From NCBI GenBank assembly GCA_038204565.1, contig JBBRCU010000014.1, positions 3,541 to 67,540 of the forward strand: a stretch of 64,000 bases of DNA, written 5' to 3'. Below are positions 1-64,000 of this stretch, piece by piece (within the stretch, counting starts at the first letter, position 1; the number at the start of each line of letters is the position of its first letter). Both the position numbers and the translations under genes were made by a program. The DNA comes from Candidatus Limnocylindrales bacterium. Lineage in GTDB: Bacteria > Chloroflexota > Limnocylindria > Limnocylindrales > CSP1-4. Below the pieces are notes generated by a model. It saw nothing but the letters and a program-made list of their open reading frames with translations, did not search any database and was not told where the DNA came from.

Positions 1-1179
1 GTCCATCGGGGCGACATCGCGGAAGATCGTCGGCGCGAAGAAATGGCCGTGGGCGAGGTCGCCATCCGTGGCGACGGCGCCGCCCAGTACGAGCTCGCCC
101 TCGCGTCGCCCGATCCCGACATAGCGCCCGACCTTGTCCACGGCCCCGGCGTTGATGAGCGGGCCGACGTCGACGGTGTCGTCGAGGCCGGACCCGAGGC
201 GGAGGCGGCGGGCGCGAGCCTCGAGGCGCTCGAGGAGCGGCTCGACCACCGCCCGATCGACGACGACGCGGCTGGCCGCTGTGCAGCGCTGGCCGGTCGT
301 GCCGAACGCCGACCAGAGGATCCCGTCGGTCGCGAGGTCGAGGTCGGCGTCGGCCATGACGACGATCGCGTTCTTGCCGCCGAGCTCCAGGCTGAGCCGC
401 TTCAGTTGACGGCCGGCGCGCACGGCGATGTGCTTGCCGGTCACAGACGAGCCCGTGAACGAGATGACCGAGACGTCGGGGTTGTCGACGATCGCGTCGC
501 CGACCTCCGCGCCGCCGCCGGTGACGAGGTTGACCGTTCCAGCCGGGAAGCCCGCCTCGGCCATCAGCTCGACGAGCAGCGTCGCGCAGTGGGGTGTATC
601 GCTCGACGGCTTGAAGACGACGGTGTTGCCGGCGACGAGGGCCGGCATCATCTTCCAGCACGGGATCGCCATCGGGAAGTTCCAGGGGGTGATGATCCCG
701 GCGATCCCGATTGGCTGGCGGATGCTCATCGCCCACTTGTCCGGCAGCTCGGACGGGGTCGTGTCGCCGAACATCCGGCGGCCCTCGCCGGCCATCAGGA
801 AGGCGATGTCGATCCCCTCCTGGACGTCACCCCGGGCCTCCGCGAGGACCTTGCCCATCTCGCGGGTCATCGCCCGGGACAGGCGCTCCTTGTGTTCGGC
901 CATGAGCGCCGCGAAGGCATACATGATCTCGCCGCGCTTGGGGGCCGGCGTCCGCCGCCACAGCCCGCCGGCCACATCGGCGGCCCGGACGGCCATCGCC
1001 ACGTCCGCCGCCGTCCCGTGCTGGAAGCGGCCGATCACGTCGCGGCCGTCGGCTGGGTTGACGCTCTCGAACGTGGCGCCGGAGGTCGAATCGCACCACT
1101 CGCCGGCGATGAAGTGGCGGAAGGTCGGCGGCTCGGCGGCCAGGTCGGCGGCCGGGCCGGTAACGGCGGTCTCGGTCAT
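1..1179 (-). CDS. Aldehyde dehydrogenase family protein (partial; C-terminus lies beyond the left window edge)
   Basis: Absent from the ORF track because it runs off the edge. Reverse translation from the ATG at 1179 gives [28 protein letters not shown]... It carries ALDH hallmarks ITPWNFP, VFKPS, ELGGKN (catalytic Glu) and [10 protein letters not shown] (catalytic Cys). The + strand ORF 43..1215 is its antisense shadow. Confidence 0.9.
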
Positions 1180-1271
1180 GGCCGCCAATCTACTCGTCAA
1201 ATCCGTGCGGCGTGAGGGTCGGCCGTCATCCTGACGACGTGCTGGATCGGCGAACCGGACCGGGTGCGGTC

Positions 1272-1313
1272 GAGCGATCCGGGTTTGTTCGAGAGCGATC
1301 CGGGTTTGTTCGA
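1272..1313. repeat. Perfect tandem duplication of a 21-nt unit (gagcgatccgggtttgttcga x2)
   Basis: The 19-nt core gagcgatccgggtttgttc occurs at 1272-1290 and again at 1293-1311. It is intergenic, between the ACAD stop and the ALDH start. Confidence 0.85.
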
Positions 1314-1327
1314 GCCTGACGCGTGAA

Positions 1328-1357
1328 GCGGGCGGCGACACTCCGTCGCCGGCCCGC
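1328..1357 (-). terminator. GC-rich hairpin 3 nt downstream of the ACAD stop (putative intrinsic terminator without a clear U-tract)
   Basis: gcgggcggcgac (1328-1339) pairs with gtcgccggcccgc (1345-1357), with one bulge. The loop is actcc. Confidence 0.5.
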
Positions 1358-1360
1358 CAC

Positions 1361-2512
1361 TCAGCCCAGCAGATCGTCCGCGACGATCAGGCGGTGGATC
1401 TGGTTCGTGCCCTCGTAGATCTGGGCGCCCTTCGCGTCGCGCATCAGGCGCTCGATCCCGGTCTCGCGCGAGTAGCCGCTCGCGCCGAACAGCTGGACGG
1501 CGTCGGTCGCCACCTTCATCGCCGTGTCCGACGCCGTCCACTTCGCCAGTGACGACGCCACTCCGATCGGCTCGCCGCGGTCCTTGGCGGCGGCGGCCTG
1601 CCGGGTCAGGGCCCGAGCCGCCTCGATGTCCCGGGCCATCTCCGCCAGCGTGAACCGGAGCCCCTGCTGCTCCGACAGTAGCGCCCCGAACGCCTTGCGC
1701 TGACCGAGATAGGCCGCCGCCTGCTCCAGGGCCGAGCGGGCCAACCCGACGCATGCCGCGGCGATCGAGATCCGCCCCTCCGCCAGCGCCGACAGGGCGA
1801 TCTTGTAGCCCTCCCCCTCCGCCCCGAGGCGGTTCGCGACGGGCACGAAGCACGACTCGAACACCAGTTCCGCTGCGGGGCACGCCCGGATCCCCATCTT
1901 CTTCTCGTGGGCGCCAAAGGTGAAGCCGGCCATCCCCTTCTCGACGAGGAACGCGCCGATCCCGTGCGAGCCGGCCGCAGGGTCGACGACGGCGAAGACC
2001 AGGTAGCGGTCCGCCTCCGGCGCATTCGTGATCCAGATCTTCGTCCCGGTGAGGCGGTAGCCCTCGGGCCCATCTGCTGGTCCCACTCGCTCTGCGCGCA
2101 TCCGGATCGCGGCCGCATCGGATCCCGCGTGCGGTTCCGTCAGCGCGAATGCGCCCAGAGCCTCGCCCGCGATCATCGGGCGGAGCCAGCGATCGTGCTG
2201 CTCCGGCGTCCCCCAGGTCACGACCGGGTACTGCGACAGGATGTGGACCGACAGGGTCACCGCGGACGCCATGTCGGCCGCGCCGAGCTCCTCCATGACG
2301 AGCGACCAGCCGAGATAGCTGAAGCCCGACCCGCCGACGACCTCGGGCAGGGGCGCTCCCGTCAGCCCGAGCTGGCCCATGCCCGCGAAGATCGACCGGT
2401 CGAAACGCTCCGCCTCGTCGCGCTCGATCGCGCTCGGCGCGACGGACCGCCGGGCGAACTCGCGGGCAGTGTCGCGCAGGAGGCGCTCCTCGTCGGTGAG
2501 CGGCCAGGTCAG
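1361..2512 (-). CDS. Acyl-CoA dehydrogenase (short/branched-chain type)
   Basis: The track ORF 1361..2380 shows typical ACAD sequence (FALTEPHAGSDAA, KIWITN, YEGTNQIHRLIVADDLL). The conserved N-terminal helix region LTWPLTDEERLLRDTAREFARRSV continues in frame upstream of the first ATG. Only a CTG at 2512 (AAGGAG 6 nt upstream) can start it before the in-frame stop at 2549-2551. Confidence 0.85.
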   Translation of the reverse strand: MTWPLTDEERLLRDTAREFARRSVAPSAIERDEAERFDRSIFAGMGQLGLTGAPLPEVVGGSGFSYLGWSLVMEELGAADMASAVTLSVHILSQYPVVTWGTPEQHDRWLRPMIAGEALGAFALTEPHAGSDAAAIRMRAERVGPADGPEGYRLTGTKIWITNAPEADRYLVFAVVDPAAGSHGIGAFLVEKGMAGFTFGAHEKKMGIRACPAAELVFESCFVPVANRLGAEGEGYKIALSALAEGRISIAAACVGLARSALEQAAAYLGQRKAFGALLSEQQGLRFTLAEMARDIEAARALTRQAAAAKDRGEPIGVASSLAKWTASDTAMKVATDAVQLFGASGYSRETGIERLMRDAKGAQIYEGTNQIHRLIVADDLLG

Positions 2513-2610
2513 GGCAGACTCCTTCCGGCTTGTCGGGTCGTCGGGCCGTCATCAGCTCCGCAGCTTCCGATCGGGATTCGCCCGAGGATGGTCGTGGGTA
2601 GGATAGCCGG

Positions 2611-5600
2611 GTGACTGCCGGCGAGGACGACGTTGACCAGGTTCGGGCCGGCGCGCCTGCGGACCGCGGCGCGGTCGGCGGATCGTTCCAGGACGAGGTC
2701 ATCAACCAGTCGATCGACGCGATCATCGTCATCGACGATGACCTCATTGTCCGTCTCTGGAGTCCGGGCGCGGAACGGGTCTACGCGATCCCGGCAGCGG
2801 TCGCAATCGGCCGCCCGATCGGCGACATCCTCGTCGCTCACGAGCTCGATGGAACGCTCCTCGACGGGGTCGCGTCCCGCCTGTCGCTCGAAAAGAACGA
2901 GCCGTTCCGGCAGCGGCTGATCCATCGCCCCCGGATCGGCGGCCGCTCCGGGAGCGACATCGTGATCGATTCCGTCGTCACGGTCCTGCGGGGCCAGGAC
3001 GGCTCGGTGACCGGCCTGCTCGGGATCAATCGTGATGTCACCGAGACCACCCAGCTCGAGGCCGAGATCGCCGCGCTCGCCGCGCTCAGCGTCCTCACCG
3101 ACGGCGATCGAAGCCAGACCGCGGTGGCCTCGGCTGCCCTGGAGATCCTCTGCCGGGCGATTGGCGCCGACGCGGGGCTGATCACCTCGACTGAGGCGGG
3201 TTACGAAGCCCTGGCGTCGATCGGGCTCACCCAGCGCACGATCGATGTGATCCTCGCCTACGGCCAGCTTGGCGGGCCGCTTGCGACGGCCCTCGAGCCA
3301 CCCAACGCCTTCATCAGTGCCGACCTCGCCACGGCGCCGTTGCGCGAGGACGTGCGCGAGGCCGTCCTGGCCGACGGGATCCGCCACCTGGTCGTCGTCG
3401 AGATGCGCCCGTCCGCGACCGCCGGCGGCCGGCTCACGGGCCTCCTCGCGCTCGGCTGGAGATCCGATCATCCGGTCGAACCCAGTCGGGCGATCCTCGT
3501 CCAGGCTGCGGCGCTCGTCGGGTCATCCATCGAGAATGCGCGCCTGCTCGGCGCCGTCGAGAGGGGCCTCACGGAGGAACGCCGATTGACGCGGCGAATG
3601 CGCGCCCTGGTCGAGCTGACCCGGCTGCCGGTCTCCATCCAGCCTGACCAGCCCCGCGAAGGCGCCGGCTGGATCACCCAACTCATGTCCGAGCTCGGCG
3701 CGATCCTCGGCGCGCGGGCCGCCACGTATGCTCGCGTCATCGGCGACAACCTGGTCCTTGAGGCGGTCAACGGCATGCCCTGGGACGCGGGCGCGCGCCT
3801 GATGAGCCGACCGGTGTCGCAGTTTCCGTTGTTCGCAGAACCAAGCGGTCATCAATCGGCTGTGTTGCTGCCCGTGGGCTCACCCTGGTTGAGCGACACA
3901 GCCCGCGACGTGGCCGAGCAGCAGGGTTTCCAGTCCGGAGCGATCCTGCCGATCCACGACGCAGGCCGGCTCGATGCCGTGATCATGTGCGCATTCGGCG
4001 AGGAACTCGGCCGGATCGAGATCGACGACCGAACGCTCGAAGCGATCGGGCGCGTCCTCGACATCTCATTCGCCAACCGTCGCTTCCGTGAGGTCATCGA
4101 GGCGAACGAGCGGCGCTATCGCGAGCTGTTCGACCTCACCCCGGAAGCGCTCCTCGTCCAGACGATGGACGAGGAGATCGTCGATGCCAACCGGGCCGCC
4201 TTCGAACTCTATGGTCCCGGCATCGTCGGGCGCCATGTGTCGGACCTCTCGGCGAGTGAGCCAGTCCGGATCGATCCCGCGTTCGACCGCGATGACGTCA
4301 TCCGCGGAACCGGGATCGGTCGGCGCGAGGATGGCTCGACCTTCCCCGAGGAGTTCGAGTTGCGCGTGACCGACATCGGCGGCGAGCGGCGGACACTGGC
4401 GATCGTCCGCGACCTGACCGAGCGCAGCCGCCTCCAGGCCGAGCTCGCCCAGGCCCAGAAGATGGATGCGATCGGCATGCTCGTGGCCGGCGTTGCCCAC
4501 GAGCTCAACAACCCGCTCGCCGCGATCGTCGGGTTCAGCCATCTCCTGCGCACGGACCCGAGCCTCCCGACCGACCTCCGCGGACAGGCCGACCTCCTCG
4601 TCCAGGAGGCGAACCGGACGCGGGTCATCGTTCAGAACCTCCTCGACTTCGCCCGGCTTCGGCCGCCGGAGCGAGTCGAGATGGACCTTCAGCCGCTCAT
4701 CGACAGCGTCCTCGGACTGCAGTCCTACGTTCTCGCCCAGAACCGCCTCACGGTCGACGTCGATCTCCCGCCGGATCTCCCCCGGGTGTCGGTCGATCGG
4801 TCCCAGATGCAGCAGGTCCTGATCAATCTGACCGTCAATGCGAGCCAGGCGATCACCGACTCCGGGCGGCCGGGCACGATCCGGATCTCCGGGCGGGCCG
4901 ACACCGCCCCATCAGGGCCGATCGTCCGGATCGAGATCGCCGACGACGGTCCAGGCGTGCCGCCAGAAATCCTGGACCGCCTGTTCTTGCCGTTCGTGAC
5001 GACGAAGGCGCCCGGGAAAGGCACCGGCCTCGGGCTGTCCGTCTCGTTCGGCATCATCAAGAGCCACGGCGGGACCCTCCGCCATCGACCGAGCCCCGGC
5101 GGCGGTGCGACGTTCCTGATCGAGCTCCCGGCGGCGACCGGTTCCCCGATCGAGGCCGGCAGCCCGGCCGGCACGGATCGGCGGTCACCGCCGCCGCGGT
5201 CCTCGCCGGACGATCGGAATCCGGTGGTCGAGGAGGCCGATCCGCCGACCGTCCCTCTCGCTGCGGGGGCCGATCCGGCGCCGCCGGCGCTCGCCCTGCG
5301 CGTCCTCGTCCTCGGCGACGAGCCGTCGATCCGCGAGTTCCTCGGACGCGTCCTGGAGCGGGAGGGCTACGAGCCGATCCTTGCCGATACGGGTCCTGCC
5401 GCCCTCGACATCCTCCGGCGGGACATGCCCGACGCGATCCTGTGCGATCACCGAATGGCCGGCATGAGCGGCACCGAGTTCCTCGCCGCGATCGTCGCCA
5501 TCGAGTCGAAGCTCGCCCGGCGGTTCGCGTTCATGAGCGGCGACGTCCTGAATCCGGAGCTCCGCGACTTTGCCTCGGAGCATGGGGTCCAGCTCCTCGC

Positions 5601-5667
5601 CAAACCCTTCGACATCGCCGTGCTCACGGCCGTGGTGACCTCGCTCGTGGCGGGCGGGCGCGCCTGA
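2611..5667 (+). CDS. Hybrid sensor histidine kinase (PAS-GAF-PAS-HisKA-HATPase-receiver)
   Basis: The 1018-aa ORF has an H-box (VAHELNNPLAAIVGF). It has N/G boxes (NLTVNASQA, DDGPGV, GKGTGLGLS). The C-terminal receiver reads RVLVLGDEPSIREFL...ILCDHRMAGMSG...KPF. Confidence 0.9.
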   Translation: MTAGEDDVDQVRAGAPADRGAVGGSFQDEVINQSIDAIIVIDDDLIVRLWSPGAERVYAIPAAVAIGRPIGDILVAHELDGTLLDGVASRLSLEKNEPFRQRLIHRPRIGGRSGSDIVIDSVVTVLRGQDGSVTGLLGINRDVTETTQLEAEIAALAALSVLTDGDRSQTAVASAALEILCRAIGADAGLITSTEAGYEALASIGLTQRTIDVILAYGQLGGPLATALEPPNAFISADLATAPLREDVREAVLADGIRHLVVVEMRPSATAGGRLTGLLALGWRSDHPVEPSRAILVQAAALVGSSIENARLLGAVERGLTEERRLTRRMRALVELTRLPVSIQPDQPREGAGWITQLMSELGAILGARAATYARVIGDNLVLEAVNGMPWDAGARLMSRPVSQFPLFAEPSGHQSAVLLPVGSPWLSDTARDVAEQQGFQSGAILPIHDAGRLDAVIMCAFGEELGRIEIDDRTLEAIGRVLDISFANRRFREVIEANERRYRELFDLTPEALLVQTMDEEIVDANRAAFELYGPGIVGRHVSDLSASEPVRIDPAFDRDDVIRGTGIGRREDGSTFPEEFELRVTDIGGERRTLAIVRDLTERSRLQAELAQAQKMDAIGMLVAGVAHELNNPLAAIVGFSHLLRTDPSLPTDLRGQADLLVQEANRTRVIVQNLLDFARLRPPERVEMDLQPLIDSVLGLQSYVLAQNRLTVDVDLPPDLPRVSVDRSQMQQVLINLTVNASQAITDSGRPGTIRISGRADTAPSGPIVRIEIADDGPGVPPEILDRLFLPFVTTKAPGKGTGLGLSVSFGIIKSHGGTLRHRPSPGGGATFLIELPAATGSPIEAGSPAGTDRRSPPPRSSPDDRNPVVEEADPPTVPLAAGADPAPPALALRVLVLGDEPSIREFLGRVLEREGYEPILADTGPAALDILRRDMPDAILCDHRMAGMSGTEFLAAIVAIESKLARRFAFMSGDVLNPELRDFASEHGVQLLAKPFDIAVLTAVVTSLVAGGRA

Positions 5668-5716
5668 CTGACGCCTGGACCTCGCCGAACCGTCGTCCGG
5701 GCAGGCCCGGGAATGC

Positions 5717-6580
5717 TCAGCCGCGCGGGTAGGAGTGAAAGCCGCGCCCGGTCTTCTGGCCGAGGTGACCCGCCTCGACCAGCTCGATCAGGATGGCCGG
5801 CGGCGCGAACTGCTCCTGGCCGAGCCCCTCGTGGAGAACCCCCATGATCCCAAGGCAGACGTCGAGGCCGATGAAGTCCGCGAGCTCGAGCGGGCCCATC
5901 GGATGATTCAGTCCGATCTTCGCGCCGGTGTCGATGTCGTCGGCCGTGCCGAGACCTTCCTCGCAGGCACGCATGGCCTCGGCGAGGAACGGCATGAGGA
6001 TCCGGTTCACGATGAAGCCGGGCCGATCGGCCGACACGATGACCCGCTTTCCCATCCGGGCCGCCAGAGCGCGAATCGCCGCCTCGGTCGGATCATCCGT
6101 TGCGGATCCCCGGATCAGCTCGATCAGCGGCATCACCGGCACCGGGCTGAAGAAGTGCATCCCGACGAACCGGGCCCGGCGCGACTCCCGGACGGCCGCG
6201 GCCAGCCGGTCGATCGCGATCGACGAGGTATTCGAGGCGAAGATCGCGTCCCCCGGCGCCCGACCGTCGAGGTCCGCCCAGAGCGCGGACTTGACAGCGA
6301 GATCCTCGAACACGGCTTCGATGACCAGACGCGTGCCGACCGCCGCGGCCAGATCGGCGGTGGGCTCGATCCGGGCCACGATCGCATCGCGCTCGGACGC
6401 CTCGAGCTTGCCCTTTGCAACGGCCCGATCGAGATTGCCGGCGACCCGGTCCCGGCCGGCGACGGCCCGGCCGAGATCCGGTTCGTAGAGCGCCACGCTC
6501 CATCCCGCGGCAGCCAGGACCTGGGCGATGCCGTGGCCCATGAGGCCGGCGCCGGCAACGAGCGCGCGTTCGTTCGTCAT
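5717..6580 (-). CDS. 3-hydroxybutyryl-CoA dehydrogenase (3-hydroxyacyl-CoA dehydrogenase family)
   Basis: From the internal ATG at 6580: MTNERALVAGAGLMGHGIAQVLAAAG (NAD Rossmann fold). Also FASNTSS, HFFSPVPVMPLIE, RPGFIVNRIL and LNHPMGPLELADFIGLD. The upstream 55 codons of the track ORF are P/R-rich and overlap the neighbouring gene. Confidence 0.9.
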   Translation of the reverse strand: MTNERALVAGAGLMGHGIAQVLAAAGWSVALYEPDLGRAVAGRDRVAGNLDRAVAKGKLEASERDAIVARIEPTADLAAAVGTRLVIEAVFEDLAVKSALWADLDGRAPGDAIFASNTSSIAIDRLAAAVRESRRARFVGMHFFSPVPVMPLIELIRGSATDDPTEAAIRALAARMGKRVIVSADRPGFIVNRILMPFLAEAMRACEEGLGTADDIDTGAKIGLNHPMGPLELADFIGLDVCLGIMGVLHEGLGQEQFAPPAILIELVEAGHLGQKTGRGFHSYPRG

Positions 6581-6638
6581 CGCCACTGAGCCTAACGCGC
6601 CGCGGACCCTGGCGCCCGGCAGCCGCCCGCCCTCAGGC

Positions 6639-7718
6639 TCAGCGTTCGCGCTGGCCCGCCGGGAGGTCGGGCGCGGGCGAAGGCCTGTGGCTGGCGGCCC
6701 AGCGGTCGCCCGCGAGACCCTCCAACAGGGCGTCGGCGGCGGCATAGGGATCGAGTCGATGGCCGGCCACGGCGGCGAGCGTCGCCTGGGTCGATTCCTC
6801 GAGCCCGGCGCCGTGGAGCCGGTCGCGCAGACGGTCCGCCACGATCGCCCAGACGAGGGCCTCGGCCCGGGCGAGGCGAGCGCTCCCGGTGGTCGGTGAG
6901 GCCGTCGCCGTCCGGTGTCGATCGAGCGCCTGGAGCAGCTCTGGGACCCCGGCGCCGGTCACCGCGGTGGTGACCAGCACCTCGGGCCGCTTCGGACGCG
7001 GGCGGTCGGCCGGGCCGGCGGGCACACCAGCCGCCGCGGGACCACTGCTCGCGACCAGCATGGCCCTGAGCTGGGCGGCGGTCCGCAGGGCACCGGGCTT
7101 GTCGCCCTTGTTGACGACGACCAGATCGGCGACCTCCAGCAGCCCCGCCTTGATCGCCTGGACCTCGTCGCCCATCTCCGGCGCCTCGAGGACGACGGTC
7201 GTATCGGCAGCCGCGGCGACCTCGACCTCGCTCTGGCCCGTTCCGACCGTCTCGACGAGGATCAGGTCGAACCCGGCAGCGTCGAGGACGGCGGTCGCGG
7301 CACCGGTCGTCGAGGCGAGACCGCCGGCGTGGCCGCGGGCCGCCATCGAGCGGATGAAGACGTCGTCGTCGCCGGCGTAGCTCTGCATTCGGACCCGATC
7401 GCCGAGGAGCGCGCCGCCGGTGATCGGCGAGGATGGATCGACCGCGACCACAGCGACCGGCCGGCCGGCCTTGCGGACCTCGCCGATCAGGGCCGCCACC
7501 AGGGTCGACTTGCCCGCGCCCGGTGGCCCGGTGATCCCGACCACGTGGGCCCGGCCCGCGAGCGGATAGAGCTCGCGGAGGGCGGGCTCGGCGACAGCGG
7601 TCCGGTTCTCGACGGCCGTCAGGAGCCGGGCGAGCGAGCGTCGGTCGCCGCCGCGGGCAGCGGCGACGAGCCGCGACGCACGCTCTGCCGGTGTCCCGAC
7701 ATCGGGCGTTCCCGCCAC
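6639..7718 (-). CDS. meaB: Methylmalonyl/isobutyryl-CoA mutase-associated GTPase (MeaB/ArgK family)
   Basis: Walker A GITGPPGAGKSTL is present, with DPSSPITGGALLGDRVRM and VVVNKGD (NKxD). The likely GTG start at 7718 lies 1 nt after the upstream gene stop (TGAcGTG). Confidence 0.85.
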   Translation of the reverse strand: MAGTPDVGTPAERASRLVAAARGGDRRSLARLLTAVENRTAVAEPALRELYPLAGRAHVVGITGPPGAGKSTLVAALIGEVRKAGRPVAVVAVDPSSPITGGALLGDRVRMQSYAGDDDVFIRSMAARGHAGGLASTTGAATAVLDAAGFDLILVETVGTGQSEVEVAAAADTTVVLEAPEMGDEVQAIKAGLLEVADLVVVNKGDKPGALRTAAQLRAMLVASSGPAAAGVPAGPADRPRPKRPEVLVTTAVTGAGVPELLQALDRHRTATASPTTGSARLARAEALVWAIVADRLRDRLHGAGLEESTQATLAAVAGHRLDPYAAADALLEGLAGDRWAASHRPSPAPDLPAGQRER

Positions 7719-7719
7719 G

Positions 7720-8124
7720 TCAGTCGCGCGGCCGGGCGTTCGTCCGCAGGAATTCGGCGACCTCGCTGATCGTGGTGCCCGGTCCGAAGACCCGGGCGAC
7801 CCCCGCCTCGGACAGGGCGGCGACATCGTCGTCGGGGATGATCCCGCCGGCCGTCACGAGGACGTCGTCGAGGCCCGCCTCCCGTAGCAGCTTCGTGATC
7901 CGCGGCAGGAGCGTCATGTGGGCACCGGACAGGATCGACAGGCCGACGACATCGACGTCCTCCTGGAGGGCAGCCGTCGCGATCATCTCGGGCGTCTGGC
8001 GAAGACCGGTGTAGACGACCTCGAACCCCTCGTCCCGCAACCCGCGGGCGAGGACCTTTGCGCCGCGGTCGTGGCCGTCGAGGCCGGGCTTGGCGATGAG
8101 CACCTTGATCGGTCGGTCGGTCAT
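7720..8124 (-). CDS. Acyl-CoA mutase small subunit, cobalamin-binding domain
   Basis: From the ATG at 8124: [38 protein letters not shown] (B12-binding DxHxxG motif), then SILSGAH and GGIIP. It is 134 aa. Confidence 0.9.
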
Positions 8125-8246
8125 GGGCGGATTGTGCCACGCCCACGGGCCTGGACCGACGGGTTGGCGAGGGCCGCCGGCCAGACACGGTGACGCCGAC
8201 GTCGGCGCCCCGCGGACGCCGGCGTCGAAGCCCGTCACGCCAGCCC

Positions 8247-8352
8247 GTCAACCAGACGCTGACTCAGATCGACGCTCAGCACGCTTGGACGGGTCTCAAT
8301 GGCGGCACGACCACCCGTGCTCCGACCCACCGTGAGTCAACGGATGAATGAC
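8247..8352. repeat. Copy A of a 106-nt structured intergenic repeat (unknown class; candidate ncRNA, cis-regulatory RNA or MITE-like element)
   Basis: An ungapped hand alignment to 17937..18042 gives 79/106 identities. The internal complementary blocks TGACTCA and TGAGTCA are conserved, as is the hairpin GCACG-N6-CGTGC. Confidence 0.7.
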
Positions 8353-8372
8353 AGACCTCGATCGGCCAGCGA

Positions 8373-8640
8373 TCAGCCAGTCCGGAGCCCGTCGCGCCCG
8401 GCGATCGCGATCGAGGCGCGGAGCCGGGCCGGATCGCCACGGGTCAGGACAAGCACCCCTTCAAGCACCCGCTCCCGCCCGACCGCCGGCTGGGTCGACT
8501 TCCAATCTCCGAGATCAACCCGCTCGAGGGCTTCGACGACCGCCGGCCCTAACTGCTCGTCGTCCGCCTGGCTTCGGGAAATCCCGGGCGATCCGTGCGG
8601 CCAGCCGCGGCGTGTTCGGGATCGGCGAGGCGAGCGGCAT
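8373..8640 (-). pseudogene. Small ORF downstream of folE interrupted by an apparent 1-nt insertion (hypothetical protein, about 88 aa if repaired)
   Basis: An ATG at 8640 lies 11 nt after the folE stop and gives MPLASPIPNTPRLAARIARDFPKPG in one frame. High-GC3 coding signal then continues in the +1 frame. That frame reads DDEQLGPAVVEALERVDLGDWKSTQPAVGRERVLEGVLVLTRGDPARLRASIAIAGRDGLRTG* to the TGA at 8373-8375. The span is 268 nt, which is 3n+1. Confidence 0.35.
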
Positions 8641-8651
8641 TCCGTGGCCCG

Positions 8652-9341
8652 CTACGCGCCGGGCGCGGCCCGGTCGAGATGGGCGAAGAACTCGGCGCGA
8701 GTGCGGTCGCGAGTCCGGAAGAGCCCGAGGACGGCCGACGTCGTCATGATCATCCCGGGCTTGCGGACCCCGCGCATCACCGCGCAGAGGTGGGTCGCCT
8801 CGATCACGACGCCGACGCCCTGCGGCTCGAGGCGCTCCTGGAGGAAGTCGGCAATCTGTTGGGTGAGCCGCTCCTGAACCTGGAGCCGGCGCGAGTACAT
8901 CTCGACCACGCGGGGGATCTTCGAGAGGCCGATCACCCGACCGCGCGGGATGTAGGCGACCGCGGCCCGGCCAAAGAACGGCAGGAGGTGGTGCTCGCAG
9001 AGGGAGTAGAACGGGACGTCCTTGACGACGACCATTTCGCTGTAGGCGACATCGAAGATCGCGCCGTTGATCAGCCGCTCCGGATCGACGTGGTAGCCGG
9101 CCGTCAGCTCCGTGTACATCCGGTGGACCCGCTCGGGCGTGCCCTGGAGGCCTTGGCGGTCGGGATCCTCGCCGATCTCGGTGATGATCTCGTGGACCGC
9201 GGCCTCGACCCTGCCGTTGCCGGCGTGCTTGCCCGCGCCCTCGATCAGCTGCCTGGCGCGGACCGGCTCCTCGCCGATCTCGGTTTCGATCTCGTCCACG
9301 ATCGCGCGAACATGGGGCGGCAGGTCAGCCTGGGTCGTCAT
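8652..9341 (-). CDS. folE: GTP cyclohydrolase I
   Basis: [41 protein letters not shown] and QVQERLT are present. The start is taken at the internal ATG ([11 protein letters not shown]). Confidence 0.9.
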
Positions 9342-9437
9342 CGAGGCGATGGTACGACGAGCGACCCGATCAGCTCCGCTTCGGGCCGTATGGCGACGGA
9401 TCAAATGTCGAGCACCTCGCGCGCCGGGGCCGATCCC

Positions 9438-9454
9438 GAGTCAGGTGGTGACTC
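9438..9454 (-). terminator. Hairpin GAGTCA-N5-TGACTC, 14 nt downstream of the HDAC-like gene stop
   Basis: gagtca(ggtgg)tgactc has the same TGAGTCA/TGACTCA arm sequence as the ends of the 106-nt repeat. Its position fits a terminator or REP-like stem-loop. Confidence 0.4.
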
Positions 9455-9467
9455 TGCGAACGCGGCC

Positions 9468-10580
9468 CTAGCGATCCGAGCCGTGCTGGCCAAAACCAGC
9501 GGCCGGCAGCGGCTCGTAGGCGCGTCCCTCGGCCCCGCGCAACCAGGCCCGCGCGTTCGCACCGAGCGACGGCCGGTGGTAGCCGCCTTCCTGGAGGATC
9601 ACCAGACACCGGCCCAGCGCCGCGGTCCGCCGCCCGCACTCGTGGTAGACGGCGGTGGTCAGGGCGAAGTCGCCGATCGGATCGTGGCCATAGGTGTCGA
9701 ACCCGAGTGACACGACGACGACATCGCCCGCCGTCGCCGCGATCGCCGCCAGCCCGCGATCCAACGCCGCGAGGTACGCCTCGTCGTCCGTGCCCGCCGG
9801 CAGCGGGATGTTCAGGTTCGCGCCGCTCCCCTCGCCCTCGCCGGTCTCGTCGGCCCGGCCCAGGAAGAACGGGTACTGCCGCTCCGGGTCGGCGTGGAGC
9901 GAGACGTACAGGACATCGCCGCGGCGCCAGAAGATCTGCTGGGTTCCGTTGCCATGGTGGTAGTCGACGTCGAGGATCGCGACCCGCTCACCCGTCCGCC
10001 GCGCGATCGACTCTGCGGCGATCGCGGCGTTGTTGAAGAAGCAGTAGCCCCCGGCCATCGAGCGCGCGGCGTGGTGACCAGGCGGGCGGCACAGGCCGTA
10101 GGCCGCGCGCTCCCCGCCCAACACGAGATCGGCCGTCGTCAGCGCCACGTCGACGGCGGCCCGGGCGGCGCCGGCGGTCCCGGCGACGAGCGGGTTGGCG
10201 GTGTCGAGACCCCACCAGCCGGCCCGGCCGGCCGCGTTCCGGGTCTCGGCCCGAGAGGCCAGGAACTCCGGGCTCATACCCTCGAACATCCGGAAGTTCG
10301 GATACGTGTCAGCGATCAGGTTGGGCCGGTCGAGGCTCTGCGCCCGGGCCTCGCGCCACGCCTCCTCGACATACCGGACGAGGCCTTCGTCGTGGACCGC
10401 GAGGATCGGCTCGGTCCCGTGCTCGGTCGGACCCTCGATGTCGAATCCACCGTCGGCCTCGAGCGCGGTCCGGATCCGCTCGGCCCGCTCGGCGACCTCG
10501 TTGGCCGGGATCACGGCGCCCATCACCGTCTCGGTCACCGTGTCGTGGGCGAGGTGGGCGGGGCTGTAGACGACGCGCAC
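9468..10580 (-). CDS. Histone deacetylase-family amidohydrolase (acetylpolyamine/acetoin-utilisation type)
   Basis: CRPPGHHA, GYCFFNNAA, DVDYHHGNGTQ, GFDTYGHDP and EGGY are present. Confidence 0.9.
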   Translation of the reverse strand: MRVVYSPAHLAHDTVTETVMGAVIPANEVAERAERIRTALEADGGFDIEGPTEHGTEPILAVHDEGLVRYVEEAWREARAQSLDRPNLIADTYPNFRMFEGMSPEFLASRAETRNAAGRAGWWGLDTANPLVAGTAGAARAAVDVALTTADLVLGGERAAYGLCRPPGHHAARSMAGGYCFFNNAAIAAESIARRTGERVAILDVDYHHGNGTQQIFWRRGDVLYVSLHADPERQYPFFLGRADETGEGEGSGANLNIPLPAGTDDEAYLAALDRGLAAIAATAGDVVVVSLGFDTYGHDPIGDFALTTAVYHECGRRTAALGRCLVILQEGGYHRPSLGANARAWLRGAEGRAYEPLPAAGFGQHGSDR

Positions 10581-10641
10581 GAGGGCATCCTCCTCGGGTG
10601 AACGGATCGCCCGGAGCGGCGGCGCCGGCGCGCAGCGAATC

Positions 10642-11595
10642 CTAACCGCCGAGGATCTCCGCCGTCACCTCGTCCGGACGGTAGCGGAGGAGGTTGTGGC
10701 CGGGCGCCGGCACGTCGCGGATGGTCAGCCCGCCCGGCGCGGACCACGGGGGCCGGGCCTCGCCGGCGGTCTCGAGCGCCGCCTCGTCGCCGGGAGTGAC
10801 CCGCCGGATCGCGACGATCGGCGCGACGACGCGTCCGAGGACGGCGTCCGGCCGATACCCGAACATCGAGCGGACCGCCGCCTCGAGGGCATGCGGCCGG
10901 GTCGCCGAAACGAGCCGCCCGGCGGGTGTCTCGACAACCGCGGCCCGGGCCGCCCGCTCCTGGTCGCGGTCCCACGTCGCCCGGTTCCAGTCGCGCCGGT
11001 CGGCGAGATAGGCAGCCATTGAGCGCATCACGGCCGGCGGCTCGTCGAGGCCGCGCAGGAATTCATCGACATCCATCCCGGTCGAGGTCGGGAGGTGGTC
11101 GAGCCCGCCGTCGATCAGGACGAGGCGGGCGCACCGATCGCCGAGTGTCGCGGCCGCAACGGCCGCGACGATCGCGCCGAACCCGTGCCCGACAACCACG
11201 ACCGCGGCAGCCTCGGCGACCCCTGCTTCGAGGTCCAGCACCCCCGAGCCCTCGGCAACCGCCACGACGTCCTCGCCGAGCACCGCGAGGTCGTAGGCTC
11301 CGTCGTCGGTCGGGGCGTCGGACAGGCCGTGACCGCGCAGGTCGAGCGAGACCGTCCGCCGTACGGCGATCAGCCGGCGGGCGACCGGCGCCCAGGCCCA
11401 GGCGCTCCCGGCCAGGCCATGGACAAGCACGACGCCGGGCAGCCCGCTTCCTCCCCAGTCGAGAAAGTGAATCCGGTCCCCGGGCTCGACCACGACGACG
11501 AAGCCGGGCGGATCGCCGGCGTCGGGATCGGACGCGTGAGGATCGGACGCGTGAGGATCGGTGGCGGGCCGATCGCTGCGGGACGGATTGGTCAC
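10642..11595 (-). CDS. Alpha/beta-hydrolase fold protein with Gly in place of the nucleophile Ser (GHGFG)
   Basis: It has the oxyanion HG motif VVLVHGLAGSAWAW and the nucleophile-elbow strand AAVVVVGHGFGAIVAA. A C-terminal APGHNLL supplies the His. The start is taken at GTG 11595 to avoid overlap with the divergent gene. Confidence 0.75.
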   Translation of the reverse strand: MTNPSRSDRPATDPHASDPHASDPDAGDPPGFVVVVEPGDRIHFLDWGGSGLPGVVLVHGLAGSAWAWAPVARRLIAVRRTVSLDLRGHGLSDAPTDDGAYDLAVLGEDVVAVAEGSGVLDLEAGVAEAAAVVVVGHGFGAIVAAVAAATLGDRCARLVLIDGGLDHLPTSTGMDVDEFLRGLDEPPAVMRSMAAYLADRRDWNRATWDRDQERAARAAVVETPAGRLVSATRPHALEAAVRSMFGYRPDAVLGRVVAPIVAIRRVTPGDEAALETAGEARPPWSAPGGLTIRDVPAPGHNLLRYRPDEVTAEILGG

Positions 11596-11608
11596 GCCGC
11601 TACGATAG

Positions 11609-12025
11609 GTGGCGATGCCGAAACGCCGCCGCGGGTCCCGCAGCGCCGGTCCGCGACCCGCGGCCGGCCACAGCCGCTTCGAGCGACTCGTCGAACGCGC
11701 GCTCGCGGGCATCCCCGCCCCCTTCCGTGACGCGCTTGCCGAGGTCGCCATCGTCGTCGAGGACGAGCCGAGTGCCGAGCAGCGCCGCGAGAACGACCTC
11801 GCCGCCGACGAGGACCTCTACGGCCTCTACGAGGGCGTGCCGCGGACCGAGTACGCGGCCGACTGGGCGGCGATGCCGAACCGGATCACGCTCTTCCGGC
11901 TGCCGCTCGAGGAAGACTTTCCGGACCCGGCGGAGCTCGCCGATGAGGTCCGGATCACCGTGATCCACGAGCTCGCCCACCACCTCGGGATCGATGACGA
12001 TCGGCTCGAGGAACTGGGTGTCTGA
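11609..12025 (+). CDS. Small zincin-like metallopeptidase family protein (HExxH)
   Basis: The 138-aa ORF ends ...VIHELAHHLGIDDDRLEELGV. This is a conserved minimal zincin architecture. An alternative ATG start lies at 11615. Confidence 0.75.
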   Translation: MAMPKRRRGSRSAGPRPAAGHSRFERLVERALAGIPAPFRDALAEVAIVVEDEPSAEQRRENDLAADEDLYGLYEGVPRTEYAADWAAMPNRITLFRLPLEEDFPDPAELADEVRITVIHELAHHLGIDDDRLEELGV

Positions 12026-12079
12026 GCTGGAGGGCCGGGGTCGACGATCGCCGTCGCCGGCGTCGCTCCGTTTCCGGCC

Positions 12080-13117
12080 TCAGGACACCGCGGCGGCGGT
12101 CGGGCCAGGCAGTGGCGCAGCGGCTTCGAGCAGCTCAGTGAGACGCCCGACATCGATGTTCCCACCCGATGCGACGACGGCCACGCGCTCGCCGGCGTGG
12201 ATCGGGATCCGCCCGAACAGCACCGCCGCGAGCGCCGCTGCACCAGCCGGCTCCAGGACCTGCTTCATCCGCTCGAGGGCGAACCGCGTCCCAGCGAGGA
12301 TCGTGGCGTCGTCGAGGAGGACCAGCCCGTCGAGGTATCGGCGGCACATCGCGAGGGTCAGCACGCCGGCGAATGGCGCGGCGAGCCCGTCGGCGACCGT
12401 CTGCGGCTGGATCGTCACCGGCGCCCCGGCGGCGAAGGCCAGGCTCATCGCTGCCGCATCGACCGGCTCGACGCCGTAGACCCGGACGCCTGGCCGCGTC
12501 TCCTTCAGCGCCGCCGCCGTGCCCGCAATGAGGCCGCCCCCGCCGACGCCGACGACGACCACGTCGACATCCGGCAGGTCTTCGAGGATCTCGAGACCGA
12601 CGCTGCCGTGGCCAGCGATGACCGCGGCATCCTCGAACGGGTGGACGAAGGTCAGGCCTCGCTCACCGCGGATCCGCTCGAGCGCCGCGAACGCCTCGCC
12701 CACGTGCGCTCCCTCGAGGACGACCTCGGCGCCATAGCCGCGGCAGGCGGCCACTTTTGCCGGGTTGGCCCCGACGGCCATGACGACGGTGATCGGGACG
12801 CCGGCAGCGGCGCCGGCCCAGGCGTAAGCCTGTCCGGCATTCCCGGCCGACATCGTGATCGCCCCGCGCGCCCGCTGACCGGCGTCGAGCGTCGCGATCC
12901 GGTTCGTCATCCCGCGCGCCTTGAAGGAGCCCGTCTTCTGGAGATGCTCGGCCTTCAGGTGGAGACGCCCGCCGGCGAGGCGCGGGCCACCAGCTGCGGC
13001 GACGAACCGGGCCGCCGTCGCGCTGGAGAGGAGCGGGGTCCGGTGGACGCGAGACGCGATGACATCGCGCGCCGCAACGATCTCCGCGAGCAGGACGGAA
13101 CGGGGTTCGTCGGGCAT
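12080..13117 (-). CDS. Threonine/serine dehydratase (PLP-dependent, fold type II)
   Basis: HLKAEHLQKTGSFKARG (PLP Lys) and SAGNAGQA are present, with the glycine loop GVGGGGLIAG. Confidence 0.85.
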   Translation of the reverse strand: MPDEPRSVLLAEIVAARDVIASRVHRTPLLSSATAARFVAAAGGPRLAGGRLHLKAEHLQKTGSFKARGMTNRIATLDAGQRARGAITMSAGNAGQAYAWAGAAAGVPITVVMAVGANPAKVAACRGYGAEVVLEGAHVGEAFAALERIRGERGLTFVHPFEDAAVIAGHGSVGLEILEDLPDVDVVVVGVGGGGLIAGTAAALKETRPGVRVYGVEPVDAAAMSLAFAAGAPVTIQPQTVADGLAAPFAGVLTLAMCRRYLDGLVLLDDATILAGTRFALERMKQVLEPAGAAALAAVLFGRIPIHAGERVAVVASGGNIDVGRLTELLEAAAPLPGPTAAAVS

Positions 13118-13232
13118 CGCCGGAGTATGGCCGAAATGCCGATCGAATCGGGATCGATCCAGGCCAACCCGCCGTCACGAGAATGTCACGCGACTGCCGG
13201 GAATGGACTTGCGTGCTTGCGCAAACAGTGAC

Positions 13233-13559
13233 ATGATCGTGAGGATGCTGGACACGGCCCCCCTCGCCTCGTCGAGCGAATTCGACCGCCAGCGGTACGC
13301 CGCTGTTGGTCGCGCGCTCGCCGATCCGAAGCGCCTGTGCGTCCTCGAGTCGCTTGCCGCCGGCGAGGTTTCGGTGAGCGATCTCTCGACGCGGGTGGGG
13401 TGCCAGGTGCCCAACATGAGCCAGCACCTCGCCGTTCTCCGGAGCGCAGGCCTCGTCCAGAGCCGGCGCGACGGGTCGACGGTCTTCTATCGCCTCGCCG
13501 ACGTCCGCGTCCTCGAGGCCTATCGGCTCATCCAGAGCCTGGCCGGCCAGGGCGCCTGA
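13233..13559 (+). CDS. ArsR/SmtB-family transcriptional regulator
   Basis: From the ATG at 13233: ...LADPKRLCVLESLAAGEVSVSDLSTRVGCQVPNMSQHLAVLRSAGLVQSRRDGSTVFYRL. The rest of track ORF 12921..13559 is a spurious 5-prime extension. Confidence 0.85.
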   Translation: MIVRMLDTAPLASSSEFDRQRYAAVGRALADPKRLCVLESLAAGEVSVSDLSTRVGCQVPNMSQHLAVLRSAGLVQSRRDGSTVFYRLADVRVLEAYRLIQSLAGQGA

Positions 13560-13622
13560 GCGAACCCGGATCGTCCGCAGCCTCACCCGCGCGCATCTCG
13601 CGGGAGGAAAGGAACCTCACTC

Positions 13623-13988
13623 ATGTCGATCCAGCACGCAACAGACGAGACGTTCGAGCAGCTCGTCCTGAAGAATGACAAGCCGGTCGTCGTCGACTTC
13701 TGGGCCACCTGGTGCGGACCCTGCAAGGTCGTCGCTCCGGAGATGGAGAAGATCGCCGCCAAGTACGAGGGCGCGGTCGATGTCGTCAAGGTCGATGTCG
13801 ACGCCAACCCGCGGATCTCGCAGGCGTTCAACATCATGAGCATCCCGACGATCGCCTTCTTCCGCCCCGGCGAGCAGCCGATGGGCGTCGCGGGCGCCCG
13901 GCCGATGGAGGCCCTCGAGGCTCACTTCGGACTGGCCCAGTACGCGCTCGACAAGGCCGACGCCGAGGTCGCGACCTCCGAGGCCTGA
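13623..13988 (+). CDS. trxA: Thioredoxin
   Basis: The WCGPC active site is present (VVDFWATWCGPCKVVAPE) and MSIPT supplies the cis-Pro. It is 121 aa. Confidence 0.95.
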   Translation: MSIQHATDETFEQLVLKNDKPVVVDFWATWCGPCKVVAPEMEKIAAKYEGAVDVVKVDVDANPRISQAFNIMSIPTIAFFRPGEQPMGVAGARPMEALEAHFGLAQYALDKADAEVATSEA

Positions 13989-14017
13989 GGCGCGGCCAGG
14001 ACCCGGCCGCAACCACG

Positions 14018-14052
14018 GACGCCGTCTCAGCGAGAGACGGCGTCTTCGATTC
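14018..14052 (+). terminator. Rho-independent terminator after trxA
   Basis: A perfect 11-bp stem, gacgccgtctc / gagacggcgtc with loop agcga, is followed by the T-rich tail ttcgattct. Confidence 0.7.
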
Positions 14053-14089
14053 TCGTCTCGCTCACGGCCCCTGCGGCGGGACTGGCGCG

Positions 14090-14455
14090 TCAGGATTCGC
14101 GGGCGACGGTCGCGCGGCGGTAGGCGCTCTGGAACCACGCCTCAGCGCGATCGACGGCCGGATCGTCGAGGACCGTGGGCGCGAACGCCACCCAGCCGGG
14201 ACCGCGCGGCGACGTCGCCGCATCCGGCGTCCGGAGGGCAGCCCGGGCGACGGCCGGGTCGAGCTGGAACTCTGCCCACTCCCCGGTCAGGGTCGCGAAC
14301 GGCCGGCCGCCAGCGGACCAGGTCGTGCCCGCATCGCCCGCATCGACCGTGATGGCGGCGAGGTCGTCGGCTGCCGCCGCGAGAACGTCGGCAAGCGTCA
14401 AATCGGAAACCGGCTCGTCGTCCGCCCAGGCGCCGCGGAGGAACTCGTCGGTCAT
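14090..14455 (-). CDS. Hypothetical protein (possibly YjbR/MmcQ-like)
   Basis: MTDEFLRGAWADDEPVSDL...GWVAFAPTVLDDPAVDRAEAWFQSAYRRA. Its ATG overlaps the upstream stop (ATGA at 14452-14455). The rest of track ORF 14090..14998 is out of register with the real upstream gene. Confidence 0.6.
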   Translation of the reverse strand: MTDEFLRGAWADDEPVSDLTLADVLAAAADDLAAITVDAGDAGTTWSAGGRPFATLTGEWAEFQLDPAVARAALRTPDAATSPRGPGWVAFAPTVLDDPAVDRAEAWFQSAYRRATVARES

Positions 14456-14934
14456 CGTCCGACCGCAGCCAGGATCGCTGCCAGATCCGCCTCGTGATCG
14501 GCGTAGTGCTCGGTCGTCTCCTCGTAGAAGAAGCGCTGTTGTCCGGCATTCTTGAGCCAGCGTGTCTCGGGCACGACGGTCAGGTAGCCGCGGAGCTCGC
14601 CGGCGACCCGGGCGAACTCCTGGCGGACCTCGCCGATCGTCTTCGACCGCCAGCCGGCCTCGGCCTCGGCGTTCACGACGTCCCCGCCGCGGTCCTCCCA
14701 GTCGGCCTCGGCCTCCTCGCGGGTCCTCGACTGCTCCCCGAGGGCGAGCTCCTTGGCCACATCGAGCGACAGCAGCTGCCAGGTCAGGAGGTGGCCCATC
14801 AGGTCGCGCCCGGACCAGCCATGGGCGCTCTCGACGGGTCGCTCGAGCTCCTCGTCGGAGAGGAGTGTCAGGGCCTCGTAGGGCCGCCAGGCGTCGCGCT
14901 CGTCTTCGAGAAAGGAGAGGGCGTCGGTGTACAT
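14452..14934 (-). CDS. DinB-like (DinB_2 / mycothiol-dependent enzyme N-terminal fold) protein
   Basis: From the ATG at 14934: MYTDALSFLEDERDAWRPYEAL...GWSGRDLMGHLLTWQ...EETTEHYADHEADL. This is a four-helix DinB-type pattern with conserved His residues. Confidence 0.7.
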   Translation of the reverse strand: MYTDALSFLEDERDAWRPYEALTLLSDEELERPVESAHGWSGRDLMGHLLTWQLLSLDVAKELALGEQSRTREEAEADWEDRGGDVVNAEAEAGWRSKTIGEVRQEFARVAGELRGYLTVVPETRWLKNAGQQRFFYEETTEHYADHEADLAAILAAVGR

Positions 14935-15026
14935 CGGCCCATCGTAGTTGGAGCGGTGCCCGAGACGCGCGGGAGACCGGCCCGCGGTACGGTTCCAACC
15001 GCCGGTCGGGCTGACGGAGCGGAACG

Positions 15027-16799
<1,773 letters not shown>

Positions 16800-16875
16800 G
16801 GCGCGGAGCCTAGCACGGGGCTTCCGACGGTCGGCCGGGCCGGCGTTCTAGCCGGGACGACAGGCGCGCCGGCGG

Positions 16876-17109
16876 TCAGCGAGCGAGCGGGGGCGCCGAC
16901 GAAGCCGGAGCGGCGGGCGTCGTTGTCGACGGGTTCCCGGCGACCGGCAGCGGCGGGGCGGTCCGCGAGCGCGTGGGCGGGTTCACCCGGACGCGCGAGC
17001 CCTTGCGGATCGAGCGGAGGAACAGGAGCACCTCGACAACGGTCACGATCGGCAGGATGCGCCGGGGCAGAACGCGCAGGAGCAGCAGGCGGGCAGCGGT
17101 CTTCAGCAT
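16876..17109 (-). CDS. Small hypothetical protein with an N-terminal hydrophobic helix
   Basis: The 77-aa ORF MLKTAARLLLLRVLPRRILPIVTVVEVLLFL... has a very high third-position GC, as real genes here do. It sits between the lipoprotein gene and the mutase large subunit on the same strand. Confidence 0.5.
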   Translation of the reverse strand: MLKTAARLLLLRVLPRRILPIVTVVEVLLFLRSIRKGSRVRVNPPTRSRTAPPLPVAGNPSTTTPAAPASSAPPLAR

Positions 17110-17217
17110 CGTCCGATGATCCGACCCGGCCGGGGCCGAGCGGGCTTCCTGAAATGGGCCGGACCTCTCGAATGCGTTGCGAGTTGCGCCGAACCGGGAA
17201 CCGCAGCCGGCGAACGG

Positions 17218-17883
17218 TCAGCTGCCGAACGCGTCGACGGCGGCGCGAACGACGGCGTCGTGGGCCTCCTTCGTCTGGATCTCCCGGATGAAGTCGGCGA
17301 TGACCGCGACCTCGATCCGGCCGGGCCCCTGCCAGACGACGACCGACTGGTACGACTCGCCATTGAGGACGTCGAGACGCCGGCCGCTGATCGCCGGGGT
17401 GACGGGATAGGTGCTGGTGTCGACCGAGGTGACGTTCTTGCCGTTGCGGGCACCGGTTTCGTAGAACTCGGCCAGCCAGGCCGGATCGAGGACCGTCCCG
17501 TCGACGGTCGTGAACATCGCGAGGCTCAGGCCACTGTCGGTGCCGGTCGACCAGGTGGCGCCCGCGAACCGGATCTCCTTGATGCCGTGGCCGGCGAGCG
17601 TCCCGAGACCCTTCGCCGTGCAGGCGCGGCCGGAATCGACCTCGCCCGGGGCAGTCCCCTTGTACGCCTTCGGCACCGTTGCCTCGAGATCCGGATAGGC
17701 GCCCGCCGCACTGCCGTCCGCCGTGCACGGGCCAGTCGGGTCGAAGGACGATCCGCAGGCGGCCAGGAGCAGCGGCGCGAAGAGGGCCAGGGTGGCGGCC
17801 ACGGTACGCCGCCGGACACCGCGTCCGGCGCCGCGGCGGATCGGCCGGCGCGCGACGGAGCCGAGCCGGGACAAGAGGGACAT
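17218..17883 (-). CDS. Lipoprotein, unknown function
   Basis: From the ATG at 17883: MSLLSRLGSVARRPIRRGAGRGVRRRTVAATLALFAPLLLAACGSS. This is a signal peptide with a lipobox LLAAC. The 45 upstream codons of the track ORF run through the repeat element. Confidence 0.75.
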   Translation of the reverse strand: MSLLSRLGSVARRPIRRGAGRGVRRRTVAATLALFAPLLLAACGSSFDPTGPCTADGSAAGAYPDLEATVPKAYKGTAPGEVDSGRACTAKGLGTLAGHGIKEIRFAGATWSTGTDSGLSLAMFTTVDGTVLDPAWLAEFYETGARNGKNVTSVDTSTYPVTPAISGRRLDVLNGESYQSVVVWQGPGRIEVAVIADFIREIQTKEAHDAVVRAAVDAFGS

Positions 17884-17936
17884 CGGGTCGATGATACGGC
17901 CCGCCGCCGATCGAGCCCAGGCACGGCCGCCGGCCC

Positions 17937-18042
17937 GTGAGTCAGCCGCTGACTCAGATCGACCGCCAGCGCGCTTGAAAGGGTCGGAATTGCGCCACGA
18001 CCACGCGTGCTTCCGCACCTACTGAGTCAACTGCTGACTCAC
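17937..18042. repeat. Copy B of the 106-nt structured intergenic repeat
   Basis: It matches 8247..8352 at 79/106 positions. Its 21-nt ends (17937-17957 and 18022-18042) are inverted repeats of each other at 19/21 positions. Each end is also self-complementary. Confidence 0.7.
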
Positions 18043-18515
18043 CGACCACCTCCGCTGGCATCGGCGGCCGGTCCTCCTGGGGTCAGTCTGATCCGTAATG
18101 GCGCGGCGGGCCGTCGCCGACCAAGGCGAGCCAGAACGCCGGGTCACTGGCTCCGGCGCTCCCGCTCTCGGTGACCGGTCGGCCGCGGAGCGGTGCGCCG
18201 CGACACCTGGTACGGCCGTCCCGGGGTGGTGCGTGGGTGCGCCCAACCATCGCCGCCCCAAAGTCGGGACCTGTCGGTCATTCCGTCGCGAGCCGGACCC
18301 GGCGTACGGTTCGACTGCGCCGTAACGCGAACATCCCGGGAACCACCTGGGGCGTCGGTCACGGATCAGGGGTCGGCCTTCGGTTCACTCGATGACGGTT
18401 CGAGCGCCGAGGATCCCGGACCCAGATCACGAGCCGAGTAACCACGGATCATCGGCCAGCAGGCCTGGGCCGCGGGACGGCAGAGCTCATCGCTCCGATT
18501 CATTCGCACGTCGAC

Positions 18516-18551
18516 GATCGCTCTCCGGGTTCTTCCGGGGAGCGATCTTTT
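18516..18551 (+). terminator. Intrinsic terminator-like hairpin with a T-tract on the + strand
   Basis: gatcgctctccgg / ccggggagcgatc forms a 13-bp stem with one mismatch, followed by tttt. On the minus strand it lies 73 nt downstream of the J-domain gene but has no U-tract there. Confidence 0.5.
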
Positions 18552-18624
18552 CGTGTGGGACCCAGGTGTGCCGGTGGAGGTTCGGTCGCTGGTCGCTGGT
18601 CCGCTGGTCGCCGGCGGGGCCCGA

Positions 18625-19383
18625 TCAGGCGGTCCGATCGCCCGCCGGCTCGGTCGTGGCCCGGGCCCGGCGAACGACATTCCGCCGATCGAGGTCGTCG
18701 CGGACGACCCGAGCGGCCAGGAGCAGGTCCGGGTCGCGCAGGATCGTCGTCGCCAGCCAGTCGACGTAGGACGGCTCGAACGACGCGACCTGGCCGAGCG
18801 TGTGCCCGTGGAACTTGCCGAACGCGAGCTCGAGATCCAGCGCCTCCTGAAGCGGGGGGGCCGATGGCGGGCGAAAGTTGCGGACCCGGGATCGGGCCAG
18901 CGGCCCGGTCGGCGTACTCGCTCGAGGCGGTTCGCGATGCGTCGCCGCCGCGCGCAGCGGTGGCTGGCCGTGGAGGATCGGCCCGGCCGCGGCGCCGGCC
19001 TCGTGATAGGTCTGGTTGCGGGGCCGGACGTTGCCGGTCGTGTCCACCCGGGCGGTCACCGGCCGGGTCGCCTTGGGCTTCGGCGGACCGCCCCGCTGGG
19101 AGGTCCGCGTCCCGCGCGAAGCCGTGCCGCTCGGTCCGGCGTCGGTCGCGCCGGCGTCGGGCCCGGCCCAGCGCGACCCTGTTCGGCCGCCGTCCCGAGT
19201 CAGCGCTGCATAGGCGTCATTGATCTCCGCCATCCGCTGGGTCGCGACCCGCGACGCGGCCGGGTCATCACCGGTCAGGTCCGGGTGATGGGTCCGCGCG
19301 AGGCGGCGCCAGGCCGCCTTGATCTGGGTCGGGCTGGCACCCGGCTCGACGCCCAGGACGTGATGGGGATCTCGTTTCGGCAC
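18625..19383 (-). CDS. J-domain (DnaJ-like) protein
   Basis: MPKRDPHHVLGVEPGASPTQIKAAWRRLARTHHPDL carries the HPD motif. It is followed by a Pro/Gly/Arg-rich linker and a conserved C-terminal domain (FGKFHGHTLGQVASFEPSYVDWL). Confidence 0.85.
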   Translation of the reverse strand: MPKRDPHHVLGVEPGASPTQIKAAWRRLARTHHPDLTGDDPAASRVATQRMAEINDAYAALTRDGGRTGSRWAGPDAGATDAGPSGTASRGTRTSQRGGPPKPKATRPVTARVDTTGNVRPRNQTYHEAGAAAGPILHGQPPLRAAATHREPPRASTPTGPLARSRVRNFRPPSAPPLQEALDLELAFGKFHGHTLGQVASFEPSYVDWLATTILRDPDLLLAARVVRDDLDRRNVVRRARATTEPAGDRTA

Positions 19384-19458
19384 GGACCGAGTCTATCGGC
19401 AGGAGGCCGTGCCGCGCGCCATTTGACAGGTCGGCGGGCCGGGCCGTCCCATAGGACC

Positions 19459-20595
19459 GTGCCGACCCTCCGCCGCGCGAGCATCGTTGCCGCGCTTGCC
19501 GCCGCACCGCTCGCCCTCGCCTACCGCTTCGCGATCCTGTACCGGGTCCGGGCCGGCTACCCGACGCCGCGGCCGCCGCAGCGGACGCCGGCCGATCTCG
19601 GCCTCGCCTACGAGGACGTCACGGTGCCGACGACCGACGGCCTGAACCTGCCGGGCTGGTTCATGGCGGCCGATGGGAACCGGGCCGGACCCGGTGTCGC
19701 CCTCGTTCACGGCTGGGAGTCCGCCCGCGACCGCCTCCTGCCGATGGCCCAGTTCCTCCATGCAGCCGGGTTCCACTGCCTGGCCGTCGACGTCCGGGGT
19801 CACGGCGCGAACCCGCCCGAGACGCTGCCGATCACCGCCGGCGAGTTCGGCGCGGATGCACTCGCCGGTTGGCAGGCGCTCGATGCACGCCCGGAGGTCA
19901 CGTCCGCCGCGCTCCTCGGCCATTCGATGGGCGCGATCGGGGCAATCCTCGCCGCAGCCGCGGAGCCGCGGGTCGCCGCCGTCGTGGCGACGTCGACGCC
20001 GGCAGATCCGTGGCGGCTCACCCGTCAGACGTTCCGCCTCGCCCGGCTGCCGTTCCCCGACGCAATCGCCTATCCCCTCGCCTGGCTGACGACCCGGGTC
20101 TATCTCCGCCCACGGGGCCACCGGATCGCGGACATCTCGGCAGCTGAAGCGTTGCAGCGGATCGAAGCTCCCGTCCTCCTCGTCCACGGCACCGCCGACG
20201 CCGTCGTTCCGGTCGGTCATCTCGAGCGCCTCCGCCGGAAACGACAGGCAGCTGGCCTGCCAACCGAGACGCTCGTCATCGAGGGCGGCCAGCATTCCTG
20301 GCTGTACGAATTCCCCGCCTATCGGCGGACGGTGGCCGCGTTCCTTGCGCAGGCTCTGGGTGGACCGCTCGGCCCAGAGGCAGCCGCCGCTCGGGCGTCG
20401 GCCGTCGACGCCCGGCGCCTGCCCGATACGGTCCGTCCGCCGACCCAGATCGAGCAGGAGCCGGGCGGCTTCCGGTCGCTCGTCCGGATCGCCGGACCGC
20501 TCGGCCGGCCGGACCGCGATGGAGCCCAGGATCAGTCCACGCCGGCCGCCGAAGAATCGGTGCCCGACGACCTTGGAACGGAGCTTGCCCTGTGA
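19459..20595 (+). CDS. Alpha/beta hydrolase (canonical GHSMG nucleophile), membrane-anchored
   Basis: This is the C-terminal 379 codons of track ORF 18553..20595. It has VALVHGW, LLGHSMGAIGA and LLVHGTADAVV. The start is taken at GTG 19459, after the divergent J-domain gene. Confidence 0.8.
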   Translation: MPTLRRASIVAALAAAPLALAYRFAILYRVRAGYPTPRPPQRTPADLGLAYEDVTVPTTDGLNLPGWFMAADGNRAGPGVALVHGWESARDRLLPMAQFLHAAGFHCLAVDVRGHGANPPETLPITAGEFGADALAGWQALDARPEVTSAALLGHSMGAIGAILAAAAEPRVAAVVATSTPADPWRLTRQTFRLARLPFPDAIAYPLAWLTTRVYLRPRGHRIADISAAEALQRIEAPVLLVHGTADAVVPVGHLERLRRKRQAAGLPTETLVIEGGQHSWLYEFPAYRRTVAAFLAQALGGPLGPEAAAARASAVDARRLPDTVRPPTQIEQEPGGFRSLVRIAGPLGRPDRDGAQDQSTPAAEESVPDDLGTELAL

Positions 20596-21143
20596 CCGAC
20601 CCGCAGCCGTCGGAGCCGACGATGTCGACCTGGCAGGCGATCGCGACGAAGCGGATGGTTCGAGCGTTCGCCGACCGCCCGCTCGATCCCGACCATCTCG
20701 TCCGGATCCTCAACGCCGGCCGTCGCGCGGCAAGTTCCAAAAATCTCCAGCGCTGGGACTTCATCGTCTGCCGCGATCGAGGCCATCTCGGCGAGCTCGC
20801 CGCGGTTGGCCCGTATGCCGGCCACCTCGCCGGCGCCGCCGTCGCGATCGCGCTCGTCACGCCAGATCCGGCCGCCGCCGACAGCCCGCTCTCGGTCCTG
20901 TTCGATCTCGGGATGGCCGCCGGCAACATGATGCTCGCGGCCTGGGAGCTCGGGGTCGGGAGCGTGCCGGCGACCGTCTACGACCACGATCTTGCCCGCG
21001 GCCTGCTGGGCTACCCCGAAGACCGCCACTGCGAGTACCTGATCTCGTTCGGCTACCCGGCCGATCGCGACGTTCTCAATCGGCCGAACCAGGCCGGCGG
21101 GCGGCGGGCCCTCACCGACATCGTCCACGACGAGCGCTGGTGA
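20592..21143 (+). CDS. Nitroreductase family protein
   Basis: STWQAIATKRMVRAFADRPLD...AGRRAASSKNLQRWDFIV is typical of the family. The GTG start overlaps the upstream stop (GTGA). An alternative ATG lies at 20622. Confidence 0.85.
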   Translation: MTDPQPSEPTMSTWQAIATKRMVRAFADRPLDPDHLVRILNAGRRAASSKNLQRWDFIVCRDRGHLGELAAVGPYAGHLAGAAVAIALVTPDPAAADSPLSVLFDLGMAAGNMMLAAWELGVGSVPATVYDHDLARGLLGYPEDRHCEYLISFGYPADRDVLNRPNQAGGRRALTDIVHDERW

Positions 21144-21410
21144 TCGGAAAGGCAGAGCTCACCGTCTCGCCGACGGGGGTTGATCGGTCGTCAGGCGATC
21201 CAATGCGACGCGCTGCCGCATTCGTGCAGGCCTGACGGGTCCGTTTCGCTCGGTGAGTGAGCGGAAGCTCCCGATTCGACGCTCGGGGACCCTCCAGCGT
21301 CGGTCAGGCAGGTCGTTCCGGTCGCATTCGATCGTTCAACGAGCGGCCATGTCAGTTCCGCTCCCTGAACGAGCCGCGGGGACCCCTGATGGACCCGGTC
21401 GGCCGACCCA

Positions 21411-22493
21411 CTATTGCCACTTGAACGAGCGAGCCGCGATTCCGAAGCAGATGACCAGCCAGACAGCGAGGACGAGGAAGCAGACCCACAGCGGCGCGAA
21501 CGGCGTGCCATCGACCATGGTCTGGCGGAGCCCGTCGCTGAGGTAGGTGAGGGGCATGACCCGAGCCACGGTCTTGAGCGCATCGGGCATCGCCGCGATC
21601 GGGAAGAACGTCCCGGACAGGAACATCAGCGGGAACTGGACCGCGCTGGTCATCCCGTTGGCCGCGTCCTCGGTGGCCGCGAACGAGGCGATCACGTAAC
21701 CGAGGGCGATGAACCCGAGGGACCCGAGGAGGATCAGGCTGCCGATCAGGAGCCACGATCCGGCGATCTGGACGTGGAAGGCGGCCGATCCGACGCCGAC
21801 GATGATCGCGGTCTGGACGACCGCGATGAGGAGTCGCATCAGGACGTTGCTCCCGACGAGCTGCCAGCGCCGCAGTGGAGTGGCCTGGAGACGCTTGAGA
21901 ATGAGCTTCTGGCGATCGGCCACGAGGGGGATCGCCGCGAAGACGCCGAGCTGCATCAGCGACATCCCGAGGATCGACGGGACCAGGTAGGAGATGAACG
22001 TCAGGTCGTTGGTCTGGATCGGCTTGAAGGCGGGCTCGACTGCCGGTGGCTGGCCCGTCGCCTGCTGGTTGACGATCGACAGGACGAAGCCGACGAGCTG
22101 GCGAGTCGCCCCGTCCGCGGCGCTCTGGGTCGGGTCCGTGTAGACGGTGAGGTCCGTGGGCCCACCCTTCGCAGCAACCGCGTCGGCATAGCCCCTGGGA
22201 ACGACGATGACCGCCGAGATGTCGCCCTTCTTCATCTGCGCCACGAGGTCAGCCTCGCTGCCATCGACGAGCTTGACCCCGCTGACCGACCCGAAGGCGG
22301 TCGCGAGGGTGCCAGACGTCGCCGTTCCGTCGAGGTCGGCGAACCCGATCGAGCGCTCATTGTTGCCGCCCGAGAAGATCAGGCCGAACAGGATCACGAA
22401 GATCAGCGGGAATGCGAGGGTCCAGAAGAGCGCCGCGCGATCGCGGGTGAAGCTCTTGATGTTGGCCACGGTCAGGAGCAGGAGCGCGTTCAA
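21411..22493 (-). CDS. ABC-2 type transporter permease
   Basis: The 360-aa protein is a multi-pass membrane protein of typical ABC-2 permease size and pattern. It sits directly downstream of the ATPase. Confidence 0.85.
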   Translation of the reverse strand: MNALLLLTVANIKSFTRDRAALFWTLAFPLIFVILFGLIFSGGNNERSIGFADLDGTATSGTLATAFGSVSGVKLVDGSEADLVAQMKKGDISAVIVVPRGYADAVAAKGGPTDLTVYTDPTQSAADGATRQLVGFVLSIVNQQATGQPPAVEPAFKPIQTNDLTFISYLVPSILGMSLMQLGVFAAIPLVADRQKLILKRLQATPLRRWQLVGSNVLMRLLIAVVQTAIIVGVGSAAFHVQIAGSWLLIGSLILLGSLGFIALGYVIASFAATEDAANGMTSAVQFPLMFLSGTFFPIAAMPDALKTVARVMPLTYLSDGLRQTMVDGTPFAPLWVCFLVLAVWLVICFGIAARSFKWQ

Positions 22494-22503
22494 CGTGACC
22501 CTC

Positions 22504-23442
22504 TCAGTCGCGAAGGGCCCGGCCGGTCAGGTCGAGGAAGACATCCTCGAGCGTCGCCCGGCGGACCCCCAGATTGGTGGGCTCCAGCCCGAGCGCCTCG
22601 CTCGCGCCAAGGACGGCCCCGATCGTCGCCGGAACATCGCTCGTGTACAGAAGGACCTCGCCATTCTCGTGCTTGACCGACGACACGCCACTCATCACGG
22701 CGAGCTGCCCGTCCGACAGCCCCTCGATCCGATCGAACCGGACGGCACGCTCCTTGAACCGGCGACTGACGAGCTCGTCGACCGTTCCCTCCTCGAGAAT
22801 GTGGCCGTGGTCCATGATCGCGACCTGGTCGCAGAGGACCTCAGCCTCTTCGAGGTAGTGGGTCGTGAGCAGGATCGTCCGGCCCTCGCGCTTGAGCGTC
22901 AGGATGATGTCCCAGAGGGCCCTCCGGGCGGCCGGGTCCATGCCGGTCGTCGGCTCGTCGAGGAAGACGAGCTCAGGGTCGTTGACGAGGGCGAGGGCGA
23001 CCGACAGCCGCTGGCGCTGTCCGCCCGACAGGTTCTGGGTCCGGGTCGTTCGCTTCTCCCCGAGATCCATCATCTCGACGAGGTCGTTCGTCGGGCGGCC
23101 TTTCGGGTAGAAGCTCCGGAACAGGTCGAGGACCTCGACCACCGTCAGCTTCGGGTACAGCGCGGCCGTCTGGAGTGAGACGCCGATCCGAGTCTTGAGA
23201 TCCTCGGGATGGCGAACCGCATCGATCCCGAGGACGCGGACGTCGCCCGAGTCGGGCTTGCGGAGGCCTTCGAGGACTTCAACGGTGGTGGTCTTGCCGG
23301 CGCCGTTGGGCCCGAGTAGACCGAACACGGTGCCGGCCGGGACCTCGAAGCTGACCCCGTCGACGGCATGCGTGTCGCCGTAGGTCTTGCGCAGTTCCGC
23401 GACCCGGATGACCGGATCGGTACCGGGCGAGTGGTTCATCAC
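22504..23442 (-). CDS. ABC transporter ATP-binding protein (DrrA-like)
   Basis: It has Walker A GPNGAGKTT, signature LSGGQRQRL and Walker B LVFLDEPTTGMD. The start is GTG 23442 or ATG 23439. Confidence 0.93.
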   Translation of the reverse strand: MMNHSPGTDPVIRVAELRKTYGDTHAVDGVSFEVPAGTVFGLLGPNGAGKTTTVEVLEGLRKPDSGDVRVLGIDAVRHPEDLKTRIGVSLQTAALYPKLTVVEVLDLFRSFYPKGRPTNDLVEMMDLGEKRTTRTQNLSGGQRQRLSVALALVNDPELVFLDEPTTGMDPAARRALWDIILTLKREGRTILLTTHYLEEAEVLCDQVAIMDHGHILEEGTVDELVSRRFKERAVRFDRIEGLSDGQLAVMSGVSSVKHENGEVLLYTSDVPATIGAVLGASEALGLEPTNLGVRRATLEDVFLDLTGRALRD

Positions 23443-23795
23443 GGGCCCGATGGTGCCACGGTGGCGCTCGGTCCGTCGTCCGGATCGTCGGCCGGTGGTC
23501 GGGCCGTAACCGGATCACGCGGCCCGGTCCAGCCATTTTCATCGTCGTCATCGCCCGACTCGTCGTCGGGTCCGCCCAGGTCGCCGATCGCGAGGTCGAG
23601 GGCCCGACCGGGACGTGGCGGAAGGCGAGGCGATCGCCCGACCATTCCGGGAGCGGCCGCTCCCACGGCAAGTCGACGAGGTCGATCGCCGGATCGCGCA
23701 GGCGGAGGCGTGGGAAGCGGCCATTGCGGGCTCAGGATGGCGGCGGAGCGGTACGGAGGCTCGGACTCCGGGCGCGGCGAGTTGCCGCCGGCCCC

Positions 23796-24236
23796 TCAGA
23801 GACGCTTCCGGAGGTAGGCCGCGACGGACCCGTCGTAGCCGAGCTCCTCGTACAGCCGCCGGGCATCGGGCCGGTGGTGACCGGCAGTCACTTCGGCGAA
23901 GGCTGCGCCGAGCTCGCGCCCGAGGCGCTCCGCCTCCGCCATCAGCAGCCGCCCGATCCCGCGGCCGCGCTCGCCCGGGTCGACGACGAGGGCCATCACC
24001 CGGATGATCCGGTCGGAATGCTCGAATCGGGGCAGGGCGTGGACGGCGGCAAATCCGACGACCTCCGCGCCGTTGTCCGCGACGAAGACCTTCGAGAACT
24101 CCGAACCGAAGCGGGCCAGACGCTCGACGATGTCGCTCGGGCCGGCCGGGTAACCCTCGTCGGTGAAGAGCGCGGCAATCCGCGTGGCGTCGTCCGGCGT
24201 TGCCGTCCGGACGGCGATGGGCTGGCGATCGGTCAT
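23796..24236 (-). CDS. GNAT family N-acetyltransferase
   Basis: LVVDPGERGRGIGRLLMAEAERL is the acetyl-CoA binding motif A. The protein is 146 aa. Confidence 0.85.
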   Translation of the reverse strand: MTDRQPIAVRTATPDDATRIAALFTDEGYPAGPSDIVERLARFGSEFSKVFVADNGAEVVGFAAVHALPRFEHSDRIIRVMALVVDPGERGRGIGRLLMAEAERLGRELGAAFAEVTAGHHRPDARRLYEELGYDGSVAAYLRKRL

Positions 24237-24727
24237 GGCCGCGATGGTACCGCCGCAGGCTGGACGAGGACCACGAGCGATCCGCCGATCCGATCGCCGA
24301 GGACCACGACCGCAACCCCGAACGGGCCGACCTCTGGACGGCTGAGGCGCGCCCCGGCGGCGGCTGCCAGCATCCGGAGGCGACCGAGGTCAAACGGCGC
24401 CATGAGATAGCTCCCGGAATGACCTTCGCCGCGGCGGGCAAGCGTTGCCGCGAGGCGGCCCTCGGTCGAGGGTTCTGCGAGGGCGATCGACGGACCGTCG
24501 CGAGACGGGAGAATCAGGACCATGGCGCCGAGGAGCGGGTCGGCGACGGCGCCGCTCGGATCAGCCCCGATCGGCCGGTCGAGGGCCGGACCTGGCGCGG
24601 CACCCGCGCGGAGCTCGTCGAGCGCCCGCTCCATGTCCACGGTGCCCCAGATCCGGGCGAGGATCCGGACGGTCGAGGCGTCGTCGCCGAACCAATCCGG
24701 CACGTCGTTCGGGGGCCGGACGATCAC
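24233..24727 (-). CDS. Hypothetical protein (possibly glyoxalase/VOC-like fold)
   Basis: The 164-aa ORF has 4-nt ATGA overlaps with both neighbours, which implies an operon. The family call is weak. Confidence 0.55.
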   Translation of the reverse strand: MIVRPPNDVPDWFGDDASTVRILARIWGTVDMERALDELRAGAAPGPALDRPIGADPSGAVADPLLGAMVLILPSRDGPSIALAEPSTEGRLAATLARRGEGHSGSYLMAPFDLGRLRMLAAAAGARLSRPEVGPFGVAVVVLGDRIGGSLVVLVQPAAVPSRP

Positions 24728-25614
24728 GGCCGCAGGAGCAGGTCCGGGGCGGGGCCCCCGATCCGGACGAAGCCGAGCGATCGATACATTGCCCGCGCGA
24801 CCGCGTTGTCCTCGAAGACGCCGAGATAGGTCCAGCGGCTGCCCGCCGCGAGCGCGTCGGCGGCCGCAAGCGCCGTGGCGAGCCGCCCGAGGCCACGGCC
24901 ACGGAAGGCGGGATCCGTCCCGATCGACGACAGGTAACTCGCGCCGGCAAAGGTCGTCCGCCGGGCGACCGCGGCCGGCGCGCCATCGACCCGGACGAGG
25001 ATGGCGTGGTAGCCGTCGGTCGTGAGGCCCTGGAGCGCCTCGATCTCGATCGCGACGCGTCGCTCGGGCTCGACGGCGAATGACGCTAGCAGCACGGTGG
25101 CGATCGCGCGGGCGGCGTCAGCCGCAGGGCGGCCCGCGATCCGATGGAGCCGCTCGACCGTCACGCCAGCGGCTGCGTCGGGGGCGGGTGGCTCGACCGC
25201 CCGCTCCGGATCGAGGGCGAGGAGGAGGCCGCCACCGAAATCCTCGAACCCGTTCGCGAGGAGCCGCTCGAGAAGATCGGGCGGGTCGTCGAACCCCGGC
25301 ATCGGCCAGACATGGGGGATCCGATCGAGACCGGCGAAGAAGGCGAACATCTCGGTCAGGCGCCGGTCGAACGCAGCGGGGTCGGCCGGCCAGGCGATCC
25401 CGGCCAGCCGGTTCCAGAACGGCTCGCGGTCGGTCGCGTCGTAGAGGAGGATGGCGTCGCCGAGGTCGCGGACCTCGCGGCTGACGAGGGCGTGCGAGCA
25501 AGCCTCGTGCCAGGCGAGCCAGCGGACGTCCTTCGCGGTCAACGTCGCCGGCTTGCCAGGACGACCGGACTGGGCCGGCGGCATCGGGATCGCGGGTCGA
25601 ATCGGGGCGGCCAT
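24724..25614 (-). CDS. GNAT-family acetyltransferase with an N-terminal extra domain (tandem-GNAT-like)
   Basis: From the ATG at 25614 (MAAPIRPAIP...). The C-terminal part is SSIGTDPAFRGRGLGRLATALAAADA...YRSLGF. Confidence 0.7.
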   Translation of the reverse strand: MAAPIRPAIPMPPAQSGRPGKPATLTAKDVRWLAWHEACSHALVSREVRDLGDAILLYDATDREPFWNRLAGIAWPADPAAFDRRLTEMFAFFAGLDRIPHVWPMPGFDDPPDLLERLLANGFEDFGGGLLLALDPERAVEPPAPDAAAGVTVERLHRIAGRPAADAARAIATVLLASFAVEPERRVAIEIEALQGLTTDGYHAILVRVDGAPAAVARRTTFAGASYLSSIGTDPAFRGRGLGRLATALAAADALAAGSRWTYLGVFEDNAVARAMYRSLGFVRIGGPAPDLLLRP

Positions 25615-25660
25615 CCCAAGACGATACCCGCCCCGTTCAGCGGGTACGCCCGCCAAGCGA

Positions 25661-26683
25661 TCAGGCGGGTCGGTCGACGACGAACAGCGACGCACCAGAG
25701 CGCAGGTCGACGACCGTCGGTGCGGGCGCCCCGGCCTCGGCGAAGAGCGCGAGATAGCCATCCCGGGTGAACATCCGCGTCCCCTGGTAGAGCTCGTCGA
25801 TCTGGATCCCCCAGAGCAACTCCGCCTGGAGCGACGGCGGCTCACTCATATCGCCAGGCTCGTCGGGCAGGCACCACTCGAGGACGACGAGCCGGCCGCC
25901 GGGAGCCACCGCGGCCCAGGCTGCTCGCAGCGACCCCGCCAGGTCGGGCAACTCGTGAAGTGCATCCTGGAGGTAGGCCAGATCGAACTCGCCCCGGAAC
26001 GGCATGTCCGGGATCGTCCGCGACTCGATCCGGATCCGGTCGCCCAGACCCGCCTCGTCGACGTGGCGCTGGGCGCGCTCGACCGAATCCGGCTCGAACT
26101 CGACGCCGACGAGGCTGGTCGAGGTGAACCGTCGGGCGACGGCGATCAGCCACTTCCCACCGCCGCAGGCCACGTCGAGGATCCGGCCGCCGCGGTTGAG
26201 GGCCGCCGCCAGGTCGGGCAGCTCGGCAAGGCCCTCCTGGAAGAAGACGGTGATGTCCTGGACGGTGACCGCCTCGATCGCCCGGTGGAACCGCGGCGGT
26301 CGCTCGACCACCGCTGGACCGCCCCGGACGAAGTCGGCCAGACCTGCGTAGTCGAGGCTCGACACGACCGCGACGACGAACTGTCCGCCGAGGTACGCGG
26401 GGTGGGTGTCGTCGAGGAGGATGTCGGCGATGTCGTCCCCGACGGTCGCCCTGCCGGCCACGAGCTCGAGGAGATCGCCCGCGTGCGCGGCGCGGACCCA
26501 TGCCGCGATCGGCTCGGGCCGACAGCCCGCGGCGGCGGCCAGCTCCGCCGCCGTCAACCCCGCGGCGCCCGCGGATCGGATCCGGCCAAACAGCCCGAGA
26601 TCCAGGCCGAGGTACACCACCCAGCTGCGGTAGAAGCCGCCGACGGCCGCCGCGAGCTCCTCGAACCGGTCCTCCCTGCCCAT
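25661..26683 (-). CDS. Class I SAM-dependent methyltransferase (O-methyltransferase-like with an N-terminal winged-helix/dimerisation domain)
   Basis: From the ATG at 26683: MGREDRFEELAAAVGGFYRSW... The SAM motif is RILDVACGGGKW, followed by GGRLVVLEW. The rest of track ORF 25661..27250 is a spurious extension across the divergent sigma gene. Confidence 0.8.
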   Translation of the reverse strand: MGREDRFEELAAAVGGFYRSWVVYLGLDLGLFGRIRSAGAAGLTAAELAAAAGCRPEPIAAWVRAAHAGDLLELVAGRATVGDDIADILLDDTHPAYLGGQFVVAVVSSLDYAGLADFVRGGPAVVERPPRFHRAIEAVTVQDITVFFQEGLAELPDLAAALNRGGRILDVACGGGKWLIAVARRFTSTSLVGVEFEPDSVERAQRHVDEAGLGDRIRIESRTIPDMPFRGEFDLAYLQDALHELPDLAGSLRAAWAAVAPGGRLVVLEWCLPDEPGDMSEPPSLQAELLWGIQIDELYQGTRMFTRDGYLALFAEAGAPAPTVVDLRSGASLFVVDRPA

Positions 26684-26696
26684 GTCCGGAATTGTC

Positions 26697-26725
26697 GCAC
26701 GCGGGTGGTGCAACCGACCGCGTGC
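26697..26725. promoter_or_regulatory. 8-bp perfect inverted repeat (GCACGCGG-N13-CCGCGTGC) in the 63-bp divergent promoter region
   Basis: It lies between the methyltransferase operon start (26683) and the ECF sigma start (26747). It is a candidate operator. Confidence 0.35.
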
Positions 26726-26746
26726 CAAGGGTGTTTCATTGACGTG

Positions 26747-27322
26747 ATGGATGACCGCCGATCCGACGACGCCGCGCTCGCCCATTCGCTCGCCGTCGAC
26801 CTTGACGCATCCTTCGAGGCCGTGGTCCTCGTCCACCAGGACCGGCTGTTCACGATCGCGCTCCGGACCCGCGGCGATCGGGCCGAGGCCGAGGAGCTGG
26901 TCCAGGACACCTTCGTCCGCGCCTACCGGGCCCTGGCCGCCTGGCCGGCCGAGCGAATCCGGGAGCTCCGGATCCGCGGCTGGCTGACCACGATCCTGCT
27001 CAACGCGGCCCGCAACCGAGCCCGGGTCAGGCGGGTTCCGACGACCGAGCTGGTCTTCGATCCAGGCGCCGAGCCGGCCGCGGATCCGCTTGCTCGGCGG
27101 GACGATCGCGAGACCTGGGCCCGCCTCCTCGGCGGCCTGAGCCCCGCCCAGAGGACAGCCGTCGTCCTGCGTCACGTCGACGGGCTGTCGTACGCCGAGA
27201 TCGCCACGGCGACCGGCCGACCCGAAGGCACCGTGAAGGCCGACGTCCACCGCGGGCTGGCCGCCCTGCGCACTGCGCTCCTAGCCGCCGAGCGGCAGGA
27301 GCGCGAGGAGATCCCCGCATGA
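26747..27322 (+). CDS. ECF-type RNA polymerase sigma-70 family factor
   Basis: Region 2 is EELVQDTFVRAYRALAAWP...GWLTTILLNAARNRAR. Region 4 is LSPAQRTAVVLRHVDGLSYAEIATATGRPEGTVKADVHRGL. It is 191 aa. Confidence 0.9.
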   Translation: MDDRRSDDAALAHSLAVDLDASFEAVVLVHQDRLFTIALRTRGDRAEAEELVQDTFVRAYRALAAWPAERIRELRIRGWLTTILLNAARNRARVRRVPTTELVFDPGAEPAADPLARRDDRETWARLLGGLSPAQRTAVVLRHVDGLSYAEIATATGRPEGTVKADVHRGLAALRTALLAAERQEREEIPA

Positions 27323-28119
27323 CCGACCTGATCGATCCCACCACGGAGGCCGCCCTGGCCGGGCTCAGCGAGCCCGCCCCGCCCGGTCTGGCCCACGCCA
27401 CGCTCGTCGCGGTCGGCCTCGCCGACGACTATGCAGTGATCCCCTCGCCGGTGGGTCCGCTGCGGGTCGTGTGGAACGGCCGCGGTGTGTCGGAGGTCTC
27501 CGGCGAGACCGACGAGGTGGCATTCAACCGCCGCTTCCTGGCCAGGACCGGCCGTCGCGCCCGGCGCGTCGCCGAGATCCCCGCGGGGCTTGCCCGCAAG
27601 ATCGAGAGGCGGCTCGCGGGTGACCGCCACAACCGGATCGATCTGGACCTCCGCGGCGCATCCGAGTTCGAGCGGGCGGTCTGGCTGAAGGCTCTCGAGA
27701 TCCCGCGGGGCGAGGTCCGGCCGTACGGCTGGATCGCCGCGGAGATCGGCCGGCCGAAGGCGGTCCGGGCCGTTGGTACGGCCCTCGGCCACAACCCGGT
27801 CCCCTTGATCGTGCCCTGTCACCGGGTCGTCCGAAGCGACGGGATGATCGGCCAGTATTCGCTCGGTGGGCCCGAGAACAAGCGGAGGATCCTGGCCGGG
27901 GAGGGCGCAGACCCCGACGGCCTCGAAGCTCTCGCCCGCGCCGGCGTCCGTTACTTCGGCTCCGACACGACCCACATCTACTGCTTGCCGACCTGCCGCG
28001 ATGCCCGCCGTGTCACCGCGCGGCACCTGGTCCACTTCGCGTCGGCGAGGGCCGCGGCGACCGCCGGCTACCGGCCCTGCCGCCACTGCCGGCCGACAGC
28101 AGGCTCCGCGGTCGCCTGA
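27319..28119 (+). CDS. Fusion protein: methylated-DNA--protein-cysteine methyltransferase (MGMT/Ogt) with a C-terminal Ada-type zinc-binding domain
   Basis: The MGMT active site is LIVPCHRVVRSDG, preceded by YGWIAAEIGRPKAVRAVGTALGHNP. The C-terminus IYCLPTCRDARRV...AGYRPCRHCRP matches the Ada N-domain Cys4 pattern (CxxxC...CxxC). An ATGA overlap joins it to the sigma gene. Confidence 0.85.
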   Translation: MTDLIDPTTEAALAGLSEPAPPGLAHATLVAVGLADDYAVIPSPVGPLRVVWNGRGVSEVSGETDEVAFNRRFLARTGRRARRVAEIPAGLARKIERRLAGDRHNRIDLDLRGASEFERAVWLKALEIPRGEVRPYGWIAAEIGRPKAVRAVGTALGHNPVPLIVPCHRVVRSDGMIGQYSLGGPENKRRILAGEGADPDGLEALARAGVRYFGSDTTHIYCLPTCRDARRVTARHLVHFASARAAATAGYRPCRHCRPTAGSAVA

Positions 28120-28184
28120 GTGCCGACGGAGTTGGCGCAGGCGGACCGAAGCCGTACACTGACCGGATCTTGGACCAGCCAACT

Positions 28185-29162
28185 ATGCCAACCGTTCGCG
28201 CCCGACCCGCCTCCGCGGCCCTGATCTGGACGGCGATCCTCATCCTCTACGTCGTCTGGGGCTCGACGTACCTCGCGATCCGGGTCGCGGTCGAGACCTT
28301 TCCGCCGTTCGTCATGGGCGCCGTTCGCTTCTCGATCGCCGGGCTGGTGATGCTCGTCGCGGTCGTGGTCGCCAGGCGTGGCAGGGTCGTTCGGCCGACC
28401 CGCCGTGAGCTCCGCGATTGCGCGATCGTCGGGACCTGCCTGATGTTCGGCGGGATGGGCCTCGTGTCGTGGGGCGAGCAGACCATCCCGTCGGGGATCG
28501 CGGGGGTCGTCATCGCGACGATGCCGGTCTGGGTGGCGATCTACGGCCGACTCTTCTTCCGGGAGCGCCTGCCGGGCCTCGCGATCGTCGGAATCGTCGT
28601 CGGAATGATCGGAGTCGTGATCCTCGTCGGCCAGGGCGTGGCCGTGGATCGGAGCCTCGACCCCGCCGGGATGGTGGCCCTGATCCTGTCGCCGATGGCC
28701 TGGGCGGCCGGGGCGACGTTCTCGGCCCAGCGGGCCCGGCTGCCGTCCGACCCGTTCCTCGCGACCAGCCTCCAGATGCTGTGCGGCTCGGCGGTCCTGG
28801 CAGGGGTCGCGTTCGGATCCGGTGAGCTGGCCACCTTCCGGCCAGAAGCCGTGTCGGGCGAGGCCATCCTCGGGACGGCCTACCTGACGGTCGTCGGCAG
28901 CCTGGTTGCGTTCACCGCGTTCGTCTGGGTCATCCGCCACGCGCCCTTGCCGCTCGTGACGACGTACGCATTCGTCAACCCGGTGATCGCGGTGCTCCTC
29001 GGGGCGCTGCTGCTCCACGAGGCGGTCGGTCCGGTTCAGTTGGGCGCCGGCGGCGTCATCGTCGCCGGGGTCGCCCTGATCATCATTGCCCGGAGTCGGA
29101 TGGCCCGAGTGGCGATGACATCGCCCGCCGATCCCCGATCCGATGTGGCCGTCGCTGCCTGA
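28185..29162 (+). CDS. EamA/DMT-family transporter
   Basis: It is a ten-helix hydrophobic protein. The N-terminus LILYVVWGSTYLAIRVAVETFPPF is typical EamA. An ATG at 28185 is preferred over the TTG at 28170. Confidence 0.85.
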   Translation: MPTVRARPASAALIWTAILILYVVWGSTYLAIRVAVETFPPFVMGAVRFSIAGLVMLVAVVVARRGRVVRPTRRELRDCAIVGTCLMFGGMGLVSWGEQTIPSGIAGVVIATMPVWVAIYGRLFFRERLPGLAIVGIVVGMIGVVILVGQGVAVDRSLDPAGMVALILSPMAWAAGATFSAQRARLPSDPFLATSLQMLCGSAVLAGVAFGSGELATFRPEAVSGEAILGTAYLTVVGSLVAFTAFVWVIRHAPLPLVTTYAFVNPVIAVLLGALLLHEAVGPVQLGAGGVIVAGVALIIIARSRMARVAMTSPADPRSDVAVAA

Positions 29163-29207
29163 CCAGTCGATCGTCGAGACGCGGCGACGGTCAGAAGGCG
29201 GCGCCGG

Positions 29208-31271
29208 TCAGGAAGCGGCGCCGGCTTCTGCGGCCACCGTTCGGGCGACCCGCCGAGCGAGGGCCATGATCGTGATCATCGGGTTGACCCCGAGCCCGGT
29301 CGGAAACAATGAACCGTCGCCGATGTAGAGCCCTGGGACGATGCTCCCTGTCCGCGTCCGGAGCCGGCCGTCCGGATCGCATGGGTGGCCATCGACGGAC
29401 GCACCCATCCGGACCGAGCCCATCTGGTGGGCGGAGAACACCGAGCCACGGTTGGGCCCGAAGTCGAACGAGCGCAGCGCGTCCTGGAAGACGGTGAACG
29501 CCCGCGCCTCCTGCCCTGATCCAGACCCGGACCGGCCGTGCCAACGTGGCGGCGTACCCGCGGCCAGGATCTGCCGGGCGCCGGCGGCCCGGGCGAGTTC
29601 GGCCATCGAGCCAAGCGCGTGGCGGAGGGTCGCGATCCCGCGCGCGTCGAGGCGGTAGTCCACCCGGGCGCGGCCGCTCGCCGTGAGCCGCACCCGGCCC
29701 TCTCCGCCATCGCGGGTGACCGCGATCAACGGCGCCACGTGGCGGATCCTGCCGAGCAGCGCCGCGTGGGCGTCGGTCCCTTCCCACGGCAGGGCCAGCG
29801 CGATCAGGCCGGGATGGCCGGGCGCGGATTCGATCGCGTAGCCGTTGCGGTTGCCGTCCGGACGCACGAACTGGAGCGATCGGGCGGCCTGCATCGTGCC
29901 CCGCCACATCTCGATCGGATCGTCGAACAGGCCAGCGATGACGGGTACCGGATGGAGCCGCAGGTGGCGGCCGATGACGGGGTGATCGAAACCTGACGCC
30001 AGCAGGACGGCCGGCGTCCGAAGCGCGCCGCCGGCGATGACGACCTGGGGCGCGCGCACGATCAGCCGACGCATCCGCGGCTTGCTCGAGCCTCCGGCCG
30101 GTGCGGCGCCGATCTCGGGAGCCACGCTGAGCAATTCGGCCTCGATCCCGCTGGCCCGTCCGCCCTCGAGGAGGACGCGGGTGACCCGCGCCCGATCGAC
30201 GATCCGGGCGCCGCCGGCCGCCGCCGTCCGGAGGTGAACGCGCAGAGTCGACTGCTTCGTCCCGCGCGGGCAGCCGAACGGGCAACTGCCGCAGTCGCCG
30301 CAGTCGGCCGCATTGCGCCGGATCGGCGCCGCATCCCAGCCGAGCGCCGCGGCGCCACGCAGGATCGCCTGGTCCTTGGGCGGGATCACGACCGCGGGCG
30401 CCACCCCCAGCTCGGCCTCGACGGCGGCCAGATCCCGGTCGAAATCGGGGCCGTCGATCCCGGCGATCCCGTGCTCGCGCGCCCAGTCCAGGCGAACGTC
30501 CTCCGGAGCGGCGATGCACGTCATCCAGTTGACGAGCGTGCCGCCGCCGACGCCCGCCCCCGAGAGCATCGTCAGCGAGCCGTCCCACGTCGTCAGCAGG
30601 CCGTGGTTGAGGTAGGTCCGGTCGAAGGCGTCCATCTCATTGGTGGGGAGGTGAGCCTCGTCGAGGAACGGACCGGCCTCGACGACGACGACGGACCGGC
30701 CGGCTCGCGTCAGCTCGGCGGCGATGACGCCGCCACTCGCCCCCGATCCGATGACGACGACGTCCGCGCTCAGGACGAGCGGCTCCCCGCCGGCAGGGGC
30801 CGGCCCGTGGATGTCGAGGGGCAGGATCGGCGTCAGGTCCGGCGTGATTGGTGGCCGGTCGGGGACGTAGCCGATCGCCGCGTGCAGCGGGTTGACCTGA
30901 CCGGGCGGTCCCGGGTCAGCGTAGGCGAGGAACGTCAGGAGCCCCCGGAAGGCCTGGAACGCGGACCGCCGCAGACCGAAGCGCGACGTCGCCCAGCCCA
31001 GGAGGACCCGCTCCCGATCGGCCGGCGTCCGGTCGCGGAACGACACTGCCCGGCCGGTCAGGAGGAGGTTCACCGCTCGGGACTCGACGAGCCGCAGGAC
31101 GAGCCGGAGCTGCCGCACCTGGGCCGGGTCCGCCGCTCGCGACAAGGCCGCGGCGGCGAGGTTCGAGCGCCGGACGGAGCCGCCCCGGACGAACGTCTCG
31201 GCCAGCTCGGCCAGCGTCGCGAGCTCGGCCGGCGTCCAGCCGGCTGGGGCGGACACGGGCGAGCTCGTCAT
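29208..31271 (-). CDS. GMC-family FAD-dependent oxidoreductase (long-chain alcohol oxidase-like)
   Basis: The FAD motif is VVVIGSGASGGVIAAEL, followed by GAGVGGGTLVNW. The C-terminal part GLYIGDGSLFPTGLGVNPMITIMALA is present. The start is taken at ATG 31271 (MTSSPVSAPAGW). Confidence 0.85.
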   Translation of the reverse strand: MTSSPVSAPAGWTPAELATLAELAETFVRGGSVRRSNLAAAALSRAADPAQVRQLRLVLRLVESRAVNLLLTGRAVSFRDRTPADRERVLLGWATSRFGLRRSAFQAFRGLLTFLAYADPGPPGQVNPLHAAIGYVPDRPPITPDLTPILPLDIHGPAPAGGEPLVLSADVVVIGSGASGGVIAAELTRAGRSVVVVEAGPFLDEAHLPTNEMDAFDRTYLNHGLLTTWDGSLTMLSGAGVGGGTLVNWMTCIAAPEDVRLDWAREHGIAGIDGPDFDRDLAAVEAELGVAPAVVIPPKDQAILRGAAALGWDAAPIRRNAADCGDCGSCPFGCPRGTKQSTLRVHLRTAAAGGARIVDRARVTRVLLEGGRASGIEAELLSVAPEIGAAPAGGSSKPRMRRLIVRAPQVVIAGGALRTPAVLLASGFDHPVIGRHLRLHPVPVIAGLFDDPIEMWRGTMQAARSLQFVRPDGNRNGYAIESAPGHPGLIALALPWEGTDAHAALLGRIRHVAPLIAVTRDGGEGRVRLTASGRARVDYRLDARGIATLRHALGSMAELARAAGARQILAAGTPPRWHGRSGSGSGQEARAFTVFQDALRSFDFGPNRGSVFSAHQMGSVRMGASVDGHPCDPDGRLRTRTGSIVPGLYIGDGSLFPTGLGVNPMITIMALARRVARTVAAEAGAAS

Positions 31272-31338
31272 CGCGTGGATCGTGCCACAGGCAGCAGGGC
31301 TCGGATTGCTCCCGCGGCGCGCCGCCTGCGGCCTTGGG

Positions 31339-31551
31339 TCAGCCAGCCCGGAGGCGGTGGCGCAGCGCGGCGACCAATCCCAGCAGGCTGCCGGCCACGA
31401 CCGCCAGGACGACGCCGAAGGTGCCCGCTCGCGGGTTGCCGTTGATGAGCCCGCCAACGACCAGGTGCCAGACACCGAACGCCGTCGCGCCGGCGAGCAG
31501 GACCATGAGCCCGCCGACAGCCAGGCGACGGAGCTCGAGAGAGCCGATCAT
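31339..31551 (-). CDS. Small two-helix membrane protein, unknown function
   Basis: MIGSLELRRLAVGGLMVLLAGATAFGVWHLVVGGLING...FGVVLAVVAGSLLGLVAAL. Its ATG overlaps the ACAD stop (ATGA at 31548-31551). Confidence 0.55.
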   Translation of the reverse strand: MIGSLELRRLAVGGLMVLLAGATAFGVWHLVVGGLINGNPRAGTFGVVLAVVAGSLLGLVAALRHRLRAG

Positions 31552-32771
31552 GTCGTCCGCGGGTCCACGGCCGGCCGCTCCCAACCCTGGGCCGGCAACG
31601 GCTCGCAACGGAGGGGCTTGTTCTCCCGGTAGCCGAGGGCATACTCGCCCTGGATCACCGTGTGGAGCTGGCTCGTGCCCTCGTAGATGACGGCCGCCTT
31701 GGAGTTGCGGAGGTAGCGCTCGACCGGGAACTCGTTCGAGTAGCCGTTGGCGCCATGGATCTGGATCGCGTCGAGGGCGCTCTGGACGGAATGCTCGGTC
31801 GCGTGCCACTTCGCGAGCGAGGTCTCCCGAGTGTTCCGCAGGCCCTGGTTCTTCAGCCAGCCGGCTCGCCAGACGAGCAGCCTGCCCATCTCGGTTCCGG
31901 CCGCCATCTTCGCCAGCATCTGCTGGACGAGCTGGTGGCGGCCGATCTCCTGGCCGAACGTCGAGCGCTCGTGGGCGTACTTCAGCGACGCCTCAAGGCA
32001 GGCCTGGGCGAGCCCGACCGCTCCTGCGGCGACGGTGTACCGGCCCTGGTCGATGGCGCTCATCGCGATCAGGAAGCCCTCGCCCTCTTCGCCGATCCGG
32101 TGGTCGGCCGGGACGACGCAATCGTCGAGGTTGATCAACCCGGTGTTGCCGGCGCGGATCCCGAGCTTGCCGTGAAGCGTGCCCGTCGTGAGTCCCGCCA
32201 TCCCGCGTTCCAGCAGGAACGCGGTCACGCCGCGCCAGCCCTTCGACCGGTCGACCGAGGCGAAGACGAGGAAATGATCAGCGAGGTCGGCGAGGCTGAT
32301 CCAGATCTTCTGGCCGTTAAGGCGATACGCGTCGCCGTCGCACCGGGCGGTCGTCGCGAGGTTCGCCGCATCCGTGCCGACGCCGGGCTCCGTCAGGCCA
32401 AACGTCGCGAGCTTCTCGCCCTTCGCCTGCGGCACGAGCCAGCGCGTCTTCTGTTCGTCGGTCGCCCATTGAAGCAGGGCCAGGGAGTTGAGTCCGACGT
32501 GGACACTCTGGACGACTCGAAAGGCGGTGTCCGCCCGCTCGAGCTCCTCGCACAGGATCGCGAAGGAGAGATAGTCCATCCCGGAACCGCCCCAGGCCTC
32601 GGGGATCGGCGCGCCCAGAAAGCCCTGTTCGGCCATCCTGACGAAGATCTCGCGGTGAACCTCGCCCTTCTCGTCCCACTCGCGGATGAACGGCAGGATC
32701 TCGGCCTCGGCGAACGCCCGGGCGGCCTGCTGGACGAGCCGGTTCTCGTCGCTGAGCTGGAAGTCGACCAT
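31548..32771 (-). CDS. Acyl-CoA dehydrogenase (glutaryl-CoA dehydrogenase-like)
   Basis: FGLTEPGVGTDAANL, KIWISLA and YEGTSQLHTVIQG are present. It is a full-length 407-aa ACAD. Confidence 0.92.
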   Translation of the reverse strand: MVDFQLSDENRLVQQAARAFAEAEILPFIREWDEKGEVHREIFVRMAEQGFLGAPIPEAWGGSGMDYLSFAILCEELERADTAFRVVQSVHVGLNSLALLQWATDEQKTRWLVPQAKGEKLATFGLTEPGVGTDAANLATTARCDGDAYRLNGQKIWISLADLADHFLVFASVDRSKGWRGVTAFLLERGMAGLTTGTLHGKLGIRAGNTGLINLDDCVVPADHRIGEEGEGFLIAMSAIDQGRYTVAAGAVGLAQACLEASLKYAHERSTFGQEIGRHQLVQQMLAKMAAGTEMGRLLVWRAGWLKNQGLRNTRETSLAKWHATEHSVQSALDAIQIHGANGYSNEFPVERYLRNSKAAVIYEGTSQLHTVIQGEYALGYRENKPLRCEPLPAQGWERPAVDPRTT

Positions 32772-32873
32772 GGCCGAATGCTAGCCCGAGCCATCCAGGA
32801 TCGTCGGGAAGTTGTAATCCGGTTCGCGGCGGACCGAGGGGCGACCACAGCGGCGGGGGCGCAGCATCGACCG

Positions 32874-33413
32874 ATGACCGCCCTCGATCTAGTCCTACCC
32901 GCGGCCGAGGTCGACCCGTCAGCCGGCGCCGGTTGGCGTCGGCGGATCGCCACCGCCGCGCTGGTCGCCACGCCACTTGTCATGGGTGGGGTGAGCAGTG
33001 CGTTCACGATGCGCGGCCTGCGCGTCTGGTACCGGACCATCGAGCGGCCGTCCTGGAACCCGCCCGACTGGGTCTTCGGGCCGGTCTGGTCGACGCTCTA
33101 TCTCATGATGGGCGTCGCCCTCGCCCGGGTCGTCCACGCAGACCGGGACCGCCTGGCCCGCCGGATCGGCCTGGGCCTCTTCGGCCTTCAACTCGCCCTG
33201 AACTTTGGCTGGTCATGGGTCTTCTTCGTCAAGCACGATTTGGCCGGCGCCGTCGTCGAGATCCTGGCGCTGTGGCTGGCGATCGCGGCCACGATCGTCG
33301 CGTTCGGGCGGGTGCGTCCGAGCGCGGCTGCCCTGCTCCTGCCGTACCTCGCCTGGACGACGTTCGCGACGATCCTGACCGTCGCGATCTGGCAGATGAA
33401 CCGCCGAGGCTGA
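32874..33413 (+). CDS. tspO: TspO/MBR family tryptophan-rich sensory protein
   Basis: WYRTIERPSWNPPDWVFGPVWSTLYLMMG, LALNFGWSWVFF and LLPYLAWTTFAT are present. The upstream 404 codons of the track ORF are antisense to the ACAD. Confidence 0.9.
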   Translation: MTALDLVLPAAEVDPSAGAGWRRRIATAALVATPLVMGGVSSAFTMRGLRVWYRTIERPSWNPPDWVFGPVWSTLYLMMGVALARVVHADRDRLARRIGLGLFGLQLALNFGWSWVFFVKHDLAGAVVEILALWLAIAATIVAFGRVRPSAAALLLPYLAWTTFATILTVAIWQMNRRG

Positions 33414-33441
33414 CGGCCAACCGCGCTGCCATACTCGGTCG

Positions 33442-34758
33442 ATGACCGACGCTTCGACTGCCCCCGCTGGACCTACTCCGTTCCCGTCCGACATGGCCAC
33501 TGTCGCCGACCACCTGACGCCCGTCCTTGGGCGCTATTTCGACCGGAGCTGGAGCCACGGCGAGGGCCACCGGCTGTACGACACGGGCGGCCGCGCCTAT
33601 CTGGATTTCGCGAACGGGATCGCAGTCACGGCGCTCGGCCACCACCACCCACGGGTGACGGCAGCGATCCACGCCCAGGTCGACCGACTCATCGGGCCGA
33701 CCGGGGCGATGGGCTTCAGCGAGCCGGTCGTCCGCCTCGCCGACCGGCTCGCGGCAACGCTGCCGGACCCGATCGACAGCCTGATGTTCCTGAACTCGGG
33801 TTCGGAGGCCATCGACGGCGCCCTGAAGCTCGCCCGGCGGGTCACCGGCCGGCCGGGGATCGTCGCCTTCCGCGGCGGCTTCCACGGCCGGACGTTCGGG
33901 GCGACGTCGGTCACGACGTCCGCCCTCAACTACCGGACCGGCTACGAGCCCCTCCTGCCCGGCGTGTATTTCGCGCCGTACCCGACGGCCTACCCAGAAT
34001 TCGACGGAGACGACGAGGCCGCCTCGGAGGCCGCGCTCTCGATGCTGGGCTCGCTGTTCACGAGCATCATCGCGCCGTCCCAGGTCGGTTCGATCCTGAT
34101 CGAGCCGGTCCGGGGCGAGGGCGGCTACAACCCGGCCCCGTCGTCGTTCCTGCAGGGCCTGCGCCGGATCTGCGATGAGCACGGGATCCTGCTCATCGCC
34201 GACGAGGTCCAGACGGGGTTCGCCAGAACCGGGCGGATGTGGGCGTTCGAGCACGCCGGGATCGTGCCCGACGTCGTGGTCATGGCCAAGGCCATCGCCA
34301 ACGGCCTGCCGCTCTCGGCGATCGCTTCGTCACGCTCCCTGATGAAACGCTGGGGCCGGAGCGCCCACGGCTCGACCTACGGTGGCAACCCGGTCGCATG
34401 TGCCGCCGGGATCGCGGTCCTCGACACGATCGCGGATGAGGGCCTCATCGAGAATGCGGTCGCGCGTGGCGCCGAGCTGACTGCCGGACTCGGCCGGATC
34501 GCCGCCGAGGAGCCGCGGATCGGGGATGTCCGCGGGCCGGGCCTGATGGTCGGGGTCGAGTTCGTGAAGCCGGGAACGACCGCGCCCGATGGCGCGCTCG
34601 CCAATGCCGCGATCGCGCGGGCGGCAGACCTCGGCCTGCTCGTGCTGACCTGTGGCGCGAGCTCGCACGTGATCCGCTGGATCCCGCCGATCGACGTGAC
34701 GGCCGCCGAGGTCGGCGAGGCGATCGGGATCTTCGAGGAGACGCTCCGCACGGTCTAG
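33442..34758 (+). CDS. Class III aminotransferase (4-aminobutyrate aminotransferase-like)
   Basis: NSGSEAIDGALKLAR, LIADEVQTGFARTG and VVVMAKAIANG (PLP Lys) are present. Confidence 0.9.
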   Translation: MTDASTAPAGPTPFPSDMATVADHLTPVLGRYFDRSWSHGEGHRLYDTGGRAYLDFANGIAVTALGHHHPRVTAAIHAQVDRLIGPTGAMGFSEPVVRLADRLAATLPDPIDSLMFLNSGSEAIDGALKLARRVTGRPGIVAFRGGFHGRTFGATSVTTSALNYRTGYEPLLPGVYFAPYPTAYPEFDGDDEAASEAALSMLGSLFTSIIAPSQVGSILIEPVRGEGGYNPAPSSFLQGLRRICDEHGILLIADEVQTGFARTGRMWAFEHAGIVPDVVVMAKAIANGLPLSAIASSRSLMKRWGRSAHGSTYGGNPVACAAGIAVLDTIADEGLIENAVARGAELTAGLGRIAAEEPRIGDVRGPGLMVGVEFVKPGTTAPDGALANAAIARAADLGLLVLTCGASSHVIRWIPPIDVTAAEVGEAIGIFEETLRTV

Positions 34759-34833
34759 CCCGAAGGGGGTCGCCGGCATCAGTCCCGCCGTTCGTCGGCC
34801 CGGCTCCGCGAGCGCGCCGCGCGCCATCCGAAC

Positions 34834-34991
34834 ATGGCCAGATTCCCATGAACGGAAACAAAGGCCAGGATTCAGAGCTAGTGACCGGACTGAGCGGCCC
34901 CGAGGTTGCCAGATCGTCCCCGCAGGTGGGAATCTGGCCATCCGGGGGTCGCGGAGCCGGCCGCCCGTTCCGTGGGTGGGAATGTGGCCAG
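34834..34991. repeat. Three copies of a 14-15-nt motif TGGCCA(G/C)ATTCCCA (one forward, two inverted)
   Basis: atggccagattccca at 34834-34848 is the exact reverse complement of 34927-34941. A third inverted copy at 34977-34990 has one mismatch. The region is non-coding and has lower GC. Confidence 0.75.
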
Positions 34992-35032
34992 GTGCAGTCT
35001 CGCGCACCTCGCTCGTGGTCCCTGGACGCGAC

Positions 35033-35061
35033 GAAGCGCCCGCCGGCGGAGCGGGCGCTTC
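35033..35061 (-). terminator. Perfect 11-12-bp GC-rich hairpin downstream of the HTH gene
   Basis: gaagcgcccgc / gcgggcgcttc form the stem, with loop cggcgga. It lies 48 nt after the stop at 35109. There is no U-tract. Confidence 0.45.
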
Positions 35062-35108
35062 GAGGGTGCGTCTCGGTCTGGGCGGGCGACGTGGCGCCCG
35101 GGATGGAG

Positions 35109-35303
35109 CTAGCGGTTCTGGGCGAGGAACTTCATGACGTCATCGAGCCGGAAGCGGCGGTCGCCGCGCTTGCAGACCCGATAGAAGGGAAGCTCGCCGC
35201 GATCGCCGAGCCGCTTCACGGTGTTGACGTGGAGGTGGAGCATGTCGGCGACTTCCGTCGCGGTGAGCATCGGCCCGAGTTCGTTGACGGCCATGGACCC
35301 CAT
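35109..35303 (-). CDS. Small excisionase-family (MerR-like, BldC-type) helix-turn-helix DNA-binding protein
   Basis: From the ATG at 35303: MGSMAVNELGPMLTATEVADMLHLHVNTVKRLGDRGELPFYRVCKRGDRRFRLDDVMKFL (64 aa). Confidence 0.75.
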   Translation of the reverse strand: MGSMAVNELGPMLTATEVADMLHLHVNTVKRLGDRGELPFYRVCKRGDRRFRLDDVMKFLAQNR

Positions 35304-35627
35304 GTGGTCATTGCCTCTCTGTGAGCGTCTCGTAGCGTCCGCACCCGTGTGGTGGCCAGAGGTGGAGTGCGGCTCGCTGATGGGCGGAGCGTAGGGGTCG
35401 GCGGGCCGGCTCGCCAAGCCGTACTTTGGACTGGCCGCTGGTACCACGGTCGTCTCATGCGGGTCTCATTCGACGGCTCGATTATCGGCAATGAACCCGG
35501 CCGTGGGTCGATCTCCCTCCTCCTCCGGCCCACGACCGGGACTCCCCTCCCCCGATCTGGCACGATCACCACCTGATCCCGCAAGTGACCGATCACCGGA
35601 TCGTCGACCACAGAGGACCGCCCGAGC

Positions 35628-36305
35628 ATGAAGATCCTCCTCGTCGAGGACGACGAGCGCCTCAGCCGATCGCTGGCTCGCCTCCTCGACCAGGACCGCC
35701 ACAACGTCGAGATCGCGGCCGACGGCGAGACCGGCGTCGAGATCGCCATCGGCGAGAACGGGATCGACATCGTCATCCTCGATCTGGGGCTGCCTGACAT
35801 CTCCGGCCTGGAGGTCGCTCGTCGGATCCGGGCCGAGCGACGGGAGCTGGCGATCCTGATGCTGACGGCCCGCGACACCGTGAGCGATCGCGTCGTCGGG
35901 CTCGACGCCGGCGCCGACGATTACCTCGTGAAGCCGTTCGCCTACGACGAGCTTGCCGCCCGGCTGCGCGCCCTCGCTCGGCGCTCCGAGGGCGTCGCCC
36001 GCCGACCCGAGCCACGCCTGATCGCCGGTCCGATCGCGCTGGACGAAGCCAGCCGATCGGTGACGATCCACGATCGGCCGGTGGATCTCAGCCCGCGGGA
36101 GTTCTCGCTCCTCGAGTCGCTCCTGCGCCACCCCGGACAGGCCCTGACCCGCGACCAGCTCCTCGACCAGGCCTGGCCGTTCGGCGTGGCCGTGACCCCG
36201 AACGCGGTCGACGCGTACGTCCACTACCTCCGGACCAAGCTCGGGACCGAAGGCGACCGGATCGAGACGGTGCGGGGCGTCGGGTACCGGCTGAACAATG
36301 CCTGA
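35628..36305 (+). CDS. OmpR-family response regulator
   Basis: The receiver is MKILLVEDDERL...ILDLGLPDISG...KPF. The winged helix is VDAYVHYLRTKLG...IETVRGVGYRL. Confidence 0.93.
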   Translation: MKILLVEDDERLSRSLARLLDQDRHNVEIAADGETGVEIAIGENGIDIVILDLGLPDISGLEVARRIRAERRELAILMLTARDTVSDRVVGLDAGADDYLVKPFAYDELAARLRALARRSEGVARRPEPRLIAGPIALDEASRSVTIHDRPVDLSPREFSLLESLLRHPGQALTRDQLLDQAWPFGVAVTPNAVDAYVHYLRTKLGTEGDRIETVRGVGYRLNNA

Positions 36306-37692
36306 CGGCGCTGCCTCGACGCTCGGCGGCGATCCGGCCGACCAGCGGGCGCTGGCAACCGACGGTCGGCTGATCCGGGGCGTCCGCTGGCGGCTCGTTC
36401 TGTGGAGCGGCCTCACCACGCTTGTCGTCCTCGCCCTCCTTGGGGTCGCCCTCTATGTGGTCGCCGCTCGGACGCTCGAGGGCAACGGCATCAAGCAGCT
36501 CGAGAGCCGCGCCGCCTCGTTCCGGACCCAGCGCGACCCCCGCGTCGGGCCGGACCAGGGGTTCAGCTTCGGCGGGGGCTCGTCCGGCACATTCGCCCTG
36601 ATCGCCGGCTCGGACGGCGAGCCGCTCGTGTTCGGCCCGCGGATGCCCGTGATCCCCGACGGTCTGCCGTTCGAAGCGGGGATCGACGCTGCACGCAGCG
36701 CCGGCACCGACGTGCGGGTCGCCACGATCGATGGGACGCCGTTCCGGATTCGCACGGAGCAGGCCGATTCATCGCTCGGGACGGTCTACATCCAGACGAT
36801 CCAGGATCGGACGGCGGAGCAGCAGACCCTCGACGCGATCCGGAGCGTGCTGCTCGTCGGCGGTCTCGTCGTCGTCCTCATCGCCTTCGGGTTCGGGGCG
36901 TTCTATGCCAGCCGCGCCCTCGTCCCGATTCGCGAATCGCTCGTCCAGCAGCGCGCGGCGCTCCGCCGCCAGCGCGAGTTCGCCGCCGACGCGAGCCACG
37001 AGTTGCGGACCCCGCTGACCGTCATCCGGAGCTCCGTCGAGCACCTCCGGCGAAACCCCGGTGAGGGGGCCGCGGTCACCTCCCGCGAGGCACTCGACGA
37101 CATCGACGCCGAGGTCGGCCACCTCACGGCCCTCGTCGAGGACCTCCTCCTGCTGGCCCGCTCTGATTCGGGCGCGATCGGCCTGACCCGCCTCCCGGTC
37201 GATCTCGGCGACGTTGCGGCGGACGGGGCGGGCGCCCTGGTCAAAATGGCCGCCGACCGCGACGTCCACCTGGCGCTCGATCCGGAGCCCGCGATCGTCG
37301 ATGGCGATCACGCCCGCCTTCGCCAGCTCACGGTCATCCTCGTCGACAACGCGATCCGCCACACCCCACGCGGTGGGTCAGTCCGGGTCCGGGTCCGGAC
37401 CGATCAGCGTGAGGCGACGCTCCAGGTCGACGACGACGGCTCCGGCATCCTGCCCGAGGACATGCCCCATGTCTTCGAGCGTTTCTGGCGGGCGCCGGGC
37501 GCGGCCGTCGGGGGGACCGGCCTGGGCCTCGCCATCGCGAAGTCGATCGTCGACCTGCACGACGGCCGGATCGTGGTCAGCAACCGCCCCGACGGTGGGG
37601 CACGCTTCATCGTCCGTCTGCCGGGCGCCGGCCACCCGCCGGTCGGCGAAGCCCAATCCGGGTCGATCCTCGCGACCGACCGGCCCGGCTGA
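36298..37692 (+). CDS. Sensor histidine kinase (two TM, HisKA + HATPase_c)
   Basis: The H-box is FAADASHELRTPLTVI. The N and G boxes are VDNAIRHTP, DDDGSGI and GGTGLGLAIAKSIV. It overlaps the response regulator gene by 8 nt. Confidence 0.9.
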   Translation: MPDGAASTLGGDPADQRALATDGRLIRGVRWRLVLWSGLTTLVVLALLGVALYVVAARTLEGNGIKQLESRAASFRTQRDPRVGPDQGFSFGGGSSGTFALIAGSDGEPLVFGPRMPVIPDGLPFEAGIDAARSAGTDVRVATIDGTPFRIRTEQADSSLGTVYIQTIQDRTAEQQTLDAIRSVLLVGGLVVVLIAFGFGAFYASRALVPIRESLVQQRAALRRQREFAADASHELRTPLTVIRSSVEHLRRNPGEGAAVTSREALDDIDAEVGHLTALVEDLLLLARSDSGAIGLTRLPVDLGDVAADGAGALVKMAADRDVHLALDPEPAIVDGDHARLRQLTVILVDNAIRHTPRGGSVRVRVRTDQREATLQVDDDGSGILPEDMPHVFERFWRAPGAAVGGTGLGLAIAKSIVDLHDGRIVVSNRPDGGARFIVRLPGAGHPPVGEAQSGSILATDRPG

Positions 37693-37779
37693 GGGTCGGA
37701 ACAGGAGTCCAGCCACGCCGGACGGCGGGCACACCCGGTTCAGCCAGGCGAAATTCTCAGGACAGCCTCAGCAACGAAC

Positions 37780-39075
37780 GTGATCATGTCGAGACCGTCG
37801 GCATCCCGCGCCGCCAGCACAATCTGTGGAGCACCGATGCCCGAGCAGGACCGCCTCGATCCCCTCGCCACCATCGCCCCGATCGCCGCGGCCGCCGAGG
37901 CGCGTCACGGCCCAGCTGGCACTGCCGGCCCGGGGGTGGGTGCGATCGAGCCGATCGTCGTCCGCGTTCAGGGTTCGCCCGCCGCCTTCACGGGTCGGAC
38001 CCCGGGCAAGACCGCGGCCATCCGCGCCGGGATGCTTCTCGGTACCGGCCTCGTCGTGGCGATCGGAGCAGCGGTCGCGATGGGCGCCTCGCCGAGCCCG
38101 ACCTCGACCTCCGGCGGGGCAGCGCCGGCCGTGACGTCGAGCGCCGATCCGGGAGCCGGCAACCCCGGCAGGGGCCCGCGCGGCGGGTTTGGTCCGTTCG
38201 CCGGCTTCGGTCCCGGCGGCGGGCTCGCTCCCGGCGGGCTCGCTCCCGGCGGGTTCGGACCGGGCGGTCCAGGCACAGGCCTTGGCCGTCCGGGGGCTGC
38301 CGGCATCCACGGGGCGGGTCAGGTCACGGTCACCACGATCTCCGGCTCGAGCATCTCCCTCGCGACCGTTGACGGCTGGACCCGGATGATCACCGTGACA
38401 GGTTCGACGACAGTGACCAAAGGCGGCGCGGTGGCGACCCTGGCCGACCTTGCGGTCGGCGACGTCGTTCGGTTCGCGGAGACCCGGAACAGCGACGGCA
38501 CGTTCGCGATCACGAAACTCGACATTGTCCCGCCCCAGGTTGCCGGGACCGTGACGGCGGTCACGGCCGCTGCGATCACGCTGACGTTGCGTGATGGAAC
38601 CGCCTCGACGATCAAGACGAATCGCGCCACGACGTACCACGTCGCCGATTCAGATGGCACGCGAGCCGATGTGACCGTCGGCGTGACGATCCTCGCGACG
38701 GGTGGTCGCGGCGCCGACGGAAGCCTGACCGCGGGCTCGGTCTGGGTCCGCCTGCCGCATGTCGGGGGAACCGTGACCGCGGTCGGCACGAGCACGATCA
38801 CGGTGGCCCGGCCCGACGGGACGACGGTCACGGTTCATGTCGGCGCAGGCGCGACGATCCGGGTCGCCGGTGTGGACGGTGCGAAGCTGTCCGACCTCAA
38901 ATCGGGAATGGTCGTCGTGGTCGAGGGTGCCCAACGGGCCGACGGCTCGATCGACGCCCGCATGATCGGGGCGGGCAAGGGCGGCCGCGGCAGGGACCTC
39001 GGGAACGGCCATGGCAAGGTCCAGGGGCCCGATGCATCCGTCGCCCCAGTCGCTTCGGGCAGCACCGGCGGCTGA
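37780..39075 (+). CDS. Secreted/membrane-anchored protein with three DUF5666-like beta-rich repeats and a Gly/Pro linker
   Basis: Three roughly 70-aa modules share the pattern G(T/Q)VT.V....I.L....G....I.V...T.......A.L.DL..G..V.V. The N-terminus has a hydrophobic helix LLGTGLVVAIGAAVAMGA. Confidence 0.7.
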   Translation: MIMSRPSASRAASTICGAPMPEQDRLDPLATIAPIAAAAEARHGPAGTAGPGVGAIEPIVVRVQGSPAAFTGRTPGKTAAIRAGMLLGTGLVVAIGAAVAMGASPSPTSTSGGAAPAVTSSADPGAGNPGRGPRGGFGPFAGFGPGGGLAPGGLAPGGFGPGGPGTGLGRPGAAGIHGAGQVTVTTISGSSISLATVDGWTRMITVTGSTTVTKGGAVATLADLAVGDVVRFAETRNSDGTFAITKLDIVPPQVAGTVTAVTAAAITLTLRDGTASTIKTNRATTYHVADSDGTRADVTVGVTILATGGRGADGSLTAGSVWVRLPHVGGTVTAVGTSTITVARPDGTTVTVHVGAGATIRVAGVDGAKLSDLKSGMVVVVEGAQRADGSIDARMIGAGKGGRGRDLGNGHGKVQGPDASVAPVASGSTGG

Positions 39076-39236
39076 CGGCGGCCCATCTGCCGACCCAGAT
39101 GCCTCGTCGGGCCGGGGCAACTCGGGTCGCCACTTGACGGCCGACAGAACCCCCGCCCATCTCAGGACCTTCTCACTGCCGCGCGGTTTCATCAGACATG
39201 ACACGATCCGCACGTCCGTGACCGGAGAGACCCGCG

Positions 39237-40400
39237 ATGCATCCAGATGACCCCACTCCGCCGACCGATCCCTGGTCGACGACCCCCGAAATCGAGCAGA
39301 CCCCAACCTGGACCCCTGCGGCCAGCCCGGACGGGACCCGTGACCTATGGGGCCGGCCTGCGCGGCCGGCGACGCCCGACCCGGGCTGGCCTGCCATGAG
39401 CAGCCCGGCCGCGCCAGCCCCGATCCCGGACGCGGCCCCGGACTGGTCACGTGCTGCGCGCGAACGAGTGACCGACACCACGGCGTGGGCGTGGCGCGCT
39501 GAGACGGCTTCGCCTCCCGCACCACAGTTCGAGGCCCGACCCTCGACCATCGCGTCAGCAGCCACGCCGTGGGCCACCTCGGGCGGGCGGCGCGGCACCT
39601 TCCGGACCGTCGTCGCTGCAGCTCTGCTGTCGGCGGTCCTCGCGTCCGGCTCGACGGCGGCAATCGTCAGCGTGGTCCGGCCCGGCTCGTCGAGTGCCGG
39701 CCTGCCGACGGCGACACCGAACGCCGCGGTGACCACGAGCGGCGGAACCACGACGGTCCAGCAAGAGGACATCACCCAGGTGGTCGCCGACGCCCGCGAT
39801 TCGGTCGTGACCCTGACGTCGCAGATCGGTGGCGGACGCGGAGGGTTCGGGGCAGGCGGGGTCGGAGTCGGGTCCGGAATCGTCCTCACAGCCGACGGCT
39901 ACACCCTCACGAACCGTCACGTCGTCGAGGGCTCGACATCCCTCACTGCCACGACTGCCGACGGGACGGAATACCCGGCGACCATCGTGACGGTCTCCGA
40001 CACGCAGGACCTCGCCCTCGTGAAGATCGATGCGACCGGGCTGAAGGCGGCGACGATCGGCCCGTCGACCCGGATCCAGGTCGGCCAGACCGCGATCGCC
40101 ATCGGCAGTCCGCTCGGGACCTACACCGAGACCGTGACGAAGGGCATTGTCTCCGCGCTCGATCGGACGATCACCGTCCAGGACGACCAGACCGGCCGAC
40201 CGGTCACCCTCAACGGCCTGGTCCAGACGGACGCGGCCATCAACCCCGGGAACAGCGGCGGCCCGCTCCTCAACGCAATCGGTCAGGTCATCGGGGTGAA
40301 CACCGCGACCGCCTCCAGCGCTGAGGGCCTCGGCTTCGCGATCCCGATCGACGAGGCGGCGAGCCTGATCGCCCAGGCCCGCGCGGCCTCCGCCGCCTGA
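39237..40400 (+). CDS. HtrA/PepD-like S1C serine protease without a PDZ domain
   Basis: The triad context is TNRHVV (His), DLALVKI (Asp) and GNSGGPLL (Ser). A Pro-rich N-terminus and a TM helix FRTVVAAALLSAVLA are present. Confidence 0.85.
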   Translation: MHPDDPTPPTDPWSTTPEIEQTPTWTPAASPDGTRDLWGRPARPATPDPGWPAMSSPAAPAPIPDAAPDWSRAARERVTDTTAWAWRAETASPPAPQFEARPSTIASAATPWATSGGRRGTFRTVVAAALLSAVLASGSTAAIVSVVRPGSSSAGLPTATPNAAVTTSGGTTTVQQEDITQVVADARDSVVTLTSQIGGGRGGFGAGGVGVGSGIVLTADGYTLTNRHVVEGSTSLTATTADGTEYPATIVTVSDTQDLALVKIDATGLKAATIGPSTRIQVGQTAIAIGSPLGTYTETVTKGIVSALDRTITVQDDQTGRPVTLNGLVQTDAAINPGNSGGPLLNAIGQVIGVNTATASSAEGLGFAIPIDEAASLIAQARAASAA

Positions 40401-40531
40401 CCCAGGGCCTCGTCCAGCGCGAAAACGCCGGGCCTTCGGCCGGCGTCGACATCCCGTTCGATCCGATCGGACCACCGGTGCAGGCCGTTCGACCTCTGTC
40501 CGATGCCGAGCCCGGGGGCTATGGTCGCGGT

Positions 40532-41122
40532 ATGCGTAGTTGCCTCCCCGAGCCTGCGACCGCGGCGGCCGCGACCCACGCGGCAGCCGCGGCTACCGTC
40601 GCCGGCGGCGTCCCGGGCCCCACGGCCGGCGTCCGGATCCGCCGCATCCGATCGGGCGATCACGATCGGCTCCAGCAGTTCTACGCGGGTCTCTCCGACG
40701 AGAGCCGGCAGACCCGGTTTCTGGGCCCGGCCACCGGGATCGGAGACCGCCAGTCGACCTACTTCTGCTCCCCGGATCACGCCCATCGCGAAGGGTTCGT
40801 CGCCATCATCGACGCGGCGACGCGGCCGGCCCAGATCGTCGGCCACATCTGCGTCGAGCCGGACGGACCCGCGTCGGCGGAGGTTGCGGTCGCCGTCGCC
40901 GACGCGTTCCAGGCCCGGGGGATCGGGCGGCGCCTGGTCGACGCGGCCGTGCTGTGGGCGCAGCGTGACGGGTTCCGGACGCTCACCGCGACGATGCTGG
41001 CCGGCAATCCGGCGATCCAGCGCCTGCTAACCGGCCTCGGTCTGCCGAGCGTCGCCATGGCGGCGGGCGCCGGAATCATCGAGGTCCGGATCGACCTCGG
41101 CGACGTCCGCTCGGCGGCCTGA
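40532..41122 (+). CDS. GNAT family acetyltransferase
   Basis: VAVADAFQARGIGRRLVDAAVLWAQRDGF is motif A. The start is uncertain (ATG 40532 or the track GTG at 40478). Confidence 0.7.
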   Translation: MRSCLPEPATAAAATHAAAAATVAGGVPGPTAGVRIRRIRSGDHDRLQQFYAGLSDESRQTRFLGPATGIGDRQSTYFCSPDHAHREGFVAIIDAATRPAQIVGHICVEPDGPASAEVAVAVADAFQARGIGRRLVDAAVLWAQRDGFRTLTATMLAGNPAIQRLLTGLGLPSVAMAAGAGIIEVRIDLGDVRSAA

Positions 41123-41275
41123 TCCGCGGCCCGATCCGCCGCCGGACAGTCCGTTCGGCCCGTGCGCCGATGACTTCGGACCATCGTCGGCCAGGGGCCC
41201 CGTGGACGACGATCGTGCTGGATCCGGCAGGAGACCACCGTCGGGCGGTCACTCCGGAAGGAAGAGAGGTCGGTC

Positions 41276-41677
41276 ATGAACCGCATCCTGTTGGCCTATG
41301 ACGGAAGCGAACCGGCGATCCGCGCTCTCGAAACGACAGTCGATCTGGCAACCCGGTTCGGGGCGTTCGTCGGCGTCGTGAGCGTGGTGCCGATCCGGGC
41401 CATGGCGATGGGCGTCGACCCGTGGGATGACCGTTCCGTCCATGCCGACGAGCTCCGCGACGCCCAGGAGCGGCTTCGCCAGAAGGGCATCGAGCCCGAG
41501 CTCATCGAGCCGTACGGCGATCCTGCCTGGACGATCGAGCGGATCGCTGCCGAACGCAACTTCGACACGATCGTGATCGGCTCCCGCGGACAGGGCGCCA
41601 TCGGGCGGTTCCTGGGCGGGAGTGTCAGCGAGCACGTCGCCACGCACACGGACGCGACGGTGGTCGTGACTCACTGA
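41276..41677 (+). CDS. Universal stress protein (UspA family)
   Basis: MNRILLAYDGSEPA...IVIGSRGQGAIGRFLGGSVSEHVATHTDATVVV. Confidence 0.88.
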   Translation: MNRILLAYDGSEPAIRALETTVDLATRFGAFVGVVSVVPIRAMAMGVDPWDDRSVHADELRDAQERLRQKGIEPELIEPYGDPAWTIERIAAERNFDTIVIGSRGQGAIGRFLGGSVSEHVATHTDATVVVTH

Positions 41678-41745
41678 ACACAAACCCGGCTCGTACCGTC
41701 CCGGAGGAGCAATCCCCGGAGCGAGCCACGGAGGAGCGACAGCTA

Positions 41746-41772
41746 CGCCGCCCGCGCATTGCGCGGGCGGCG
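41746..41772 (+). terminator. 12-13-bp perfect GC hairpin downstream of the USP gene
   Basis: cgccgcccgcgc att gcgcgggcggcg lies 68 nt after the stop. There is no U-tract. Confidence 0.4.
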
Positions 41773-42123
41773 TCGTCGTCCGCGGCCCGGACCGAGGCTG
41801 GCCGGGACCTTCATCGGGGATGCCCAGTGGGGCCGTTCGGCACGCCAGATTCGGCCTTGACGGCACCTCCGGCCGCGGGCCGCGTCGACCGATGCTGGGC
41901 CCATGGGCGAACTCGAGATCAGCCGACCTGGGATCGTGAGAACGTCGGCTCGGCCGGCGCGGCTCCACGCAATCCACCGCCTTGTCGTCGGCCCGGTCGT
42001 GGTCGGCCGGATCGCTTGCGACCCGCAGGCTGTCGCGGGGACCATTTCCGGACACGAACCCGCTGCCGCGGCTGGAGCCGATCGGCCCCGCGCGACTACG
42101 GGCGCCCGCACGAGGTAGACCCG

Positions 42124-42537
42124 ATGGACGAGCCCCTGAACCTGATCCTCTTCTCCGGCACGGACGACAAGCTCCAGGCTGCGGCGGTGCTCAGCGCCGG
42201 CGCCGCCGCCCTCGGTCGGCCGGTCAACGTGTTCCTCCAGTACTGGGCCCTCGACGCGTTCCGGGCCGACAGGATCAACGATCCGCACGGCCTCGCGCCG
42301 GAGGCGGGCGAGGAAGGCCGCCGTCACGTCGACGCCCTGACCGCAGCCGGACAGCAGAGCTGGGCGGAGACGTTCCGCCAGGCAAAGGATCTCGGCGGCA
42401 TCGACATCGAGGCTTGCTCGCTCTCGATGGACCTGCTGGGGATCGGACCCGACGATCTCGACCCGCTGGTCGACGGAGTCGAGGGCGTGACTGCCTTCCA
42501 CATCAATGCCGGCAGCGGCCCAGTCGTCTTCATCTGA
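42124..42537 (+). CDS. DsrE/DsrF-like sulfur-relay family protein
   Basis: From the ATG at 42124: MDEPLNLILFSGTDDKLQAAAVLSAGAAALGRPVNVFLQYWAL...IEACSLSMDLLG. The Cys context is conserved. It is 137 aa. Confidence 0.75.
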   Translation: MDEPLNLILFSGTDDKLQAAAVLSAGAAALGRPVNVFLQYWALDAFRADRINDPHGLAPEAGEEGRRHVDALTAAGQQSWAETFRQAKDLGGIDIEACSLSMDLLGIGPDDLDPLVDGVEGVTAFHINAGSGPVVFI

Positions 42538-42587
42538 CCACCCATTTCCATTCGATCGCCCATTTCGTGATGCTGAAGGAGGCAACC

Positions 42588-42824
42588 ATGGGAATCATCC
42601 AGATTGATCGGACCCTCGACGCCCGCGGGCTCGCCTGTCCGATGCCGATCGTCAAGACAGCCCAGCTGATCAAGACGATGGCCTCAGGCGAAACGCTCGA
42701 GGTCACCTCGACCGACGCGGGCTCCATCAAGGACTTTGCCGCCTGGTCGCGGACCACCGGCAATGCCCTCCTCGAATCCAGCTCCGACGCGGCGATCTAT
42801 CGCTTCGTCCTCCGGAAGGCCTGA
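42588..42824 (+). CDS. TusA/SirA-family sulfurtransferase
   Basis: A strong SD (gaaggagg) lies upstream of the ATG at 42588. MGIIQIDRTLDARGLACPMPIVKTAQ carries the CPxP active-site motif. It is 78 aa. Confidence 0.85.
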   Translation: MGIIQIDRTLDARGLACPMPIVKTAQLIKTMASGETLEVTSTDAGSIKDFAAWSRTTGNALLESSSDAAIYRFVLRKA

Positions 42825-43406
42825 GTGACCACGATGACCCTCGTCGCCGAACCGGTTGCCGTTACCGCCAGCGGCCCGGTCGCCCCACCGGCCAGCGAGC
42901 CGCTCCCCGCCGCCGTTGCGGCCGAACCTGTCACCAAGCAGATGGTGATCGTCAACTGGTCGGGCGAGCTCGACCGGATCTGGCCGACCCTGATCCTCTC
43001 GTCCGCTGCCGCCGCATCGGGCGTCCAGTGCAAGGTCTTCGTGACCTTCTGGGGCCTCCTCCCGTTCGTCAAGGACGGCGTCCGGATCACGGGCGACAAC
43101 TGGAAGCAGCGAATGATGTCGGCCATGAACCGGCCCGGTATCGATCACCTGAAGCTCAGCAAGATGAACTTCCTGGGCATGGGCCCATGGATGATGGGAA
43201 CGCTCCGCAAGCAGTACCAGATCGCCTCCCCGCGAGAGCTCCTCGAAGCCTGCCAGGCGCTCGGCGTGGAGTTCATCCCGTGCCAGATGTCGATGGACAT
43301 GTTCGGCCTGAAGCGCGACGACCTGATCGACGGGATGGCCGATCCGGCGGGCGCCGCGACGGCCATCGAGATCATGACCGAAGCCAACGCCTCGCTGTTC
43401 ATCTAG
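42825..43406 (+). CDS. DsrE/DsrF-like family protein (longer paralog with a Pro/Ala-rich N-terminus)
   Basis: QMVIVNWSGELDRIWPTLILSSAAAASG...VEFIPCQMSMDMFG parallels the first DsrE-like gene. Its start abuts the upstream stop. Confidence 0.7.
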   Translation: MTTMTLVAEPVAVTASGPVAPPASEPLPAAVAAEPVTKQMVIVNWSGELDRIWPTLILSSAAAASGVQCKVFVTFWGLLPFVKDGVRITGDNWKQRMMSAMNRPGIDHLKLSKMNFLGMGPWMMGTLRKQYQIASPRELLEACQALGVEFIPCQMSMDMFGLKRDDLIDGMADPAGAATAIEIMTEANASLFI

Positions 43407-43421
43407 GAAGGATCCGATCCG

Positions 43422-43679
43422 ATGATCGACTCGATCGCTACCCCGTCCGCGTCGCCGGCCCGCACGATCGACGCCCGGGGCAGCTTCTGCCCCGGTCCCC
43501 TGATGGAGCTGATCCGGGCCATCCGCGAGTCCCAGGTCGGCGACGTCCTGGCGGTCCTGTCCTCCGACCACGGCAGCCAGACCGACATCCCGAAGTGGAT
43601 CGAGAAGGCCGGCCACCGATTGATCGGGGTGACGGCCCGCGAGGGCTTCGACGAGATCCTCGTCGAGAAGATGCGCTGA
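43422..43679 (+). CDS. TusA-like sulfurtransferase (second copy)
   Basis: TIDARGSFCPGPLMELIRAI carries CPxP. It is 85 aa. Confidence 0.8.
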   Translation: MIDSIATPSASPARTIDARGSFCPGPLMELIRAIRESQVGDVLAVLSSDHGSQTDIPKWIEKAGHRLIGVTAREGFDEILVEKMR

Positions 43680-44845
43680 TGAACCAGATGGCCCGGATCG
43701 TCATCCTTGGCGGCGGCGTGGGAGGGACGCTGACCGCGAACCTCCTGGCCCGCAAGCTCCACCGGGAGCTCAAGGCCGGGACGGTGGCCATCACCGTCGT
43801 CGACACGTCCGGCGAGCACGTCTACCAGCCCGGCTTCATGTACATCGCCATGGGTGGCGAGCGCGCGGCAAAGCTCCACCGGCCGGAGCGCGGCCTCCTC
43901 GACAAGCGGGTCGATCTCGTCGTCGGGACGATCGTCCGCGTCGACGAGGAGCTTCGACTCGTGGAGCTCGCCGACGGCAACGCCCTGCGCTACGACCAGC
44001 TCGTCCTCGCGACGGGCTCGCGGATTGTGCCCGAGGAGATCGAGCACTTCTCCATGGAGGCCCACCACTTCTACAGCGCCGAGGATGCGGGCCGCCTGCG
44101 GGCCGCCCTCGACCGATTCAGCGGCGGCCGAATCGTCATCGGCATTGCCGGGATGCCGTACAAGTGCCCGCCGGCGCCGCTCGAGGTCGCGTTCCTCATC
44201 GAGACGGAGCTGCGGCAGCGCGGCCTGCGAGCCCAGACCACGATCGACTTCTGCTCGCCGATCGGACGCGCGTTCACCATCGAGAGCGTGTCTGACATGG
44301 CGACCCCCATCCTCGCCGAGAAGGGCATCGGGCTCCACACGTTCTTCAATGTCGAGTCGATCGACCCGACGCGGAAGGTGGTCCAGAGTCTCGAGGGCGA
44401 GGAGCTCCCCTATGACCTCCTGATCCTGGTCCCGCCCCACAAGGGCCAGCGGTTCCTCATCGACTCCGGACTCGCCCCGGCGCCCGGCGGCTGGCTCCCG
44501 ACCGATCGGGAGACCCTTGCGGTCGGCGGCCGGACCAACGTCCACGCCCTCGGCGACGCGACCGATCTGCCCCTCTCGAAGGCGGGCTCGACGGCCCATT
44601 TCGAGGCGCCCGTCGTGGCTGAGCGAATCGCGGCCGCTGTCCAGGGCCGTGAGCCGGCCGGCAAGCACGCCGCCTACCACGGCAAGGTGATGTGCTTCTT
44701 CGAGATCGGCGACGGGAAGGGCACGCTCCTCCAGTTCGACTACACCCATCCGCCGAAGCCGCCCACCCCCAACCGGCTCTGGCACCTCGGCAAGATCGTC
44801 TTCAACAAGACGTACTGGCACACGGTGCCGAAGGGCCGCGTCTGA
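43679..44845 (+). CDS. Sulfide:quinone oxidoreductase-like FAD-dependent oxidoreductase
   Basis: From the ATG at 43679, which overlaps the upstream TGA by 1 nt. ARIVILGGGVGGTLTAN is the FAD motif, with GMPYKCPPAPLE and VHALGDATD. Confidence 0.8.
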   Translation: MNQMARIVILGGGVGGTLTANLLARKLHRELKAGTVAITVVDTSGEHVYQPGFMYIAMGGERAAKLHRPERGLLDKRVDLVVGTIVRVDEELRLVELADGNALRYDQLVLATGSRIVPEEIEHFSMEAHHFYSAEDAGRLRAALDRFSGGRIVIGIAGMPYKCPPAPLEVAFLIETELRQRGLRAQTTIDFCSPIGRAFTIESVSDMATPILAEKGIGLHTFFNVESIDPTRKVVQSLEGEELPYDLLILVPPHKGQRFLIDSGLAPAPGGWLPTDRETLAVGGRTNVHALGDATDLPLSKAGSTAHFEAPVVAERIAAAVQGREPAGKHAAYHGKVMCFFEIGDGKGTLLQFDYTHPPKPPTPNRLWHLGKIVFNKTYWHTVPKGRV

Positions 44846-44951
44846 CGGCCGGTTGAACGGCGATCACACCCCGCCAGGCCGGGGTGATGGGGTGGCGCGA
44901 CGGAAACGGAGGTGGGGCCGTGCTCTGTCAGACTGAGCGGCGGCCCCTCGG

Positions 44952-46223
44952 TCAGTCGTCGTGCGCCCGGCGGGCCTCGAAGCGGAGCGCGTCGCGGTGA
45001 TCCGGATGAGCGACCGCGATGAGCGCCTCGGTCCGCTCTCGGATGCTCCGCCCGAACAGCTCGGCCACGCCGTACTCGGTGACGATCGTCCGGACGTGGG
45101 CCCGGGTCGTCACCACCCCGGCCCCCGGCTTGATGTGGGTGACGATCCGCGAAACGGTTCCGTTGGCGGCCGTCGAGGGGAGCGCGATGATTGCTCGGCC
45201 GTACTCGGCGAGGGCGGCCCCGCGGATGAAGTCCATCTGGCCGCCGACGCCGCTGTACAGGCGGTCGCCGATCGAGTCGGCGACGACCTGGCCCGTGACA
45301 TCAACCTCGATGGCCGAGTTGATGGCGGCCATCTTCGCGAACGACCGGATCACATGGGTGTCGTTGGTGAAGTCGACCGGGCGCATCTCGACCATCGGGT
45401 TATCGTCGACGAAGTCGTAGAGCCGCTGCGACCCCAACAGGAAGGCCGCCACGATCTTGCCCCGGTTACGCTCCTTGCGGGCGCCGGTGATCGCGCCGGC
45501 TTCGACCAGGTCCACGACCGCGTCGCTGAACATCTCGGTGTGGACGCCCAGATCGCGGCGGTGGCGGAGATAGAGCGCTGCCGCGGTCGGGATGGCGCCG
45601 ATGCCGAGCTGGAGCGTCGCGCCGTCGGGCACGAGCTCGGCGACGAACTCCCCGATTCGTCGCTCGACGTCGCCGATCGTCGCCTTCCGGAGTTCAAAGG
45701 GCGGCTGGTCCGCCTCGACCGCGTAGTCAATCGCGTCGACGTGGATGAAGCTGTCGCCGAGGGTTCGCGGCATCGCCCGGTTGAATTGGACGATGACCGT
45801 TTTCGCGCTGGCGATCGCGGCGTGCATGGCCTCGACGGATGTTCCGAGTGAGCAGAACCCGTGGCTGTCGGGCGGGGTTGCGTTGACGAGGACGGCGTCG
45901 AGGGGCATCGCGCCCGATCGGAACAGGAGCGGCACGTCCGAAAGAAAGACCGGCACATAATCGGCCCGTCCGGCGTTCACGGCGGCCCGCGCGTTCGGCC
46001 CGATGAACAGGGCGCGGTGACGGAACGAGCCGGCCATCTCGGGGGCGAGGTGCGGTCCGGGCCCTTCGATGTGGAGGTGGACGACGCTCACGTCCGTCAA
46101 CTCCGCGGCACGGCCGACGAGGGCGTCGAGGAGGACCTCGGGCGTCGCCGCGGCGCAGTGGAGGTAGATCTGGTCGCCGCTGCGGATCCCGGCAACGGCT
46201 TCGGCGGGCGTGACGATCTGCAT
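44952..46223 (-). CDS. Acetyl-CoA hydrolase/transferase family protein (4-hydroxybutyrate/succinyl-CoA:acetate CoA-transferase-like)
   Basis: From the ATG at 46223: MQIVTPAEAVAGIRSGDQIYLHCAAATP... Also LQLGIGAIP, SGVGGQMDF and VVTEYG. Confidence 0.85.
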   Translation of the reverse strand: MQIVTPAEAVAGIRSGDQIYLHCAAATPEVLLDALVGRAAELTDVSVVHLHIEGPGPHLAPEMAGSFRHRALFIGPNARAAVNAGRADYVPVFLSDVPLLFRSGAMPLDAVLVNATPPDSHGFCSLGTSVEAMHAAIASAKTVIVQFNRAMPRTLGDSFIHVDAIDYAVEADQPPFELRKATIGDVERRIGEFVAELVPDGATLQLGIGAIPTAAALYLRHRRDLGVHTEMFSDAVVDLVEAGAITGARKERNRGKIVAAFLLGSQRLYDFVDDNPMVEMRPVDFTNDTHVIRSFAKMAAINSAIEVDVTGQVVADSIGDRLYSGVGGQMDFIRGAALAEYGRAIIALPSTAANGTVSRIVTHIKPGAGVVTTRAHVRTIVTEYGVAELFGRSIRERTEALIAVAHPDHRDALRFEARRAHDD

Positions 46224-46359
46224 CGTTCCAGTGTGAACGGCAGACGAGCTCGCGGTCGACGGTCCGAACCGACTGTTCCGGGGGTCACGATGGCCCGGAC
46301 AGGCCCGGAAGGTGGCGGCGCCGAATGCGGTGCCGGATCGAGGCCGATCGGACCGCCGC

Positions 46360-47085
46360 TCAGGCGGGAGCGAACGTCCGGAAGACCGCCTCCGCGACTG
46401 CGTCCGCGAACGCCGCATCGAGCGCCCCGCCGAACACGAGCCGGAAGTAGACCGGGCCGACCAGCAGCTCGGTGGCGATCGAGGCATCCGCATCGGGGCG
46501 GAGGTCGCCGCGGGCGATGCCCCGTTCCATCACGGCCGCAACCTCGCGGCGGCGACGGGCCACGACCGCGGCCCGGAACGGCTCGCCGATGACCGGGTTC
46601 CCCGCGATCTGCGACAGCATCGCCCGGATCACCGGCCCCCACGACGTTTTCGTGATGGCCTCGAGCGGATTGGCGACGGCGGCCCGGAGCTCGGCCCGGG
46701 TGTCGCCGACGTCGGCGATGTCGAGGTGCGGGCCGGCGAGACCCAGGACCAGCTCCAGGGTCAGCGCCTCCTTCGACGGCCAGCGCCGGTAGATCGTCCC
46801 CTTCCCGACCCCCGCCCGGGCTGCGACGTGCTCGAGCCGGAGGCGAGTGAACCCCTCCTCGACGAGCAGCTCCTGCGTCGCGGCGAGGATGGCCTGGTTC
46901 GCGTGCTCGCTTCGCGGCCTGCCCGGCGAACGGGCGCCGACGCCTGGCGGCGTCGGCGCGGGCGCCGCTCGACCGGGGCCCGCTGCCTCGACCACCCGAC
47001 CGGGCCGAATGGCAACCGGGATGCGACTATCTGGCTCCTGTTTCGAGCCAAATGTCCCGGTCTCCGGATCTTGTGGCGCGGCCAT
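46360..47085 (-). CDS. TetR-family transcriptional regulator
   Basis: GRPRSEHANQAILAATQELLVEEGFTRLRLEHVAARAGVGKGTIYRRWPSKEAL. The start is uncertain. The first 40 or so codons have weaker coding bias, so the real start may be further in. Confidence 0.85.
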   Translation of the reverse strand: MAAPQDPETGTFGSKQEPDSRIPVAIRPGRVVEAAGPGRAAPAPTPPGVGARSPGRPRSEHANQAILAATQELLVEEGFTRLRLEHVAARAGVGKGTIYRRWPSKEALTLELVLGLAGPHLDIADVGDTRAELRAAVANPLEAITKTSWGPVIRAMLSQIAGNPVIGEPFRAAVVARRRREVAAVMERGIARGDLRPDADASIATELLVGPVYFRLVFGGALDAAFADAVAEAVFRTFAPA

Positions 47086-47097
47086 GTTGTGATACGA

Positions 47098-47108
47098 TAC
47101 GGTCCGTA
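47098..47108. promoter_or_regulatory. Palindrome TACGGtCCGTA (overlapping ACGGT-N4-ACCGT) in the tetR / small-gene divergent region; candidate TetR operator
   Basis: It lies between the tetR 5-prime end and the ATG at 47135. The direct repeat gatacgatac sits adjacent to it. Confidence 0.35.
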
Positions 47109-47134
47109 CCGTTTCATGGCAAGGAGCCATCCCG

Positions 47135-47368
47135 ATGTTCACCAATCAAGATCTCCGCGAGCGAATCGAAGACGCCGAGCGAACCAGCCCGATCTGCCAG
47201 CAGTGCGGTCAGCCGACGACCGTCACGGAGCGAGACCAGGCGCTCTGGCTCGAGTGCTCGGACCTCCGTCGCCCGCGCGGCCGGTTCGCGTCGCTCTTCC
47301 ATTTCGCCGGGCTCCATACGCAGCGCCCGATCGTCGAGCTCCCGACCGCGGGGCTCCGCGCCGCCTGA
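47135..47368 (+). CDS. Small hypothetical protein with a CxxC motif
   Basis: An SD aaggag lies 8 nt upstream of the ATG. The 77-aa protein reads MFTNQDLRERIEDAERTSPICQQCGQPTTVTERDQALWLECSD... Confidence 0.55.
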   Translation: MFTNQDLRERIEDAERTSPICQQCGQPTTVTERDQALWLECSDLRRPRGRFASLFHFAGLHTQRPIVELPTAGLRAA

Positions 47369-47426
47369 ACCTCCGGCGGGACGGAGCCGGGCGCACCGGC
47401 TGTGGCCCTCGCCTACCGTCCGCCCG

Positions 47427-47954
47427 ATGGGTACGAAGTTCGGGATCATCAGCAGCATGGGGCGACCCCACGGACCGTCGCGGATCTGACGGGGCTCGCC
47501 GGAGAACGTGGCTGGGACGGCGTCTTCACCTGGGACGGCGTCGCGATCGGGACGCTGGACATCGACGACCCGTGGGTCGTGATGGCCGCGATGGCCATCC
47601 CCAGTCCAGCAGCCGCGAATCCCGATCTGGGTGATCGGCGGCTGGCCAAACGAGCGATCGATACGGCGGACCCTTCGCTGGGACGGCGTCGTCGCCCAGG
47701 TCAAGGGTGCGGCGGCGATTCGGGAAGTCGTCGACTGGGCGGAGCGGGCGTCGCCGACCGCGACGCGTGACCGCCCCTGGGACGTGATCGCCGAGGGCAC
47801 CACGTCTGCCCACGACCCCGCCGGAGCTCGGGCCACCGTCGCGGAGCATGAGGCGGCAGGCGCGACCTGGTGGATCGAATCGGACTGGGCACACGGCAGC
47901 GTGGAGTCGATCCGGCGTCGGATCGAGGCCGGTCCGCCGCGGCCGACAACGTGA
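47427..47954 (+). pseudogene. Degraded luciferase-like monooxygenase (LLM) class oxidoreductase: at least 2 frameshifts plus an internal deletion
   Basis: Three LLM-like pieces lie in three different frames. The first is MGTKFGIISS. The second is HGATPRTVADLTGLAGERGWDGVFTWDGV...DPWVVMAAMAI. The third is PSPVQQPRIPIWVIGGWPNERSIRRTLRWDGVV...ATWWIE. The central roughly 100 aa of the barrel are absent. Confidence 0.55.
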
Positions 47955-47997
47955 GTAGACCCCGGCGAGCGGGCGGCGCGGTGTACGCTCCGGCCCG

Positions 47998-48291
47998 ATG
48001 AGCACCTGCCCCCACCTCTGGGAGTCCCGCGAGGTCGTGCCGATGTCGAGGGGCTGCGATGCGTGCCTTGCCCTCGGCGATTCCTGGCATCACCTCCGGA
48101 TGTGCCTGGCCTGCGGCAACGTCGGCTGCTGCGACCAGAGCAAGAATCGTCATGCCTCGGCTCATTTCCGGGAGAGCGGCCATCCTGTCGCTCGCTCGTT
48201 CCAGCCAGGCGAGACGTGGCGCTGGTGCTATGCCGACGAGGTCCTCGACGACCCCGAGGAGCTCGACATGGAAGGCGCCGACCTCGGCTGA
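47998..48291 (+). CDS. UBP-type zinc-finger domain protein
   Basis: CPHL...CDACL....WHHLRMCLACGNVGCCDQSKNRHASAHFRESGHPV...WRWCYAD. Confidence 0.8.
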   Translation: MSTCPHLWESREVVPMSRGCDACLALGDSWHHLRMCLACGNVGCCDQSKNRHASAHFRESGHPVARSFQPGETWRWCYADEVLDDPEELDMEGADLG

Positions 48292-48325
48292 CGCGGGCCC
48301 GATCCGGGAAGTGCCACAGGAAAGA

Positions 48326-48401
48326 TGGCGTCCCCGGCAGGGTTCGAACCTGCGACCTTCCGCTTAGAAGGCGGTTGCTCTGTCCACTGAGCTACGGGGA
48401 C
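48326..48401 (-). tRNA. tRNA-Arg (anticodon TCT), CCA encoded
   Basis: The reverse complement is GTCCCCGTAGCTCAGTGGACAGAGCAACCGCCTTCTAAGCGGAAGGTCGCAGGTTCGAACCCTGCCGGGGACGCCA. It folds as a 76-nt cloverleaf with acceptor GTCCCCG/CGGGGAC and T-arm GCAGG-TTCGAAC-CCTGC. The anticodon loop is CTTCTAA. Confidence 0.9.
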
Positions 48402-48549
48402 GCGGGGCCGGCGACAGTGTAGGCCGAGACATCGGGAGCGGCCCCATCCTGCCCGATCGGGCCATCCGTCGCGCCCGATCGGCCGCCCGCAGGTGCACCC
48501 CTGTCGGCGCCGCGAACCTCACGCTAGCGCCAAGCAGCCGGGAGATGAC

Positions 48550-49647
48550 GTGGCGAATGCGGAGCACGGCTCGAACAGCGTCCAGCCGGCGCCGATCCCG
48601 ACGAACCGGCACGACCATGCCAGTGGCGCCCAAGAATCCGGCGTCGCCTCCGACCGCGACGGCTCGCTGCTCGATCTCCAGGAATTGGCTGGAAACCGCG
48701 CTGTGGCGGATCTGCTGACGGCGGGTGCAGCGGGCGGCGAGGCCGGCGACGAAGCGGGTGGCGCGGCGGGCGGCTCCACCGGACAGGCAGGAGGCCCGTC
48801 CGGGACGATCCATCCGGCGCTCCAGCGGGCGTCGGCCGCCCTCCGCCAGCGGACCGGCCTGTTCGGCGGCCCCCACTCGGCCTATGGAGCCAACCCACCG
48901 CAGTTCGCGAGCGAGCCGGCCGATCGGTTGCTCCTCGCCGGGAGACCAACCCCGGCAAAGCACAGCGAGTTCCCGGCCGTCATGGGCCAGACCGCCTACG
49001 AGCGGGACAAGGTCGAGCGCTGGCCGTCGTTCTCGGTCATCTACCACACGCCGTGGAACCACTGGTTCAGCAAAACCGCCGTGCCCAACAAGACCGCGGC
49101 CGTCGGCGCGACGTGGTGGGCGATCGCGACGCCAGCCAACGAAGAGGGATACAGGATGGAGGGCGGCCGGGCCGAGTATCCGGGCTACGACTACTACATT
49201 CGGGTCAGCGCCAAGGCCGCGGCGATGATCGCCGACGCCGAGCAACAGCACATCAACGACCTCGACCAGGGCTGGGCGATCACCGGCGACGGAACGGCCA
49301 CTGCGATCAATGCGGTGGCGGACGAGGATCCCGACGTCAAGCCCGACGAATACAACGCGAAGAACGCCGCCGCCGACCGGGTCGCGGCCAAGATGGGCGG
49401 GGTCGGCGAGAAGATCAAGGGATCGCTGCGCAGCGGCGGCCGGCTGGAAGAGGCCCTTGCGCCGCTGATGATGGGCGCGTACGAAGCCTCGAAGAAGACC
49501 CGCGACGCAAGCGGCCAGCACACGGTCCCGATCAAGTTCAAGGAAAAGGACGAGACGAAGAAGCGCGTTGTCTACGAGGTCGACGACGGGTTCACCCTTC
49601 AGGCGCCGGCCAGCGCGTCGGTCGTCAACGAGGGCACGATCGGCTGA
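48550..49647 (+). CDS. Hypothetical protein with an N-terminal LQELAGNRAVADLL leader motif, a Gly/Ala-rich linker and an unrecognised C-terminal domain
   Basis: This is track ORF 48493..49647. I prefer the in-frame GTG at 48550 (GGGAG upstream). The C-terminal roughly 250 aa (…WPSFSVIYHTPWNHWFSK…AEQQHINDLDQGW…KFKEKDETKKRVVYEVDDGF) match no family I recognise. Confidence 0.7.
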   Translation: MANAEHGSNSVQPAPIPTNRHDHASGAQESGVASDRDGSLLDLQELAGNRAVADLLTAGAAGGEAGDEAGGAAGGSTGQAGGPSGTIHPALQRASAALRQRTGLFGGPHSAYGANPPQFASEPADRLLLAGRPTPAKHSEFPAVMGQTAYERDKVERWPSFSVIYHTPWNHWFSKTAVPNKTAAVGATWWAIATPANEEGYRMEGGRAEYPGYDYYIRVSAKAAAMIADAEQQHINDLDQGWAITGDGTATAINAVADEDPDVKPDEYNAKNAAADRVAAKMGGVGEKIKGSLRSGGRLEEALAPLMMGAYEASKKTRDASGQHTVPIKFKEKDETKKRVVYEVDDGFTLQAPASASVVNEGTIG

Positions 49648-49760
49648 GCCGGCTCGAGACGCTCGCCGTCCACCGCGGCGGGTCCCACGGCGAACGGACC
49701 ACCCACCCCGGACCACCGTCCCGGTGACTGGCGCGGCGACGCACCGCTACGGTGCTACCG

Positions 49761-51854
49761 ATGACGACTCTGCGCCTGCCTGCCTCCGTGGCGCGATCCC
49801 GCCGCAGGCCGTGGGCTGGCAACCGGACTGCACGGCGGCTCGCCGGGGATCCTCAGGCGCCGCTGGCGCTCGGCCTCGTGACGATCTCGATCGCGGTTCT
49901 GGCGCTCGGCCAGGCGGGCGATGGCGCCCGCCTCATCGCGATCAGTGCCGAGTTCCTCGCTGCCCAGGCGATCGCTGCCATCGCGGCGCCCCACCTTCGT
50001 CCGTCGGCGAGTCAGCGGACGATGATCTCGATCGGGCGGTTCGCCCTCGCGATCCTGTACGTGACCGTGGCCTCGGCGCTCCTTCGGACCGGGGAATTCC
50101 GGCCGATCGGGGCGCTCTACATCCCGGTGGTCGCGCTTGCCGCTGCCCAGGGCATGCGCCAGGCCATCCTCGTCGGATCGGCCGCCATCGCCCTCTACCT
50201 CCTGCCTGTCCTGACGGCAGCCCCGGATAGCCTCGCCATCGACGCGCAGCGAGCCGTCGCTCTGGGTGGGACAGCGGTCCTGCTGTCGATCGGGACGCGG
50301 CGTTCGATCTCCGCCCTGACCGAGACCGTCCAGCGGCTCGGCGCGTCCCTCGCCCGCGACCGGCGGCGCTCGCGCCAGGTCGCCGCCGTCGAGCGGGTCG
50401 GCCGTCTCCTGGCCGCAACGGGCCCGGCACCGGAAACCCTGGAGGAGATCGTGGGCCTCCTCCGCGACGACCTCGGGTACGACTTCGTATCGGTCTACCT
50501 CGGGTCCTCCGCGTGCGTCCGGATCGCCGCCCAGGCGGGGTACGACGACGTCATCCATGAGTTCGATGGGACCACTGGCGTCATCGGCCGGGTGATGCGG
50601 ACGCGGACGCTCTCGTATGTCCCAGACGTCCGGACCGATCCGGACTACCTCAGCGCGGCGGGGGTCGTCACGACCGAGATCAGCGCGCCGCTGGTTGTCG
50701 ACGATGCGCTCGTCGGGATCATCAATGTCGAGGCCCGCGCAACCGCCGACCTCGACACCAGCGACGTCGGGACGATGCGGCTCGTCGCCGAGCGGATGGC
50801 GTCGGCGCTGGCCCTCGCCGACGAACGCGAACGTCTAGCCGCCCGGGCCGATCTCTTCCGCCGGCTCACCGCGTTTGCCACAGCCGTCAATGCGACGCTC
50901 GATCCGGTCAGGGTCCATCAGGCCATTGTCGATGGGCTGGCCGATCTGCTGGCCGCCGACTCGGTCGGGTTGACGGTCCTCGACCGACCGACCGGCGGCT
51001 ATGTGATCCGGGCCGTGGCGGGTCCCGACAAGGCCTATATCGGACTCCCCATCGCGCTCGGAAGCGGGCTCGCGGGACGAGCCATCCGCGACCGGGCGCT
51101 GGTCGTCGCCGACCACTACGAGCCCGACACCCACCCCGAGGCGGTTGCGGCCGGCGCGTCACCGTCGCCCTTGACCGGTGTGGCCGTGCCGCTCGTTCGG
51201 GACGACGTGATCGTCGGTGCGGTGACCCTCGCCCGCCGCGACCTGACCCGGCCTTTCACGCCTGACGAGCGAGAGGTGCTGCCGATCGTGGCGGGCGTCG
51301 TGTCCCTCGCGATCTCGAACACCTTCCTCCACGCCGACGTGATCGAGCTGTCCGTGCGCGACGCCCTGACCGGCCTCTTCAACCGCCGTCACCTCGACGC
51401 GACGGTCGCCCGCCTCGAGGCCGCGCGGGCAAGGCAGTCGCGCGGATCACGGGACCGCGCGGCCGTCGCGATCTTCGATCTCGACCACTTCGGCGAGATC
51501 AACAAGCTCTACGGCCATCAGGCCGGCGACGCGATCCTGCGCGCCTTTGCCAACATCCTCCGGGCTCGATTCCGCGGCGCCGACCTGGTTGCCCGTTATG
51601 GCGGCGAGGAGTTCCTCGCCATCCTCGACCGAGCCACCGCCGAGCAGGCGGAGGCTGTCGCCGACGAGATCCGGGTGGCGTTCGCCGGGGTATCCGTCCC
51701 GGGCACCGACGGCGCCCCGATCCGGGCCACCGTCTCGGCGGGGTGCGCCGGGATGACGGCCGACGACGAGCGGTTCGCCGACATCGTCGCCCGGGCGGAC
51801 GTCGGGCTCGTCCTCGCCAAACGAGCGGGCCGGAACCGGGTCGTGGCGGCCTGA
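49761..51854 (+). CDS. Membrane-bound diguanylate cyclase (multi-TM N-terminus, two GAF domains, GGDEF)
   Basis: DALTGLFNRRHL, FDLDHFGEINKLYGHQAGD and the RYGGEEFLAIL active site (GGEEF) are present. Confidence 0.9.
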   Translation: MTTLRLPASVARSRRRPWAGNRTARRLAGDPQAPLALGLVTISIAVLALGQAGDGARLIAISAEFLAAQAIAAIAAPHLRPSASQRTMISIGRFALAILYVTVASALLRTGEFRPIGALYIPVVALAAAQGMRQAILVGSAAIALYLLPVLTAAPDSLAIDAQRAVALGGTAVLLSIGTRRSISALTETVQRLGASLARDRRRSRQVAAVERVGRLLAATGPAPETLEEIVGLLRDDLGYDFVSVYLGSSACVRIAAQAGYDDVIHEFDGTTGVIGRVMRTRTLSYVPDVRTDPDYLSAAGVVTTEISAPLVVDDALVGIINVEARATADLDTSDVGTMRLVAERMASALALADERERLAARADLFRRLTAFATAVNATLDPVRVHQAIVDGLADLLAADSVGLTVLDRPTGGYVIRAVAGPDKAYIGLPIALGSGLAGRAIRDRALVVADHYEPDTHPEAVAAGASPSPLTGVAVPLVRDDVIVGAVTLARRDLTRPFTPDEREVLPIVAGVVSLAISNTFLHADVIELSVRDALTGLFNRRHLDATVARLEAARARQSRGSRDRAAVAIFDLDHFGEINKLYGHQAGDAILRAFANILRARFRGADLVARYGGEEFLAILDRATAEQAEAVADEIRVAFAGVSVPGTDGAPIRATVSAGCAGMTADDERFADIVARADVGLVLAKRAGRNRVVAA

Positions 51855-51909
51855 TCCACCGGTCGCCGAGCCGCTCCGGCAGCGTCCGGACGGCGAAAGC
51901 GGGTCTGGT

Positions 51910-53349
51910 ATGCTCCGCGGCCCGTCACGCGTCAGGAGCCTCAACCCACCGATGACGATCGGCTCGCGGACGACCGCCGACCAGCTCGCGCTCGATCTCG
52001 ACCCACCGGCAGCCCTGCCGGTTCTGCCGATCGCGCCGGAGTGGAAGGACCAGGCCCGTCTGTGGGGACCCGCGCTCCACCCGATGTGTTCGTACCTCGC
52101 GAGCTTTCCCGCGGCCCTCGCCCATGCCTTCGTCGGCCGCTACTCGCGCCGCGGCGACGTCGTCGTGGACCCCTTCTCGGGCCGCGGCACAACGCCGCTC
52201 CAGGCCTGTGCCGAGGGCCGCATCGGCGTCGGCAACGACCTGAACCCGCTCGCCCACCTGCTGACGGCGGCGAAGGTCGAGCCAGCCACGCCGGCGGAGG
52301 CAGCGACCCGTCTCGCCGCCCTCCGGCTGGGATGGGCCGCGGCCTCGAGCGACTGGCTCGATCTCGCTGATGCGGTCCTCGGCGACCCTGCCGACCCGCC
52401 CACCGTCGGTGTTCCCGGCGCCGGCAGCCGCCGGCCGACGGATCGGCTCGAAGTCGTCCCCAAGGAGGTCGCGGTCGCCTTCCATCGGCGGACCCTCGCC
52501 CAGCTCCTGTACGTTCGGACGGTGCTCCGCCGGGAGGATCGCGTCGACCGCTTCCTCATCGCCGCGCTGACCGGAATCCTCCACGGCAAGAGCGCGTCGT
52601 ACCTCTCCGAGTTGATGCCGAATACGTTCAGCATGGCCCCGCGCTACGTCCGCGAGTTCGCCCGGCGAACAGCCTTCGCATCACCGGATCGCGACGTCTT
52701 CAGCGGTCTCGAGAAGAAGCTCGCCCGGCTTCATCGCGAGGCGCTCCCGCGGACGCCCGGAATCGCCCTCCTCGGCGACGCCCGGGACGTCGCCGGCCGG
52801 ACCCGCCTCGCCCTCCGCGAGCGGGGCCTGCCGGAACGCGCCCGGCTGGTCGTGACCTCACCGCCCTATCTCCGGGTCGTGAAGTACGGCTACTACAACT
52901 GGCTCCGGATCTGGCTCCTCGGCGAGGACGCCCGGGCCATCGACGCGAGGCTCGACGACGCCCACCATCGCGAGCCCTACCTCGTCTTCCTGCGCGAGGT
53001 CCTCGCCGATCTGCGCGGGGTCCTCGCCGACGACGCGATCGTGGTCCTCGTGATCGGTGATGTCGAGACCGACCGGGGGCGACCGATCCGGGGCGCCGTC
53101 GGGCTCGCCGAGCGGGTCTGGGCACGGGCCGCCAAACCCGAGGGCTACAAGCTCGCGGGGATCGCCCTCGACGATGTCGCGGCTTCCCGAAAGATGACCA
53201 AGCTGTGGGGCGCCGAGGCCGGCCGGGCGACGAAGACCGACCGGATCCTCGTCCTCGGCGCGACGGAGGCGGGCCGCCGCCGCGCGCTCTCCGCGGCCCG
53301 CACGCCGATCGACTGGGACTGGCCGCCGCAGGGCCTCCGCGCGATCTGA
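51910..53349 (+). CDS. DNA (N4-cytosine/N6-adenine type) methyltransferase, orphan, with the SAM motif before the SPPY motif
   Basis: HPMCSYLASFPAALAHAFVGRYSRRGDVVVDPFSGRGTT is the SAM-binding motif I region. About 225 aa later comes LVVTSPPYLRVVKYGYYNW (motif IV), then EPYLVFLREVLADLRGVL. An alternative start is ATG 51952, preceded by AGGAG. Confidence 0.8.
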   Translation: MLRGPSRVRSLNPPMTIGSRTTADQLALDLDPPAALPVLPIAPEWKDQARLWGPALHPMCSYLASFPAALAHAFVGRYSRRGDVVVDPFSGRGTTPLQACAEGRIGVGNDLNPLAHLLTAAKVEPATPAEAATRLAALRLGWAAASSDWLDLADAVLGDPADPPTVGVPGAGSRRPTDRLEVVPKEVAVAFHRRTLAQLLYVRTVLRREDRVDRFLIAALTGILHGKSASYLSELMPNTFSMAPRYVREFARRTAFASPDRDVFSGLEKKLARLHREALPRTPGIALLGDARDVAGRTRLALRERGLPERARLVVTSPPYLRVVKYGYYNWLRIWLLGEDARAIDARLDDAHHREPYLVFLREVLADLRGVLADDAIVVLVIGDVETDRGRPIRGAVGLAERVWARAAKPEGYKLAGIALDDVAASRKMTKLWGAEAGRATKTDRILVLGATEAGRRRALSAARTPIDWDWPPQGLRAI

Positions 53350-53411
53350 GGTTGCTGGTCCTCGCTCGTGATCGTCGTCGCGCCACCGTGCGGCGCCGCT
53401 AGAATGCCGCC

Positions 53412-53639
53412 ATGCAGCAGATGTACCACCCGACGGATCTCGCGTCGATGGACCCGCTCGTCCTGATGAAGAACCTCGACCACGTCCGGATGACGAGCCG
53501 GCGCCTGTCGTACATCCTCCAGCAGCAGCTCCATCTGTACACCCCCGAGGCGAACCAGATCCGCGAGCAGATCGACCGCTACGTCGAGGCGGAGCGCCAG
53601 ATCGAGGGTGAGATGGCGAGGCGCCGGATCCGCGCCTAG
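53412..53639 (+). CDS. Small helical hypothetical protein (75 aa)
   Basis: MQQMYHPTDLASMDPLVLMKNLDHVRMTSRRLSYILQQQLHLYTPEANQIREQIDRYVEAERQIEGEMARRRIRA. A TAGAAT -10-like hexamer ends 6 nt before the ATG, which suggests a leaderless mRNA. Confidence 0.55.
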   Translation: MQQMYHPTDLASMDPLVLMKNLDHVRMTSRRLSYILQQQLHLYTPEANQIREQIDRYVEAERQIEGEMARRRIRA

Positions 53640-53850
53640 CAGGTGTCTCGCGGCTGCCACGCCCGTTGCCACGCTCGGCGGCTGCTCGAGGGCTGGTGGC
53701 GCCTGAGGCGACGACGCCCGGAGTTCGCCAGCCCGAGTCGCCCTGCAGCCCACCGACTCCTTGTGCCGAGCAGGAAAGAAGGCCCCGACCCTGACCGGTC
53801 GAGGCCTCCTCTCGGCGTCGATAGTGACGCGACAATCCCGTCTTGTGCGC

Positions 53851-54312
53851 TCAGACTCCGGCAGCCACCACGACCCTGACCGCTCCCTGGTCGGTGCCGG
53901 CGACATCGAGCGCCTGCGGCTCGGTGGTCCTGCCGACCATTTCGGTTTCCGTTCCGGCGCCGGCGCAAACGCCGTTCGCAGTCATCACGAGCTCTGCGGC
54001 GTGCACCGCAAGGCTCGTGCGGAGGGCCTCCGCACTGCGCCGCCGGCGCTCCACGTCCTCGGCGACGACCTGCGCGACGAGCCCGGCCAGGCCCGGCATC
54101 TGGAACAGGCCGAACCTGATCCCGATCGTTGCCAGCTCGTCGGCGCCATAGCCGCGGTACAGCCCGCGACCGGCGACGGCGCACATCTCGTCGTAGAGCT
54201 CCGGCCAGCCGACCCGACGCCGGCGATGACAGAACCGGACGAAATCGATCGCCTCCGTGTCAGCGGCCGGGGCGGCGGCGAACGCACGTCCGCCAGCGTT
54301 CGTTCGATCCAT
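53851..54312 (-). CDS. Hypothetical protein (153 aa)
   Basis: From the ATG at 54312 (GGAGGA 9-10 nt upstream): MDRTNAGGRAF...DFVRFCHRRRRVGWPELYDEMCAVAGRGLYRGYGADELATIGIRFGLFQMPGL... The 5-prime 74 codons of the track ORF have low GC3 and run through a direct-repeat array. Confidence 0.6.
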   Translation of the reverse strand: MDRTNAGGRAFAAAPAADTEAIDFVRFCHRRRRVGWPELYDEMCAVAGRGLYRGYGADELATIGIRFGLFQMPGLAGLVAQVVAEDVERRRRSAEALRTSLAVHAAELVMTANGVCAGAGTETEMVGRTTEPQALDVAGTDQGAVRVVVAAGV

Positions 54313-54498
54313 CGATGGCCGATCCTCCATTCCTCTATCGGCGCAAGGCAGCGCCGTGCCAGCGTCCGGCGCACTGACGGATTGGGTCAGGCCAGACGTC
54401 CCTTGGGGACCCATCGATCCGAGAGTCCGTCCCTCGCGGAGGCCCTCGCGTCTCGGTGGACGACCATCGTAGGCCGAGCAGCCCGACCCTAGAAGGGG

Positions 54499-54530
54499 GT
54501 TTGTCCACCAACTCGTCCACGAACTTGTCC
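54499..54530. promoter_or_regulatory. Three direct repeats T(T/C)GTCCAC spaced exactly 12 nt apart
   Basis: ttgtccac caac tcgtccac gaac ttgtccac are at 54499, 54511 and 54523. They lie about 190 nt upstream of the minus-strand gene start at 54312. A palindrome GAACGTTC follows. Confidence 0.5.
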
Positions 54531-54575
54531 ACATGGAACGAACGTTCTTGCAAACGCCTCACGGACAGGCGCCGA

Positions 54576-55643
54576 TCAGTCCGCCGATCGCCCTCGATCG
54601 GCCTTCCGGCCGACGCCCAGCCCGGGCGCGGCCGAGAGGTTCCAGCGACAGTCCTCGCCGAGGACGAGCCCGTCGAAGGGGTCGTCGGCGAGGAGGAGAT
54701 TGCCGTCGAGGTCGACCCAATCCGCCAGCGATGCGACGGCCGCCGAAGCGGCGATCCCGATCGACGTCTCCTCCATGCAGCCCAGGAACGTCCGGAAGCC
54801 GAGCTCTCGAGCGCGGGCCAGCATCGCCTTCGCGGGCGCGATCCCACCGCATTTCGCGAGCTTGACGTTGACGCCGGCAACGACCCCGACGAGTGATTCG
54901 AGATCCTCGATCGTGACCGCGCTCTCGTCCGCCACGATCGGCAGCGCCGAGCGGTCCTGGAGCCAGCGGAGCTGGTCAAGCCGGCGGGCCGGGAACGGCT
55001 GCTCGATAAGCTCCACCCCAAGACGCTCCAGCTCGGGCAGAAGGGCGAGCGCGTCCTCCGGCAGCCAGCCCGTGTTGGCGTCGACCCGGATCGGCCCGCC
55101 GTAGACGGCGCGAACCGCCTCGAGCGTCGCGAGATCGTCGGGCCCGCCGCACTTGATCTTCAGGGCGGGGAACCGGGCTGCTCGTCTGGCCCGCTCGGCG
55201 ACGACGGCAGGCATGTCGAGGCCCAGGGTGAAATCCGTCGGGGGGATCGGCCCGGGCAACTCCAGGAACTCGGAGATGGACGTCCCGAGGACCTTGCCGA
55301 CGAGGTCGTGAAGGGCGATATCCAGGGCACACTTGGCGCCGCCGTGATGGGCGATCGACGCAGCCATCCGGGCGCTCGCATCCTCCAGGCCGGCCCGGCT
55401 CGGCGCAACCTCGCCGACCGCTTCGAGCAGCCACGGCAGCACGGCAGCCATGGTCTCGATCGTGTCGCCGTAGAAGCGGTCCGGATAGCCCTCGCCGATT
55501 CCGACGACGCCCGGGAACCGGTCATCGCGGACCTCGAGGATGACGGTCGTCACGACATGCCCGGCATCGTGATCGGAGCGGGCGATCCGGAATGGGTCCC
55601 GGAGGGCGAGGCGGAGGACCTCCTGGCTGACGTGCAGCGCCAT
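54576..55643 (-). CDS. Enolase-superfamily dipeptide epimerase / N-acyl amino acid racemase-like (DgcA-like)
   Basis: ALDIALHDLVGK, KIKCGG, RVDANTGW, IEQPF, IVADES and NVKLAKCGG give the metal-binding and catalytic Lys pattern of the MLE subgroup. Confidence 0.85.
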   Translation of the reverse strand: MALHVSQEVLRLALRDPFRIARSDHDAGHVVTTVILEVRDDRFPGVVGIGEGYPDRFYGDTIETMAAVLPWLLEAVGEVAPSRAGLEDASARMAASIAHHGGAKCALDIALHDLVGKVLGTSISEFLELPGPIPPTDFTLGLDMPAVVAERARRAARFPALKIKCGGPDDLATLEAVRAVYGGPIRVDANTGWLPEDALALLPELERLGVELIEQPFPARRLDQLRWLQDRSALPIVADESAVTIEDLESLVGVVAGVNVKLAKCGGIAPAKAMLARARELGFRTFLGCMEETSIGIAASAAVASLADWVDLDGNLLLADDPFDGLVLGEDCRWNLSAAPGLGVGRKADRGRSAD

Positions 55644-55644
55644 C

Positions 55645-56766
55645 TCAGGCGCCGCCGACCCAGGGCAGGGCGTCGACGGCCGTCTCGATCTTCGACCACA
55701 ACGGTCCGGCCCCGAACCTGACCGGATCGTCCACCGGCAGCCCGGTCTCCGCGGCGATCCGGGCGATCTCCACGCAGGCTTCCTCGACCGAGGCGATCGC
55801 CGACGTGTTCAACGCGATCGCGACCACACGCGACGGCGCGATCAGTCCGGCCATCCGCTCGTGGAGGTCGATGAATGGCCGCAGGTCGGCGATCGGGAAC
55901 GAGGCGTCGGGCAGGTGGTCGAAGTCGTGCTCGGTCTGGCCGGCCTTGTGGACGAGGATCATCGCTTGTGGTGTAGCACCGTGGATCAGGGCGAGCGTGA
56001 CCGACGAATAGGCCGGATGGTCGAGCGAACCCTGGCCCTCGACGATCACCCAGTCGCCGCGCCGCTCGCCCTCCTCGACCAGCCATTCGACGGTGCCCTG
56101 GGCAAAGTCGCTGATCAGGCGGTCGACGGCGGCGCCCCAGCCCTCGATCATCATCCCGGTCTGGCCGGTCGGGACGAAGGATGTCGAGCGGCCGGCCGCG
56201 CGCGCAGCAGCACGCAACTCCAGCGCCACCGACATCTTGCCGATCGCGCAGTCGGTCCCGACGGTCAGGATGACCCGCTTCCCTGCCCCGTGGCGGCGCC
56301 CGACGGAGGTCTCGCGGCGGTCCGGCGGCCTGCGGTAGTCGACGATGGCGGTGCCGGCCCCACGCGCGGCCGCCGCGAACTCCGGATCGTCGCCGAGGAA
56401 GGTGTGGAGCCCGGAATGAACGTCGAGCCCGGCCTCGATCGCCGCGAGGATCGTCGCCCGCCAGCTGTCGGGTAGTTTGCCGCCCGTCGGGGCGATCCCG
56501 ATCAGCAGCGTGTCCGGCCGGGGATCACGCTCGAGAGCGTCGGCCAGCGTTGCGACGATCGGGATGTCGCGCCCGGGCAGGATGGCCGAGACGTTGCCGC
56601 CGGCCTGGGTCGAGTCGATCACCGCCCGGACGTCGTCCGGCCCGTAGCGGATCACCCCGACGGCGGTCTTGCCGTGGTGGAACCCGAAGTTGCCCTCGGC
56701 CAGGATGGCCAGACGGCGCGGGCTCGATGGAGGAGCGTCGAATGTTGGTGCAGGCAGATCAATCAC
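55645..56766 (-). CDS. DUF1611 domain protein (DgcN-like putative N-acetyltransferase)
   Basis: LAILAEGNFGFHHGKTAVGVIRY and ILTVGTDCAIGKMSVALEL are present, with IVEGQGSLDHPAYSSVTLALIHG. Its stop abuts the epimerase start, 1 nt apart. Confidence 0.8.
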   Translation of the reverse strand: MIDLPAPTFDAPPSSPRRLAILAEGNFGFHHGKTAVGVIRYGPDDVRAVIDSTQAGGNVSAILPGRDIPIVATLADALERDPRPDTLLIGIAPTGGKLPDSWRATILAAIEAGLDVHSGLHTFLGDDPEFAAAARGAGTAIVDYRRPPDRRETSVGRRHGAGKRVILTVGTDCAIGKMSVALELRAAARAAGRSTSFVPTGQTGMMIEGWGAAVDRLISDFAQGTVEWLVEEGERRGDWVIVEGQGSLDHPAYSSVTLALIHGATPQAMILVHKAGQTEHDFDHLPDASFPIADLRPFIDLHERMAGLIAPSRVVAIALNTSAIASVEEACVEIARIAAETGLPVDDPVRFGAGPLWSKIETAVDALPWVGGA

Positions 56767-56830
56767 CGGCTGAGTCTACGGAACTGCAGGGCCGACAGGC
56801 GCGCCGATCCGGAGATCGGCTGGTTGGGGC

Positions 56831-56907
56831 TGGTACCGCATACCGGATTCGAACCGGTGATCTCCGCCTTGAGAGGGCGGTGTCCTGGGCCTCTAGACGA
56901 ATGCGGC
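56831..56907 (-). tRNA. tRNA-Glu (anticodon CTC), CCA encoded
   Basis: The reverse complement is GCCGCATTCGTCTAGAGGCCCAGGACACCGCCCTCTCAAGGCGGAGATCACCGGTTCGAATCCGGTATGCGGTACCA. The anticodon arm is CCGCC-CTCTCAA-GGCGG and the T-arm is ACCGG-TTCGAAT-CCGGT. Confidence 0.9.
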
Positions 56908-56999
56908 GCCGGGCGGCGGCGACGGATCGATGTCGCGGCCGGACCGGGATGATAGCAATGGACCGCGATCGTCGCCAGCCGCGCCGAACGATCGAACGC

Positions 57000-57878
57000 T
57001 CACAGGCGGTGTGCCTCGAGGAAGCCGCGGATCGCGTCGGCGACCTGCTGGTGGCTCTGCTCACCGACGATCAGCCCGTAGTGCGAATGGGCGCCGAACG
57101 GCTCGTACTCCGCCCCGAGCCAGGTCGCCACCTGCTCCGAGGTCGGCTCGGCGACCACACTGTCCAGCCCGGCGCCGATCACGAGCCGGGGGATCTCGGC
57201 CAGCGGCCGCGGATCGACCTCGACCCCGCCGAGCACCGCCCGTCGGGCCCGGCCACTTTCGTGCGGCTTCTGGCCGAGCAGGTGCTGGATCCTGAGGACG
57301 TCGCCGATCGTGAGGTCGCGATGGTCCCGCTGGAGCTTCTCGGGCAGCGTGGACCAGCCGATTCGGGCGCGGCCATAGACGTCCGGCACGTCGCGCAGGA
57401 GGTGGGTCGGGGCGGAACGGCGGACGGCGGCAGGCGGCTCGGGCGATAAGAGGACCAACCCGCCGAGAGGAGCCTGCTCGGCCGCCTTGAGCGCCAGCAG
57501 GCCGCCGAGCCCGTGGCCGATCACCACGGTGGTCGGGCCCAGTCGGTTGAGCGCCCCCAGCACGTCGTCGACGTACGACTCGAAGGTCAGCTCCGTCGGA
57601 TCGACCGTCCGCGACCAGAAGTGATTCTGGAGGTTGAGCGCGTGGCCCTCCCAGCCGCGCGACGCGAAGTAGCCGAGGAAGCGCTCCCAGATCCACGAGC
57701 CGGCAAGCTCGCCATGGACGAACAGGAGGGGCTTCCGGCGCGACCGCCGCTCCGGCAGCCAGGACTCGATGTAGACGCCGCGGTCGTGGAGCTCGATCTC
57801 GTCCTTCCGGATCGGACGGCCGTTGGCCGACGGGACCTGGGCTCGGGCGAGGATCTGCTCCGGGGTCGATTCGGTCAT
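57000..57878 (-). CDS. Alpha/beta-hydrolase fold protein with Gly in place of the nucleophile Ser (GHGLGG)
   Basis: From the ATG at 57878. LLFVHGELAGSWIW is the oxyanion HG motif and TTVVIGHGLGGLLALKAA is the elbow. GAGLDSVV (Asp) and GAHSHYG (His) are retained. Confidence 0.75.
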   Translation of the reverse strand: MTESTPEQILARAQVPSANGRPIRKDEIELHDRGVYIESWLPERRSRRKPLLFVHGELAGSWIWERFLGYFASRGWEGHALNLQNHFWSRTVDPTELTFESYVDDVLGALNRLGPTTVVIGHGLGGLLALKAAEQAPLGGLVLLSPEPPAAVRRSAPTHLLRDVPDVYGRARIGWSTLPEKLQRDHRDLTIGDVLRIQHLLGQKPHESGRARRAVLGGVEVDPRPLAEIPRLVIGAGLDSVVAEPTSEQVATWLGAEYEPFGAHSHYGLIVGEQSHQQVADAIRGFLEAHRL

Positions 57879-57915
57879 CGACGATTCACGCGGGCCGAGG
57901 AACTGGACATCGCGG

Positions 57916-59238
57916 TCACCATTCAAGCGGGTTGATCACGAGGCCGGTGAGGGCCTTCGGAAAGAAATAGGTCGACTTCTGGGGCATGACGTCGCCATCG
58001 GCGGCAACCGCGACGATTGCGCCGACAGGCGTCGGCTCGAGAAGGAACGCGGCATCGACCCCACCCGCGCCGCCATCCACCGCGTCGATCGCCTCCTCCG
58101 CCGACTTCGTGAACGTGACCCGGCCGCCGGCCGCAACCGCGGCCGGGCCGAGAGCCGTGAGACGCTCGAGGGCGACTCCCAGCAGGACCACGTCGAGTGA
58201 TCGGACGGTCGCGCCGCCAGGCGGCAGGAACGGCTCAAACGCCGCTCGCCGAGCGGTCAGGATTGCCCCGCCCTCGACGGTCCAGAGGCCAAACCTGCCC
58301 GCGCCGCCGGGTGCCCCAGCAGCGCCACCGAATGTTGCGAGCAGCTCCTCACGCCCCGCGGGGGCAACCGTGAACAGGTCGCCCAGCTCTTCGCGGAGGC
58401 GCGTGATCCCGACGCTCCCGAGTCCGGATACGAGGCGATGAGTCGGCAGGACCGTCAGCGACTCGGCCGACGTCTCGAGGAACAGCATGAGCAGGTAATC
58501 GAACGCCGGGTCCTCCTCGCACGACCGGCTCATCCGCCGCTCGTTACGATAGCGAAGAGCCGTCTCGTAGCGGTGATGGCCGTCGGCGATCGTGACCGGA
58601 TCGGCTCCGGAGATCGCGATCAACTCCGCGACGGCGGCGCTGGACGGCCCATCGGCATCGACGACCCACAGGCGGTGACGCGTGCCGTCGCCGTCCGCGA
58701 CGTCGATCGCCGCCGGCCCGGTCGCGAGGGTGGCGAGGATCGCCGAGGCTCGGCCGCTCGGATCGTCGTACAGCCCGATGACCGGGCTCGTGTTGACCCC
58801 GGTCGCCCGGAGGAGCCGGTAGCGGTCCTCACGCGGCGCCGCCAGGGTCCGCTCGTGAGGCAGGACGCCGGCGGGCGGGTCGAGGGATTCCAGGCGGAGC
58901 CGCGCGAAGAATCCACGCTGCATCCGCTCGTTCGTTGTACCGGGGACTCGGTAGGTTTGCTCCTGGACGTAGATCGCCGGGCGCGGATCCTTGTGGAGGG
59001 TCCCGTCGGATCGCCAGGCAGCCAGCGTCCGGGCCGCACGGCGATAACGCTCGTCGGCGGCGTCGCCCGGCTCGTCGGCGGGAGCGTCGAGCCGGACGAC
59101 ATTCCGCGGATGGCGGGCCGCGAGTGCGGCACGTTCAGCGAGACCGAGGACGTCGTACGGCGGCGCCATCACCGCGGCCAGGTCGCCGACCGTATCGGGG
59201 GCATAGCGAAGGGCGCGGAAGGGACGGATGTGGGGCAC
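57916..59238 (-). CDS. DUF1015 family protein
   Basis: From GTG 59238 (GAGGAG upstream): VPHIRPFRALRYAP...APPYDV...LPHERTLAAPREDR...ADGHHRYETAL. Confidence 0.8.
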   Translation of the reverse strand: MPHIRPFRALRYAPDTVGDLAAVMAPPYDVLGLAERAALAARHPRNVVRLDAPADEPGDAADERYRRAARTLAAWRSDGTLHKDPRPAIYVQEQTYRVPGTTNERMQRGFFARLRLESLDPPAGVLPHERTLAAPREDRYRLLRATGVNTSPVIGLYDDPSGRASAILATLATGPAAIDVADGDGTRHRLWVVDADGPSSAAVAELIAISGADPVTIADGHHRYETALRYRNERRMSRSCEEDPAFDYLLMLFLETSAESLTVLPTHRLVSGLGSVGITRLREELGDLFTVAPAGREELLATFGGAAGAPGGAGRFGLWTVEGGAILTARRAAFEPFLPPGGATVRSLDVVLLGVALERLTALGPAAVAAGGRVTFTKSAEEAIDAVDGGAGGVDAAFLLEPTPVGAIVAVAADGDVMPQKSTYFFPKALTGLVINPLEW

Positions 59239-59470
59239 GGGCTCCTCGGGTCGACGGTCGCACAGCGGGCGGATCGGCAGCAGGCCTCGAGCGGGTGACG
59301 CCGCGACGGCCGCCCCCGACCGGCATCGTACGATAGCCGCGCCGGTCGTGCCGTCAACGACCGGTCTGATCGAGTCGACCCACCTGGCCAGCATCCGCTA
59401 CCGGCGCAACTTTCCGGGGGGCCGGGACGTCGATGCTCCGACCGCAAGCCGCTTTCCTACCGGAGTCCCC

Positions 59471-61969
59471 GTGACCCGTCACGCGCCACGCCGGATCCTG
59501 CGCCTGCTGGCCCGCTGCGTAATCGCCGCCGTCCTTGTCCTGGCCGTCCTGGGGCCGGGGGCATCGATCGCCGGGGCGGCTGATCCGCCGACGATGACGG
59601 CGCGGGTCCTGCTCCAGGGCCATGCCCGCCTCGGGTCATGGATGGCGATCGAGGTCCACCTCGTCAACTCGGGTCCATCGATCTCGGGCGAGCTCAGGCT
59701 CCAGGGCGGGACCCAGGGCGGCACGCGCTACGCAACGGCAGTCCAGCTCGACAGCCCATCCGACAAGACCTGGGTCCTCCACGCCCAGCCGCCGTCGTTC
59801 GGTCAGCAGCTCGAGGTCGTGCTGGCCAGCGCTGACCAGATCCTCCTCCGCCAGAAGGTCGCGGTGACGATCCACGATCCCGGCCAGCTCGTCGTCGGGG
59901 TCGTCGCCGAGGCGGCGCCGAAGATCGTCGGGACGCTCAGCCTGCCTGCCGTCCAGAACCAACAGTCGGCCGTCATCGTGCCCTTGACGGTCGCCGACCT
60001 GCCCACCCGGATCGAGGCGTGGTCGGCGCTCGACCGGCTGATCTGGCAGGACGTCGACGCGTCGACCTTGAGCGCCGATCAGCTGACCGCCCTGCGGGGC
60101 TGGCTCGCGCTCGGCGGACGACTCGTGATCGTCGGCGGGACGGCCGGGATCGGCACGCTCGGGGGCTTTCCCGACGATCTCCTGCCCTACCGCCCGACCG
60201 CAACGGTCGACGTCGCACCTGCGTCCCTCATCTCGCTCCTCGGAACGCCGCCTGCCGGCGCCGGCGACCTCCCGGCGATGGCCGGCGAGCTGACGCACGG
60301 CCGAGTGCTCGCAACGAGTGGCGATCGGGTCGTGGCCGCCCAGGCGACCTACGGCAGCGGCTCCGTGACCATCCTCGGCATCGACCCGACCGTCGGCTGG
60401 GCCGCCCAGGCTGCGACCGGCCACTCGCTGTGGCCGGCCCTCATCCCGACCCGATCCGAGGGAACAGTCGGGATGAGCGACGACAGCCAGATCGTGAGCG
60501 CGGTCGGCAACCTGCCATCGTTGGCCCTGCCGCCGCTGGGCGGGCTGCTCCTCCTGCTGTTCGGCTACATTGCGCTGATCGGCCCGCTCAACTATCTGAT
60601 CCTTCGCCGGATCGACCGCCGCGAGTGGGCGTGGATCACGATGCCGGTCCTGATCGTCGGCTTCGCGGTTGGGGCGTATGCGTTCGGTTCGGCCCTGCGC
60701 GGGAGCAGCGTCATCGTCAACGAGGTTGGGATCGTTCGCGGAGCGCCCGACGCCGTGGAGGGCAGCGCCCAGGTCTATCTCGGCATCTTCTCGCCCGCCC
60801 GCGGCACGTACCAGGTGTCGGTCCCGGGCGGAGCGCTCCTGTCATCGCCGATCTCGGGCGACATCTTCGGCGGAGCCGGGGCGACCCTCGACGTCGTCCA
60901 GGGCGACCCGCCCGGGCCGTCACGCGTCCGTGATCTCGCGGTCGGGTTCGGATCCCTCCGGACGATCCGGGCCGAGTCGCAGGCCGTCGTGCCGAAGATC
61001 CATGCGGAGCTGTCGCTCGTCAACGGGACGCTCACGGGCACGATCCGCAACGACTCGGCGGTCAAGCTGGAGAAGCCGGCGATCGTTCTCGGTGGCAACG
61101 TCCGGGTCCTGAAGGATCTCCAGCCCGGCGAAGTCGCCCCGGTCTCCTTGCCGATCCTGACCAGCACGGCCTTCGGACAGTCGCTGTCGGATCGAATCTT
61201 CGGCCAGATCTTCTTCGGCCAGACCGGGTCGACCAGCGAGACCGCGAGACGCGACCAGACGCGCCACCAGGTGGTCGACCAGCTGACCTACGACCCGCAG
61301 TTCGGCAATTCCGGGCGGCTGTCCTCCGACGGACCCGTCCTGCTCGCCTGGGGCCGCGACCCCATCCTCGACGTTGCGGTCGAGGGCCAGAGCACGAACC
61401 GGGTGAGCGACGTCCTGTTCGACATCTCCCTGTCGATGGGTGTACACGGTCCGGTTGTGTTCAGCGGCGACCTCGTCAAGAGCACGATGACCGAAACGGA
61501 CGCGGCCTTCTTCAGCAAGGATCCGTCGATGATGAGCTTCGGGCAGGGCACGGTCACCATGACCTATCGGCCGATTGCGTTCGAAGGTACGTTTGCCGCC
61601 AGCCACATCCGGGTCGGGATCAGCTTCGGACCGGACGGATCCGTCGGCGTGACCGGCGGGGTTCCGGTGGCACCGATCCCGGATGGCTGCCTGAACGTCA
61701 AGGCACCGGCGAAGCCGCCGGCGAATTGCCCGCAACCCCTCCCCCAGGGCCAGTTCGACGGCGTTCCAGAGGTCGAGCTGTTTGATCGCACCAGCACTGG
61801 GACCTGGCATCGCCTGCCCCACCTCCAGATGGGCCAGACCTACGATGTCGCCGACCCGGCGCGATACGTCGACCCGGCCACCGGGACCGTGCTCCTCCGG
61901 TTCGTGAACGAGGGCCAGGACCAGGTCAACGCCTTCCTGGGCATGTCGATCGAGGGCACCGTGAAGTGA
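59471..61969 (+). CDS. Large (832 aa) signal-peptide and TM-anchored protein, putative ABC-transporter auxiliary component (GldG/DUF4350-like)
   Basis: From GTG 59471 (GGAG upstream). The signal-like N-terminus is ILRLLARCVIAAVLVLAVLGPGASIAGAA. RGWLALGGRLVIVGG indicates a GATase1-like fold and there are central TM helices. A GTGA overlap joins it to the ABC ATPase gene. Confidence 0.65.
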   Translation: MTRHAPRRILRLLARCVIAAVLVLAVLGPGASIAGAADPPTMTARVLLQGHARLGSWMAIEVHLVNSGPSISGELRLQGGTQGGTRYATAVQLDSPSDKTWVLHAQPPSFGQQLEVVLASADQILLRQKVAVTIHDPGQLVVGVVAEAAPKIVGTLSLPAVQNQQSAVIVPLTVADLPTRIEAWSALDRLIWQDVDASTLSADQLTALRGWLALGGRLVIVGGTAGIGTLGGFPDDLLPYRPTATVDVAPASLISLLGTPPAGAGDLPAMAGELTHGRVLATSGDRVVAAQATYGSGSVTILGIDPTVGWAAQAATGHSLWPALIPTRSEGTVGMSDDSQIVSAVGNLPSLALPPLGGLLLLLFGYIALIGPLNYLILRRIDRREWAWITMPVLIVGFAVGAYAFGSALRGSSVIVNEVGIVRGAPDAVEGSAQVYLGIFSPARGTYQVSVPGGALLSSPISGDIFGGAGATLDVVQGDPPGPSRVRDLAVGFGSLRTIRAESQAVVPKIHAELSLVNGTLTGTIRNDSAVKLEKPAIVLGGNVRVLKDLQPGEVAPVSLPILTSTAFGQSLSDRIFGQIFFGQTGSTSETARRDQTRHQVVDQLTYDPQFGNSGRLSSDGPVLLAWGRDPILDVAVEGQSTNRVSDVLFDISLSMGVHGPVVFSGDLVKSTMTETDAAFFSKDPSMMSFGQGTVTMTYRPIAFEGTFAASHIRVGISFGPDGSVGVTGGVPVAPIPDGCLNVKAPAKPPANCPQPLPQGQFDGVPEVELFDRTSTGTWHRLPHLQMGQTYDVADPARYVDPATGTVLLRFVNEGQDQVNAFLGMSIEGTVK

Positions 61970-62925
61970 CCGACGCCGTTGTCACCCGGGGCCTCGTCAA
62001 GCGCTATCCCGGGACGCTTGCCGTCGCAGGCATGGACCTGACGGTCGGGGCCGGGGAGATCTTCGGGCTCGTCGGCCCGAACGGCGCGGGCAAGACGACC
62101 ACGCTCCGGATCCTCGCGACGCTCCTGGCCGCGACCTCGGGGCACGCCGAGGTCGCCGGGATCGACGTCCGGCGGAACCCCGACGCCGCCCGTCGCGTCC
62201 TCGGCTTCATGCCGGACGTCTTCGGGGTCTACGACGACATGAAGGTCTGGGAGTACCTCGACTTCTTCGCCCGCTGCTACGGCATCCCGGGCGCCCGGCG
62301 GCGGCGGATGATCAGCGACCTCCTCGATCTCGTCGACCTCGGCGACAAGCGCGAGGCGTACGTCCAGGGCCTGTCGCGCGGCATGCAGCAGCGGCTGTGC
62401 CTTGCCCACACCCTCGTCCATGACCCCGCCGTGCTCCTCCTTGACGAGCCGGCATCCGGTCTCGACCCCCGGGCCCGGGTCGAGCTGCGGGAGCTCCTCC
62501 GTGAGCTTCGCTCCCTCGGCAAGACGATCGTCATCAGCAGCCACATCCTGCCCGAGCTCGAGGAACTGTGCACCGCGGTCGCGATCGTGGATCACGGCCA
62601 GGTCCTCGCCCACGGCAAGGTCAGCGAGATCGAGCGGAGGCTCCGCTTCGGCGCCGTTCTGCGAGTCCGGATTCTGGCTGGCCACAGGCTCGAGGATGCC
62701 CGAGCTCACTTCGCGACCGATCCCCGCGTCGCGTCAGCGACGATCCTGGACGACGGCCAGATCGAGCTCGGTTTCCGCGGCGACGACGAGGCGTCCGCTC
62801 AGATGCTTGCCGCCGCCATCGCCGCGGGGATCCGGGTCGTCTCGTTCGCCCGCGCTGCCAGCGATCTCGAGGAGCTCTTCCTCCAGGTGACGGCCGCGGC
62901 CGGCCAGCCCGGACAGGTGGCGTGA
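61966..62925 (+). CDS. ABC transporter ATP-binding protein
   Basis: It has Walker A GPNGAGKTT, signature LSRGMQQRL and Walker B LLLDEPASGLD. Confidence 0.93.
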   Translation: MTDAVVTRGLVKRYPGTLAVAGMDLTVGAGEIFGLVGPNGAGKTTTLRILATLLAATSGHAEVAGIDVRRNPDAARRVLGFMPDVFGVYDDMKVWEYLDFFARCYGIPGARRRRMISDLLDLVDLGDKREAYVQGLSRGMQQRLCLAHTLVHDPAVLLLDEPASGLDPRARVELRELLRELRSLGKTIVISSHILPELEELCTAVAIVDHGQVLAHGKVSEIERRLRFGAVLRVRILAGHRLEDARAHFATDPRVASATILDDGQIELGFRGDDEASAQMLAAAIAAGIRVVSFARAASDLEELFLQVTAAAGQPGQVA

Positions 62926-62926
62926 C

Positions 62927-64000
62927 ATGACCGACGAACAGCTCGACGCGATCGTCGACGGGGCACCCCAGCCCCCGATCGAGGACACCGGCGGCGGTGG
63001 GGCGCCGGGGACGGTTCGGACGGACCCGGTCGGCGGGCGGTCCGACCGTCCGGGACGGAGCCGGCCTCATCCGATCCGGGCGTTCCGATCCGGGATCCAG
63101 GGCGTCGCGGCGGTCGGAGTCAAGGAGCTCCGGGGCCGGGTCCGCGGCCGGCGCGCCTTCGTCGTGCTGACGTTCTACCTCCTGTTCCTCGGACTCTTCG
63201 CCTGGGCTTGGGAGCTTGTGGCAGAGCGGGCCTACATCGCGAACGCCTCGCTCCAGGGCGGCGCCGGCGCATTCGCCTCATCCCAGGTCGGTCAGGAGGT
63301 GTTCGGCGCCCTTGTCCTGGTCGAGACCCTGCTCGTCGTCTTCCTTGCGCCGGCCTTCACCTCCGGCGCGATCAGCCTCGAGCGCGAGAAGCAGACGCTC
63401 GACATGCTGACCGCCACCCCGATCTCGTCGCTCGCCATCGTCGTCGGCAAGCTCCTCAGCGCCCTTGCGTACGTGTTTCTCCTGATCGCGGCCTCGATCC
63501 CGCTGACCGCGATTGTCTTCGTGTTCGGCGGAGTGGCCCCCGATGACGTCCTCCGCGCCTACCTCGTCCTCATCGTGACCGCCCTCGGGCTCGGCTCGAT
63601 GGGCCTGTTCATCTCGGCGATCATGCAGCGGACCCAGGGCGCGACGGTCGTGACCTTCTTCACGGTCCTGTTCCTGACGCTCGGCACCCTGTTCGGCGTC
63701 CTGTTCTGGAACACGATGTCGGGTGTCAACAGCGGGACCGGGTTCGCCACAGGCTCGGGCGGCGTCGGGCCGATCAAGGGCCGCGCCCCCGAGGCGTTCC
63801 TGTGGTTCAACCCGTTCGCCGCGCAGTACGACGTGATCTGCGGCGCAACCGACAGCTACGGTGGCTGGTGCAGCCGGCTGAACACGATCACGAACGGGGC
63901 GATCACGGTCGGGGGTGCAACGGTCGGCGGTGGCGGCCTCTTCCCGACGACCCCGAGCCAGCCGGCCATCGGCGGGTCCGGCGGTGGCGGCGCTGCCCCG
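62927..64000 (+). CDS. ABC-2 family permease (partial; continues beyond the right edge)
   Basis: It is absent from the track because there is no stop in the window. The ATG at 62927 lies 1 nt after the ATPase stop. It has the TSGAISLEREKQTLDMLTATPIS hallmark and multiple TM helices. A Gly-rich extracytoplasmic tail begins near the edge. Confidence 0.8.
   Translation, partial: MTDEQLDAIVDGAPQPPIEDTGGGGAPGTVRTDPVGGRSDRPGRSRPHPIRAFRSGIQGVAAVGVKELRGRVRGRRAFVVLTFYLLFLGLFAWAWELVAERAYIANASLQGGAGAFASSQVGQEVFGALVLVETLLVVFLAPAFTSGAISLEREKQTLDMLTATPISSLAIVVGKLLSALAYVFLLIAASIPLTAIVFVFGGVAPDDVLRAYLVLIVTALGLGSMGLFISAIMQRTQGATVVTFFTVLFLTLGTLFGVLFWNTMSGVNSGTGFATGSGGVGPIKGRAPEAFLWFNPFAAQYDVICGATDSYGGWCSRLNTITNGAITVGGATVGGGGLFPTTPSQPAIGGSGGGGAAP

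Follow-up and report, generated by a model that had tools for sequence, protein, structure and literature searches.

A dispersed, imperfectly palindromic intergenic repeat family of REPIN/ERIC/MITE-like kind in a Limnocylindrales genus of the Chloroflexota

Introduction

The 64,000-nt stretch of DNA analysed here (the window; positions 3541-67540 of contig C14) belongs to a draft genome of 3.2 Mb in 84 contigs, with 70% G+C and a completeness of 88%. It holds two similar non-coding segments, copies A and B, each lying ahead of a minus-strand gene, and one of these genes encodes a B12-binding mutase subunit. This arrangement raises the question of whether the segments are regulatory leaders of the genes beside them or members of something that is spread independently of those genes. 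The initial annotation, made from the letters of the window, had offered three readings, namely a cis-regulatory 5' UTR RNA, a small RNA and a REP/MITE-like DNA element. The copies were considered in the window, in the whole genome, in the genus and in related genera.

Two related segments in the window

Copies A and B (8247-8352 and 17937-18042) align without gaps at an identity of about 74-78%, and of 74% across the 104-nt element itself, which is close to the 79 of 106 positions counted by hand in the initial annotation. When copy A is used as a BLAST query against the genome, copy B is matched with E=2e-19, so the likeness goes beyond chance. The conserved blocks named earlier (GCTGACTCAGATCGAC, CACGACCAC and TGAGTCAAC) are present in the segments, and the distances given to the downstream genes hold, as the B12-binding subunit starts at 8124 and a 221-aa gene at 17883. 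The complementary TGACTCA and TGAGTCA blocks described near the two ends are also present; they are the inner halves of two terminal TGAGTC-N7-GACTCA palindromes rather than a feature of their own. Two further features that had been taken as conserved are not family-wide in the family alignment, where the GCACG/CGTGC hairpin is common to copies A and B only and the GGGTC...GACCC pairing is complete in copy A only.

Copy B is the top-scoring member of the family and stands near its consensus (E=3e-22 in the profile search and 104 bits with the covariance model). In copy A the inner half-sites are intact (TGACTCA at 8260-8266 and TGAGTCA at 8333-8339) and the outer ones have degenerated (TCAACC at 8248-8253 and TGAATGA at 8345-8351). 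Copies A and B are ordinary family members, of which B is intact and A partly decayed. A third copy occupies the 126-nt gap (9342-9467) between the start of folE and the stop of a deacetylase gene. The 221-aa gene beside copy B gave no Pfam match. The coordinates are collected in Table 1.

Table 1. Positions of the repeat copies, of the parts of copy B and of the genes flanking copy A
Feature	Position	Strand	Description
MeaB gene	6639-7718		after the B12-binding mutase small subunit
B12-binding mutase small subunit	7720-8124	minus	flanks copy A; MeaB gene follows
Copy A	8248-8351	+	partly decayed repeat; between folE stop (8652) and B12-binding mutase subunit start (8124)
folE (GTP cyclohydrolase I)	8652-9341	minus	flanks copy A
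Third copy	9384-9454		degenerate, right end only; palindrome GAGTCAGGTGGTGACTC at 9438-9454
Copy B	17938-18041	+	intact 104-nt unit; 54 nt upstream of 221-aa minus-strand gene
Left terminal palindrome, copy B	17938-17956		TGAGTCAGCCGCTGACTCA (TGAGTC-N7-GACTCA)
Left subterminal box, copy B	17967-17978	+	CAGCGCGCTTGA; family consensus CAGCRCGCGTGG; inverted relative to right box
Asymmetric central motif, copy B	17986-17994	+	GGAATTGCG; family GGAATCGCGAC, sister genera GGAATCGG; sets element polarity
Right subterminal box, copy B	18001-18011	+	CCACGCGTGCT; inverted partner of left box
Right terminal palindrome, copy B	18023-18041		TGAGTCAACTGCTGACTCA; starts exactly 85 bp past left palindrome

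Between copy B and a DnaJ-domain gene lies a separate non-coding block of about 330-400 nt (plus strand, about 18230-18560), which is conserved in many genomes of the genus (e.g. L162, L176, L179, L180, L183 and L185-L189). It ends with a terminator-like hairpin on the plus strand (18516-18547) and has no Rfam match at E≤1. This block is a candidate for a large structured RNA or leader.

Copy number and gene context

Only two copies had been counted in the initial annotation, and genome-wide searches give about 35. Iterated nhmmer started from the A/B pair converges on 35 loci (E≤1e-3). The covariance-model scan of the genome that had been proposed as a check finds this 35-locus family too, since model R1, built from 23 copies, recovers the same loci as nhmmer. 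None of the copies overlaps a called gene, and the intergenic share of the genome is just about 12% (codon-usage-based calls, 2831 genes covering 88% of the genome). The flanking genes are tandem for 21 copies, convergent for 7 and divergent for 4, and 3 copies lie at contig ends. In the tandem contexts, 11 elements are oriented with the flanking genes and 10 opposite to them, and they are spread evenly over the interval from the upstream stop to the downstream start. Genes next to the copies are functionally unrelated. That A and B share one orientation relative to their downstream genes is true of this pair; the pattern does not extend to the family, whose orientation is unrelated to gene direction, and the agreement of the two is therefore a coincidence.

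Copies are scattered singly or stand in arrays without ORFs, and contigs C1 and C32 each begin with a tandem array of three units. The position of such arrays at contig ends explains why assemblies of this soil lineage break at the repeat. Several pairs of copies lie 5-10 kb apart, and the genes they enclose are housekeeping ones, folE and those for the methylmalonyl-CoA mutase subunits among them; about 5 pairs are closer than 10 kb, against about 3 expected (from the nhmmer locus coordinates). Mean pairwise identity among the copies is 60%, and pairs above 76% are exclusively neighbours inside tandem arrays. With no near-identical copies outside these arrays, nothing points to recent transposition.

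Anatomy of the repeat unit

The family alignment defines an intact unit of 104 nt that carries a 19-bp palindrome, TGAGTC-N7-GACTCA, at both ends. In the genome, GAGTC-N6/7-GACTC occurs 51 times, and the reversed control, GACTC...GAGTC, occurs twice at those two spacings. Two subfamilies can be told apart. The short one has an N7 spacer, a 104-nt unit and palindrome starts exactly 85 bp apart; the long one has an N6 spacer, a unit of 113-114 nt, a central insertion of 10-11 nt and palindromes 95-96 bp apart. Internal to the palindromes are a short ATC-like motif and a variable stretch, followed by inverted inner boxes of the GCACGC/GCGTGC type (CAGCRCGCGTGG on the left, CCACGCNNGCTG on the right). 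The two arms mirror each other as inverted copies, so that terminal inverted repeats are present, and the asymmetric centre, GGAATCGCGAC, gives the element its polarity. The element termini start with TG and end with CA, which we take to resemble the ends of the IS3/IS481 type.

Nearly all short-form copies in this genome and its relatives are 104 nt long, and the GAGTC/GACTC half-sites and their 85-bp spacing are nearly invariant against an overall identity of 60%. The better-kept half-sites and length could reflect selection for a host function, and ascertainment of the copies through the same motifs contributes to this pattern. A reading of the half-sites as targets of GANTC methylation or restriction was dropped because GANTC is not avoided, the observed/expected frequency of GAGTC and GACTC in the genome being 0.93.

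Folding, symmetry and the level of selection

Most copies fold in silico into a single long imperfect hairpin (-34 to -66 kcal/mol; z-scores of about 0 to -6.4), and the predicted folds are alike on both strands. Of the cells in the named outer and inner helices, 73% pair, compared with 27-36% in slid controls. Covariation in these helices is weak (48 double-change cells versus 37±5 in shuffles), and RNAalifold returned an empty consensus structure for the copies. Stem mismatches of the G·T and A·C kinds are about equally frequent, 51 versus 59 in this genome and 127 versus 97 in relatives, which assigns the symmetry to the DNA and not to one transcript strand. In the variable segments of the arms, complementarity to a copy's own partner does not exceed that to partners taken from other copies (p=0.57 and p=0.21), which speaks against the maintenance of a full-length hairpin. 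Both results tell against selection on an RNA strand. The symmetry appears to reside in inverted motif blocks that are conserved as DNA, and not in a maintained full-length RNA helix.

The comparison with Rfam agrees with the earlier statement that no known riboswitch fits, as the copies gave no match at the gathering score or at relaxed values (E≤1-5). Neither copy A nor copy B has a sigma-70-type promoter or an intrinsic terminator. A leader or riboswitch in the 5' UTR was rejected on the mixed contexts, the random orientation, the unrelated neighbour genes and the lack of an Rfam hit. Of the three readings first offered, the REP/MITE-like DNA element stood; the cis-regulatory 5' UTR RNA and the small RNA fell on the presence of some 35 copies in random orientation.

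Filled and empty sites

The site upstream of folE, which holds the third copy in the window, contains a full copy in congener G019 and is empty in about 15 species, where about 15-30 nt lie between conserved flanks. At the site of copy A, the gap between folE and the mutase gene ranges from 161 to 1268 nt among species, and a family member is present in only one other. In two genomes (G339 and G010; L141 and L142), the same gap contains a different palindromic element of about 150 nt with the ends GGACTCGTACGGCGTCAAT ... GCGCCSTACGAGTCC. Intergenic DNA of the genus thus hosts more than one repeat family.

The site of copy B is filled only here, and the locus is rearranged, so no clean empty site is available for comparison and the exact element boundaries are not readable. 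Comparison of window positions 17884-18230 with L161 and L163-L175 showed that most congeners start a divergent FAD-dependent oxidoreductase-like gene about 20 nt from the 221-aa gene. This oxidoreductase-like gene is missing here and in a few other genomes, and copy B fills the gap here. No clean excision joint at the locus was found in metagenome contigs, which break inside the repeat; the joints that were seen derive from other species and were set aside. The sequencing runs found to contain this locus are all DNA metagenomes.

Distribution in the genus and class

The short form is multi-copy in 18 of the 25 genomes of the genus, with 1-64 model matches when both strands are counted. Among congeneric species, copy number runs from none detected to a few dozen. 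In three genomes (G340, G342 and G337), which are the well-assembled ones in the group whose folE is most similar, intact palindromes number just 1-3 per genome, and the control pattern gives 0-1. The short form is absent from 16 small genomes of a sister family and was found in 7 of the 301 genomes sampled across the class. The repeat model found no match among viral contigs, and carriage by phages was rejected on that result.

A scan for the exact double-palindrome pattern, which covered one genome per GTDB species, returned 101 stretches with NCBI titles from many phyla. A spread across phyla was rejected after use of the covariance model and inspection. The true homologues are MAGs of the same genus, and the remainder are unrelated coding or tandem repeats. 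The same-genus MAGs are named 'Candidatus Limnocylindrales bacterium', 'Chloroflexota bacterium', 'uncultured Chloroflexia bacterium' or 'Verrucomicrobiia bacterium' at NCBI. Several of their loci have the same coordinates and scores as loci already in the genus set (L073=L018/G007, L075=L019/G003, L041=L020/G022, L107=L021/G014, L034=L022/G021 and L051=L027/G015). The element is confined to one lineage and does not span phyla.

A MAG of 5.1 Mb labelled Acidimicrobiales (Actinomycetota; L036) has one 58-bit match to the repeat model on a contig of 22.9 kb. This MAG derives from a study that also yielded a same-genus MAG, and the contig is probably mis-binned. Unrelated MAGs of Verrucomicrobiaceae and Chitinophagaceae (L031, L103, L032-L033 and others) carry long tandem arrays of 21-bp units, each of which contains TGAGTC-N7-GACTCA, that is, one palindrome per two helical turns. 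In planctomycete MAGs there are REP-like hairpins of the form GAGTCTC-N3-GAGACTC.

A shared core with exchanged ends in sister genera

The long-subfamily model, R2, finds relatives in 8 of the 39 genera of the family. Relatives in sister genera keep a core, AGCGAGCGTGGC ... CGGAATCGG ... GYCACGCTCGCTGA, and set other terminal inverted repeats around it, such as ATTAC..GTAAT, GAGCAC..GTGCTC and AATTCAnnnnTGACTC. In genus g27 the terminal repeat is ATTAC-N4/5-GTAAT, and in genus g11 it is mostly GAGCAC-N5-GTGCTC. Genus g69 has a 20-bp terminal inverted repeat, AATTCAnnnnTGACTCGG, that is not self-palindromic. The window's own genus includes a flipped subfamily with GACTC-N7-GAGTC at both ends. 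Left and right ends always change jointly between lineages. Such joint change is what the terminal repeats of mobile elements usually show, and it fits pairing of one end with the other and a single reader protein of drifting specificity equally well. In genome G323 of genus g27 (L218-L232), a tandem duplication of about 15-18 nt, specific to each copy, lies to the left of the element (e.g. TGATGCCCCACGCGCCG twice), and the right flank has short G-rich repeats of the GGACG/GGGGC type.

Search for a mobilising enzyme, target-site duplications and a parent element

The Y1_Tnp domain (PF01797), which represents RAYT and the TnpA of IS200/IS605, had no match in this genome and 19 congeners; the same search was positive in 6 of 14 control genomes, including E. 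coli. This absence is strong but not absolute, as the draft genomes are 58-92% complete. Boundary repeats of 2-5 bp, which target-site duplication would leave, occur in 69 copies at about the rate of flank pairs mixed between copies. A 3-bp direct repeat is present at the boundaries of 5 of the 69 copies (2.3 expected), so the apparent excess of 3-bp duplications in this genome alone is not significant across the whole set and was rejected. The mark proposed for a plain MITE had been dozens of copies in any gene context with target-site duplications. About 35 copies in mixed contexts were found and the duplications were not, and for want of the latter a plain MITE is not shown; the likeness to a REPIN or an ERIC repeat is greater.

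No autonomous parent was seen, as true ends enclose no gene in this genome (G000), in six well-assembled congeners or in G323. Genes that did lie between ends were rejected as parents: those for a glycosyltransferase, a B12-binding protein and a DnaB-like ATPase are ordinary genes, and the other cases are chance near-palindromes in coding sequence. Pairs of ends kilobases apart were likewise not found in the well-assembled relatives.

Comparison with known repeat families

The copies probably belong to a dispersed, non-coding, imperfectly palindromic intergenic repeat family of the kind that includes REPINs/BIMEs, ERIC/IRU and Correia-type MITEs. REPINs are the closest parallel, and ERIC and Correia-type MITEs are also close. 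REPINs and BIMEs are REP doublets that form hairpins and are mobilised by RAYT transposases in Pseudomonas and Enterobacteria. The cognate RAYT, a Y1 HUH transposase, is usually flanked by REPs. The hallmarks of REPINs are two conserved inverted ends at a fixed spacing, a less conserved spacer, single-end remnants and clusters (PMC3116915).

The present family shares with REPINs a unit of about 100 nt whose two highly conserved ends are inverted and stand a set distance apart, 85 bp in this family and 71 bp in the GI REPIN of P. fluorescens SBW25 (PMC3116915). Its spacer is also less conserved, its copies are strictly extragenic and numerous in each genome, and the predicted fold is a long hairpin or an alternative 'clover'. 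Decayed single-end remnants, tandem clusters and the lack of target-site duplication complete the likeness. The two differ in that a RAYT/Y1 transposase was not found in the 20 genomes and in that the host is a member of the Chloroflexota. Across genera, conservation is higher in the interior core than at the ends, which is the reverse of the situation in REPINs. The family also has no dominant master sequence, its copies being about 60% identical, and compensatory changes in the spacer were not found.

ERIC (IRU) sequences of Enterobacteriaceae and Vibrio are imperfect palindromes of about 127 bp with a conserved central region, and they are intergenic in either orientation. Their copy number varies widely between related species, and long variants arise through internal insertions. 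We know of no transposase identified for ERIC. ERICs of Yersinia have been reported with TA target duplications. The present repeat resembles ERIC in size, palindromic form, conserved centre, intergenic placement in either orientation and varied copy number, and no transposase has been assigned to either. Its long subfamily, with 10-11 extra nt, recalls the long ERIC variants. It has no sequence similarity to ERIC, no target duplication was seen, and its self-palindromic termini are particular to it.

Correia elements (NEMIS) and other bacterial MITEs are likewise short and non-coding, with terminal inverted repeats and dozens of copies, and their sites are filled or empty between relatives. 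The lineage-specific terminal repeats of the present family also look as if they co-evolve with a cognate enzyme, as in such elements. The difference is that neither a target-site duplication nor a parent insertion sequence with matching ends was found. The repeat is a new family of this general REPIN/ERIC/MITE-like kind. It is filed under the general kind because no RAYT was found, as a REPIN would require, and neither target-site duplication nor a parent insertion sequence, as a classical MITE would. As far as the literature search reached, no earlier description of a REPIN/ERIC-like family in Chloroflexota was found.

How the family may have spread

Copies of the family would have spread, now or formerly, as DNA. 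An enzyme supplied in trans may recognise both terminal inverted repeats, either as single-stranded DNA hairpins or as duplex sites for binding by a dimer. After spreading, the copies would decay in place. By prediction, a copy that falls within a neighbouring mRNA can form a long hairpin (-34 to -66 kcal/mol), which might happen to stop exonucleases or hinder read-through. Any such effect would be incidental rather than gene-specific control.

A more specific form of the proposal is tentative and rather doubtful. It describes a REPIN-like replicator without a RAYT or IS200-type enzyme, in which the core AGCGAGCGTGGC..GGAATCGG..GYCACGCTCGCT is conserved and the ends are swapped by lineage in step with an unrecognised, co-evolving partner protein. 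The core is kept across at least 8 genera of this uncultured Limnocylindrales-like family, with the end types GAGTC..GACTC, GACTC..GAGTC, ATTAC..GTAAT, GAGCAC..GTGCTC and AATTCA....TGACTC distributed by lineage. If it is true, the partner of the swapped ends could be a mobilising enzyme of a new kind or else a domesticated DNA-binding protein with the paired palindromes as its target.

Alternative explanations

The main rival holds that the copies serve the host as operator pairs for a dimeric DNA-binding protein, about 8 helical turns (85 bp) apart, in nucleoid architecture or a dispersed regulon. It has a precedent, as some REP/BIME elements bind IHF or gyrase. The nearly invariant half-sites and spacing at just 60% identity speak for it, together with DNA-level symmetry (about equal G·T and A·C mismatches), variable arm segments whose complementarity does not exceed that between different copies, as if a full-length hairpin were not maintained, and the failure to find target-site duplications, a transposase or near-identical copies. 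It was kept in consideration for its well-kept half-sites and spacing, the lack of recent copies and a hairpin that seems not to be maintained at full length. Patchy distribution weakens it, with copy number in congeners ranging from none detected to a few dozen and three of the closest relatives almost without intact palindromes. It is further weakened by the lack of positional conservation, since copies are not at the same places in the orthologous loci examined and favour no position relative to gene starts or ends. Sister genera replace the terminal motif with unrelated palindromes, and in one genus the ends are not self-palindromic at all; the tandem arrays and decayed remnants are typical traits of selfish repeats. 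On this balance a host-serving role is unlikely.

A structured RNA, whether a leader or riboswitch, a multi-copy small RNA or a transcript stabiliser or terminator selected as RNA, is still less probable. The predicted folds are stable (z-scores down to about -6), the terminal stems compensate between lineages, the core is conserved across genera, and the 48 double-change cells against 37±5 give weak covariation; all of these would suit an RNA. Against them stand the empty RNAalifold consensus, the lack of any Rfam family even at E≤1-5, and G·U pairs that are not in excess over A·C. Orientation is random relative to flanking genes, convergent gene ends are among the contexts, the neighbouring genes are functionally unrelated, and copies A and B have neither a sigma-70-like promoter nor an intrinsic terminator.

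Recombination sites of the integron or Xer kind, that is, attC or dif-type imperfect palindromes flanking cassettes, are suggested by an imperfect palindrome of about 100 nt, by short inverted arms round a 7-nt spacer that formally resemble the core site of a tyrosine recombinase and by several copy pairs 5-10 kb apart, but they are highly improbable, because no RYYYAAC/GTTRRRY (R''/R') boxes were seen on reading the alignment by eye (the ends read TGAGTC...GACTCA), the copies are dispersed as single units and do not form cassette arrays, paired copies enclose housekeeping genes (folE and methylmalonyl-CoA mutase subunits among them) and the clustering of pairs within 10 kb is near chance (about 5 versus about 3).

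Significance

The reading of the copies as a dispersed repeat family has a direct consequence for annotation, since it removes a false riboswitch or small-RNA lead ahead of methylmalonyl-CoA mutase genes. It documents a REPIN/ERIC-like repeat family in Chloroflexota, with no RAYT found in the 20 genomes searched. The repeat could serve in strain typing of these uncultured soil bacteria. Should there be a partner protein, its co-variation with the termini, which are exchanged by lineage round a conserved core, would offer a direct way to find it.

Follow-up and report, generated by a model that had tools for sequence, protein, structure and literature searches.

What does a DNA-repair enzyme do in the place where the anti-sigma factor of an ECF sigma factor would be expected? 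The question is raised by two genes in the window analysed here, a stretch of 64,000 nucleotides from a Candidatus Limnocylindrales bacterium (Chloroflexota), in which an ECF sigma gene is translationally coupled to the gene of a protein that joins an O6-alkylguanine-DNA alkyltransferase to an Ada-type zinc domain, called the fusion in the following; the two genes overlap by 4 nt, in the ATGA at positions 27319-27322, which contains both the start codon of the fusion and the TGA of sigma (Table 1). Both genes and their overlap had been given in a preliminary description of the window, and the open reading frames are exactly as described there; the gene calls in a public assembly are identical. 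ECF sigma factors form the largest family of alternative sigma factors in bacteria, with dozens of groups whose input is not known. The sigma factor of the window is an ECF (group 4) sigma factor, consisting of regions 2 and 4 only in 191 residues (Pfam Sigma70_r2, E 9e-12; Sigma70_r4_2, E 2.5e-16) and reaching 65.2 bits in the NCBIfam model for ECF sigma factors, TIGR02937, where the cut-off is 42.9; the nearest solved structure is that of mycobacterial SigE (E 3e-19). Its signature Y-x3-R-[IC]-R-x-L-x-[LI]-[RK]-x-W-L, located between regions 2.2 and 2.3, is shared by the sigma factors paired with other clades of the fusion, to which the window sigma is 27-52% identical. The answer proposed here, to which we assign a probability of about 0.55, is that sigma and fusion form a sigma/anti-sigma pair in which a suicide alkyltransferase, soluble and scanning DNA, acts as the anti-sigma factor.

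Table 1. Features of the sigma-fusion locus, in window coordinates.
Feature	Position	Strand	Size or basis
ECF-type promoter, GCAAC-CGACCGCGTGCCAAGG-GTGTT	26710..26735	+	motif conserved at fixed offset
ECF sigma gene	26747-27322	+	191 aa; ORF list
Fusion gene (alkyltransferase + Ada zinc)	27319-28119	+	266 aa; ORF list
Putative anti-sigma remnant, fusion residues 1-37	27319..27429	+	hhalign, AF2
Two-domain O6-alkylguanine-DNA alkyltransferase, residues 38-200	27430..27918	+	Pfam PF01035, OGT alignment
Ada-type Cys4 zinc domain, residues 210-259	27946..28095	+	Pfam PF02805
EamA/DMT-family membrane transporter	28170..29162	+	Pfam EamA, two repeats

The alkyltransferase of the fusion is, as predicted from its sequence, a complete two-domain O6-alkylguanine alkyltransferase, which bears out the preliminary description of a full core with the motif PCHRV. 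The DNA_binding_1/MGMT domain is matched at residues 116-196 (Pfam, E 2e-30), and residues 38-193 align to the whole of M. tuberculosis OGT (4BHB; E 3e-23), which the AF2 model of the fusion monomer (pLDDT 89.6, pTM 0.81) resembles with a target-normalised Foldseek TM of 0.78-0.79. The protein has the helix-turn-helix two-domain fold, the arginine finger, the Asn hinge and the conserved Tyr by which MGMT/Ogt proteins are recognised; PCHRV occupies residues 166-170, with Cys167 (TGT at 27817-27819) as the predicted suicide acceptor, and 49 sequences, drawn from the clade of the window and from the sister clade described below, show no variation at Y136, R150, N159, C167, H168, and R169. Across the family, the catalytic Cys is found in 490 of the 508 members fetched; most of the 18 without a match to it are fragmentary or have a frameshift, and at least two of the 18 retain the Cys in a variant motif (GCHR, ACHR). 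Members of the Cys-less, ATL-like kind were not found among the 508.

The C-terminal Ada-type Cys4 domain, also seen previously, is matched by Pfam (Ada_Zn_binding, E 9e-12, 45.3 bits against a cut-off of 23), and residues 211-261 align to residues 27-76 of E. coli N-Ada (1ADN; E 6e-7). Its four cysteines (C222, C226, C254, and C257, in the spacing C-x3-C ... C-x2-C) are all invariant in both clades, and the Cys4 pattern is present in 418 of the 449 members of at least 240 residues; by alignment, C222 (codon 27982-27984) would be the equivalent of Cys38 in E. coli Ada, the acceptor for methylphosphotriesters. The fusion thus has the Cys4 zinc domain and the PCHRV alkyltransferase in common with E. 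coli Ada, but carries them in reversed order and without the AraC-type HTH, as had been noted: Pfam finds neither an AraC-type nor any other sequence-specific HTH in the fusion, and its score in the Ada equivalog model NF011964 is 102.7 bits, well below the cut-off of 345. Since neither the two acceptor cysteines nor the DNA-binding residues vary, alkyl transfer would seem to be integral to the protein and not vestigial.

The coupling of the two genes is broadly conserved, and homologues number more than 7,000. In 80 related loci from Limnocylindria (Chloroflexota), the sigma gene lies directly upstream of the fusion in 79, the sole exception having just 80 nt of flank, and the ATGA overlap is preserved in 66 of the 69 intact pairs. 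In eight further neighbourhoods, where the other genes are different, sigma is again directly upstream of the fusion in every case; at least two of these come from other phyla, namely Gemmatimonadota (L086) and Acidobacteriota (L087). Conservation of adjacency and overlap had been named as a check on the association, and with 79/80 for the one, 66/69 for the other, and 8/8 in unrelated neighbourhoods, the pairing goes beyond chance. Single ORFs that join sigma to MGMT (P0239, P0261, P0171, P0177), or MGMT to EamA (P0211), were not used as Rosetta-stone evidence, their domain matches being truncated; the best explanation for them is an artefactual frameshift where genes overlap. A methyltransferase considered as a further partner conserved across clades was rejected, as the one neighbouring the pair in L090 is not homologous to that of the window.

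For the part of the fusion that would contact sigma, the N-terminal segment is the candidate; M. tuberculosis OGT, like ordinary Ogt proteins, begins where this segment ends. The preliminary description had seen no recognisable anti-sigma domain, and this holds for Pfam, which matches none in the window protein, but not for profile comparison, which finds a remnant of one at the N-terminus. The comparison proceeds from a sister clade in Acidobacteriota, Gemmatimonadota, and Chloroflexota, where a full zinc-binding class I (ZAS) anti-sigma domain precedes the same alkyltransferase and Ada module. The motif H-x3-C-x2-C stands at the N-terminus of an MGMT + Ada-Zn protein in 119 of 120 relatives of one such protein (P0151), of 10 sister-clade proteins tested, 5 reach the gathering threshold of zf-HC2 (PF13490), and the N-terminal profile of the clade matches the solved anti-sigma factors RsiW (E 7e-6), RslA, DdvA, and ChrR. 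Its invariant residues C4/H30/C34/C37 correspond to the zinc ligands C3/H30/C34/C37 of RsiW (ligands from PMC5358783). In the AF2 model of a ZAS member (H1 4-16, H2 21-33, H3 35-53, H4 62-70), the first three helices form a bundle; after it come a linker of lower confidence and helix 4, which lies against the first strand of the MGMT part.

Residues 7-43 of the window clade map onto positions 45-79 of this N-terminal profile (hhalign, probability 95.6%, E 1e-8). Of the two helices that AF2 predicts here in the window protein, the short and variable one at 7-14 is the counterpart of the end of helix 3 in the class I domain, and the conserved one at 24-31, with the pattern L-x3-AP-x2-L-x3-L-x3-GLAD-x-Y, that of helix 4, the sigma-2-binding helix (H4 in the model of the ZAS member); residues 1-37 thus appear to be the remnant of a class I anti-sigma domain, comprising the end of helix 3 and helix 4. 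In the complexes of known structure, helix 4 lies over sigma regions 2.1/2.2, where the beta-prime clamp of RNA polymerase binds. Of the 14 highest-ranking coevolution contacts to sigma-2 in class I pairs, 12 fall on this helix (PMC7406223). Conservation in residues 16-37 amounts to 1.25 bits, that of the MGMT N-domain to 1.29 bits; judged from the alignment, purifying selection acts on the N-terminal segment. Upstream of the fusion ATG there is no in-frame start codon. Of the marks of a class I anti-sigma factor, the window protein has the correspondence to helix 4 and the adjacency to an ECF sigma gene with ATGA overlap; as the zinc motif and helices 1-3 are absent, the sigma-4 half of the canonical dual interface is missing. 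Helix 24-31 has a high pLDDT in the monomer, and in the model may pack on the MGMT N-domain rather than being free. What is new here is the sister clade with its full class I domain and, by comparison with it, an anti-sigma origin recognisable in the window protein; together with the pairing across phyla, these lend comparative support to the earlier proposal that the fusion would be the anti-sigma partner.

The promoter in front of the sigma gene has the form GCAAC-N16-GTGTT; its -10-like GTGTT ends 11 nt before the sigma ATG, which implies a leaderless or near-leaderless mRNA. The motif GCAAC[C/G]-N15-16-[C/G][G/T]GTT recurs at the same offset upstream of sigma in all 69 intact loci and in 5 frameshifted ones; the operon is thus probably autoregulated. 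In three of four loci of the ZAS clade (L081, L086, L087), GAAC-N16-17-(C)GTGTTA is found upstream, and the fourth (L083) has no clear match. No conserved operator-like element is seen beside the -35/-10 motif.

The association of an ECF sigma with an alkyltransferase has apparently been catalogued already, as group ECF122, and the finding is to this extent less unprecedented than had been assumed. A review (PMC8999054, summarising Casas-Pastor et al., 2021) describes ECF122 as having a 6-O-methylguanine DNA methyltransferase as conserved neighbour and lists it under 'unknown mechanism' and 'no cognate anti-sigma', citing as representative WP_057211282.1 from Cellulomonas (Actinobacteria). The window locus, which is from Chloroflexota, is likened to ECF122 by this group description, an MGMT gene conserved beside sigma being found at window-type and other loci. 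The Ada zinc domain, the ZAS-fused members, and the helix-4 remnant have no mention in the review's treatment of the group (PMC8999054), nor is the sigma-MGMT association mentioned in the main texts of the ECF classification paper; beyond the ECF122 entry, the literature search returned neither an alkyltransferase anti-sigma factor nor an ECF-controlled alkylation response. The short, Ada-less member P0250 was dropped as a link to cultured Actinobacteria and ECF122, as a search from it led mostly back to the fusion family and gave no actinobacterial names. For an ECF122-like class, a concrete anti-sigma candidate and a signal are now proposed, and the class is extended to the soil and freshwater phyla Chloroflexota, Acidobacteriota, and Gemmatimonadota.

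With the class I/ZAS pairs RsrA-SigR, ChrR-RpoE, RsiW-SigW, and RslA-SigL, the locus shares a gene directly downstream of the sigma gene and overlapping it, as well as an operon promoter of the autoregulated type. The proteins of the sister clade also have the same CHCC motif and match the four-helix ASDI of RsiW, RslA, and ChrR, whereas in the window protein helix 4 alone would have been kept. The sensor is of a different kind: a DNA-repair suicide enzyme in the fusion, a redox zinc site, a cupin, or a membrane/periplasmic domain in the known pairs. Stand-alone Ogt/MGMT proteins such as M. tuberculosis OGT share the two-domain fold and the catalytic and DNA-binding residues, but lack both the 37 residues at the N-terminus and the Ada zinc domain at the C-terminus, and are not paired with a sigma factor.

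These considerations suggest how the pair could operate. In the resting state, the N-terminal anti-sigma remnant of the 266-residue protein would hold sigma. Upon alkylation of the DNA, the fusion would repair the damage by irreversible alkyl transfer to itself, O6-alkylguanine and O4-alkylthymine adducts being taken up by Cys167 of the MGMT core and methylphosphotriester groups by Cys222 of the Ada-type zinc site. In MGMT proteins, alkylation is known to undo the packing of the N-domain against the C-domain, and the alkylated protein is degraded; as the anti-sigma helix directly adjoins the MGMT N-domain, alkylation would free sigma. Alkylation-induced destabilisation via the N-C domain interface has been described as a common theme of AGTs (PMC4605297). 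Free sigma would transcribe its own promoter, and the levels of sigma, fresh alkyltransferase, and EamA exporter would rise, until the fresh alkyltransferase re-captured sigma after the damage was gone; the conserved ECF promoter would thus provide the positive feedback expected of a sigma/anti-sigma operon. In its logic of positive autoregulation, this would resemble E. coli Ada (PMC10779285), but the output would be the release of a dedicated sigma factor, where that of Ada is a DNA-bound activator.

Somewhat more tentatively, we would extend this to a widespread adaptive response of a non-Ada type, in which damaged DNA passes an alkyl group irreversibly to an anti-sigma factor, which is thereby inactivated and releases its dedicated ECF sigma. 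If true, this would be a covalent fuse, good for a single use, by which lesion repair is tied stoichiometrically to sigma release, and a rare case in which a signal uses up its regulator in stoichiometric amounts; it would be the first sigma/anti-sigma switch with a DNA lesion as input, and a second, independent wiring of the two Ada suicide sensors to transcription, by sigma release instead of an AraC-type activator. In the window lineage, a single anti-sigma helix grafted on an enzyme N-domain would then be enough to hold sigma. With the sigma, the candidate anti-sigma, and a defined promoter in hand, an orthogonal switch that counts damage dose is a possible use.

The same locus could also be read as an inducible repair enzyme travelling as cargo, co-transcribed with a sigma factor that is itself controlled in some other way, transcriptionally or by an unlinked factor; the N-terminal segment would then be what is left of a lost anti-sigma domain, or would cap the MGMT N-domain structurally. 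This would agree with the lack of helices 1-3 and of the zinc motif in the window protein, with the high confidence at which helix 24-31 is predicted in the monomer, and with the listing of ECF122, in the review's entry, as a group without cognate anti-sigma. It would agree, too, with the covariation between sigma and fusion, where mutual information with APC, underpowered at 78 pairs (Neff ~61), gives no enrichment of the N-terminal segment, which takes part in 15 of the top 100 covarying pairs and makes up 16% of the variable columns. We nevertheless consider a cargo role unlikely: amid changing neighbours, the pairing and the 4-nt overlap persist with hardly an exception, residues 16-37 are constrained like the N-domain of the enzyme itself, proteins of the M. 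tuberculosis OGT type begin only where the segment ends, and in the sister clade a complete anti-sigma domain occupies exactly the same position.

If the fusion is an anti-sigma factor, as preferred here, its signal need not be alkyl transfer from DNA to protein; it might be the chemistry of electrophiles or oxidants on the zinc-thiolate centres, as for RsrA/SigR, the MGMT core mainly serving to keep the complex on DNA. That the catalytic Cys, Arg finger, Tyr, and Asn hinge of the MGMT core are invariant, and that the family yielded no Cys-less members, makes such a signal hard to credit, even though zinc-thiolate sites are reactive, ZAS factors such as RsrA sense thiol-reactive stress (PMC5358783), and proteins of the sister clade combine a ZAS with an Ada zinc site. 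The fusion of one locus, L088, has neither the ZAS nor the Ada zinc domain and is sigma-paired all the same, so that an active alkyltransferase is the common denominator; we judge the zinc-thiolate signal improbable. Methylated E. coli Ada contacts sigma-70. Methylation of Cys38 increases the DNA affinity of Ada and makes it an activator (PMC10779285), and with both acceptor modules of Ada present, the fusion could instead be a positive co-factor that, once alkylated, binds DNA and recruits or stabilises the ECF holoenzyme at target promoters. Having no AraC-type or other sequence-specific HTH, no conserved operator-like element beside its promoter motif, and, as the homologue of its N-terminal segment in the sister clade, an inhibitory anti-sigma domain, it is very improbable in this role.

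As genes that a released sigma factor would control, candidates had been proposed on both sides of the pair, a divergent methyltransferase/GNAT operon upstream and the EamA transporter downstream, and the two fare differently. The methyltransferase/GNAT operon is directly upstream in only 29 of 65 loci, carries no copy of the ECF promoter motif, and has a sigma-70-like extended -10 of its own; it does not look like a member of the regulon. The window contains three matches to the motif, against 0.39 expected, the two besides that of sigma itself being intragenic; in 732 kb of related loci, all matches other than the sigma promoter lie inside the sigma coding region or have no gene following them, and the motif search found no regulon genes nearby beyond the operon itself. 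Scans of 26400-29500 for consensus sigma-70 promoters and intrinsic terminators returned nothing, and the gap between fusion and EamA, which in the public gene call begins with the ATG at 28185, contains no separate ECF motif and no promoter-like or terminator-like site. EamA is absent from the contexts of the other fusion clades; within Limnocylindria it lies directly downstream of the fusion (<250 nt) in 71 of the 78 loci with room for it, behaving as a member of the operon, of which it is probably the third gene.

Both genes lie exactly where the preliminary description placed them, with the same overlap, and the gene calls of a public assembly encoding an identical protein agree (methyltransferase, 340 aa; sigma factor, 191 aa; fusion, 266 aa; EamA transporter, 325 aa). 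The sigma factor has Pfam matches to Sigma70_r2 and Sigma70_r4_2; in the fusion, residues 116-196 match DNA_binding_1 (MGMT) and residues 210-259 match Ada_Zn_binding. NCBIfam agrees with these assignments, the fusion scoring far under the E. coli Ada equivalog cut-off. In sequence alignments, residues 38-193 match the whole of M. tuberculosis OGT, both domains included, and residues 211-261 match E. coli N-Ada. The AlphaFold2 model of the fusion is confident (pLDDT 89.6, pTM 0.81) and superimposes on M. tuberculosis OGT with a TM score of 0.78, normalised to the target; the complete alkyltransferase core and C-terminal Ada zinc domain described earlier are thus borne out.

Features of the window, with predicted elements marked as such
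Feature	Position	Strand	Remark
164-aa ORF	24233-24727	-	called as a gene in a public assembly
Divergent methyltransferase gene, start	26683	-	
TGCGACAAT	26684-26705	-	minus-strand reading
ECF-type promoter motif	26710-26735	+	predicted
ECF sigma gene	26747-27322	+	191 aa
Sigma signature segment	26900-26990		sigma residues ~60-85
Second exact match to promoter pattern	27012-27037	+	within sigma ORF
Fusion gene	27319-28119	+	266 aa; ATG overlaps sigma stop codon as ATGA
tRNA-Arg(TCT)	48326-48401	-	Rfam
tRNA-Glu(CTC)	56831-56907	-	Rfam

When representatives of 50%-identity clusters are searched exhaustively with HMMER, ~220 clusters fall below 1e-30, among which about a dozen full-length members carry 40-60 extra N-terminal residues with an H-x3-C-x2-C motif; zf-HC2, the ZAS anti-sigma zinc finger, reaches or exceeds the Pfam gathering threshold in five of the ten extended members tested, and the motif is present in 119 of 120 relatives of one database homologue, P0151. 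By name, this ZAS clade derives from Acidobacteriota, Longimicrobiales (Gemmatimonadota) and Chloroflexota. A profile of its first 80 residues matches the solved anti-sigma factors RsiW (5WUQ, E 7e-6, positions 1-69), RslA, DdvA and ChrR, and its invariant C4, H30, C34 and C37 fall at the positions of the RsiW zinc ligands, which are C3, H30, C34 and C37 (PMC5358783). In the AlphaFold2 model of P0151 (pLDDT 92.9), helices H1 (4-16), H2 (21-33) and H3 (35-53) are followed by a lower-confidence linker and by H4 (62-70), which runs directly into the first MGMT strand; as modelled, the N-terminus of P0151 is a textbook class I anti-sigma domain.

The preliminary description saw no ZAS or other recognisable anti-sigma domain at this locus. 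The H-x3-C-x2-C motif is indeed not found in the window protein, and its N-terminus is not extendable because reading back in frame from 27319 meets no start codon before the upstream stop, which ends at 26805; but residues 7-43 of its clade (the window clade) fall on positions 45-79 of the ZAS clade (hhalign probability 95.6%, E 1e-8), with mafft giving the same register. Of the two helices predicted in this part of the fusion, the one at residues 7-14 is the counterpart of the second half of H3 in the ZAS domain, and the one at 24-31 that of H4. Within the window clade, the conservation of residues 16-37 matches that of the MGMT N-domain (1.25 vs 1.29 bits), with L16, P21, G33 and D36 invariant, and ordinary Ogt proteins start where this segment stops. 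By these alignments the N-terminus of the fusion is homologous to the end of a class I anti-sigma domain, and the evidence from the ZAS clade points to its anti-sigma origin, which we regard as the key new finding.

The enzymatic parts of the fusion do not look vestigial, judging by their conservation. Across 49 sequences from both clades, alkyltransferase residues Y136, R150 (the arginine finger), N159, C167, H168 and R169 are invariant, as are C222, C226, C254 and C257 of the Ada zinc site. The catalytic cysteine is present in 490 of the 508 fetched members, the other 18 being mostly fragments or frameshifted ORFs (at least two retain it in a variant motif); Cys-less, ATL-like forms are not found among the 508. 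The Cys4 pattern occurs in 418 of 449 members of at least 240 aa. The member at the related locus L088 (3001-3591, 196 aa) has neither ZAS motif nor Ada zinc domain, only the helix-4 segment and MGMT; it may be the minimal form of the system, and it still overlaps its upstream ECF sigma gene by 4 nt. The universal core of the family would therefore be helix 4 plus an active MGMT.

Conservation of the pair extends well beyond this lineage. In a scan of one genome per species, restricted to the best 80 of 503 relatives (these 80 being MAGs, most of them labelled Limnocylindria or Chloroflexota), 79 loci have a sigma homologue as the immediate upstream neighbour, and in the one exception the flank is just 80 nt long; the 4-nt overlap is shared by 66 of 69 intact pairs, and identity to the window proteins is 64-88% for the fusion and 46-85% for the sigma factor. 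EamA follows directly 3' in 71 of the 78 loci with room downstream. Outside the class, all of the eight further family members examined on long contigs, at least two of them from other phyla, have an ECF sigma gene (181-204 aa) directly upstream, overlapping by 4-14 nt, abutting, or 32 nt apart. Their remaining neighbours all differ (NHL-repeat protein, PhyH, peptidase M20, MFS transporter, TauD, rhomboid and others); the conserved unit is therefore the sigma-alkyltransferase pair.

At a fixed distance 5' of sigma, all 69 intact loci carry GCAAC[C/G]-N15-16-[C/G][G/T]GTT, a sequence of the AAC ... CGT/GTT type typical of ECF promoters. In the window, the copy before sigma is so near the ATG that the predicted mRNA must have no leader or almost none. 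Of four ZAS-clade loci, all but L083, where no match is clear, have GAAC-N16-17-(C)GTGTTA. Across all clades the paired sigmas show 27-52% identity and have in common an unusual signature between regions 2.2 and 2.3, Y-x3-R-[IC]-R-x-L-x-[LI]-[RK]-x-W-L, which could be a group marker or a piece of the partner interface; together with the similar promoters, this points to one ECF group.

The promoter pattern occurs three times in the window, against 0.39 expected, the two further copies lying inside ORFs. One, an exact match at the NRARVRRV codons of sigma, has counterparts at this position in several related loci (L005, L010, L019, L022); a chance effect of the coding sequence is the probable explanation, an internal promoter being the alternative. 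Besides sigma's own, no match precedes a gene in 732 kb of related loci, and the locally visible regulon consists of the operon genes only. These probably include EamA, as had been proposed; the divergent methyltransferase/GNAT operon, also put forward as a regulon member, does not look like one, with no motif match before its genes. Its methyltransferase, directly upstream of sigma in only 29 of 65 loci, is preceded 7 nt upstream of its ATG by the conserved TGCGACAAT, which resembles an extended -10 of the housekeeping sigma and, read on the plus strand as GATTGTCGCA, reappears in about 28-30 of 69 related loci. It suggests that the methyltransferase gene is transcribed without a leader, from a sigma-70-type promoter that stands back to back with the ECF one in the 63-bp intergenic region. 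The methyltransferase neighbouring the L090 pair is not homologous to this one, so the idea of a methyltransferase partner shared between clades was rejected.

To the observed anatomy, conservation, anti-sigma homology and promoter we add an inferred scheme of sigma binding, release and trigger. At rest, the anti-sigma remnant would hold the sigma factor; repair of alkylated DNA would irreversibly methylate Cys167 and/or Cys222, and either event would set sigma free, the sigma-binding helix being attached to the MGMT N-domain. Free sigma would induce its own operon, and the fresh alkyltransferase so made would reset the switch. Alkylated AGTs are known to be destabilised via the N-/C-domain interface and to undergo degradation (PMC4605297), and the Ada zinc site is known to act, when methylated, as a conformational and electrostatic switch (PMC10779285).

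The main rival, that in the window lineage the fusion is merely co-transcribed cargo, we consider rather unlikely. It is favoured by the loss of the sigma-4-binding half of the anti-sigma domain, and by helix 24-31, which is predicted confidently in the monomer and so may lie packed against the enzyme. Helix 4 of class I anti-sigma factors contacts sigma regions 2.1/2.2, where the beta-prime clamp binds, and of the 14 strongest coevolution contacts between sigma and anti-sigma it accounts for 12 (PMC7406223); helix 4 by itself is thus plausible as a minimal inhibitory module. An underpowered covariation test on 78 sigma-fusion pairs finds no enrichment of the N-terminal segment.

The association of sigma and alkyltransferase is already catalogued, since a 2022 review of non-canonical ECF sigmas, citing a 2021 reclassification, lists group ECF122 (Cellulomonas representative) with a 6-O-methylguanine DNA methyltransferase as conserved neighbour, among the groups without cognate anti-sigma and of unknown mechanism (PMC8999054). 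By its published description, with a methyltransferase gene beside an ECF sigma as here, ECF122 apparently corresponds to the present pair. Sigma factors go unmentioned in a 2023 review of the alkyltransferase family (PMC10779285). The literature searched contains no description of an alkyltransferase anti-sigma or an ECF-controlled alkylation response, and no earlier report of the conserved promoter upstream of sigma, of members with a fused ZAS domain, of the helix-4 remnant, or of an Ada zinc domain belonging regularly to the protein. The finding would be a sigma/anti-sigma pair with an unprecedented sensor.

In the divergent operon, the 164-aa ORF that separates the two GNAT genes gives no Pfam hit at E <= 0.01. 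The two tRNAs are the only Rfam families at gathering score in the whole 64-kb window. Among public metagenome gene calls, P0239, P0261, P0171, P0177, P0180 and P0211 are single ORFs joining sigma-MGMT or MGMT-EamA; with only truncated domain matches, these calls look like products of frameshifts in the overlapping genes, not true fusions, and they could mislead surveys of domain architecture.
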